Shown here in pieces: positions 1-39,264 of a stretch of 39,264 bases of DNA (its first letter is position 1; the number at the start of each line of letters is the position of its first letter). This stretch comes from a virus (taxonomy: Duplodnaviria; Caudoviricetes). The notes under the pieces were generated by a model. It saw nothing but the letters and a program-made list of their open reading frames with translations, was not told where the DNA came from and made no database searches. Both the position numbers and the translations under genes were made by a program. The DNA lies in the IMG/VR virus record IMGVR_UViG_3300048889_000043, positions 1-39,264 of that record; one strand, 5' to 3'.

Positions 1-582
1 AAAAGCAGTCCAAAAGTTTTCCATTCTGTTAAGTGCTTCACGCTTAACATCTTCCACATCCTTTCCCATACACTCGGCGCTATACTCCAAAAACTGCTTA
101 AGCTTCACCGCATCTTTAGCATTCAAGTGTAGCGTCTCAGAATCAAATTCTAGGCACTTTACAGGCTCATAGTTCGATTTAGCGTCATTATCCGGATCAT
201 CCCCAGTCTCAAGCGCAAAAAGCTTTAGAATAGCGTATTTATAAGCATATGAAACAGCTTTCCCTGGCCCTTTATCCGACGAGTCTACCCCGTATCCCGT
301 AAAGTTCACTTTCAGCTGTTCTGTTGGCTCGTCTGCATTCACCACAAACACGGCTAGATTAACTACAGTTCTATTGGATTCCTGTGATAGCGCCTCGATC
401 GTAGGGATAATCATCACTCCATGCTTTACTAGTAGCGGATGTATCGCTGAAGTCACTTGATCGTGGCTCACAAAACGGTACTGTCCGTTTACGGTTTTTT
501 CTCCCTTTTGAATGTAATCCAAGTCTTCCATTATCGCAAGAAGTCTCTGGTAAACATTCTTTTTTTGTAACTGTATATCCAT
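1..582 (-). CDS. ERF-family ssDNA-annealing protein, 3' end runs off the window (absent from ORF track)
   Basis: Read manually: GGAG-N4-ATG at 582, MDIQLQKKNVYQRLLAIMEDLDYIQKG...FVSHDQV...GYGVDSSDKGPGKAVSYAYKYAILKLFALETGDDPD, typical ERF motifs; frame open to base 1. Confidence 0.9.
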   Translation of the reverse strand, partial: MDIQLQKKNVYQRLLAIMEDLDYIQKGEKTVNGQYRFVSHDQVTSAIHPLLVKHGVMIIPTIEALSQESNRTVVNLAVFVVNADEPTEQLKVNFTGYGVDSSDKGPGKAVSYAYKYAILKLFALETGDDPDNDAKSNYEPVKCLEFDSETLHLNAKDAVKLKQFLEYSAECMGKDVEDVKREALNRMENFWTAF

Positions 583-739
583 AATACTCCAACGTTAATT
601 TATATTTATTTATTTCAGCTAATAATATTTTTTGAAGTTCTTTTTGACTTTTTTTATACGAATTATAACCTTTTTGGTACTGTAGCAATCGCTCTCTATT
701 CTTCAAATAATATTGCTTATGATATTCTTTTTTATTCAA
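371..739 (-). CDS. Hypothetical basic protein; 3' part overlaps ERF in another frame
   Basis: N-terminus KEYHKQYYLKNRERLL is a common phage basic helix; start overlaps the nuclease stop. Confidence 0.45.
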   Translation of the reverse strand: MNKKEYHKQYYLKNRERLLQYQKGYNSYKKSQKELQKILLAEINKYKLTLEYYGYTVTKKECLPETSCDNGRLGLHSKGRKNRKRTVPFCEPRSSDFSDTSATSKAWSDDYPYDRGAITGIQ

Positions 740-1295
740 TTTGCTTTTCCTTCTTTTTATGAAAAAACTTATAACATGTTAACGCACACTCAAAGTAAAA
801 AAAATCTTCCGCTAAGTCTTCAAGCTTGATAAATTTCTCTTTTGCTTTACCACCATCTTTTTGCAAGTACAATAAATAAGCTCCGCATATGATCACTTCA
901 TTTTCGAACAGCATATTGTAATAAGCACACATCTGTAAGTAATGAACCTTATTATATGCCGCGCTAGTCTTGATGTCGCATAAATAGTACTTGCCATCAT
1001 TATGTACAAAAGTTAAGTCGATTTGTCCAGTATATCCATGCTCGTGTTCTACATATCTTTTTTCAACGATGTCGCACTTTGTAATGTTTTCTTTTGCCCA
1101 ATCATTATAACTCTTGATGTAACCTTTATATTCCTCTTGGATCATGCTGTCTGGAATCCAGGCACCTTTTGCAAGCCCTGCGCAAATTGAATGCACTTCT
1201 GTACCTCTTTTTGCTGCTGATTCAAGACGATCTTTTGGAATATAGTCAAATCCTGAGAAAGGCTTTAGAACTTCAGTAACCCTTGGATAGTCCAT
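732..1295 (-). CDS. PD-(D/E)XK exonuclease (phage Cas4/YqaJ-like), partner of ERF
   Basis: PRVTEVL, RGTEVH, VEKR, GQIDL, CDIKTS, QMCAY motifs; adjacent to ERF. Confidence 0.85.
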   Translation of the reverse strand: MDYPRVTEVLKPFSGFDYIPKDRLESAAKRGTEVHSICAGLAKGAWIPDSMIQEEYKGYIKSYNDWAKENITKCDIVEKRYVEHEHGYTGQIDLTFVHNDGKYYLCDIKTSAAYNKVHYLQMCAYYNMLFENEVIICGAYLLYLQKDGGKAKEKFIKLEDLAEDFFYFECALTCYKFFHKKKEKQIE

Positions 1296-1381
1296 TTAGT
1301 CTCTTTTTAAAATTTGAATTTACAAGTCAAGGAATACTGGCTATGTTGAATTTTGTCAAGAATCAACAAGGAAATATTTTT

Positions 1382-1609
1382 ATGGTGAAGGTAAAAAAAC
1401 TCAAAAATGACACTTGCATATCATTGAGAATGGAGAAAGCAGAATGGCAAGAGATTCAACAAATTGCAGCGTTAGAATCTCATCACACGCACAGCTGCAT
1501 AACCGGACAGGATTTAATTCGTGATGCAATTCATTATGTTTACTCTGATAATGAACGACTTAGAGAATGTTTTCGTCGCAGCAGGAACGTTTGCAAGCGA
1601 GTGTTTTAG
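1382..1609 (+). CDS. Small DNA-binding regulator (ribbon-helix-helix-like)
   Basis: ISLRMEKAEWQEIQQIA...QDLIRDAI pattern; ATG 1382 preferred over track start 1283; divergent from exonuclease. Confidence 0.5.
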   Translation: MVKVKKLKNDTCISLRMEKAEWQEIQQIAALESHHTHSCITGQDLIRDAIHYVYSDNERLRECFRRSRNVCKRVF

Positions 1610-1618
1610 AAAAAAAGA

Positions 1619-1687
1619 TTGCGATCAATCATGCAAAATTGTAGCTTATCGAAATTAAGGAAGCACTCGGGGGAGAACTTCCTTAAT
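1619..1687 (+). promoter_or_regulatory. Candidate sigma70-type promoter followed by a 10-bp leader hairpin
   Basis: TTGCGA(1619)-N17-TAGCTT(1642); perfect IR ATTAAGGAAG 1654-1663 / CTTCCTTAAT 1678-1687. Confidence 0.45.
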
Positions 1688-1767
1688 GGATCTCAAGAAA
1701 CTGTCATTTCTCGAGTTTAGGCAATGAATCGCAAGTCTAGCTTATCAGAAGTGGCAATTTAATCCAA

Positions 1768-2106
1768 ATGGGTTTTATGCATTTCGATCGCAAGTCAAAA
1801 TTATTTATCGATCTTAATGACGATGTCCTAGAGCAATTGAAAAAAACTTTTCCTCTAGTTGACGTCGATCTTGAGCTTAAGAAAATGACTATTTGGCTTC
1901 TCACAGGAAAAGGTAAAGCGTATAAAGGCACTGTTGGCTTTGCTATGAATTGGCTAAAGAAAGCAGCTCCAAATCAAATTACTATTGCCGAAGAACTTGA
2001 TCTTCTTGAGTCTGATTCTCCCCTTAGCAATGCCTTGAAAGACTACTCTAAGGAACTATGGAAAGACAAGGAAGATATTTTCCAATTCAACACAATCAAG
2101 CACTAA
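1768..2106 (+). CDS. Replisome-organizer C-terminal-domain-like protein
   Basis: FPLVDVDLELKKMTIWL...FAMNWLKKA resembles C-termini of phage replication initiators; directly upstream of helicase. Confidence 0.5.
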   Translation: MGFMHFDRKSKLFIDLNDDVLEQLKKTFPLVDVDLELKKMTIWLLTGKGKAYKGTVGFAMNWLKKAAPNQITIAEELDLLESDSPLSNALKDYSKELWKDKEDIFQFNTIKH

Positions 2107-2921
2107 ACTGCATTGTGCCGCTCTCAGATCTTCCTAAGTCATATCGCTCAGAAATCAAGCGAGGCATATCTACAGGCTGGAAGTGCGTTGATAGATTCCT
2201 TCAAGGATTGCGTCCCGGTGAGCTGACAGTTGTTACTGCTGATACTGGTGTTGGTAAAACCACATTCTGTATTCAGCTTATAATTAACTGTGCGCTTCAA
2301 GGTGTTGCTGTGTGGGTTAACTCTTGGGAGATGAAACCAGAAGCTACCATGCGAAAGATAGCAAGTGTAGTGCTACGAAAACCAATGAAACTACAAAACT
2401 TTAGCGAGCATGAGAATGAACAGTTTGATGAATGGGCCCGAAGACATAGGGTTTTTGTTAATATTAATACTTCTCGCACTGATATTGTTAATCTGGAAAT
2501 AGAGATGCGAAAAGCTAAAGAATGCGGCGTAGAAGTTGTTTTGCTTGATCATTTGGACTATCTTGTTAGCAGCAAAAAAGAAAAACTTCACGAGGCCATA
2601 GATGATACCGTTAAAAAGCTGCACGAACTCGCATTTGATCTGTCCGTGCACATCTTGCTTATCTGTCATCCGCGACAATCTGCGACGCAGGCTGAGGAGG
2701 TCGGGATACACTCACTTAAGGGCAGTAGCTCAATCAAACAATATGCTGACAATGTGGTTATACTGCACCGTTGCGCTAGAACTGATAATCAGTCTCATCC
2801 GGGTAAAGTTAAAGTCCGTATTGCAAAGAATCGCATGTTCGGCACCGAAGGAACAACCTATCTCTTCTATCAAGAACTGTGGGACGGATATGCAGAATTA
2901 GAATTACCTAAATTAACATGA
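2058..2921 (+). CDS. SF4 (DnaB / T7 gp4-like) helicase, helicase domain only
   Basis: ISTGW, GLRPGELTVVTADTGVGKTT (Walker A), LLDHL (Walker B), ICHPR, LKGSSSIKQYADNV, KNR. Confidence 0.92.
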   Translation: MERQGRYFPIQHNQALNCIVPLSDLPKSYRSEIKRGISTGWKCVDRFLQGLRPGELTVVTADTGVGKTTFCIQLIINCALQGVAVWVNSWEMKPEATMRKIASVVLRKPMKLQNFSEHENEQFDEWARRHRVFVNINTSRTDIVNLEIEMRKAKECGVEVVLLDHLDYLVSSKKEKLHEAIDDTVKKLHELAFDLSVHILLICHPRQSATQAEEVGIHSLKGSSSIKQYADNVVILHRCARTDNQSHPGKVKVRIAKNRMFGTEGTTYLFYQELWDGYAELELPKLT

Positions 2922-2927
2922 GGAATA

Positions 2928-3227
2928 ATGGAATTTAAAAAATTTAGTGAAGAAACGCCAAATGTTGGAGAAATTATTATAATTATTCAGCATATTATAG
3001 ATTACTCGCGAATAGAACAAAGATATAATGTATTTTTTTCAAAGATTAAAAGGCCCTTTGATAATGATATAATGTATAACCCAGAATATTTAACTTATAT
3101 GGATGAATGTGGAGATGTTAAAGATGTATGTGAAATCGATAAAGAGAAGTCCTTATGGTGTCGCTTTGAAGTTGATACTGGAGAAAAAAGAATTTCATTT
3201 TTTAGTTCAAACTGGGGGAAACTATGA
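2928..3227 (+). CDS. Hypothetical protein
   Basis: GAGGA RBS; operonic with neighbours. Confidence 0.7.
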   Translation: MEFKKFSEETPNVGEIIIIIQHIIDYSRIEQRYNVFFSKIKRPFDNDIMYNPEYLTYMDECGDVKDVCEIDKEKSLWCRFEVDTGEKRISFFSSNWGKL

Positions 3228-3583
3228 ATAAATTTGATGTAGAAATTGGTCAATACCACCAGCGCACAGGAAGCTCTTTGGTGGGATACTTCACGCTAAT
3301 AGTAAGGTCTTTTGGCGGCATGAGAATTTCAAATTGCTCTCATTTCAGCTCAGACAAAGGTGAGTGGTGGAGTCTTCCGCAAAAAGAATGCGCCAAACCG
3401 GGAGAGACTGAAAAGAAGTACTTCCCAATCGTTTCTTTTCTAGACAAGGGATTCTTTGCAGACCTAAAAGAAGCTGTAATAATTGCTATTCATGATTATA
3501 AAAAAAAGGAGCTCAATGAAAATAAACAAGATTCCCCAAGTGCCGACGCATTTTATAATAAATCATCCTCTCCTTGGGATTAA
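3224..3583 (+). CDS. SpoVG/PC4-like nucleic-acid-binding protein (possible SSB)
   Basis: LVGYFTL...MRISNC...GEWWSLPQK...YFPIV...LKEAVI pattern; tail ends SSSPWD. Confidence 0.6.
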   Translation: MNKFDVEIGQYHQRTGSSLVGYFTLIVRSFGGMRISNCSHFSSDKGEWWSLPQKECAKPGETEKKYFPIVSFLDKGFFADLKEAVIIAIHDYKKKELNENKQDSPSADAFYNKSSSPWD

Positions 3584-3737
3584 TAAGCGCTATGACTCGT
3601 GGATCGTGCTTTGTGATGAAGCTATTGATGCGGCTAGAGAAGAAGCCCAACGCCAGCTTTACGATACACACCTAGCCCTTACTAAACTTATTGCAGATGA
3701 AATAATTGAAACGGGTGTAGAACAATATGGGACTTAA
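3516..3737 (+). CDS. Hypothetical protein
   Basis: AAGGAG RBS before ATG 3516; overlaps next start. Confidence 0.6.
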   Translation: MKINKIPQVPTHFIINHPLLGINKRYDSWIVLCDEAIDAAREEAQRQLYDTHLALTKLIADEIIETGVEQYGT

Positions 3738-4266
3738 GCAAATAATAGCACGTAAAGGAAAGATTCCCACCGGATTCTTTTTTGAGCTTACGATGAAAGG
3801 CGAACCAATGCTTTACAGCATTACATATCGTCTAGGAAATCGCATTGAGACAAAGAGGTTCTTCCGTAACAAGCAATGGAAGTCTATTCTTAAGTGCTGC
3901 TTTAAAAAGTATTGGCTAAGCACTCAACCCGTTGTAATAATTGTAAACTTCTACATATCTCCACCCGATAGCATTTCAATCAAACCTGAAGTGCTATCCA
4001 AGGAAAAAACGCCAGCCGTGCAAGGTTTCGAGCTGGCAGACTACCTTTTATCGTTCCAAGAAATGCTTATGGGAGTGCTTTACACTTCGCACCGCCAGAT
4101 ATGCAGAATTGAAACAGAAAAGTACTACTCAGATAATCCACGAACAGTTATGAAATTCATGAAATGGGAGCATTATGTCCAGTATCAAAATGACAATTCC
4201 TATCACTCCGGCACCGAAAGCCAGTGTGCGTCTTGCGCGTCAAGGCTGGTACAATCCGAGTGCTAA
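3727..4266 (+). CDS. Degenerate RusA-like protein
   Basis: PVVIIVNFYISPP...GFELADYLLSFQEMLMGVLYTSHRQI...EKYYSDNPRT follows the RusA layout but lacks KPDxDN and DD. Confidence 0.55.
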   Translation: MGLKQIIARKGKIPTGFFFELTMKGEPMLYSITYRLGNRIETKRFFRNKQWKSILKCCFKKYWLSTQPVVIIVNFYISPPDSISIKPEVLSKEKTPAVQGFELADYLLSFQEMLMGVLYTSHRQICRIETEKYYSDNPRTVMKFMKWEHYVQYQNDNSYHSGTESQCASCASRLVQSEC

Positions 4267-4657
4267 AGGTATGGGGATTGTCCGAAGATTTGCCGAACTC
4301 TATATGCGAGAGAGGCACCTAACAACGCTTAAAGGCCCACTGCTTGTCATTACGCATTACCGTATTCCAGCAGCATTAAGCCAGCGCGTAGCACACAGAT
4401 TTGATCAGCATTTATGTCCTCATGCGAAGAAACCTGATGGAGACAATCTTGAGAAATTTCTTAATGACGCTCTTAAGGGCGTTGTATGGGACGATGACGC
4501 GTGCATATCTGTGCTGTTAAGAACAAAATCCAAGACATTGAAGAAAGTTGGAAGCACTACAATTTTTGCAATTGAGATTCCAGACGAACCTTTATGCTTT
4601 GAAAAAATATTAGAAATCATTCAAACTAACTTAAATTTTGAGGAAGACGATGAATAA
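4175..4657 (+). CDS. rusA: RusA Holliday junction resolvase
   Basis: KKPDGDNLEKFLNDALKGVVWDDDACI signature. Confidence 0.92.
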   Translation: MSSIKMTIPITPAPKASVRLARQGWYNPSAKGMGIVRRFAELYMRERHLTTLKGPLLVITHYRIPAALSQRVAHRFDQHLCPHAKKPDGDNLEKFLNDALKGVVWDDDACISVLLRTKSKTLKKVGSTTIFAIEIPDEPLCFEKILEIIQTNLNFEEDDE

Positions 4658-4868
4658 GCCAACTGTTTCGCAAGCTCTTTATTCGCATCTGCTCGTAGCT
4701 CGAGGGCTGATCGATTGCATTAATGATAACATTCCCAAATCGATCTATGGCATGAAAACTATGCAAGCGATTTCGGGAGTGCTATTTGAATTAGAAGGAC
4801 TTAACCGGGCAATGCTTTTTGAGCTCGGCGACCACGATAACCCAGATACAGATGCAGATTGCTATTAA
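4650..4868 (+). CDS. Hypothetical protein
   Basis: GAGGA RBS before ATG 4650; overlaps rusA stop. Confidence 0.6.
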   Translation: MNKPTVSQALYSHLLVARGLIDCINDNIPKSIYGMKTMQAISGVLFELEGLNRAMLFELGDHDNPDTDADCY

Positions 4869-4887
4869 ATTTTTATGCGTGTATGCT
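4859..4887 (+). promoter_or_regulatory. Candidate promoter of the cargo cassette
   Basis: TTGCTA-N17-TATGCT about 25 nt before ATG 4913. Confidence 0.4.
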
Positions 4888-4912
4888 AAAGGAAAATCAA
4901 CCTGAGGCATAC

Positions 4913-5307
4913 ATGCAACCAACAAATTTTGTAGAGAAATATCAAACTTTTCTAACTCAAAAAGAAGAGCTCGATAAAGCGGCTTTTATAGACATCAAGC
5001 CCATAAATGAAGTCCCCAATCCAGCAAACCTAAGCGTTCCTTCTTATTTATTTCATATGGTTTTTGACGTATTAAGAAATCTAGATAGCAAAACAGATTT
5101 GGAATATGAAACCCTGCGCGTTAAGCTTATGGCTATTGATCTTTATTGCCCAAATTATAAAAAAGGCATAATTATAGTCGCTTCATCAATCTCTATTTTT
5201 GCTTATTCTGTTTTTTTTTACCCCTCAAATGCAGCTTCTTCCTTGCGTTAATAAGCTTAATGGCTTCTACACACGTATATCAACAATTTAAAAAGGCTTA
5301 TTCATGA
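4913..5307 (+). CDS. Membrane protein with a T9 frameshift site; Inc-like bilobed hydrophobic C-terminus in the -1 frame
   Basis: 0-frame stops at 5251; -1 shift at T9 (5211-5219) gives GIIIVASSISIFAYSVFFLPLKCSFFLALISLMAST...KKAYS ending in an ATGA overlap with the next gene. Confidence 0.55.
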
Positions 5308-6314
5308 ATCCAACTTCTTCTGACCTTATAGATAAATATCACGGCGTCACAGATCTCAAAAAAGTTACTTTCGATAAAATCCCCGAATGCGAAGAAAGAC
5401 TTGTTTCACGGTACAGCAAGCTAGAGTTTTTTAGAAAAGAATACACATATGAAGAAAAAAATGAGATCTATCTAACATGTTCAGTTTATAACGCATTCGC
5501 TACAACTAAATGCGTGGGAGCGTGTGCAGCTATAGGAGCTATTGCCGGCGGTTTAGTTGGTGGCGTTGTTGCCGGGCCTCCAGGAATTGCAACCGGAGCG
5601 TCTATTGGAGGAAGTGCAGGAGTTTTTACAGGATTTGGAGTTTCATATAAAAAGGGATATATTTCTTCCGAACATCCCGAATACATTAATTTTTGTGTAG
5701 GAAAAAACCCTAAGTATAAAGCCTTTGAAGACAAGTTCGACAAAAAGCAATATAAGCTTTTTTTCTATTTCCTAAATAACCATCTTCAAAACTTCAGTCC
5801 TGCCGAACTTAAGCAGCTAGATGCTTTCATTTGCCCTATTACCCTTGAAATTCCTCGTATACCTGTTTTCAGTCCTCACGACATCTACAGACAACACCCA
5901 TTTGAAAAAAGCGCTATTGTATCCCATCTCGAAATCATAGAAGAGAAGGTTCGCGTTGCTAAGGCTTCCGGATATGATGATGATTATATTGATGCTATTC
6001 GAATTAATTCCGACCCGTTAAGAAGAGCGCCTTTTGTTAAATCTGAGTTAGTTTATGATGCTCAATACACAAGAAATGTGATTAAGTTTTTGAAAGAAAT
6101 TTATGAAAACATGAAGCCAAGAATTACTGAAACTGACGACCCGATTTTGATAGAAGGAATGCTAACGCTTATTGCTTACTATTGCTTGACGTATAGCGAT
6201 GCAACTGACGCTATTGTCTCTAAGCTAAGGAACGACATTATAAAGCTTGGTGGAACGTATGAAAGAGCGGAGGCGTTAGGAAACTTGCTAAAAGTTAACC
6301 TGTCTAAAGTTTAA
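5304..6314 (+). CDS. Putative effector: glycine-rich hydrophobic segment plus U-box-like E3 ligase domain
   Basis: GAIAGGLVGGVVAGPPGIATGASIGG (~5511-5645); FICPITLEIPRIPV...HPFEKSAIVSHL...DPLRRAPF..SELV (~5826-6060). Confidence 0.7.
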   Translation: MNPTSSDLIDKYHGVTDLKKVTFDKIPECEERLVSRYSKLEFFRKEYTYEEKNEIYLTCSVYNAFATTKCVGACAAIGAIAGGLVGGVVAGPPGIATGASIGGSAGVFTGFGVSYKKGYISSEHPEYINFCVGKNPKYKAFEDKFDKKQYKLFFYFLNNHLQNFSPAELKQLDAFICPITLEIPRIPVFSPHDIYRQHPFEKSAIVSHLEIIEEKVRVAKASGYDDDYIDAIRINSDPLRRAPFVKSELVYDAQYTRNVIKFLKEIYENMKPRITETDDPILIEGMLTLIAYYCLTYSDATDAIVSKLRNDIIKLGGTYERAEALGNLLKVNLSKV

Positions 6315-6315
6315 G

Positions 6316-6355
6316 AGTTAGCCCCCGAAAGCATTCCGGCCAAGGGGGCATAACT
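6316..6355. terminator. Hairpin between convergent genes
   Basis: AGTTA-GCCCCC ... GGGGGC-A-TAACT. Confidence 0.5.
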
Positions 6356-6855
6356 TAATCGCCTGTTACATATTCATGTAGCCTGCTCTTTCCACTCATT
6401 ATCAAGCAATGGCCATATTTCTTCATTTCAGGCATCAGCATTTCATCAAAGAGCCTCCCCCCTATGATTGCGCAAATCCCGTAAACAAACGCTGTATCGA
6501 GCTCTAAACGATTAAAATCATATATCATCTGGCCTCGTATCGTATGCACCCGTGTTATCGCTTCTGTAGTCTCAATTTTCATAAGAAGCTGTTTTATTTC
6601 TTCCTCATGCTTTATTTCCATGTTTAGAGACATGAAATACTGCAATAAGTCAATGTGCTTGCGTGTGCACATTTCAATATCGTTTTTCAGATCAATAAGC
6701 GCTTCAATTGTTATTTGATTGTCACTTTGATGTCTGCAATTTAATAGCCTCATCGTCGGAATCTCTAGGATTAACGAACATATTGCTTTCTTCATCTCGC
6801 TTCCTTCTATTTGCGCGGTTAATAATGCAATGCACAGTGCGCTCTTACCTAACAT
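6355..6855 (-). CDS. Hypothetical protein
   Basis: 166-aa ORF, GGGGAG RBS, end of leftward operon. Confidence 0.65.
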   Translation of the reverse strand: MLGKSALCIALLTAQIEGSEMKKAICSLILEIPTMRLLNCRHQSDNQITIEALIDLKNDIEMCTRKHIDLLQYFMSLNMEIKHEEEIKQLLMKIETTEAITRVHTIRGQMIYDFNRLELDTAFVYGICAIIGGRLFDEMLMPEMKKYGHCLIMSGKSRLHEYVTGD

Positions 6856-6864
6856 TTTCTCCCC

Positions 6865-7578
6865 CTAAAACAAGTTGATTTTTTCTGTTCTTTTCCAATT
6901 ATAGATGTCTTGAAATAAAGAAAGATAGTCTTTTTCCGAAATTTTATTGCTTACCCTGTTAACCATTTTTTCAAGGTTTTTTGTCCACGCTTTAAAATTG
7001 AAATCCGGGTGATTGAACATTTTTATTAATGCGCTCCAAAATCTTGTTGAACCCGTGTAGGGGCTAAAGCCGTTCATCTCTTTGATATATTTTATCGTAC
7101 TCCAACATAGGTCAATTCTAACACTTAATTCACCACCAATAAAAACAAACTTTCCAGCCCTAAATAGTTCAATCTTTTCTCTACTTTTACAACAAGCAAT
7201 AGCTAAGCCGATTTTAATTGAAACTTTATTGGCTTTTATAAATTCGTTAAAAATTTGATACTCTTTATATCCGTTCTTACAATAGTAATTAAGATAATCT
7301 TCTAATCTCCATTCCTTGCTTGTATTCAAAAGAATAATATCATAGGAATCAATTTCTTTTTTAATGTCGTAGTAAACATCAACTCCAAGCTTTTTTGCAG
7401 CCAGAACTCTGTGTTGCCCGTCTAGTATTTCCATTTTTTCATTTACTAGAATAGGCTTTAAGTCTAGTAAGTTTTTAGAAGAAATAGAGCGCACTAACTT
7501 TTCTACGTGAGGCTGACTTATCTTTTCCCGATTGTCTTCCCTAAATTTGAATATGTCGTAGTCATTGGTTTTTTTCAT
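6865..7578 (-). CDS. ParB/Srx N-terminal-domain protein
   Basis: DNR...HVEKLVRSI...KPILVNEKMEILDGQHRVLAAKKLG. Confidence 0.85.
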   Translation of the reverse strand: MKKTNDYDIFKFREDNREKISQPHVEKLVRSISSKNLLDLKPILVNEKMEILDGQHRVLAAKKLGVDVYYDIKKEIDSYDIILLNTSKEWRLEDYLNYYCKNGYKEYQIFNEFIKANKVSIKIGLAIACCKSREKIELFRAGKFVFIGGELSVRIDLCWSTIKYIKEMNGFSPYTGSTRFWSALIKMFNHPDFNFKAWTKNLEKMVNRVSNKISEKDYLSLFQDIYNWKRTEKINLF

Positions 7579-7915
7579 GAGTAATTTCCCTTATTGTTTC
7601 TGTTAAAATTTCAATTTGCATCTCTAAGGCTTCAATCCTGTGTTGCAAGCCTTTATAAAAATTGTTTGCCTTTTCTGGATTTTGCTTATAAAACTCTTTT
7701 AGCTTCTCATACTTGTGTTTTCTTCTGTATGTTGCAGCCTCTTGAGCTTCTATTGCGCTATAATTTTCTCTTCCCCCACTACGCCTTATTTCTACCACGA
7801 CCGAATTTTTTCCCCGGTTGATATTTTTTGAAATTGCAAGCGAGGAAAGCCCTTCTTTTATTCCTTTCTCGATAGCTTTTCTTTCTTCTAAAATTAAATC
7901 TACTGTGCGTGGCAT
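7562..7915 (-). CDS. HTH DNA-binding protein (IS30-type HTH, no transposase core)
   Basis: LILEERKAIE...GLSSLAISKNINRGKNSVVVEIRR...YSAIEAQ then coiled coil. Confidence 0.75.
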   Translation of the reverse strand: MPRTVDLILEERKAIEKGIKEGLSSLAISKNINRGKNSVVVEIRRSGGRENYSAIEAQEAATYRRKHKYEKLKEFYKQNPEKANNFYKGLQHRIEALEMQIEILTETIREITHEKNQ

Positions 7916-8796
7916 TTATTGTAAGCCTCTTGTACGTCATCAATATTTAAGTGCAAATATCTTTGAGTCGTTGCTATTGATTCGTGGCCAAGTATCTTTT
8001 GAATCACAGAGATGCTAGCCCCCTTTTTGAGCAACTCAGTAGCGCATGCATGTCTTAGCGTGTGTGGGCTAACTCCTTCAACACCAACATCTTTCGAGCG
8101 ATTCTTCACCACTTGCCATACAAAGTTAGCGCTTAATTGCTTGTATTGCAGCGTAAGAAAAAAGTATGAGTTTTTCTTACATGCAAAATATTCCGCTTGT
8201 TCTTTTGCGTATAAATCTAACCACGCTTGCGCTCTATTGCTGACAGGAACTTGTCTGCCTTTATCACCTTTTCCGCTTCTTATAAGTACTTTGTTTCTTG
8301 TCATGTCACTAAGTTGAAGATCGCACAACTCAGATACACGCAAACCAGAAGCGTATAAAAGCTCTAACATGGCTCTATCCCTTAAGCCTGATAACGTAGC
8401 AGTATTACAGCTTGCTAAAATACTCTCAATTGTTTCAGATGTTGGAAGCGCGACAATCTGTTTCGATACTTTCGGTACCCCGAGCTTTTCGCCTTTAATA
8501 TCAAAATCAATAAGTTTTCTTCTGCTAATATAATTGCAATACCCAATAATAGCCACCGAAGCGCGTCGCACCGTTGCATCGCTTTTCCCCCTGTTTTTTA
8601 AGTACAAGATATATTCTTCCACGTTATCAATCTTAAGCTTTTTTAAGCTCTTTACTTTATTATCTTCTAAATACTCGATAAACTTGCTTACATCGTATTT
8701 ATAAGCAACAATAGTATTTTCACTAACTCCCAGCTGATTTAAATACTTGTTCATGCTCTGAATTAACGAGTTGGAAATTTTTTGCAGTTCGTCCAC
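7900..8796 (-). CDS. XerC/XerD-like tyrosine recombinase
   Basis: SENTIVAY..DV, RDRAMLELLYASGLRVSEL, GKGDKGRQVP, SPHTLRHACATELL, LGHESIATTQRY; full catalytic set; GGAGG RBS, GTG start. Confidence 0.95.
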   Translation of the reverse strand: MDELQKISNSLIQSMNKYLNQLGVSENTIVAYKYDVSKFIEYLEDNKVKSLKKLKIDNVEEYILYLKNRGKSDATVRRASVAIIGYCNYISRRKLIDFDIKGEKLGVPKVSKQIVALPTSETIESILASCNTATLSGLRDRAMLELLYASGLRVSELCDLQLSDMTRNKVLIRSGKGDKGRQVPVSNRAQAWLDLYAKEQAEYFACKKNSYFFLTLQYKQLSANFVWQVVKNRSKDVGVEGVSPHTLRHACATELLKKGASISVIQKILGHESIATTQRYLHLNIDDVQEAYNKCHAQ

Positions 8797-8968
8797 TTAA
8801 TACCTCCCTTTGGCGTTCCCAATTTTTTTGTTTATATAAAGTTTCCAAAAACTGCATAACAATTTCTTTTTGCGTTAAGCCAGTACTCGCAGCTAACTTC
8901 TTTAGTACGTTGTAATACTTTTCGGGAATACTCAAGCATATTTTCTTTTCTGGGTCTTTTTTGCGCAT
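8723..8968 (-). CDS. Small RHH-like regulator
   Basis: KKICLSIPEKYYNVLKKLAASTGLTQKEIVMQFLE. Confidence 0.55.
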   Translation of the reverse strand: MRKKDPEKKICLSIPEKYYNVLKKLAASTGLTQKEIVMQFLETLYKQKNWERQREVLSGRTAKNFQLVNSEHEQVFKSAGS

Positions 8969-9098
8969 AATTTCTCTCTAGTGTTTCTAATCGTTTTTTC
9001 ATTCTATAAAGGCTTAACTGTGCAAAAGAGTCTTGACGACCCTCTTGCAATCTTTTTTGATATATTTCAATTTCTAAATCAATTTCTTCACGATTCAT
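8832..9098 (-). CDS. Hypothetical protein (3' part overlaps the RHH ORF)
   Basis: AAGGA RBS, ATG 9098. Confidence 0.45.
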   Translation of the reverse strand: MNREEIDLEIEIYQKRLQEGRQDSFAQLSLYRMKKRLETLERNYAQKRPRKENMLEYSRKVLQRTKEVSCEYWLNAKRNCYAVFGNFI

Positions 9099-9127
9099 TG
9101 CTTTTCCTTTTGTTTAGTGTGACAGCA

Positions 9128-9367
9128 CTACTTGTTTTGTTCTTCTTTTGCTAAAATCAATCCTTGTTCGGCAGCCTCAAGGCAATGATCTAGCATGTTA
9201 TAAAACTCCTGTGTATTGGGCATAGCTTGCAACATTACGCACAAGCTTAAGGTGGTACTCATCATTGCGTATTGCTGCATGGACACCTTTTCTCTCCACG
9301 GCCTCATAAATTCCATGTAAGCGGATTGAAATTCGGCTTGTGTTTGATCATTTATAGCGTCACTCAT
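9128..9367 (-). CDS. Hypothetical protein
   Basis: AGGAG RBS, ATGA coupling to upstream gene. Confidence 0.7.
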   Translation of the reverse strand: MSDAINDQTQAEFQSAYMEFMRPWREKVSMQQYAMMSTTLSLCVMLQAMPNTQEFYNMLDHCLEAAEQGLILAKEEQNK

Positions 9368-9549
9368 TGTTTATTCTCCTTTTTTCTTTCTTCAATAGTG
9401 CATAATCTTCCATGAAAATCTTTAATCTCAGCGTGTATAGCATCAATCAAAGCTCTTGTTTCTCTGTAATCCGATCTAGATTCTGTACGAGCCCATAGAA
9501 ACAGCGCTATATTCGAACTCATGATAAATATTGCTTGTGTCCAGTCCAT
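9364..9549 (-). CDS. Small membrane-anchored coiled-coil protein
   Basis: AGGAGG RBS before ATG 9549; MDWTQAIFIMSSNIALFLW...EIKDFHGRLCTIEER. Confidence 0.75.
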   Translation of the reverse strand: MDWTQAIFIMSSNIALFLWARTESRSDYRETRALIDAIHAEIKDFHGRLCTIEERKKENKQ

Positions 9550-9580
9550 TATTTTCCCTCCTTTTTTGTTTGTTAAGTTA

Positions 9581-10036
9581 TTATCGTAAAGAACACTTAA
9601 TAACATGTTCAATATCCGATATAATTGCATAAGTTGAAAAGCAACTATTTACAAGCTCATTTTCTTTTAAGCATGATAAAATTACAGCGAGCTTTTCTAA
9701 GTCTGACTGATGATTATCCAACCTGTTTTGATAATAAATTCCAGCCTCACACTCTCTGTGTAGCTTAGACTTTATAAAATCCCATGTTAGTTCTTTATCC
9801 CAATTATTTATTTCAATGTTAGCATGTCCTCTCCAAAAGTAAATTGTATGTTTATAATTATCTTTTGATATCCTTGCATAAATTCCAGCTTCCTTAAGCT
9901 TGTCAGTAAATCTTTTGTTAACATTTTTATAAGTGCACATTTCTGCAATCACTTCTAATATGTCAACCTCTAATTGATGCTTTAGCTTGCATAAGTCAAT
10001 TTGATCTTGCAATTCTTTCTTTGTTATTTTTTCCAT
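9581..10036 (-). CDS. Hypothetical early protein
   Basis: ATG 10036 follows the conserved leader. Confidence 0.75.
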   Translation of the reverse strand: MEKITKKELQDQIDLCKLKHQLEVDILEVIAEMCTYKNVNKRFTDKLKEAGIYARISKDNYKHTIYFWRGHANIEINNWDKELTWDFIKSKLHRECEAGIYYQNRLDNHQSDLEKLAVILSCLKENELVNSCFSTYAIISDIEHVIKCSLR

Positions 10037-10099
10037 GTCAATTCCTTTTTTGGTTAAGTTCTCACGGCTGCACACTAGTTATAATGTGCAGATTAGAGG

Positions 10100-10513
10100 C
10101 TAAACCGGGTTACATTCACTGCAACCATTTTCATTTAGTTCACAGTCTTCCATAAAACCTTCATGTCCACACTCACCGCAGTAATTCCATAGGGCAAGCT
10201 TCCCGTCGTCGTCTATCATCGCGCTTTGAAAGTCTGAATTTCCTAGGAAGACATACCCCGAATTAGTGTTAAATTGTGGCGTGACTTCGTCCGCATCAAA
10301 CCCGTCCGGTAATCCTTGTTCGTTCCAGGCGGTGAGTAGCTCGATTAATAGCTTGCGCTCTCTTGCTCCGTAAAGTTCGAGGCTTATTGTTGGGTTCTCC
10401 TGCATTTTCTTCTCTCGCGGTTGGTAATTGTTAAGGGCTTTAATCTCTACTTTTCCACCGCTTAGGCTTTTTAGAGTGTAAAGATTGTTGTCTTTATCCT
10501 TTCTTAATTCCAT
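10100..10513 (-). CDS. Hypothetical protein with C-terminal CxxC...CxxC
   Basis: Follows leader; YCGECGHEG...CSEC. Confidence 0.75.
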   Translation of the reverse strand: MELRKDKDNNLYTLKSLSGGKVEIKALNNYQPREKKMQENPTISLELYGARERKLLIELLTAWNEQGLPDGFDADEVTPQFNTNSGYVFLGNSDFQSAMIDDDGKLALWNYCGECGHEGFMEDCELNENGCSECNPV

Positions 10514-10577
10514 GTTAATTCCTTTTTTGGTTAAGTTCTCATGATAGCCCCTAAGTTTTTAGAGGCTAGATAAAGGC

Positions 10578-10724
10578 TTAAGCATTGGTGTTAATCTTGC
10601 AGTCTTTAGATGTCTTCAAGAGCTCTAAGCCTCGATCAATCTTGTTACTGTAATTTATCCAGCACCCAACTCTTGCGTTGTCGTGTATTGTAGCTGCTAA
10701 TATCTTTGCTGTGTATATTGTCAT
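10578..10724 (-). CDS. 48-aa hypothetical protein (absent from ORF track)
   Basis: MTIYTAKILAATIHDNARVG... follows the conserved leader. Confidence 0.55.
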   Translation of the reverse strand: MTIYTAKILAATIHDNARVGCWINYSNKIDRGLELLKTSKDCKINTNA

Positions 10725-10748
10725 GTTATTGCTCTCTTGGTTGTTAAG

Positions 10749-10952
10749 TTATAGGTCGCGGTAAGTGCAGTCGTTAGCATCTAACCATTTAGATTTATAG
10801 TCGCTTTTTATTAACAGCGGAAAATCACCTTGCCAAATCATTGCATTACCCGAAGCCATGTGGAAAGTAGCGTATTGTTTTGCAGCTAGTAACGATTTAA
10901 AGCTTCTTGTCTCAGACCCGGCAAGGGCGCTGTTAGTTATTGTGTATTGCAT
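10749..10952 (-). CDS. Hypothetical early protein
   Basis: Follows the conserved leader. Confidence 0.7.
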   Translation of the reverse strand: MQYTITNSALAGSETRSFKSLLAAKQYATFHMASGNAMIWQGDFPLLIKSDYKSKWLDANDCTYRDL

Positions 10953-10976
10953 GTTAATCTCTCTCTTGGTTGTTAT

Positions 10977-11126
10977 TTATTGCTTAATCTCTCTAACGTA
11001 ATAGCTATGCGCTCCATAATCTAAGTCTAACTTGTCAGCACGTGCCCGGGCTCTCTTGCTGCACTTATAGGGAGCACTCGCTACAGTTTGAGTTCTAAAA
11101 TTGTATATCTCATATTGCTTGACCAT
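10977..11126 (-). CDS. Hypothetical early protein
   Basis: MVKQYEIYN...RARARADKLDLDYGAHSYYV; ATG 11126 follows leader. Confidence 0.7.
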   Translation of the reverse strand: MVKQYEIYNFRTQTVASAPYKCSKRARARADKLDLDYGAHSYYVREIKQ

Positions 11127-11196
11127 GTTAATCTCTCTCTTTTTGGTTGTTAAGTTTTCATGGTAGCGCTCGGTTTCCCAAGCGCTAATTAGAAGC

Positions 11197-11457
11197 TTAA
11201 TAACTGCCAAGCTCCGCAAATTGTTGCTGCCAAATCGAGCGTCGTGGGTCGTTGAAGCAAAGAAACTCAAATATCTCTACAGCTTGATCAACGGTGATGG
11301 GTTGCTGTGAAGACTCACTAAACATTATAATGTAGGCTATTTTGTCTAAGTAGTCCTTAAGCTCGCTATACTCTCTATTGGCCGTTGTTGTTACAAACTC
11401 TCTAAAATCTGGATTGTAGCCACCGACGAAACTTGCTATTTTCTGTGCGTTATTCAT
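11197..11457 (-). CDS. Hypothetical early protein, first in leftward operon
   Basis: ATG 11457 follows a leader variant. Confidence 0.7.
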   Translation of the reverse strand: MNNAQKIASFVGGYNPDFREFVTTTANREYSELKDYLDKIAYIIMFSESSQQPITVDQAVEIFEFLCFNDPRRSIWQQQFAELGSY

Positions 11458-11520
11458 TTTCTTATCTCTCTTTTGGTTGTTTTGGTCTGTCTCGCTCACG
11501 TCGTAGTAGTGCGTCGTTTG

Positions 11521-11562
11521 CGTATAGTTAGGAATATAGCAAACTATACGATTTTAACGCAA
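11521..11562 (-). promoter_or_regulatory. Leftward promoter overlapped by an operator-like inverted repeat
   Basis: Minus strand TTGCGT-N18-TATATT with TG extension; IR CGTATAGTT 11521-11529 / AACTATACG 11542-11550. Confidence 0.55.
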
Positions 11563-11664
11563 GAGGTGTTTTTTGTGTTGTGCAAATATTGTGCTTTAGG
11601 TACTGTTAAGGTAGTGAGTTTGAGTGAGTTACGATATAGTTTTAATATAGCTTGGAGGTAAAAA

Positions 11665-12084
11665 GTGAAGTGGAAATTGTCATATAGAGAGCGTTTGGAG
11701 CGTGCAAATAATAGCAGCGAGTACAGACAGGAATTGTTCAAAAGCTTATTGCTGCACTTGTCCGAGGGGTACTCACTGGATTCATGGAGTGGACTCAATA
11801 CAAGCGTTTTGCTAGGCTTTCTCGAGAAATACCCGGAGGATATGCCAAAAGATGCCATAGACAACGCGATCGTGGACGGCAAAGACTGTTGGGAACGATT
11901 GGGTATGAGGCAAGCCGACGGGTCATGCATGGGAAATAGCCGAACCTGGTACTATAACATGTCAAATAGGTATGGTTGGCGTGATAAGGTTGATGTCAAA
12001 TCGGAGTCGAGCGGTCAGGTGCAAGTCAACGTTGTCAATTATGCGCGCAAGTCAAGAGATGCAGAGGGTAGCACAGAGGCATAA
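11665..12084 (+). CDS. terS: Terminase small subunit (putative)
   Basis: HLSEGYSLDSW...WERLG...GNSRTWYYNMSNRYGWRDKVDV...QVNVVNY, typical TerS C-terminal pattern; GGAGG RBS. Confidence 0.7.
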   Translation: MKWKLSYRERLERANNSSEYRQELFKSLLLHLSEGYSLDSWSGLNTSVLLGFLEKYPEDMPKDAIDNAIVDGKDCWERLGMRQADGSCMGNSRTWYYNMSNRYGWRDKVDVKSESSGQVQVNVVNYARKSRDAEGSTEA

Positions 12085-12110
12085 ACAATATAATTGTTAT
12101 TATATTTAGT
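12083..12110 (+). other. dif-like Xer recombination site
   Basis: AAACAATATAA-TTGTTA-TTATATTTAGT, 11-6-11 layout; right arm 8/11 to E. coli XerD arm TTATGTTAAAT. Confidence 0.4.
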
Positions 12111-12248
12111 TGATTCAAATAAAGGCTTGATAGCGTGGCCGGGTGTCATGCTGTCAAGTTTCTTCTTGGATTCAAAAAAAGTTTATAGGGAAAGGGGGTG
12201 CTGCCCCCATGGAGCGCGTAAGTTTATCTTTCACGACCACACAAAAAT

Positions 12249-12317
12249 TTTTTCCAAATATAGGTTCATTTTTCCCAGTGACTAGTCATGTCCATTTTTA
12301 TTTTTCCAAATATAGGT
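12249..12317. repeat. 17-bp direct repeat x2
   Basis: TTTTTCCAAATATAGGT at 12249-12265 and 12301-12317. Confidence 0.8.
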
Positions 12318-12439
12318 ACTTTTTTTATCCTCTCGTGTATTCTCATCACCAAAAGGAGTTGCCATGAAACACGTATGCTCTCAATACTGCGACTACACCT
12401 TACGGCAGATAAAGAAAAAGTAAAGGTAGGAAATAAAAG

Positions 12440-12718
12440 ATGAATGAATTTTCTAGATATCAAAGTCTACATTTAAAAAAAAGTGATTTTTTTGATTTTG
12501 GGATAATACCAAAAGTATGCATACATTCTTTACAGGAAGATGAGTATTCAAAATTTTATATACCAATTGATAAGTGCAATTGTGGGTGTAATAAATGGGT
12601 AGAATCAGAAATGAATATTTTAAAATCCAAATATGGTTATTCATTTCCCAAAAAAAAAGTACACAGATGTGCCAAATGCAATGAAGTTAGATTAGCAAAT
12701 AAAATTGAGGGCGCATGA
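12440..12718 (+). CDS. Hypothetical Zn-ribbon protein
   Basis: CNCGC...HRCAKC. Confidence 0.6.
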   Translation: MNEFSRYQSLHLKKSDFFDFGIIPKVCIHSLQEDEYSKFYIPIDKCNCGCNKWVESEMNILKSKYGYSFPKKKVHRCAKCNEVRLANKIEGA

Positions 12719-13038
12719 AAGAAGTTTTGCATGCATTCGAATGTGAGTGTCTGGAGTGCTCAAAAAAATGGGTTTACGTGCAAGCCCTTATTAACCTAGG
12801 AGTTGACATGAACTATCCTTGTATCATATGTGATAATGGCGATCCATATTCTAATATTATCTGTGATGAATGCGGAGAGCACCAAGACTGGTTGAAAGAG
12901 CTTTTTGAAAGCATGGAGCGGCTTGTGCGCATTAATAACAACATAAGCGGCGACGTTCCCCATGAATTGTCTAACAAGATTGAGAATGAAGTTCACAAGC
13001 TTTTTGATGAGCTTTATAACCTGAAGATTGAGAAGTGA
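12715..13038 (+). CDS. Hypothetical Cys-rich protein
   Basis: Three CxxC pairs; ATGA coupling. Confidence 0.65.
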   Translation: MKEVLHAFECECLECSKKWVYVQALINLGVDMNYPCIICDNGDPYSNIICDECGEHQDWLKELFESMERLVRINNNISGDVPHELSNKIENEVHKLFDELYNLKIEK

Positions 13039-13202
13039 AATCCGGTTGTGTTTTTTCTTAAGTTGTGCAACAATGAATCGCGCTCTCAGACAAAAACTTA
13101 GCGTTCGGAGTCAACTGGGAGCGCTTTACAAGTTACATCGCGTTACATAAAAATATTATATAAGTTCTTCAGGCTTAACGACTTACGTGGGATAAAGGAA
13201 GC

Positions 13203-13361
13203 ATGCGGTTCAGAGCGTTACATATAAGTGCTGTGCTAACCGGAATAGATGCTGCTCTGATTCTTCTTTTTGTGTATGCATTTTATGTGAATCCAATTTA
13301 TGTGGTTTCGTTTTTAATGGGGATGTTTTTGGCTACAATTTTATCTAGAGGTACAGCATGA
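13203..13361 (+). CDS. 52-aa two-TM membrane protein (absent from ORF track)
   Basis: AAGGA RBS; MRFRALHISAVLTGIDAALILLFVYAFYVNPIYVVSFLMGMFLATILSRGTA; ATGA overlap with next gene. Confidence 0.6.
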   Translation: MRFRALHISAVLTGIDAALILLFVYAFYVNPIYVVSFLMGMFLATILSRGTA

Positions 13362-13630
13362 GATTCCGAGATGAGAAAGAAGTAGAGGCGTGTGGAAAGC
13401 GAATACAATACGCTATGGTTGCTCTGTTAAAGCATATTAGTACGCTTAAGAGTGAGAAAGAAAGAGCACAGTATCTTTCATTAGAGGTAACATACCACAT
13501 GAAGATGGTAGCGTTTTTTGCGAATATAGGGATAACCGGAAGACCGGATTTAGATGCAGAGCAGGTAAAGAAGAAAATCTTAAGCATGCTAGCAGATTGC
13601 ATTGATGAAGAGAGGAAGATTAGGAGTTAA
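13358..13630 (+). CDS. Hypothetical protein
   Basis: GAGG RBS, 90 aa. Confidence 0.65.
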   Translation: MRFRDEKEVEACGKRIQYAMVALLKHISTLKSEKERAQYLSLEVTYHMKMVAFFANIGITGRPDLDAEQVKKKILSMLADCIDEERKIRS

Positions 13631-13699
13631 TGCTCTATGCTATTAGTATGCTGGGATCGGTGGATCTATCCCTATAGTGATTCTTGACAATAGATCCAA

Positions 13700-13822
13700 A
13701 AAAAAACAGTAAAAAAAAATCAGCTCTTTTAGCGATTTGGTGGAGGGACCCTACGTCTCACTGAATTCGACTTCGCTCCTTCACCTAATCGGTATTTTAA
13801 GGGGTATTTTTCGTCTTGTCAA
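13700..13822 (-). ncRNA. Candidate small RNA with near-consensus promoter
   Basis: Minus strand TTGACA(13822-13817)-N17-TAAAAT(13799-13794), then stem-loop and U-tracts near 13720-13700. Confidence 0.4.
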
Positions 13823-13909
13823 GTAAAATCTTCACTTTTTCAAAAAATAATTCACTTGATTCAAATTTTACGTTGTGAAATGGTACAAATTTAGAGAAAT
13901 TACCTTTTT

Positions 13910-14242
13910 TTGCGAGGTTTTATGCCGTTTCCGGTTACTTTAATGCTAATACCGTGTCCACTTTGTGGTAAAACTCCTGATTTCTGGCTTCCCATTGATG
14001 ATAGAATTAGTCCGGGAGGAACATGGATTTGGGAGATTCGTTGCAGATGTGTTGATTGTTTCGTAAAGATAAGTGTTAGAAAAGCAAATAAAAATTGTAA
14101 GGAAAAGATGAAGCATAAGTTAGAGGAGCTGTCTAAAAAATGGAACTCGCGCATTTACAGATCGGCATATGAGTACAAAGTTATTGATCTTGAACATGTT
14201 GAAAGGGATAGAATTTATGAGAATTTGCCGCGATATAACTGA
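13910..14242 (+). CDS. Lar (restriction alleviation)-like Zn-ribbon protein
   Basis: LIPCPLCGKTP...EIRCRCVDC...KKWNSR; true start probably downstream of track start. Confidence 0.55.
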   Translation: MRGFMPFPVTLMLIPCPLCGKTPDFWLPIDDRISPGGTWIWEIRCRCVDCFVKISVRKANKNCKEKMKHKLEELSKKWNSRIYRSAYEYKVIDLEHVERDRIYENLPRYN

Positions 14243-14338
14243 AAATGTTGCCTGGTCATTCATCTATTGCGATAGCTCTTACAGACTCAAGCTGATCGAG
14301 ACTTTGCGGTCTAGAATGGATAATATTAGGAGGGAGCT

Positions 14339-14500
14339 GTGAAGACGTCCACTAGTGTTTTTTGGGGAGTTGTAGCCGCTTTTTTATCTATGCTTGTAAA
14401 TAACTCTGGTTGTTGGGCTTTTTTTCATTTTTTTTGTTCATATTTTTATGTTTTATATTGGATTATTTTTTATTCATATAGGTTTGTTAATGTATTATAA
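14339..14500 (+). CDS. 53-aa aromatic-rich membrane protein (absent from ORF track)
   Basis: AGGAGG RBS, GTG; VFWGVVAAFLSMLVNNSGCWAFFHFFCSYFYVLYWIIFY. Confidence 0.55.
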   Translation: MKTSTSVFWGVVAAFLSMLVNNSGCWAFFHFFCSYFYVLYWIIFYSYRFVNVL

Positions 14501-15149
14501 TAAGATACAAAGTTTATATAAGAGAAATCTTGATGGTGATAGATCTCTAATTTTTGGGGACTACACGTTTGAGGAGTTTGAAGCTGTTAACCGATGGACT
14601 GTTACGGAGAAAATCGATGGAACTAGCATTCGGATTATAGCGTCACGTCAAGAGGATGGAACGCTAAAGACAGACATCGGAGGAAGGACAGCTAACTCGC
14701 AGATTCCAACTTCATTGTTACAACATTTAATTTATGCTTTCAGAAGAGAGAACTTAGAGAAGGTTTTTATGGATGCTCAGCATATTATTCTTTATGGTGA
14801 GGGATATGGAGCTAAGATTCAAGGTGGCGGCTATTATCGCAAGGATCAAGCGTTTATTTTGTTTGATGTTAAGGTTGACGGGTACTGGTTGGATCGAGAC
14901 AACGTATTTGCAGTTTCTCAAGCTTTAGAGATTCCTTGTGTCCCTCAGTTTTTAAATAGGGATGGTAACAAGGCTTGGACAACGCAAGAGATTGTAGAAT
15001 GCTTAGAACTAAAGCCTGCATCCCGGAGCGCTGAAGAAGTACACATGATGGAAGGGTTTGTCGCAAGGAGTGAGCCCCAAATGTATAATCGGCATGGCGA
15101 GCGTATTATGTTCAAGCTTTTGTGTAAGGATTTTAGATATGACAGATGA
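14490..15149 (+). CDS. RNA ligase-like nucleotidyltransferase (Rnl2-type core)
   Basis: TEKIDGT, GGRT, LYGEGYG, FILFDV, MEGFV, MFKL motifs. Confidence 0.85.
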   Translation: MYYNKIQSLYKRNLDGDRSLIFGDYTFEEFEAVNRWTVTEKIDGTSIRIIASRQEDGTLKTDIGGRTANSQIPTSLLQHLIYAFRRENLEKVFMDAQHIILYGEGYGAKIQGGGYYRKDQAFILFDVKVDGYWLDRDNVFAVSQALEIPCVPQFLNRDGNKAWTTQEIVECLELKPASRSAEEVHMMEGFVARSEPQMYNRHGERIMFKLLCKDFRYDR

Positions 15150-15351
15150 GGTTGACTCGCCTCTTTACTACCAGGGTGGTGGTAATTTTGAAGCTATAGA
15201 CGTGATTGAGCAGTTCGGCTTGAATTTTTCTTTAGGAAACTGCATCAAGTATATTCTGCGCGCCGGACATAAAGATGACAGACTTGTTGACTTGAAAAAA
15301 GCAGCGTGGTATCTGAATAGAGAAATTAATAAAGAGGAAGATAATGGATAA
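15139..15351 (+). CDS. DUF3310-like protein
   Basis: VDSPLYY..EAIDVIE..FSLGNCIKYILRAGHK..DLKKAAWYL. Confidence 0.85.
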   Translation: MTDEVDSPLYYQGGGNFEAIDVIEQFGLNFSLGNCIKYILRAGHKDDRLVDLKKAAWYLNREINKEEDNG

Positions 15352-15469
15352 GCTTATAAAAAAAGTTAAGAAAGAGAACGACAAGAATATGGATATGCTT
15401 GTGAAAAAGGATATTCCGAGAGATAAGAAGATTGAAAAGTGCGACAAAATGATGGGTAAGAAGAAATGA
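15344..15469 (+). CDS. 41-aa Lys-rich protein (absent from ORF track)
   Basis: GAGGA RBS, MDKLIKKVKKENDKNMD..., coupled on both sides. Confidence 0.5.
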   Translation: MDKLIKKVKKENDKNMDMLVKKDIPRDKKIEKCDKMMGKKK

Positions 15470-15681
15470 CTGAAGAAAACATTGATATGAAAGCTTATGA
15501 CTCTGAAATTGTGTGGGTATTATGTAAAGATAATTTACCTCCTAGAAGTAGATGGGTAATAATGATACCAGAAGCTTGTTCATTCGAAACATTTAGAAAA
15601 AGATGTTTTTTTGGTAGAAAATGGAAAGATTCGCTATGTAAATATGCAATGAGACCTAATGACAAGTGGAGATTCGCGTAA
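15466..15681 (+). CDS. Hypothetical protein
   Basis: ATGA-coupled 71-aa ORF. Confidence 0.55.
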   Translation: MTEENIDMKAYDSEIVWVLCKDNLPPRSRWVIMIPEACSFETFRKRCFFGRKWKDSLCKYAMRPNDKWRFA

Positions 15682-15900
15682 TGAGTGATGACTTCAATTA
15701 TTTAGTAGAAGTTGTTGATGGTGAATTTGTTAAGAGAAAAGATGATGTCTAAACGTTTATGGGTTTTGTCTGAGATTGGAAGGAGGGATTAGCTTGATCA
15801 ACTAATCCTTACGCAAGCTTTACATACTTGCAAGCCTATAGATTGGGGAAATCCAGCATGATGAACTGGTGGTGCACATGCGATAAAAGCACCTACACAT

Positions 15901-15975
15901 GGGCTATTGGTGTAATATTGGGTAGCATATATCCCTGTCACGGATAAGGTGAAGGTTCAATTCCTTCGTAGCCCG
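15901..15975 (+). tRNA. tRNA-Asp (GTC), no encoded CCA
   Basis: Acceptor GGGCTAT/GTAGCCC; anticodon arm TATCC-CTGTCAC-GGATA; T arm GAAGG-TTCAATT-CCTTC; discriminator G. Confidence 0.88.
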
Positions 15976-16010
15976 AATTTATTTTTCTATACAAGGATTA
16001 AAAAACATAA

Positions 16011-17342
16011 ATGGCACAAATAACAATCCCATACGGATATGAGCCTAGATTCTACCAAGAAAATATAGTAGAAGCTCTAGACTCAGGAATACGTAATGCT
16101 TGCTGGGTTGTACATCGTCGGGGAGGGAAGGACACTACGATGTGGAACTACATGATCAAGCGCGCGTACATGGAGCCAGGAACTTACTACTATTTCTTGC
16201 CGACATTCGCCCAAGCTAAACGAGTTATCTGGGATGGAATGACTAACTCTGGGAAGAGGATGATTGACTACATTCCCAAGGAGATCATTGACGGTAATCC
16301 AAACAACACGGAGATGAAAATTTGGATTAACGGAATGAATGGACAAAGTTTGATTCAGCTTATTGGTGCCGATAGCTACGATTCCATTATGGGCACCAAC
16401 CCTAGAGGCATTGTCTTTAGTGAATGGCCGCTTATGGATCCTATGGTGTATGAGTTCGTTAAGCCCATCTTGGCAGCTAATGGAGGCTGGTGTGCATTTC
16501 TCTACACTCCCCGGGGCAAGAACCATGGATGGGAACTCGCTGAAATTGCAAGGAGAAACACTGACGACTGGTTCTTTGAGATCTTGACAATACGCGATAC
16601 TGGGGTGTTGACAGAAGAGCAGATCGAGAAAGAGCGCCGCAACGGAATGCCTGAGGATGTTATCCAACAGGAATTCTATTGCAACTTTAACAGAGGCCAA
16701 GAAGGAAGTTATTACGGCAAACAAATAGAGGAACTGCGCAAGCGGGGCCGCATTGGACGCGTTGAGTATGAACCATCTGTTCCTGTCCGCACATACTGGG
16801 ACTTGGGAATAGGCGACTCTACTGCAATTTGGTTCGCTCAATTTGTTGGTAAAGAGATTCATTTAATCAACTATTATGAAAATTCAGGTGAAGGACTATC
16901 TCACTATGCACGGATCCTGGACGACTATCGACAAGAAACCGGATGCGTGTATGATTTAAATGTTGCTCCACACGACATTCAAGCGAGGGAGTTGTCAACA
17001 GGCCAGACAAGGCTTGCCGCAGCTCGTCGGTTAGGCCTGAATTTCCGAGTTGCTCCGAAGCTAAGCCTAGAATCCGGGATAGAAGCAGCTCGTATGATTC
17101 TCTCACGATGCTGGATTGACGAAAATCGATGCGCAGGTGGCTTGAAGTGTCTAGAGAATTATCGGAAGGAGTACAACGATAAATTGCGTGTTTACTCAGA
17201 TCGCCCGGTTCATGATTCTTCGTCGCATGGTGCTGATGCTTTTCGGATGCTGGCGATAACAGAGAGCGAATTTCGCCCTGATCGGGGAATTGGTGATGTG
17301 GATTACGAGAACATGAAGACTCAGTGGGGATGGAAGGGTTGA
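16011..17342 (+). CDS. terL: Terminase large subunit
   Basis: PRFYQ, VVHRRGGKDT, GIVFSEW, YTPRGKNH, QEFYC, YWDLGIGDST, SHGADAFR. Confidence 0.95.
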   Translation: MAQITIPYGYEPRFYQENIVEALDSGIRNACWVVHRRGGKDTTMWNYMIKRAYMEPGTYYYFLPTFAQAKRVIWDGMTNSGKRMIDYIPKEIIDGNPNNTEMKIWINGMNGQSLIQLIGADSYDSIMGTNPRGIVFSEWPLMDPMVYEFVKPILAANGGWCAFLYTPRGKNHGWELAEIARRNTDDWFFEILTIRDTGVLTEEQIEKERRNGMPEDVIQQEFYCNFNRGQEGSYYGKQIEELRKRGRIGRVEYEPSVPVRTYWDLGIGDSTAIWFAQFVGKEIHLINYYENSGEGLSHYARILDDYRQETGCVYDLNVAPHDIQARELSTGQTRLAAARRLGLNFRVAPKLSLESGIEAARMILSRCWIDENRCAGGLKCLENYRKEYNDKLRVYSDRPVHDSSSHGADAFRMLAITESEFRPDRGIGDVDYENMKTQWGWKG

Positions 17343-17467
17343 AGTATCTTTCCATTTCCCGGGCTATCATCTTCTGCATAAGTTCTTCAAAGTTAAATTG
17401 TTGGGTCATTTGCTTGGCCTTTTTTAAGGTTTTGTGATTCCAGTTTACTTTATAGCAGCTTTTAGGT

Positions 17468-18376
17468 CTACTCTGTTTTTTTGGTTTCCCACCATCTTTT
17501 TTCTAATGTCTGTCGAAGATATCCTATTACGTTTGTCATGTGTTTGCGTTGTTCTTTCTTCTTTTTCATCTGCATTTCTACGTAAGCTGACGCTTTTTTT
17601 ATGTCATCAATCGAATAATTTTGCACGAATTCAAGGGCAGATTTTTCGTCACATCCAATTTGCATAAACCAATTGAAGGCTTTTCTCTTAAGTTCGATAG
17701 CAGGAGTCATGTCTGGCGGATCAACAAAAATATCTTGAGAATTTAAAGAACACACAGGCGCAGGAGCTTCGACTGCTGGTTGTTGTTCTTTAAACAAAGG
17801 GTTTTTGTTAATAGGGTTATCTATTGTGTCATGTGGTGACAGTGCTCCCTGTGAGGCGCCGTCATGTGGTGACAGTGCCTGCCCGGCGCCGTCATGTGGT
17901 GACAGTGCCCTCTTTTCTGGAACGAATTTTTTTGTCATCATATACGCTCGGTTATAACGCCAAATATCTGTTAAAGTAATTTTATGATAGATGGTAGAAT
18001 TTTTCTTTATGTCATTTTCAATCTTGTTCTTTTTGCATTGATGAAGAATGATCAGGGGCTTCCCATCGAATTCATTGAAATTTTGCGTCAGTTCTTTTTT
18101 TGCATTAGACACTGATCCAGCGCTCATGTTGCAAATCTCGGCTAAATTGTCTCGGTTCATCCAGCATGCGCCTTCTTCTCCAGCAATTCTCATTAGGACC
18201 CGATATAGTTCTTTCGCGTGTACAGATAATCTTTTTTTTGTTTCTTTACCGTTTTCATCAATCACGTTGTAAGTAAGATGGTCGATAATATGAGGCACCA
18301 TTGCAAAATGAGATGGCTGCGGATTTTGAAAGTGAATTGAGTAGAGTTCGGCTGGGCTTATAGAGTTTTTAGACAT
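17468..18376 (-). CDS. Replication initiator-like protein (N-terminal wHTH, internal iterons)
   Basis: FAMVPHII...LSVHAKELYRVL...CWMNRDNLAEICNMSAGSVSNAKKEL; ALSPHD x3; C-terminal NVIGYLRQTLEKRWW; AAGGA RBS before ATG 18376. Confidence 0.75.
   Translation of the reverse strand: MSKNSISPAELYSIHFQNPQPSHFAMVPHIIDHLTYNVIDENGKETKKRLSVHAKELYRVLMRIAGEEGACWMNRDNLAEICNMSAGSVSNAKKELTQNFNEFDGKPLIILHQCKKNKIENDIKKNSTIYHKITLTDIWRYNRAYMMTKKFVPEKRALSPHDGAGQALSPHDGASQGALSPHDTIDNPINKNPLFKEQQPAVEAPAPVCSLNSQDIFVDPPDMTPAIELKRKAFNWFMQIGCDEKSALEFVQNYSIDDIKKASAYVEMQMKKKKEQRKHMTNVIGYLRQTLEKRWWETKKTE
17828..17908. repeat. Three 18-bp iterons inside rep
   Basis: GTCATGTGGTGACAGTGC at 17828, 17861, 17891; each holds GTCA-N5-TGAC; AT-rich tract adjacent at ~17789-17825. 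Confidence 0.9.
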
Positions 18377-18399
18377 CGATAGATTCCTTAGATTTTCAC

Positions 18400-18516
18400 T
18401 TGCTTTTAATCTAAGATCTGCTATGATGAGAGAGCTTAGATTCGAAGAGAGTGCAATTTCAAACAATCAAGCAAAATTCGAGGGCTGCCTTTCTGAGGGG
18501 TGGCCCTTTTGTCTTT
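18400..18516 (+). ncRNA. Candidate counter-transcribed RNA in the rep leader
   Basis: TTGCTT-N16-TATGAT with TG extension (18400-18427); hairpin 18481-18507 with G-U pairs only on plus strand, then TTTGTCTTT. Confidence 0.5.
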
Positions 18517-18533
18517 AATCATTTTCTGTTCAA

Positions 18534-18563
18534 AAGCTACCCTTCCTGCCTATATCAAGTCAA
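18534..18563 (-). promoter_or_regulatory. Candidate rep promoter
   Basis: Minus strand TTGACT-N18-TAGCTT about 160 nt upstream of rep ATG. Confidence 0.45.
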
Positions 18564-18679
18564 CCCGAATCTACTTTTCATCGCATTCAAATAAACTTTA
18601 CACATTTTTCTTGCCATAAAATCAAATATATTCTTTACTGCGAATAACTAGCTATAAAGACATTATTTGAGAAGGTTGA

Positions 18680-20659
18680 ATGCCAACAGACTACGACATA
18701 GTAAGCGACTTCACTCAAGACTATAACCGCGCATACATGCTCTTAAACACGTATTACGCTGAGGCATACCGCGACGTTGGGTTCTACCTTGGGAATCAAT
18801 GGTCTTTAGATCAGCTGAAATACCTAAACGATGAGCGACGTAACAGCTTCACCTTCAACAAGACTCGCAAAACCATTGACATGGTAAGCGGATACTTAAG
18901 CGCAAACGAGCATTCAAGCATTGTTGTTCCGCGTGAGAATTCGAGTCCAGAGACAGCTGAGCAGTTGAGTGAGTTGTTGCAGCAGGTAATGAAGAAGGGC
19001 GGCTACAAGGCTATGCAGAAAGCGCGGCATGGTAGCTTGATTTCTGGAGTTAACTGGATTTCACCGTGGATTGATTACAGAAAGGATTACGTAAATGGAC
19101 AGATTGGCTTCCACGTTGACAATTGGAATGACGTTATTTGGGACCCTTTTAGTTATAGACATGACCTTGAAGACTGTACTTTTGTGGCACGCCGTAAGTA
19201 TCTTTCAAAGGATGTAATTAAGAGTTTAGTACCTGGATGTGAGCGTGAGATTGATTCCATGGGCTATGGCAATAGAGACGAAAAGTTTACCTATGAGCCG
19301 TACGCCCGGCAATGGGGGCTACAAGAGCTTTTAGCATATAACGAGTACTGGAAGCGTAGATATAAGAAGGGCTGGATTCTCGTAGATAAAGTTACAGGCG
19401 AGCAGCGGCCATGGAAGGGTGACCAGAAGCGGCTGAAAATGATGCAAGGCTTCTTCCCGAATTTAGCTGTGATTGAAGGTTACTACAAAACGGTGGATTA
19501 TAACATCATCGTTGAAAATAGGCTTCTGTATAGCGGTGAAGACCCTTGGGGCATAGGGGACTACCCATTTGTGCCCTTCTACTGTGTCTTCGAACCATCT
19601 TATGACTTGTACCAGTGGAAATACCAGTCTCTAGTACGCCTACTACGTGATTCGCAAGAGGAGTACAACTTAAGAAAGAGCAAGCTGCTGGATATTGTTG
19701 ACTCGCAAATTGGAAGTGGATGGAAAGCAAAGTCAGGTGCTGTTTCGAACGTTAAGTCTTTGTTCCAGAGCGGTCAAGGCAAAGTAATATTTTTCAACCC
19801 AGGATTCGAACTTGGAGACGCAGAAAGAATTGAAGCCCCGAATATTCCAGAGAGTTTGTTCCAGCTTCAAGAGAGTTTTGATTCGGACATTAAAGACTTT
19901 GTGGACTTGGGTGCGCTCGGGAACGATCAAACAGACCGAATGAGTGGCGTGCTGTACAAGATGAAACAAAGTATGGCGATAATGCAGCTAGGGCCAATTG
20001 TTGAGAACTTTAGAGAAGCGCAATCACTGCTGAGCTACAAAGTTCTGAAGATGATACAGAAATACACTCCTGAGAAGGTAGAGCGCTTAATTAAGCAGAA
20101 GCCTACGCCAGAGTTTTACAACAGCACCTTCTTGGAATATGACATTGACTTGATTGAGATGGTAATGACAGACACGCAGAAATCAGCAGCGTTTCTCCAA
20201 GCGTTTCAGCTTAAGGCCGCAGGGGTTCAGGTGCCAGATGACATGCTTTGGGAGCTCTCGCCATATCCGATTGAGAAGAAGTTTCAGGAAAGACTTAAGG
20301 CACAAGCAGAACAAGCAGACGCGGCAGCCAAACAAGAACAAGAAGACAAAGCACAGGTTAACGAGCTTCTTAAAGCAAAAGCCTTCAGCGACGTTAGCTT
20401 GGGTGAAGAGCGCTTAAGCAGAATTAAGTACGACGCTGCACTGAGTGAAGAAAGATTAGCAGCAGCACAAGAAGAAAGAGCTCGGAGCGTGCTTGATATT
20501 GTTCGCGCAGGTAAAGAGCTTCAGGAAATGGAAATCATGCAAGAGGGGCTTCATTTAGACAATCACCAGAAGCTTCTAGACATCATTCGTGGTGTAGAAG
20601 AAGAGCAACGGTTGAAGTCAGCAGAAACAGTAGTTCCTCAACCTGCAACGAAAGAATAA
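18680..20659 (+). CDS. Portal protein (P22-like)
   Basis: 659 aa; FYLGNQW, TFNK, WDP, YPFVPF, LRDSQEEYN, C-terminal coiled coil; position after TerL. Confidence 0.9.
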   Translation: MPTDYDIVSDFTQDYNRAYMLLNTYYAEAYRDVGFYLGNQWSLDQLKYLNDERRNSFTFNKTRKTIDMVSGYLSANEHSSIVVPRENSSPETAEQLSELLQQVMKKGGYKAMQKARHGSLISGVNWISPWIDYRKDYVNGQIGFHVDNWNDVIWDPFSYRHDLEDCTFVARRKYLSKDVIKSLVPGCEREIDSMGYGNRDEKFTYEPYARQWGLQELLAYNEYWKRRYKKGWILVDKVTGEQRPWKGDQKRLKMMQGFFPNLAVIEGYYKTVDYNIIVENRLLYSGEDPWGIGDYPFVPFYCVFEPSYDLYQWKYQSLVRLLRDSQEEYNLRKSKLLDIVDSQIGSGWKAKSGAVSNVKSLFQSGQGKVIFFNPGFELGDAERIEAPNIPESLFQLQESFDSDIKDFVDLGALGNDQTDRMSGVLYKMKQSMAIMQLGPIVENFREAQSLLSYKVLKMIQKYTPEKVERLIKQKPTPEFYNSTFLEYDIDLIEMVMTDTQKSAAFLQAFQLKAAGVQVPDDMLWELSPYPIEKKFQERLKAQAEQADAAAKQEQEDKAQVNELLKAKAFSDVSLGEERLSRIKYDAALSEERLAAAQEERARSVLDIVRAGKELQEMEIMQEGLHLDNHQKLLDIIRGVEEEQRLKSAETVVPQPATKE

Positions 20660-20691
20660 CATAAAAGACAATAAGCTTTAGGAGGCAAACA

Positions 20692-20877
20692 ATGCACGAA
20701 CACATGAAACATACACACCCATTACATCACATGCTTGCGAATGAAATGAAGCAGCATAAAAGCGCAAACGAACATATCCAGCATCACATGGAAAAACATC
20801 AAGAAAGACATCATGACAGCCAATACGGACATGATCATCACAAGCATCATTACGCTCATCAACATGGAATGGTTTAA
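20692..20877 (+). CDS. His-rich small protein
   Basis: 20 His in 61 aa; AGGAGG RBS. Confidence 0.75.
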   Translation: MHEHMKHTHPLHHMLANEMKQHKSANEHIQHHMEKHQERHHDSQYGHDHHKHHYAHQHGMV

Positions 20878-20888
20878 AGGGGGCTACA

Positions 20889-21218
20889 ATGCGCGAACAA
20901 AGACGGTTTGGAACTATACAGGCAATTAGTCAGGAATTCTCTTATTCAAGGCGAGAAGAAGAAATCGGCATGAGAGATTCTAACGCGAGTCACGGGAATG
21001 ATTTTCTTGCGACGACAGGGCGAATCATGGATCACTACGAGTTGAACGAGCTAGAGCCAAGCTGGTGCACGCAGTTGGACACGATTGGAATGCAACCGCA
21101 CGCCAGGGAGTATTTAGATAGAAGCTCCACTTGTTTGAGAAGCGAGAGACAGCTTCAAATGATTCAAGGGCAGATGATTGATTACAGCTCAGGCATTCAT
21201 TTCGATGGTATGCCATGA
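20889..21218 (+). CDS. Hypothetical protein
   Basis: Operonic ORF in head module. Confidence 0.65.
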   Translation: MREQRRFGTIQAISQEFSYSRREEEIGMRDSNASHGNDFLATTGRIMDHYELNELEPSWCTQLDTIGMQPHAREYLDRSSTCLRSERQLQMIQGQMIDYSSGIHFDGMP

Positions 21219-21433
21219 CAGCTAGCATGTTTCAGGGTGAAGGCGGATACACGGCCGTGGCTGGTAAGAACCCACACGGACACTTACCTCACCCTCCTAT
21301 TCAAGCGCTAAAAGAAGGCTCTGTTGGTGGAACGAAAAGCGACCTACAAACGATGATGGAAAACGAACAAAAACAACACGAACAAGCTTATATTTACGCA
21401 CACGGACATAACGATCATGGAATGGGGCAATGA
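21215..21433 (+). CDS. Hypothetical protein
   Basis: ATGA coupling. Confidence 0.6.
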   Translation: MTASMFQGEGGYTAVAGKNPHGHLPHPPIQALKEGSVGGTKSDLQTMMENEQKQHEQAYIYAHGHNDHGMGQ

Positions 21434-21499
21434 ATGATACAGATGATGAGTGTCGCTATTTCCTTCCTAGGTCTAACTGGGATAAAACTGAGGTGATTT

Positions 21500-21832
21500 A
21501 TGGGACGCGACAACGGGACATTGAACACACTGAAGCCGCAACCGGGACAGTACGACAGCTACAATCCGACGTTTCATCCGTTACCGGGAGAGTGGGCGAA
21601 GCAACAGTTGCAAGGTGTCCATGTATCACAAACGACAACTGGATCTTCACACGCTTCGAAACAACCACAAACAGAGATTCAACGAGCGATAGCGGCAGAG
21701 AAAGCACAACATGAGTATTGGGAAAAGTGGCAAGGAGTAATTCCAGGAAAGCCTGTTTACGAAGATCCTAGGGCTTTTCAAAACACACTATTACCTTCAG
21801 CAAGGTTCGGAACGGATGGAAGAGGATATTAG
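21500..21832 (+). CDS. Hypothetical protein
   Basis: GAGGTGA RBS. Confidence 0.65.
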   Translation: MGRDNGTLNTLKPQPGQYDSYNPTFHPLPGEWAKQQLQGVHVSQTTTGSSHASKQPQTEIQRAIAAEKAQHEYWEKWQGVIPGKPVYEDPRAFQNTLLPSARFGTDGRGY

Positions 21833-22043
21833 ACTAGAACAAGTAAGAATGCAAGTTGAGCATGCTATGTTAGAAATGGCGAGTATGGTTAGAACTTGCA
21901 CGGATAAAGAGCTAACAGATTTTTTGAGCTTTGACGGTGAATTTGGAAAAGCAATAATGATAGATAGATGGACGGATTATAATAAAACCGAAAGACGATA
22001 TCGAAGATTAAAGGTATTAAACTTAATATTAAAGGTGAGATAG
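21816..22043 (+). CDS. Hypothetical protein
   Basis: Operonic ORF. Confidence 0.55.
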   Translation: MEEDIRLEQVRMQVEHAMLEMASMVRTCTDKELTDFLSFDGEFGKAIMIDRWTDYNKTERRYRRLKVLNLILKVR

Positions 22044-22238
22044 GTGGCTAAACACAAGCAAAGCGCACTTGAAAAAGCACGAAGCGCATTGAAGAAAGCT
22101 GATATACCACACACGAAGCGAAGTATTCAACAGAAGCTTAAGGTAAAAAAGTAGCCCAAATCCGTTAACCGTAACAAGAAGCGGGCTACAAAAGAACAAC
22201 CAAAAGAGAAAAAAATGGAATATTTTTCAGCTCTCTAA
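22044..22238 (+). pseudogene. Lys/Arg-rich ORF with in-frame TAG at 22152
   Basis: MAKHKQSALEKARSALKK...KVKK*PKSVNRNKKRATKEQPKEKKMEYFSAL; same composition on both sides of the stop. Confidence 0.4.
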
Positions 22239-22265
22239 ATGAAGCGTAACACAAGGGGAATTTAA

Positions 22266-22511
22266 ATGAAAGAGAATCCTTCAGGCCGACAAGGTGGGTT
22301 TGAATCTATGGAGCACGACAATGCTCGAGAGCCCATGGTAAGCCATCAATCTGAAACAACTCCAAAGAGCGTTGCAGAAGATTGGAAAGCAGGTGTGTAT
22401 GAAATGAAACAGGAGGGAATGGACGAAGGTTACGGTCTAGCTGGCAAGCGCGGTGTAGACGGTGACTTTGGTAAAGCGCATTCTCAGTTTCGCGAATATC
22501 CTTGGGCGTAA
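22266..22511 (+). CDS. Hypothetical protein
   Basis: AAGGGG RBS. Confidence 0.7.
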   Translation: MKENPSGRQGGFESMEHDNAREPMVSHQSETTPKSVAEDWKAGVYEMKQEGMDEGYGLAGKRGVDGDFGKAHSQFREYPWA

Positions 22512-22513
22512 GT

Positions 22514-22924
22514 ATGCAAACAACATTAGTAGGCGAAAGACGTCATTCAGGCATGCAAGAAATGGGTGAGACGCGTGAACCAATGGCATATGACTGTTGG
22601 CAAGACGCTAAACACCTAGCAGAGAAATATTCAAAAAAAATGAAACATGATTTTTGGGTTCTCTTCGCAGCTAAGCCACACGTTCAGCACAAGAATGCAA
22701 TCGTGGCTGGTTGGGATATTGTAGCTATGAGGCCATCACGAGCTATGGTAGGCGTTTTAGTGTTCAAATGGACGCACAAGGACAAAGAATTAACTGTAGA
22801 TATGGAATTAAGTTTGCCGTATGACGTGCCGATCTGCGAAGACGAGCTCTCAAAATACGTAGACGATTTCACTCCTACTTTAGCAACAGCAGCGAAAAGG
22901 TCGGGTTCGATCTTACTAGCTTAA
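22514..22924 (+). CDS. Hypothetical protein
   Basis: ATG 22514 right after previous stop. Confidence 0.7.
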   Translation: MQTTLVGERRHSGMQEMGETREPMAYDCWQDAKHLAEKYSKKMKHDFWVLFAAKPHVQHKNAIVAGWDIVAMRPSRAMVGVLVFKWTHKDKELTVDMELSLPYDVPICEDELSKYVDDFTPTLATAAKRSGSILLA

Positions 22925-22936
22925 GGTTCTATTAAC

Positions 22937-23117
22937 GGCGTAAAGATCTCTCGCCAGGATCAAAGGGAACCATGCAAGAATTAGATATGTCAAGACCAGG
23001 ACACGAGTTGTTTCCTGAGTCAAGTAAGCAAGAATACAACTCATATATGGACGTAAATGTTGATCCCGGCGTCCAGGATCAAATGAGCGTAATGCAGCCG
23101 GAAGTCGCTCAGCCTGC
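22937..23117 (+). promoter_or_regulatory. Three copies of a pseudoknot-like RNA motif around the scaffold start
   Basis: Copies at 22937-22961, 23049-23082, 23085-23117 with co-varying stems and conserved CGTAA. Confidence 0.55.
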
Positions 23118-23715
23118 GCAATTGTCTGATAAAGAAATGAATTTTAGGGCGTTAAGGGACGAAGCCAACCGTTTTAAAGAGGAGAGGGAGTACTGGAAAG
23201 GCCAAGCAGAAGCTTATTCCAGACAACAACCCTCTCCGCAAGAACCTCAACAAGCCGATGCTTACTCAGCTTTAGATTGGGATGATAGTAAAGATGTTCA
23301 GAAAGCGTTTCACTCAATTAGGCAAGAGAACGACAAGCTCCGGGATGAGATGCGTGATTCTTTGGCCTCTATTGCAGCTAAAACGCAGCATCAAGACTGG
23401 AACAATATGGTCACCCAACACGTGCCGCAACTAACAAGTAAAAACCCGATATTTGCAGAGATGATCCAGAAAGCAAGCAATCCTTATGAGGCAGCATACT
23501 TATTGGCAGAATTAAACGCAAGAGCAAGCCAACCTGAAGCGCAGCAACTACCCCCTATGAACGGGAACGCCCAGAGAGCTATTGCTAACTCTCAGAAACC
23601 ACAGACTCTAGCAAGTGTTGGAGGAAACGGAACCCTGAGCAGTGCAGATTATTATGCTAGTATGTCTGATGAAGATTTCATGAAGATTGCAGGGAGAAAT
23701 CTAGCAAATATCTAA
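22972..23715 (+). CDS. Capsid scaffolding protein (putative)
   Basis: Acidic Q/P-rich coiled coil, NFRALR, NPYEAAYLL; directly before MCP. Confidence 0.75.
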   Translation: MQELDMSRPGHELFPESSKQEYNSYMDVNVDPGVQDQMSVMQPEVAQPAQLSDKEMNFRALRDEANRFKEEREYWKGQAEAYSRQQPSPQEPQQADAYSALDWDDSKDVQKAFHSIRQENDKLRDEMRDSLASIAAKTQHQDWNNMVTQHVPQLTSKNPIFAEMIQKASNPYEAAYLLAELNARASQPEAQQLPPMNGNAQRAIANSQKPQTLASVGGNGTLSSADYYASMSDEDFMKIAGRNLANI

Positions 23716-23733
23716 ATCGTTAAGGTTTAGATA

Positions 23734-24678
23734 ATGCCAATTACAACTACAGCACAAGTACCTCCAGAAGTAAGAACATACTTCGACAGGTTACTACTTA
23801 CTTTAGCAAGACCATATTATATTTATGATATGTTCGCGCAAAAAAGAACTATTCCGTTGAACTCTGGAGATCAAATGATTTTCAGACGTTATTCAACATT
23901 AACAGCAGCAACTGTGCCTATTCAAGATGGTACTACTCCTCCAGGTGATGCGTTAAGCGTAACTGACTTTAGTACACAGATTAAATGGTATGGTAACTTC
24001 GTTGTTATTACCGATCAAGTTCAGTTTACAGTTCAAGATAGAGTTTTGAATGAAGCTACTAGAGTTTTATCATTACAATTAGGATTAACTTTAGATACTA
24101 TAATCCGTAATATGATGGTTGCAACTGCTAGTTCTATTTCTTGCGCAAATGGAACTAATGGTAATACTCCGACAGAAATTACTACTGCGGATATTAAAAC
24201 AGCAGTACAAGCATTAAGAGCTGGTAATGCACGTTTGATGACTAAACCAATTCAAGGTGAAAATAGATTTGCTACATCTCCAGTTCGTTCTAGTTATTGG
24301 GGCTTTATGTCCGTTAATATCCAGAATGATCTAGAAGCTTGTGCAGACTTCTTATCAGCAGCTAACTATCCTAACCCAATGGATGCATTAGAAGCTGAAT
24401 GGGGCTCAACTAACAACGTAAGATGGTTACTATCTACTAACGGATTTGCAACTACAGATGCGATTCCAATTTACAATAGTATCATTTTAGGTCAAGAAAG
24501 TTATGGTGTTGTAAAACTTGGTTCAAAAGAAGCTGAATTTATAGTTAAACCATTAGGCTCTGCTGGAACTAGCGATCCATTAAATCAGCGCGGATCAGTT
24601 GGTTATAAATATCCATTTGCAACTCGCTTGTTAAATGATAACTGGATTACACGCTTACTATCAACAGAAAGACTATAA
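23734..24678 (+). CDS. Major capsid protein (N4-gp56-like family)
   Basis: YFDRLLL..ARP, IPLNSG..FRRY, DGTTP, YGNFVVITD, EWG..NNVRW, SDPLNQRGSVGYK. Confidence 0.9.
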   Translation: MPITTTAQVPPEVRTYFDRLLLTLARPYYIYDMFAQKRTIPLNSGDQMIFRRYSTLTAATVPIQDGTTPPGDALSVTDFSTQIKWYGNFVVITDQVQFTVQDRVLNEATRVLSLQLGLTLDTIIRNMMVATASSISCANGTNGNTPTEITTADIKTAVQALRAGNARLMTKPIQGENRFATSPVRSSYWGFMSVNIQNDLEACADFLSAANYPNPMDALEAEWGSTNNVRWLLSTNGFATTDAIPIYNSIILGQESYGVVKLGSKEAEFIVKPLGSAGTSDPLNQRGSVGYKYPFATRLLNDNWITRLLSTERL

Positions 24679-24696
24679 TTCTAGGAGGAATTTAAC

Positions 24697-25407
24697 ATGC
24701 AATATAGAAATGGAAAAATTATAAGCACAGCAGCGGCTTTTACGCTTAAACTAGGCTTTGTTCCAGATAAGATTATTCTTACTAATGATACGGTTCTTCA
24801 AGCTACTCCTAATTTAACTGGAGTTGGTATATCAACCTGGAACAAATATTTACCAAATGGATATGCAAACATTACCACTTATACAGCTGGTGTGCCTGCA
24901 ATATCCACAATAACAACTAATGGTGTTACGCCAGTTTCTCTTGGAGCTGACTACCAAAACACTATTTATACAATTACAGGAATCACTAACGCGGCTCCTG
25001 GCGTTGTTACAGTCTCAAACTTAACGCCTACAAACTCAATGACTCTAGTGAATGGCATGACTGTCACTATCTCTGGGGTTGTTGGAATGACAGGTGTTAA
25101 CACTAACCGCTTCATCGTGGCTCAGATCTCCGGCAACACGTTTATGCTTTACGACACGTTCGGTAATCCGTTCTCTACTGTAGGGCTTGGAACTTATGTA
25201 TCTGGTGGTCAATTGGATGTGATTTCGTATCCTCCAACAGCTCCGACTTTGGATCCTGTAACAGGTCAAGTGTTGATCCCTGGAAATCCAGCAGGTCTTC
25301 AACTAGACATTGGTTATGCAGGTGTAACTTTAGGAACAGGTGTTATGGGCTCTAATAATGACGTTATCTTCTGGGAAGCGTTCTTAATGACCCCGACAGG
25401 CTGGTAA
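24697..25407 (+). CDS. Virion structural/decoration protein with inserted E1-FCCH-like domain
   Basis: LGFVPDKIILTN; ITGITNAAPGVVTV...GMTVTISGVVGMTGVN...GTYVSGG. Confidence 0.65.
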   Translation: MQYRNGKIISTAAAFTLKLGFVPDKIILTNDTVLQATPNLTGVGISTWNKYLPNGYANITTYTAGVPAISTITTNGVTPVSLGADYQNTIYTITGITNAAPGVVTVSNLTPTNSMTLVNGMTVTISGVVGMTGVNTNRFIVAQISGNTFMLYDTFGNPFSTVGLGTYVSGGQLDVISYPPTAPTLDPVTGQVLIPGNPAGLQLDIGYAGVTLGTGVMGSNNDVIFWEAFLMTPTGW

Positions 25408-25413
25408 TAATCA

Positions 25414-25435
25414 GGGGATTGGTTCGCCAGTCCCC
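25414..25435 (+). terminator. UUCG hairpin after capsid genes
   Basis: GGGGATTGG-TTCG-CCAGTCCCC; no strong U tract. Confidence 0.55.
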
Positions 25436-25452
25436 ATAATCATAGGAAATAT

Positions 25453-25848
25453 ATGGTATTTAAAAAATACGAAAAAAAGATAGCTCCAGAAGAACTGCGA
25501 GAGAATTTTCTTACAGGCCCTGCGAACGAGCCCATAGAAAAAGCATTAGATGAACTTAAGGTAGGCAAGATTGTTCTTGATAAGGAGATGCCCAAGCTTG
25601 AGAAGATCATCTTTAGAAATCAGAGAGATCCTGGCTATCCGCTGGAGTTCCATTATTCAAGCAAGACACACACGTTCAAACAATACAAATTAATCGATGG
25701 CGAGGCATACACGCTTCCGCTTGAGGTTGTACGTAATCTAGAGCAGTGCCGCGAGAACATTGAAAAATATCGCCATAATTCTAAAGGCATTCCAGAGATT
25801 TACATTGCAGGATATAAGTCACACTTCGTTTGCGAGAGAGTAGCATAA
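25453..25848 (+). CDS. Hypothetical protein
   Basis: AGGA RBS; LIDGEAYTLPLEVVRNLE. Confidence 0.75.
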   Translation: MVFKKYEKKIAPEELRENFLTGPANEPIEKALDELKVGKIVLDKEMPKLEKIIFRNQRDPGYPLEFHYSSKTHTFKQYKLIDGEAYTLPLEVVRNLEQCRENIEKYRHNSKGIPEIYIAGYKSHFVCERVA

Positions 25849-26840
25849 TGACAATACCAAGCGGATGGAATTTAGGGCAGATTATGACAGAGGTGCGCTC
25901 CATAACTGGGCGCCCTATTGATCTTCTAAACCCAAGCAATAATTCGGGCATTTCAGATATTGATTTAGTAACCTGGATTAATCAGTACTATCAATTCGTG
26001 CTTACCAAAGAGCTAAAGATCTTTTGGGAGTACTCCTATTATTCGTTCTATACGCAAGCTGGCATCGATCATTACAAAGCACCGACTACATTCCAAACGC
26101 TTAATCCTACTGTAACTGCTGATGGTTGGCCGATCTGTTGGTACATAAGCCCTGATACTTTCTACCAAGACTGGCCGAATCAGGAAACAACCAAAATGGA
26201 CGTAGCAACAGGCGACGGAGTTACGAATAACTTCTCCTTCAGCCTTTCAGTATTTCCTATCATGCAAGCAAGCCTATACTTTACTGACGGCACTCAAGTT
26301 GCACAAAGCACTCCTGGTGGACGATTTTTCAATCCAGTCACGAATACAATTACACCTGGAACCGTGAACTACATTACAGGTGTTGTAACCGGGCTAGGCT
26401 TTACCAATCCACCAGCAGCTGGTACGCAGATTACAGCAACATTTAGAACATACCAAGCTAACCGTCCGCAAGGGATATTGTTTTACGACAACTTTCCATT
26501 GCTTAATTCAAGTCAAACAGCTGTCACTAACTCTAGCTTCTTCATAGTGCGTCCAGTTCCAGACCAAGTTTACCAGATTAAGTTTGAAGGCATACAAGTT
26601 CCTGCTGCTCTTGGGTATCCTTTAGTGGGCAGTACACCAGCCCCAGATCAAAAAACAGTACCTTTTAGGCAGGACTTAGGCCCGTTGATAGCACTTGGAA
26701 CTTCACTAACGATCTTCAGGAACTTCAACCAGATGGATCAATACGACCAGATCACAGGTGAATACGCGAGATACAAAGACATAGCTATGCAAGACACTTA
26801 TGAGCTTTATATTTATCAACGCTCAGTGCCTAAATTTTAG
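25848..26840 (+). CDS. Head-tail adaptor-like protein
   Basis: LGQIMTEVRSITGRP...WINQYY...RPQGILF...VRPVPDQVY; position in module. Confidence 0.6.
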   Translation: MTIPSGWNLGQIMTEVRSITGRPIDLLNPSNNSGISDIDLVTWINQYYQFVLTKELKIFWEYSYYSFYTQAGIDHYKAPTTFQTLNPTVTADGWPICWYISPDTFYQDWPNQETTKMDVATGDGVTNNFSFSLSVFPIMQASLYFTDGTQVAQSTPGGRFFNPVTNTITPGTVNYITGVVTGLGFTNPPAAGTQITATFRTYQANRPQGILFYDNFPLLNSSQTAVTNSSFFIVRPVPDQVYQIKFEGIQVPAALGYPLVGSTPAPDQKTVPFRQDLGPLIALGTSLTIFRNFNQMDQYDQITGEYARYKDIAMQDTYELYIYQRSVPKF

Positions 26841-26848
26841 GAGAAACA

Positions 26849-27454
26849 ATGACAGCATATACTTACACGCGGAACGTCCCTCAAGCAGCACAAACAATAG
26901 CGGCAACACAACCGATCATTAACAACAACTTTCAGTTCATGCAAGACTGGGCGCAATCAGACCATGCATTTATTGCAGCCAATAGTTCAAGCGATATCAA
27001 TGGCTGGCATAACAAGGTAACCTTCCCGAATACAAGTGCTCCTCCTGCTTTCGTTGGTGGAGTTGGAGCAATGTATACTGACACTAGAGATGCAGCAACT
27101 GTTTTAGCTTTTGTAAATTCAGGTGGATCTTTTGCAATGTTCGGGAGAAACCCTTCTGATATACAAAACGGCGAGTCTTCTCTGCCTGGCCCTATCTATG
27201 TAAAGTGGGGCATTACAAACGCGGTTACTAGGCAGGTTACCTTTACTACGCCTTTCCCAAACAATAGATTTGCTGTAATTGTTACTCCTATTCTTGATGG
27301 GCATAGCTTAAATTTAAGCGAGTCTACTTCTGTTTATGTCTCAACTAACGATTTACCACTTGCCGCAGTAGATCCAAAAGCTAAATTTTCATTTTCCGTG
27401 TACAAACCAGATCCTCTTTATTTTGGAATTTACTGGCTAGCAATAGGTAACTAA
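26849..27454 (+). CDS. Tail fibre-like protein
   Basis: C-terminal LPGPIYVKWG..VTFTTPFPN..YWLAIGN fibre-tip pattern. Confidence 0.7.
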   Translation: MTAYTYTRNVPQAAQTIAATQPIINNNFQFMQDWAQSDHAFIAANSSSDINGWHNKVTFPNTSAPPAFVGGVGAMYTDTRDAATVLAFVNSGGSFAMFGRNPSDIQNGESSLPGPIYVKWGITNAVTRQVTFTTPFPNNRFAVIVTPILDGHSLNLSESTSVYVSTNDLPLAAVDPKAKFSFSVYKPDPLYFGIYWLAIGN

Positions 27455-29799
27455 TGACAAGAGAATATCAAGGCTTTTCAATACAGAACTTCCGCAAGGG
27501 TTTCGATGAAGCAGTCGAGCCTTGGTTGCTTCCTGGAGACGCATTTCAGGTTGTGAAGAACGCTCATGTGTATAGAGGCGTTGTTGAAAAGATCCGCGGC
27601 TATTCTCTTCTTGCGAAGTTTACCCACAAAACAGTAACGCAATTAACAAGCACAACAATTGACGGAGCGCACAAAACCTTTACAGGAACATTAGCAAGCG
27701 TTCCGTTTACAGGAGCAACAACAGTCCGTGCAACCATAACCGCAGCAACAGGAATCGTAGAAACATTTACAGACAATGGCTCCGGCGTGCTAATAGGAAG
27801 CTTAGGTGGAACAGGAACAATCAACTATATTGCAAACTCTCCTGTGCTTGCTCAGCCAGCTGGATATATCACTGTTACTTTCAATTCAGCGCCTCAAGAC
27901 ATGACTGTTGCAGGAATTCAATACAACGCAGTGATGGTTACCTACGATTCAACCGCAGACGGCAACCCAATCATGGGAATTAAGCCTTATTATGCGCTAG
28001 ACGGCTCTGAAGAAGTTATTATTTTCGATACTAAAAGAGCAGGAAAAGTAGTGCCCTTAACAGGGACAATGCAGACTGTACAGCAGCTTAACTACGGCAT
28101 TACAGAGATTCCGCACGAGCAACAGTCCGCAGCAATCGTAACAGGCTTTAACAACACAGCAGGGCCTTTCACTGGCACTGTTACAGCACCCCTAGTTCCC
28201 GGCACAGTTCAGTTCTTAATCTTCAACAACGCAAGCCCTAAAGTTTTAGTCGGAACCATCACTGACAATGGAGCTGGACAGTTAGTAAGCATAGCAACAG
28301 ATACAACCCGGTTAAACCCAGCAGCAAGCAATTTCATTAACTACGCAACTGGACAGTGGACGATGACGTTTCTAGGAGGAGCGCCACCTAACTTTCCAAT
28401 AGGCTCCTACACAACAAACTTCAGCTCTTGCACATACGGAGCATACTTTACCGGAGACTTCACAAACTTCTTCACTGTGGCAAACTGGATGGGCTACATG
28501 TTCATCACTAACGCTATAGATCCTCCGCGATACTATGATGGAATGTGTGTAAAGTTTTTGAACACAAGCATTAACCCAGATCCCTTAGCTGTAGCGCCTT
28601 ACACATTAACCCGGGTCACGCATTTAGTTGTGTATAATAGTAGGTTAATGTTATTGGGAGCTTATTCTGACAACGTGCCAGCTTTAAGCACAGCATTCTG
28701 GTCTAAAGTTAATGAACCTCTTGATTTCACAAACAACGAATTTGAGCCTGCAACAACCTCTGAGCCGATTAAAGCTTTCTTTTTAATTACTGTTAACTTG
28801 GTGGTACGCTTTGCTAACTCTGAACGAATTCTTACATATACCGGAGATCCTTTTGATCCTTTTCGGTGGGACTCAACAAACAACCTCTGGAGATGCGATG
28901 CTCGTTATTCTGCTATTAATTATGATTCTTGGGGCAGTTCTGTTGGCTTGGCAGCAATTGTTGGATCCGACGGAGTAAATATCAAACGTGTAGACGAGAT
29001 TATTCCTGATTTTACACTTAATTTGCGCATAGATGAGCAACAGCCCATTCCATCAATAGATCAAGGAAGCATAGGACAATGTTATGGACAACGTTTTGAC
29101 GACTTTAAAGAAGGTTGGCTATGCTATAAGGACTATACCACAACTGATGATCAGGGAGGTCCATTGCCCTCTGATTCTGTTCTTTCTTTTAACTACATTG
29201 ACGGTACCTACGCTGTTTATACTTTTCCTTTTAGCGTTCTTGGCTTTGGGCGCATAACCAACACGGAAACTTGGGGAAATACATTTACGACCTGGCAAGA
29301 AACCTTTAGCGCTTGGGATTCGTACTCGCAAACTACCGGGGCTCTTATTGATTTAGGTGGAGATCAGAACGGAAGAATCTATGAGCTTGGCTTTGGCAAC
29401 TCAATTACAGATGAAGCTGGAAATATTATCCCTTGCTTGATGGAAGTTATCACAAAAGATTTCAATCCATTTGTTGAAGATGGAGAGCTTGTTCGATTCG
29501 GATATGTTGATTTTCTCGTAAGTTCTAATGACCAAACCACATTCAGAGTGCAGTTTTACAAGGACAATCAATTAACAGACAACTTTAGCACATATTATCA
29601 AGAAACTTCGCTGGTTCTGACCGGGGACACGCAGACTAAAGTTTGGAAGCGCATATATGTTGGTGCTGTGGGTAAATGCCACACGATGCGGATCTATCAA
29701 AATGCAGAAGACTTCACTGATGTTTTGCAGAATCAACCTATAAGGATTCATGCAATTGTCCCTTACTTTAAATCAGCTGGAAGGATATTCAACCCATGA
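27454..29799 (+). CDS. Tail tube/nozzle (P22 gp10 / T7 gp12-like) protein
   Basis: 781 aa beta-rich; EPWLLPGDAF, YNSRLML, AFWS; precedes ejection-like genes. Confidence 0.65.
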   Translation: MTREYQGFSIQNFRKGFDEAVEPWLLPGDAFQVVKNAHVYRGVVEKIRGYSLLAKFTHKTVTQLTSTTIDGAHKTFTGTLASVPFTGATTVRATITAATGIVETFTDNGSGVLIGSLGGTGTINYIANSPVLAQPAGYITVTFNSAPQDMTVAGIQYNAVMVTYDSTADGNPIMGIKPYYALDGSEEVIIFDTKRAGKVVPLTGTMQTVQQLNYGITEIPHEQQSAAIVTGFNNTAGPFTGTVTAPLVPGTVQFLIFNNASPKVLVGTITDNGAGQLVSIATDTTRLNPAASNFINYATGQWTMTFLGGAPPNFPIGSYTTNFSSCTYGAYFTGDFTNFFTVANWMGYMFITNAIDPPRYYDGMCVKFLNTSINPDPLAVAPYTLTRVTHLVVYNSRLMLLGAYSDNVPALSTAFWSKVNEPLDFTNNEFEPATTSEPIKAFFLITVNLVVRFANSERILTYTGDPFDPFRWDSTNNLWRCDARYSAINYDSWGSSVGLAAIVGSDGVNIKRVDEIIPDFTLNLRIDEQQPIPSIDQGSIGQCYGQRFDDFKEGWLCYKDYTTTDDQGGPLPSDSVLSFNYIDGTYAVYTFPFSVLGFGRITNTETWGNTFTTWQETFSAWDSYSQTTGALIDLGGDQNGRIYELGFGNSITDEAGNIIPCLMEVITKDFNPFVEDGELVRFGYVDFLVSSNDQTTFRVQFYKDNQLTDNFSTYYQETSLVLTGDTQTKVWKRIYVGAVGKCHTMRIYQNAEDFTDVLQNQPIRIHAIVPYFKSAGRIFNP

Positions 29800-30269
29800 G
29801 ATTACAACCTAACTTTAGCTGGCAGAAGTATGAAGGAGCTCCCGAAGATCAGAAGGAACAGTTTCAGTATCAGCTTCAGAATCAGCATGTTCAAGTCAGC
29901 AATTCAGTTAATAGCATCATAGACGACGATAGCTTTTGGACAGCAGAAAGAAGAGTTACATTTACATGGGTAGACAGATCTAAGCCGTTGTATACCAAGA
30001 GCTTAGCTACAGGACCGCTTCCGGTTGCAGGCTTTATTACAATTCCCACTGGCATTACCGGAGACTTTACAATCGTATACATGCAGTGCTGCGTAAGCGA
30101 TGGAACCGTAGCGGCAAGTAACACGCTGAATCTTCCGCATTTAGATGTAACAGCAGCGGCAAATAACGTCGGAATTGTGCGCAACGGTACAGACATAATC
30201 ATAAGCACTGGCGGCACAGATAGATCAGCTTATAGTGGATATGTAACTATTTATTATATTAAGAATTAG
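29796..30269 (+). CDS. Putative structural protein
   Basis: ATGA-coupled, beta-rich C-terminus. Confidence 0.6.
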   Translation: MRLQPNFSWQKYEGAPEDQKEQFQYQLQNQHVQVSNSVNSIIDDDSFWTAERRVTFTWVDRSKPLYTKSLATGPLPVAGFITIPTGITGDFTIVYMQCCVSDGTVAASNTLNLPHLDVTAAANNVGIVRNGTDIIISTGGTDRSAYSGYVTIYYIKN

Positions 30270-30278
30270 GAGAAATCA

Positions 30279-30941
30279 ATGACGTTTGCAGCAGCAGCAC
30301 CAATTATCGCTTCAGGGGTTAGTCTACTCGGTGGATTTTTGATGAATAAATTTGCTGGAGAAAAAAAGCCAAAAACAAAGCAGTTGCCTACAGATACTCC
30401 GGAGCAAAAAGAACTAAAGAAAGCAATTAGTCAAGGCCTACTCAAAGGCGAGGGGCCTCTTGCAGACATCTTTAAAGGCTATAGCCCTGAAGAGTTTGAA
30501 GAAGGCGTTAGAAAACCTGCAATGAAACGCTATGAAGAAGAAGTGCTTCCCGGAATTCTAGAGAAATATGCAAGAAACAATCGTGGCTTCGGTTCAGCAA
30601 AATTAAATGCAGAAATGAAAGGGCGTAGAAATCTTGAGTCAGATCTAGCGGAACGTGAGTATCAAGCAAAACAAGGGGCTAACCAGTCGCGCGCTAACAG
30701 CGTCCTTTCTGCGCTAGGAATCGGAGTTGGCTCTAAAGGCTTTGAAAATCTTCACACTACAGGCTATCCAAGCGCTGCAAGCAATTACGCCTCTGGAGCA
30801 GCTCAAGGATTCGGAGAAGGTGTTTCTAAATTCATTCAAGATTTAGCAAATCAAAAGTCTGAAACTGGAAACCAACCTGGCTATGGCTACGAAACCAGCG
30901 TGAATGCAGCTAATCAAGTTGCTGTTGGAGGAACTAAGTAA
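30279..30941 (+). CDS. Putative ejection/pilot protein
   Basis: Hydrophobic N-terminus AAAAPIIASGVSLLGG; Gly/Ala/Gln-rich. Confidence 0.55.
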   Translation: MTFAAAAPIIASGVSLLGGFLMNKFAGEKKPKTKQLPTDTPEQKELKKAISQGLLKGEGPLADIFKGYSPEEFEEGVRKPAMKRYEEEVLPGILEKYARNNRGFGSAKLNAEMKGRRNLESDLAEREYQAKQGANQSRANSVLSALGIGVGSKGFENLHTTGYPSAASNYASGAAQGFGEGVSKFIQDLANQKSETGNQPGYGYETSVNAANQVAVGGTK

Positions 30942-32065
30942 TGGTTACAGTTATACAAGAACAAAATCCATACGCGCAAGCAGCTGAGAGGTTTGGCAAA
31001 GGCCTCTCTCAAGGATACATCAACCGCTCAGATGAAATGGCTCTGAAGAATGCTGTTGAAAAGCTTGGCCCTGATGCTAAACCTAAAGACGTGCTGAATG
31101 CTCTGGTTGGGACTAGCACTTACGGAAAAGAAGCTAAGCAAGAAGCCCTTAAGAACTACATGGGCGTTCAGGAGTTTGAAGCTAACCAAAAGAAAGCAGA
31201 AGCACAAGACCGAAAGACGCTAGCGAAAGAAACAGAAAACAGACTAAAGCAAGACGAACTAAAGTATAATAAGCAAGTTCGTATAGAAGATAAAAAAGAA
31301 AAAGAGATACAAAAAGAGAAAAAAGAATTAGACAAAATAGATTTACAGAAAAAAGAATATGATTTTAAAGAAAAAAAACTTAATGAAGAAATTAGGCATC
31401 ACCAAGCTTTAGAAACTGTAGCAGGAGCCAAGAATAAGCCTGAAAGCGCATTTGAAAAGAAAATGGCAGCTAAAAATGCAGAAGAATTAAGCAAGTTAGA
31501 TCAAGAAATTCCAAGGTCTATATCCACTGCTGAAACATTACAATATTTGAGTGATGAAATAGATAATGAAGGGATTCCAGGATTTATCGGTGGATTGGTT
31601 GGTACTGAAAAAGGAACAGAGATTCAATCGCTTGGATTTACTGTAATTGAGCCTATATTCAAGCTGCTTAATCCTGGTGGTGGCCCTCTTGCTCAATATA
31701 AAGTTAAGGAAGCGCAAAACAAATTCGCTGTCAAAGCTACTGATTATACGTGGCAAAAAAGAGCTAAAATCAAAGCTCTTCAGCTTTTTAACAACCAGCT
31801 TCAGTCTAGAATGATTGCTCGTAAATTAGCTATTGAATCAGCAAACGGCCTTCTTTCAGAAAAACAATCACAGCAATTTGATAGAGAAGACGAACAATTG
31901 TCTGACGCCTTTCTTGATTATGACATTGCAATTGAGGCTGTTCCCGAGGTTGAAATTGCTGCTGCTGGTCTTCCTCCCGCTAATACAAAGAAAAATAAAG
32001 CCTTAATAGACCCGGCTACTAAAATAAGATATGAAAGCGATGGAGTGAGGTGGATAAAAAAATGA
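30941..32065 (+). CDS. Putative ejection protein
   Basis: Helical K/E coiled coil; EEIRHHQALE; position. Confidence 0.55.
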   Translation: MVTVIQEQNPYAQAAERFGKGLSQGYINRSDEMALKNAVEKLGPDAKPKDVLNALVGTSTYGKEAKQEALKNYMGVQEFEANQKKAEAQDRKTLAKETENRLKQDELKYNKQVRIEDKKEKEIQKEKKELDKIDLQKKEYDFKEKKLNEEIRHHQALETVAGAKNKPESAFEKKMAAKNAEELSKLDQEIPRSISTAETLQYLSDEIDNEGIPGFIGGLVGTEKGTEIQSLGFTVIEPIFKLLNPGGGPLAQYKVKEAQNKFAVKATDYTWQKRAKIKALQLFNNQLQSRMIARKLAIESANGLLSEKQSQQFDREDEQLSDAFLDYDIAIEAVPEVEIAAAGLPPANTKKNKALIDPATKIRYESDGVRWIKK

Positions 32066-34749
32066 GCACACCACAATGGATTGAAGAAGATATAATTCAA
32101 GAGCCTAAAGTCAAACAGTCTGGCAAATGGATTGAAGAAGACTTGCCAAGCTCTCCGGTTGAAAGAGATCATGCCAAAATCAAAGAAAAATACGGCGAGA
32201 TGATTGCTAATGAAGTGGCAACCTCTATACCTAAAGAGGAGTTTGACAAACTTGGATTTCACGAGAAAGCGGCATACCTAAAAGAAAAGCAAGAAGCTCA
32301 GAACATCATGGCTCATGGCGAGTTTGGTAAAGCAGCACTTTCTGGGCTTACATTTGGCGCTACAAAAAATATAGAAGCACTTAAGCCTTTAGAGGTTGAA
32401 GAACTTAATCATGTCAATGCAATACAGGCTGCTGGAGAGATTGCAGGCTCGGCATATCCGCTTCATAAACTCATCAACATCTTTAAAGGCCCTGTAACAA
32501 AGATGATAGGGACTAGTAATGTTCTCCAACGTCAGGCTGGTTCTCTAGCTACAATGTTCGCAGCAGGAGCCGCAACAAAAGGACTAGAAACAGTTGCCAA
32601 AGGTGAAATTCCAAGCCCTACCGAGCTGCTAGAACATGGTGGTGAATGGGCATTATTAGACGCTGCATTACAAACCCTAGGACTCATTGGACGATTTGGC
32701 AAAGCTCTAGTAACTAAGGCTGAAACAACAGGCCTTAACAGAAAGGAATTGATCAACCTTACAAAAGCAGGACTAGCTGAAGCAGGAGTCCCATTAACGG
32801 ATGTGCAGAGAGCTTCAGTTGCCGCTTTAGAAATCTTAGAAGGAATCCCTGATGATGCAGCAAGAGCAGCAGCTACGCGCTTAGCTGGACAGGCATCAGA
32901 AAAAGCAGCTATTAGTGAATTAGCTGAACAAACGCTTAAGCAATATGAAGTTACACCTAAAGATCTAGGTACAAAAAAGGTTACTAATCAATCATTTGAG
33001 CGTTTAGAAAAGCTTGCTCCTGCTGAAGCTAAAGTTTATCAGCCTGGCGAAATAGATATCAGGAAAAGTTCTAAGTCATTTTTCTCTCGAATGATAGACG
33101 CTAGGATTGAAGCTCAATCACCACGAGCTTCATCGGCCGCGGAATTAGGAGAGACAATCAAATCAGATATTGAAACGCAAAAGAAAGTTCTTCAAGAAGA
33201 ATATGCCCCTTTGTATCAAAAAGCAGAAGCAGCAGCAACAAAAATATTAACAAAACCAAAAAATACTATTAATCAAAGTAAAAGTATAATTGATAAAATT
33301 GATTCTTTATTTACGGAATACCCTGGAGCTCAAGAGGTTAGAGCAAAGCTAGTAAACGTTCTAAGAGATGCTGGCTACACGACTATTAAGGGCGTAAAAG
33401 GTTTTGCTATAGAACAGGAAGTCCAAGTTAGTAAGCTAATAGATGTTAAGAAAATACTAAACAAAACAATAAACTTTGAAAGCATAGAGCCGCATATTAA
33501 AGACGAATTGAAAAAGATTGTGGGGACATTGAACCAAGATATTCGTATAGGCTTAGCAAAAAATCCAGAAGCTCTTGCAGCATTTGAACTCGCTGAAGAA
33601 GCGCATGCAAACATGGCTAAGAAATATGGAAAAGTCTCTAAAATCAGAACTGAAAAAAAGCCCGAAAAGATAACTAAAGCTCTTAACGAACCTTCTGTTG
33701 TGGCTGACCTCAAGGAAACAATGTCACCTAAGCAATTTGCAAAGGTTGAGCGTGAAATCCTTGAAGGACTAAAAGAAAAAGAATATGAAGCCGCAAAAAA
33801 GCAATATAGAGAAATCGGCAAAAATCTCTCAAAAGAAAATCAAAAGCTAGCTAAAGAAATCATTGAAAGCAAGAACCCTCATAACCCTGAAGCTCGCAAA
33901 GGACTGATTAAAGAAGCAATTACAGATGATGTTAGCTATGCCCTAACTAAAGGAACACGACCGGAAAAGACATTAGATCTATGGAAAACTACTAAAGGCC
34001 AAAAGCTTGTGCGTGATGCTTTTGAAGGCTCGCCCAACAAGAAAGAAGTACTTAAGTATCTTGAGAATCAAAGCTTTGCAGATATGGTTGAATCTGTGTC
34101 CAAAGATGGAACTCTAGACCTTAAAAAGCTTGAAACCTTCATAAAAGATCCTGCAACACGAGCTAATATTGAGAGCATGGGAGGCAAAGACGCAGTACAC
34201 TTCTTCGAATACATGGAAGCAAAAGTCAATAATCTAAAGGAAACTGCTGAAACTCTTCTAAAACTTCCTACAGCTAAAGCGACACAGAAAGGCAAAGACA
34301 TACTCAATAAAGCCACAGAACACGCAAAGAAAAAGTCTAAGGAATATAAAGTCGGACAAGAGAGGCTTAAGCCCAAGACAACAGCAGAAGAAAGAGCTGC
34401 ACATAAAGAGCTTACTGAAGGACAGATAGAGCGCGGAAAGAAAATTCTAGAAAATATGGCCAAAAAGGATTATCCAGTTCAGGCAAAGATTAATGAATGG
34501 AATGATTATGTGAAAGAGATGTTAGGTTTTGCTTCTAAAGGGACTTTGACAATTATTGGAATTTCTAAGCTTGGGGCAGTTCTCGGCATCGGTTCTACTG
34601 TAGCATCAGTCCTTGGATTCAGAGTCATGAAAAATTTCGTGACAAATCCACATGTTCGTCGCTCATTCAACAAAGCTTCTCAAAAAGGCATCGATCCATT
34701 TTCCTTCCTGCTTTTATGGAATGAATTCTCTGACGAAGCAATCAAATAG
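32062..34749 (+). CDS. Large putative ejection protein
   Basis: ~895 aa helical; ALSGLTFG; ATGA-coupled start at 32062. Confidence 0.55.
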   Translation: MSTPQWIEEDIIQEPKVKQSGKWIEEDLPSSPVERDHAKIKEKYGEMIANEVATSIPKEEFDKLGFHEKAAYLKEKQEAQNIMAHGEFGKAALSGLTFGATKNIEALKPLEVEELNHVNAIQAAGEIAGSAYPLHKLINIFKGPVTKMIGTSNVLQRQAGSLATMFAAGAATKGLETVAKGEIPSPTELLEHGGEWALLDAALQTLGLIGRFGKALVTKAETTGLNRKELINLTKAGLAEAGVPLTDVQRASVAALEILEGIPDDAARAAATRLAGQASEKAAISELAEQTLKQYEVTPKDLGTKKVTNQSFERLEKLAPAEAKVYQPGEIDIRKSSKSFFSRMIDARIEAQSPRASSAAELGETIKSDIETQKKVLQEEYAPLYQKAEAAATKILTKPKNTINQSKSIIDKIDSLFTEYPGAQEVRAKLVNVLRDAGYTTIKGVKGFAIEQEVQVSKLIDVKKILNKTINFESIEPHIKDELKKIVGTLNQDIRIGLAKNPEALAAFELAEEAHANMAKKYGKVSKIRTEKKPEKITKALNEPSVVADLKETMSPKQFAKVEREILEGLKEKEYEAAKKQYREIGKNLSKENQKLAKEIIESKNPHNPEARKGLIKEAITDDVSYALTKGTRPEKTLDLWKTTKGQKLVRDAFEGSPNKKEVLKYLENQSFADMVESVSKDGTLDLKKLETFIKDPATRANIESMGGKDAVHFFEYMEAKVNNLKETAETLLKLPTAKATQKGKDILNKATEHAKKKSKEYKVGQERLKPKTTAEERAAHKELTEGQIERGKKILENMAKKDYPVQAKINEWNDYVKEMLGFASKGTLTIIGISKLGAVLGIGSTVASVLGFRVMKNFVTNPHVRRSFNKASQKGIDPFSFLLLWNEFSDEAIK

Positions 34750-34821
34750 TTATAAAGAATATTAGAGACAATAAAATTTTTTTGTGTTAAGTGTAAAGAA
34801 ATAATTTGAAAAGGAGACACC

Positions 34822-35565
34822 ATGGGACTATTCACGAACCCTGTAGGATATGCAGGCTACCCACCGAACGCAACAGCGCCATCACAACGCGTTAACTCAA
34901 CCGTACGTGCAGCTACACTCGCAGAAGCACAAGCCGGAGTACGCACAGATTGCTACATTTCTCCTGGCACAGCAGCTGCTTCAACCTCAGCAGGAGCTTT
35001 TACAACACTTACTTCTAGCGGCAATACAACCCTTGGGACTACAGGCGCGTCAATCAATACACTAGGCAGCACAAACGTTGGTTCAACAACTGCAATCAAG
35101 GCTGGCGTTTCCACTATTACGCTAACAACTACAGGTGGAAACTATCCCGGTAAGTTGGCAAGCACACCACCAGCCGCTGGATTCCTAGGTGAGCAAATCC
35201 GTCAAACAAAAGCTAAAGGCGCCGCTGTAGCGCTTACAAGCACAGTTACATCAAACATTACTTCTGTCTCTTTAACGACAGGTATTTGGGACGTTTCCGG
35301 TATCTGCGCTATGACAGGTGGAGCGATCACAGGCACAATCTTTGAAGCTGCGATTTCTACAACCTCAGCAACGCTTGGAACGATTGGGGATGACGACGTA
35401 CAGACACCTACAATGGCAACTGCTACAAGCGATTCAACATTAACAGTTCCATCTTTGCGTATTTCTCTAGCTGCAACAACTACAGTGTATCTTGTTGCTA
35501 ATGCTACATATACTGTTGGGGCTGCTACTGCATACGGAAGGCTTTCAGCAACAAGGGTAGCATAA
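34822..35565 (+). CDS. Thr/Ala-rich virion fibre/spike protein
   Basis: AAGGAG RBS; RAATLAEAQAG...ISP; SVSLTTGIWDVSG. Confidence 0.65.
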   Translation: MGLFTNPVGYAGYPPNATAPSQRVNSTVRAATLAEAQAGVRTDCYISPGTAAASTSAGAFTTLTSSGNTTLGTTGASINTLGSTNVGSTTAIKAGVSTITLTTTGGNYPGKLASTPPAAGFLGEQIRQTKAKGAAVALTSTVTSNITSVSLTTGIWDVSGICAMTGGAITGTIFEAAISTTSATLGTIGDDDVQTPTMATATSDSTLTVPSLRISLAATTTVYLVANATYTVGAATAYGRLSATRVA

Positions 35566-36623
35566 TGGGTTTGTACTCAGCGCCATTAGCTTATACGGGC
35601 TACCATCCAGACGTAACGGGCCCTCCTACAGTTGTTAATTCGACTGTAAGGGCCGCAACTCAAGAAGAAGTTAACGCCGGGCAGCTAGACCATGTTTATG
35701 TCTCTCCGGCTACTTTATCTTCAGGAATCGTTACAGATCTTTCTTCGCCACCACCAATTGGAGATGTCACGCCAAATACAATCGACGGAACGTTTATAAA
35801 TGGGAATTATTTTTCATGTAACATTTTAACATGCAGAAATCAGGTTGAATTAGCTTTTGGAAGTACTGCCTCAGAGGTATCAATTGGCGACTGTTTTAAT
35901 ACAATCCCTCTAGATGTAACAATTTTATGCGGCACTGGAAGCTTTGGCAATTGCACCCTAAAAATGGCCAATAATCCCTTAACTACAACAATCGACCTTG
36001 GGAATACAACAACATTAGGCTCTCCTAGAACTACAACAATCAATGGTGGAGCTCAAACCCAAAACGACACGCTAAGATTAATGTTTGGCGCTCACTCGGG
36101 AGGGACTCAAGCACTTAACATATTTTCTGGAGCTTGTATAACACCTAGCTCACAAGTCATTAACATTTTTAGCGCTGCATCTACTAGCACGCAAACATTT
36201 AACCTGTTTGCTTCTACAACTGCGAACTCTACAGTAAATATATGCACAGGGTTTGCTGCGTCAACGTTAAATTTAGGGAACGGAAACGTAGCTTCTTCGG
36301 TTAATGTAGGAAACTTGTACTTTTCAAATGCTACATCTGTTTCCGGGGCTACTGTAATTATTAATAGCCAAAGAAGCGGACAGTGTGTTTTTTCTGACAT
36401 AATTACAGCTGGATCTACAGTTAACTTAACCCTAAGCAGTTCATTTATTAACTCTGGCTCTGTGTTCATAGCTTCAGTTTCCTGTGCAGACACTAGCCCG
36501 GCAGTATTGTTAAGCATTACAAGAATAAATCCAAGCGCTGGAGCCGTCGCGTTTAGAGTGACTAATGCCGGAGCTTCTGATACAGCAACACCAATTTCTA
36601 TTAATTTTTTACAAATAATTTAG
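35565..36623 (+). CDS. Fibre/spike protein, N-terminal paralog of 34822-35565
   Basis: Shared MGL..P..Y.GY.P....VNSTVRAAT..E..AG...Y.SP.T. Confidence 0.65.
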   Translation: MGLYSAPLAYTGYHPDVTGPPTVVNSTVRAATQEEVNAGQLDHVYVSPATLSSGIVTDLSSPPPIGDVTPNTIDGTFINGNYFSCNILTCRNQVELAFGSTASEVSIGDCFNTIPLDVTILCGTGSFGNCTLKMANNPLTTTIDLGNTTTLGSPRTTTINGGAQTQNDTLRLMFGAHSGGTQALNIFSGACITPSSQVINIFSAASTSTQTFNLFASTTANSTVNICTGFAASTLNLGNGNVASSVNVGNLYFSNATSVSGATVIINSQRSGQCVFSDIITAGSTVNLTLSSSFINSGSVFIASVSCADTSPAVLLSITRINPSAGAVAFRVTNAGASDTATPISINFLQII

Positions 36624-36629
36624 GTAACC

Positions 36630-36968
36630 ATGGCAGTAGCAAGATTTGAAACATTGAGATCTGTAGCCTTCGGAGGCATTTCAGGTACTTATGCCCCTAT
36701 TGGCGCAGCTTTTACAACAAACATTCGCATATTCTGTATTACCAATCAAACTAATGGAGATTTATTCATTAGCTTGAGCGGCACAACAGATCACATGTTT
36801 ATTCCAGCCAATAGCTTTCGCTTATATGACCTGTCTACAAATGCACCACCAATCAGCCAAAACGATAACTTTGAGTTAGCACAACTTACACGGTTTTACG
36901 TTAAGCAATCAACAGCGCCAACAAGTGGTTCAGTATATCTAGAAGCAATTTATGCGAGGAACTCATGA
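36630..36968 (+). CDS. Small structural protein
   Basis: Beta-rich; tail module. Confidence 0.6.
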   Translation: MAVARFETLRSVAFGGISGTYAPIGAAFTTNIRIFCITNQTNGDLFISLSGTTDHMFIPANSFRLYDLSTNAPPISQNDNFELAQLTRFYVKQSTAPTSGSVYLEAIYARNS

Positions 36969-37423
36969 GTCAATCCGGGGCATTCACATCAGGTTCAGGC
37001 GCTTCTCCAGTTCTTGTACAAAAAACTTGGACATTAACTAGCAGCCAAATCAAAAACCTAAATGCATCTCCGGTACAGTTACTACCTCCTCCGGGCTCAG
37101 GAAAAATGTATGTGCTAATTTCATCAACAGGAAAATTAATCTATGGCGGAACTACTCCGTTTATAGCCGCAGCTTCACAAACTATTGATATTTATTTTGG
37201 CACATCAATACAGGTAATAACTGCAATATCAAATTCAACCATAATAGCTACAGATACTTCCTATTCAGAAACTTCAGCTGTTAGTTCGCTTTCAGTAATA
37301 GCAACTAGCGTTGAGAATACAGCTTGGAATTTATACAATCCTCAACTAACAGAAATATCTGGAGATGTCGCGAATGATAGTACCATGTCAGGCAGTATTA
37401 TATATTATATAACAGACATTTAG
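36965..37423 (+). CDS. Structural protein (MSQSG N-terminus)
   Basis: GAGGA RBS; LTSSQIKNLNASPVQLLPPPG. Confidence 0.6.
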   Translation: MSQSGAFTSGSGASPVLVQKTWTLTSSQIKNLNASPVQLLPPPGSGKMYVLISSTGKLIYGGTTPFIAAASQTIDIYFGTSIQVITAISNSTIIATDTSYSETSAVSSLSVIATSVENTAWNLYNPQLTEISGDVANDSTMSGSIIYYITDI

Positions 37424-37466
37424 AAAATATTAGAGAGTCTACAGTGGGAATTTTAGGAGTAATATT

Positions 37467-38348
37467 ATGAGCCAGTCCGGAACAATTATAAACGATTCGA
37501 GCATTCCTGTTGACGTACCTACTTCATTTGTCACAGGTTCAGGAACAGCAATCCCAGCAGCGCACACTATTAACGTTTTAGGTGCCGGGAACGCGACCAC
37601 ATCAGCAGCAGGAAATACAATAACTATTACTGCATCAGGAGGCGTTACAAGCGTTTCTGGAACTACAAATCAGGTTGCCGTAGCTAATGGAACAACAACC
37701 GCAGTAGTCTCGCTAGTTGGGCCTTACACTCCTGCAACATATACAGCACATGGAGTTCTAATCGGTGAAGGAACATCCAGCATTGCAGCGCTAGCAGCAG
37801 GTACGGCAGGACAAGTATTACAATCAGGCGGTGCTTCTGCCGATCCTTCTTATTCTACTGCAACTTATCCTTCAACAGCGGGCACAAGCGGCAATGTTCT
37901 CACCTCCAATGGAACTAATTTTGTGTCGTCTCCAGTGGCCGCGTCAACTTCTTATGCTGTGAATATGATAACAGCATCAACGCCAGCTCCAGCAGACAAC
38001 ACAACATATTTTATGCCTAATGCAAGCGTTTGGAGTGCTATTACAGCGGCAGCAACAAGGATATTTATTCCTCGAAGCGGAACCCTGTCGTCAGTATACG
38101 GAGCTATTAGTATCACAGGAACATTAGCATCAAGTGAAAATGTGACTATAAATGTCAGACTTAACAACACAACTGACACAGCTATAACGACTACATCACA
38201 ATGGACTGCTACACTAAACACATTTTCAAATAACGGATTGAGTATAGCTGTAACAGCAGGAGATTATATATCTTTTACAGCTGTTACGCCTGCTTGGGCA
38301 ACTAATCCAACAAACGTAATATTTAATGCAAGTGCATTTATTAGTTAA
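37467..38348 (+). CDS. Tail fibre protein (MSQSG N-terminus)
   Basis: GTAGQVLQSGG, GTSGNVLTSNG fibre repeats. Confidence 0.7.
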   Translation: MSQSGTIINDSSIPVDVPTSFVTGSGTAIPAAHTINVLGAGNATTSAAGNTITITASGGVTSVSGTTNQVAVANGTTTAVVSLVGPYTPATYTAHGVLIGEGTSSIAALAAGTAGQVLQSGGASADPSYSTATYPSTAGTSGNVLTSNGTNFVSSPVAASTSYAVNMITASTPAPADNTTYFMPNASVWSAITAAATRIFIPRSGTLSSVYGAISITGTLASSENVTINVRLNNTTDTAITTTSQWTATLNTFSNNGLSIAVTAGDYISFTAVTPAWATNPTNVIFNASAFIS

Positions 38349-38362
38349 AAAAAAGGAACATC

Positions 38363-38506
38363 ATGCCACTTATCAAAGGTAAATCAAAGGAAACAGTCAG
38401 CTCAAACATTCGAACTGAAGTAGCCGCTGGAAAAAATCAAAAACAAGCCGTTGCCATTGCTCTTAACACAGCACGTAATTCTGGCGCGAAGAAGAGTAAA
38501 AAATGA
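38363..38506 (+). CDS. 47-aa basic phage protein (absent from ORF track)
   Basis: AAGGA RBS; [34 protein letters not shown], a common small phage family pattern. Confidence 0.7.
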
Positions 38507-38568
38507 TTGGAATATTCTTCCATGTCCTTTTAGTCCTCACACTAATTTTCCTTATATGGAGGTTGCTT

Positions 38569-39228
38569 ATGTGTAAAGATGAAATGAGAAAATGTCCATG
38601 CTGCTGTGAACAAGGTCCTCAAGGGGTTCCTGGTTTGCAAGGTCCTCAAGGCATCCAGGGAGTTCCGGGTGCTCAAGGCTCTATGGGCCCACAAGGCCTG
38701 CAAGGCCCCCAGGGTATGCAAGGCCCTGCTGGTAAAGATTGCGATTGCCCTGATCAACACAGACCATATTTAAACCTGTATTCAATGCTAGATCAAACGC
38801 TAGATGCTAATGGTGGAGCAAATGATGTCATAAAATTTGAGCAAATTAACGCTTTTACCGCTCCTGATTTTGACTTCTCAGCTGCTTCAACTACAGGCCA
38901 AGTTATCGTTTTGACTGCTGGTACTTATAGCATTCAAACCCATTGTGACGGTCGTCTTGCAGCTCCGTTCCCTGCTCCGGTTCCTTCATGGGGTATTGGT
39001 CTTTATAAAAATGGGGTTATTGTCAATGGAAGTCAGGTCGCTGGATTCTCTCAATCCCCAGACGATGACGCACTATCATTAACCGCACAAGTTGTTATCG
39101 ATGTGGCAGCCAATGATACTTTTATGGTTAAAAATATCGCAAAGGGTGGAGTGTTCCTAAAAGCTAATCATCCAGAGCTTGTAGTTTTGGATGTAAGCGC
39201 ATCACTTATTTTTGTAAAAATTAGCTAA
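38569..39228 (+). CDS. Collagen-like protein with BclA-C/C1q-like C-terminal domain
   Basis: 14 GXY triplets flanked by CPCCC and CDCP; GGAGG RBS before ATG 38569 (alternative start 38503 adds a TM helix). Confidence 0.8.
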
Positions 39229-39233
39229 AGATT

Positions 39234-39264
39234 ATAGGGGGCATCATCACCCCCTATTTATTAT
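39234..39264 (+). terminator. Terminator hairpin at end of late operon
   Basis: ATAGGGGG-CATCATCA-CCCCCTAT then TTATTAT. Confidence 0.6.

Follow-up and report, generated by a model that had tools for sequence, protein, structure and literature searches.

Among the described systems close to the locus analysed here are the NleG effectors of EHEC, which according to the accessible part of the source are U-box-type E3 ligases encoded on lambdoid prophages, delivered by type III secretion and organised in a large mobile family (PMC3530523). Legionella LubX is presented, in the accessible text of another report, as a bacterial U-box protein that uses host E2s (PMC12591485). For environmental chlamydiae, the available portions of two reports describe Neochlamydia NEX1b as an N-terminal RING/U-box joined to LRRs (PMC4209131) and Simkania SneRING as an active, membrane-associated ligase with an N-terminal zinc RING (PMC12591485); members of both families passed a type III secretion assay (PMC4209131, PMC12591485), a phage location is not reported in these portions for either protein (PMC4209131, PMC12591485), and a 2014 scan covered there recorded no chlamydial RING/U-box protein besides NEX1b (PMC4209131). 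Furthermore, the eukaryotic association module of phage WO, as outlined in the accessible text, places eukaryote-like domains in a phage whose host is an obligate intracellular bacterium (PMC5062602). Phage-borne U-box effectors, eukaryote-like modules in phages of intracellular bacteria and chlamydial RING/U-box proteins are thus already known. The locus described below is interpreted by us, with moderate confidence, as a mobile cassette of tailed phages with a likely chlamydial host, encoding a predicted membrane-anchored U-box ligase that would be exported onto the ubiquitin system of a protist.

The window (the whole stretch of DNA that was analysed, a virus record of 39,264 bases) represents a soil phage that is 99% complete (CheckV) and encodes terminase, portal, major head protein and tail-fibre genes; relatives of the major head protein carry the name N4-gp56 family, and the closest GenBank phage capsids are <33% identical to that of the window. 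Given the presence of head and tail genes and the lack of any tape-measure or sheath match in the window annotation, the phage is probably short-tailed. With regard to a temperate lifestyle, it has a XerD-like recombinase and a ParB-like gene, and neither a CI-type repressor nor an att site was found in the window. The gene of interest (product P0001; Table 1) closes a plus-strand run with a helicase and two RusA-like genes and is met by an opposing minus-strand run (an orphan, ParB-like, HTH and XerD-like recombinase genes), at the junction of convergent operons that an initial sequence-only reading had described. Elsewhere in the window we observed a replication-initiator-like gene lying on the opposite strand between terminase and portal (17468-18466, -), whose cluster occurs in 30/41 phage records (40 relatives plus the window; G019 and records >40 kb covered in part). 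The gene that follows the capsid gene (24697-25407) has an E1_FCCH Pfam match (E 7e-7); the gene is core and probably structural, and the match is no evidence of a ubiquitin function. A small ORF (9367-9546) returned only viral clusters in the Atlas.

Table 1. Features of the cassette and of its flanks (window positions)
Feature	Position	Strand	Remarks
Candidate promoter TTGCTA-17-TATGCT	4859..4887	+	sigma70/sigma66-like, weak, 8/12, found by eye (bar of the scan: 9/12)
RNA hairpin	4876..4917	+	-22.5 kcal/mol, z -5.0, 0/200 shuffles as good
Upstream orphan ORF, 112 aa	4913..5251	+	one predicted membrane helix near the C-terminus (about 5165-5221)
P0001, 336 aa	5304..6314	+	N-terminal helices, glycine-zipper hairpin, split U-box fold, C-terminal helices
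Glycine-zipper helical hairpin, predicted membrane anchor	5493..5651	+	residues 64-116; model, hydropathy and conservation
U-box-fold domain	5820..6098	+	residues 173-265
Helical insertion within the U-box	5931..6011	+	about residues 210-236; missing in some family members
Hairpin between convergent genes	6314..6356	+	z -3.1, 1/200 shuffles as good; no U-run

An exhaustive protein search with P0001 recovered 79 proteins (E <= 0.001), while a word-indexed search returned the query alone or 2 proteins. P0001 belongs to an unnamed family with a fixed hairpin-plus-U-box architecture; 58 of these 79 matches extend over the glycine hairpin as well as the U-box region. A profile built from 37 members and run against 177,635 PDB sequences placed U-box proteins at the top (LubX, NOSIP, plant U-box, Prp19 and CHIP being its best matches), with E-values of 2e-8 for LubX (two domains summed) and 2e-5 for NOSIP, the latter providing the best single-domain match (i-E 5.6e-5). 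With a second alignment of 28 members, enriched in short inserts, single-domain matches to plant U-boxes reached E 1e-8 and both U-box halves aligned across the gap. The Pfam U-box cut-off (21.4 bits) was passed by 18/25 relatives, including the closest one (P0003, 21.8 bits), a proportion that is not a family-wide rate, the 25 being drawn mostly from the short-insert-enriched set; the U-box genes of G016 and G037 pass it as well. The family spans plain, uninterrupted U-boxes (P0054, P0070 and those of G016 and G037) and insert-bearing ones. P0001 itself matches the Pfam U-box at E 0.0053 over profile positions 3-70 and, since its 17.3 bits fall below the cut-off, we file it as U-box-like (split).

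The AlphaFold model of P0001 (pLDDT 82.5, pTM 0.64), compared by VIA with whole RING/U-box chains, gave Z-scores of 6-7.5 and rmsd values of 1.8-2.9 (3lrq: Z 7.4, rmsd 2.5 over 82/82 residues; CHIP U-box 9ye9_B: Z 6.4, rmsd 2.3 over 73/73 residues), a Z <8 being in the range reached by chance helical matches, and the first rank being taken by an unrelated helix pair. Foldseek with the whole model returned nothing at E <= 0.001 from PDB and BFVD. In view of these Z-scores below 8 and of the non-significant Foldseek result, our fold call rests on the agreement of sequence and structure, from which P0001 almost certainly adopts a U-box fold; the profile searches and the model thereby recover the U-box/RING fold that the sequence-only reading had proposed for this region. 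No feature match to P0001 was found in the Atlas, where structure rows had TM <0.3 by query (below the bar) and 3/10 came from U-box clusters; no PHROGs or NCBIfam family matches the protein, and the comparison with plasmid sequences yielded no real match (one at E 0.6).

At the residue level, the 336-aa ORF was found as the same reading had described it, with the quoted motifs at residues 175-188 (FICPITLEIPRIPV), 198-209 (HPFEKSAIVSHL) and 237-249 (DPLRRAPF..SEL). Its insert of some 30 residues is real and slightly shorter: relative to U-box 1 of LubX, the domain carries about 25 additional residues, some 22 of them following the central helix and 4 in a loop. The conserved residues of the U-box are C177, I179, P187, I205, P238, R240, F244 and L249, with R240 kept in 27/37 members. 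C177 (35/37) is the only conserved Cys and P0001 has no CxxC pairs; by model and conservation it thus shows the U-box trait of a RING-type fold devoid of zinc ligands. The residues of loop 1, central helix and loop 2 (among them I179, I205 and P238) are those that we take to face the E2; they are I/L in 34/37 members at position 179, I/L in 37/37 at position 205 and Pro in 34/37 at position 238, and the E2-facing positions of the family align to LubX and plant U-boxes. The arginine three residues past the loop-2 proline (P238) presumably acts as linchpin; P0001 has Arg there (R241), as do 7/37 members, and 19/37 have Gly.

This last position bears on whether the protein transfers ubiquitin at all. 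It could instead be an exported, membrane-anchored decoy or scaffold, whose split U-box binds E2 or substrate without transfer and dampens host ubiquitination at the vacuole. Such a role would suit the Gly of 19/37 members at the linchpin, the position of the insertion behind the central helix (also seen in the alignment with NOSIP) and the identity of the second-ranked LubX-type match, which is U-box 2, the substrate-binding one of LubX. We nevertheless regard it as unlikely, given that P0001 itself carries the arginine, that plant U-boxes solved with E2 have Gln at the same position (7xed) and that textbook uninterrupted U-boxes (e.g. P0054, P0070) occur within the family; an active ligase is predicted with good confidence over a decoy.

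The long Gly-rich hydrophobic segment noted in the sequence-only reading models as a two-helix hairpin; Kyte-Doolittle 19-mers reach 2.0 in its hydrophobic first helix and 1.2 in the second, which is weakly hydrophobic, and G78, G82 and G110 are conserved at >=90%. Chlamydial Inc proteins carry a bilobed hydrophobic domain of 40-60 residues; the present hairpin has 53 residues and is of the glycine-zipper type, with the two hydropathies just given, and the Pfam matches of the 37 members included no Inc family. The content of Ser/Thr/Pro/Asn in the first 25 residues is barely enriched (0.30 over 55 members, against 0.28 over 799 core phage proteins), and by this composition no clear secretion signal was seen in the family N-termini, that of the G016 subtype being Ser-rich.

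The membrane ORF that had been placed ahead of the 336-aa ORF is real (one hydrophobic 19-mer, 1.9 on the Kyte-Doolittle scale). Judged from the sequence, its start is more likely ATG 4913, with TGAGG five bases upstream, than TTG 4859. It has no match in Pfam, PHROGs or NCBIfam, and no homologue among 6967 ORFs of the 41 phage records. Of the upstream promoter proposed earlier, a weak candidate recognised by eye stands, and the promoter scan listed zero plus-strand sites at its bar. The 3' arm of the hairpin that overlaps this candidate masks the AUG of the upstream ORF together with part of its Shine-Dalgarno site, and may block translation from read-through transcripts; transcripts from the candidate promoter would start within the hairpin, and for this reason only they would keep the ribosome site free. 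The proposed downstream hairpin, likewise, is real and a possible terminator; it was not listed by the terminator scan.

In 7/7 carriers examined and in G028, the U-box gene is closely preceded by an orphan ORF of 93-206 aa in the same orientation, and these partner ORFs contain a hydrophobic 19-mer of at least 1.7, a value that is reached by 49/244 background orphan ORFs of 90-190 aa (51/244 at 1.6) and that was chosen as threshold after looking at the data; G084 ends too near to be judged. No homology was detectable between the partner ORFs of different carriers. The G016-type pair was seen in five loci (two of them identical in protein) and three gene contexts; its U-box gene is 86-89% identical (dN 0.03-0.09, dS 0.6-1.0, dN/dS 0.05-0.12) and its partner ORF is also constrained. 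This pair is under strong purifying selection and moves as a unit. In an independent soil run, 5/6 base differences from the window within P0001 were synonymous, a weak indication (single contigs, depth 3).

A pair of small genes for membrane proteins, found at differing positions in phages, is a common layout of exclusion cassettes. The resemblance of the present cassette to that layout, along with the occurrence of glycine zippers in pore formers (Hbl L1, E 0.0014), would fit a membrane protein that faces the bacterium (in superinfection exclusion, abortive infection or the countering of a bacterial ubiquitin-like defence) and uses the U-box as an interaction module. We hold this to be quite improbable, considering that eukaryotic U-boxes and an effector directed at eukaryotes give the best sequence matches, and that the predicted E2 face is conserved; the protein probably acts in a eukaryote after export from the bacterium.

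A capsid search of IMG/VR recovered 117 relatives, of which the best 80 are 70-94% identical to the window's capsid. The family profile identified five real carriers among the records of these 80 (G013, G016, G037, G046 and G028, the last being truncated by the end of its contig), and 4/33 capsid-selected phage records that are at least 90% complete carry the gene. Matches in G011, G019 and G077 were dropped, as they involve the glycine-rich stretch only (in G011 and G019, which were checked, it belongs to another gene). Family-directed scans added G084, G085, G086 and four loci of the G016 subtype. The sites of the cassette vary, at least five being represented (beside the recombinase, behind RusA, ahead of the terminase, ahead of the portal and behind the tail genes). 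On the capsid tree (37 rows, poorly resolved) the 8 carriers need 7 label changes, as in shuffles, and starred branches force 4 changes. In 7/22 family clusters looked up, the longest contig is 35-45 kb, the size of these phages. No joint skipping the cassette was seen in contigs aligned to the window (the gaps in runs X3 and X4 being uninformative), and the direct repeats bracketing it amounted to chance-level pairs. The patchy carriage and the variety of sites bear out the earlier description of a moron-like accessory gene on a tailed phage.

All 12 loci seen in context besides the window are phages, and no chromosomal copy of the U-box gene was seen among the loci in context. This distribution could also point to a protein that is aimed at the eukaryote while serving the phage directly, freed at lysis or packed in the virion and helping particles to leave or cross the protist cell, much as has been proposed for the eukaryotic association module of phage WO. 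The lack of a clear secretion signal would agree with it, as would the weak likeness of the hairpin to the glycine-rich parts of a putative ejection protein in the clade and to a crAss cargo protein (E 0.058). However, carriage by 4/33 near-complete relatives implies that the gene is dispensable for the life cycle, and in most cases the cassette either sits outside the virion operon or runs counter to it, which makes a phage-serving protein decidedly unlikely in our view; we retain export by the bacterium as the favoured route.

As to the host, evidence comes from genes of the phage group and of other carriers. In G086, a pGP6/CT583 gene (PF03677, E 4e-64; L117:11097-11768, -) lies about 200 bases from the cassette, and 120/120 of its plasmid matches are chlamydial. 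In G085, a pGP7/8-type integrase (L116:11964-12926, +) is 52-65% identical to chlamydial pGP7/8, with 120/122 matches in named chlamydial genera and 2 in unlisted 'Candidatus'; the available text of one source reports the pGP7/8 family as exclusive to chlamydiae (PMC7846284). The capsids of G085 and G086 are 43% and 23% identical to the window's, with 16 and 9 shared gene clusters, respectively. Closer to the window, a small gene (100-123 aa) in G010, G013, G016, G020 and G085 matches only a Protochlamydia plasmid among 72,556, and both G013 and G016 are carriers whose capsid is 90% identical to that of the window. Moreover, a confinement of the homologues to free-living bacteria and phages was not encountered: P0009, which groups with P0001, bears a Parachlamydiaceae bin label and represents the 1/22 family clusters looked up that has a taxon name (with a contig of 11 kb, it could stem from a phage fragment that was placed in the bin). 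A tandem-HTH gene, present in 23/41 records including G013 (L084:5976-6374, -) and missing from the window, presumably resembles chlamydial EUO. EUO is listed, in the accessible part of the source, as Chlamydiales-specific (PMC1403754). The tandem-HTH gene gave no PDB, plasmid or literature match and hit only the generic HTH_17 and excisionase models.

From these genes, the phage group very probably infects chlamydiae, and the phage of the window likely infects an environmental chlamydia. The intracellular host proposed by the sequence-only reading hence holds, as chlamydia-type, at the level of the phage group and through carrier genes; the window's own genes gave no chlamydial marker, and three of its proteins had no chlamydial match among plasmids. 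The same effector role in another host (e.g. Legionellales, Dependentiae or a soil bacterium that lives freely and encounters protists) would accord with this lack of a marker, with an Ada gene flanking a related prophage (best plasmid match Legionella, 67%, then Listeria, 63%) and with the labels of three genome bins that hold the capsid gene (G001-G003, free-living genera). The chlamydia-only genes of carriers, one of them in two phages with a capsid 90% identical to the window's, and the chimeric look of the phage-host join in G001 render such a host very improbable. An Acidobacteria host for G001 was rejected, its phage lying at the contig start and being joined mid-gene to 59% GC DNA (a probable chimera); the G002 and G003 bins hold short phage contigs.

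Several further observations concern the relatives. pGP6/CT583 and pGP7/8 integrase are chlamydial plasmid core genes and their presence on the tailed phages G086 and G085 suggests that these are phage-plasmids, a point of relevance to the viral origin that has been proposed for pgp7/8. On the Simkania plasmid pSn (L268:6836-8615), HTH, small hypothetical and Bet genes match the phage group at 38-53%, and the module may be a remnant of a phage of this group. A clade member with a shortened replication gene lies beside Ada and an 813-aa orphan (L185:132-4893) and adjoins non-phage genes on a 110-kb contig, with one flank seen; it is a possible integrated prophage. De novo, the most shared palindrome was one of 17 bases, found at 1-3 copies per genome in 10/41 records (G004, with a capsid identity of 94%, G006, G014, G024, G027, G069, G073, G084, G085 and G086), in none of the shuffles and not in the window. 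In L032-L036, L076, L078, L082 and L083 the capsid match spans 1165-1312 bases vs 942, which suggests an intron or intein, and three capsid genes lie 40.3 kb apart on one 111-kb contig (L188-L190), probably because a circular genome was assembled as a concatemer. Accessory genes include a DXD glycosyltransferase with a weak TcdA/TcdB-type domain match in G011 (L123:18927-19697, -), further orphans of effector-like look in G010, G030 and G055, and a GroES/Cpn10-like gene (L129:1426-1713, +) that occurs in 10/41 records.

Beyond the fold, architecture, mobility and selection found above, we propose the following for host, temperate state, export, topology and catalysis. The phage would be carried integrated or plasmid-like, and both genes would then be transcribed from a promoter of their own; export of the protein would fall to the type III system of the chlamydia, its glycine-zipper hairpin would settle, Inc-like, in the inclusion or an organelle membrane, and the U-box would face the cytosol and recruit an E2 of the protist, with substrate choice possibly being set by the flanking helices or by the small membrane partner. 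The phages known from chlamydiae are for the most part small ssDNA phages. Of tailed phages, the accessible text of the source mentions only prophage remnants for them (PMC7846284). The present data point to tailed phages of ~40 kb as an abundant group with predicted eukaryote-directed ubiquitin tools, which, if true, would constitute a route of effector exchange among isolated intracellular symbionts and might account in part for the expansions of ubiquitin genes in Parachlamydiaceae. A broader picture, which we offer tentatively and consider doubtful, is that tailed phages of environmental chlamydiae, as a large and undescribed group, form a mobile reservoir of Inc-like ligases, in which a phage-owned effector rewires the protist vacuole membrane for phage persistence or release, in a three-layer conflict between phage, bacterium and eukaryote with the cassette swapped as a unit. 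Furthermore, the family offers natural pairs of plain and insertion-bearing U-boxes, with which one can directly test how the insertion affects E2 use.

In searches of the open-access literature we found no description of the U-box family, its architecture or the phage group. With NleG, as far as the accessible account allows comparison, P0001 shares a phage-encoded U-box-type protein, its own ligase role being predicted; it differs from NleG by its glycine-zipper hairpin, its canonical-sequence U-box with an insertion, its other phage group and its likely chlamydial host. The NleG family was not listed in the Pfam scans of members or among the PDB profile matches. LubX (PDB 4wz3), the top PDB sequence match of both family profiles, has two tandem U-boxes, whereas P0001 has one, which is split; LubX is exported by Dot/Icm, its gene is chromosomal and, to our knowledge, it lacks a membrane hairpin. 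The N-terminal split U-box of NOSIP (PDB 8c6j_CN) is likewise interrupted by a helix right after the central helix, a likeness that may be convergent, NOSIP being eukaryotic, spliceosome-associated and devoid of a membrane hairpin. NEX1b and SneRING, as characterised in the available portions of their reports, resemble P0001 as RING/U-box ubiquitin-related proteins of environmental chlamydiae; P0001 departs from NEX1b in that its U-box is central and no LRR family was found in the 37 members nor LRRs in the model, and from SneRING in its lack of Cys/His ligands (one conserved Cys). Finally, relative to the eukaryotic association module of phage WO, in the form given in its accessible description, host phylum, phage and domains are all different, and the large multi-gene module is replaced here by a two-gene U-box cassette.
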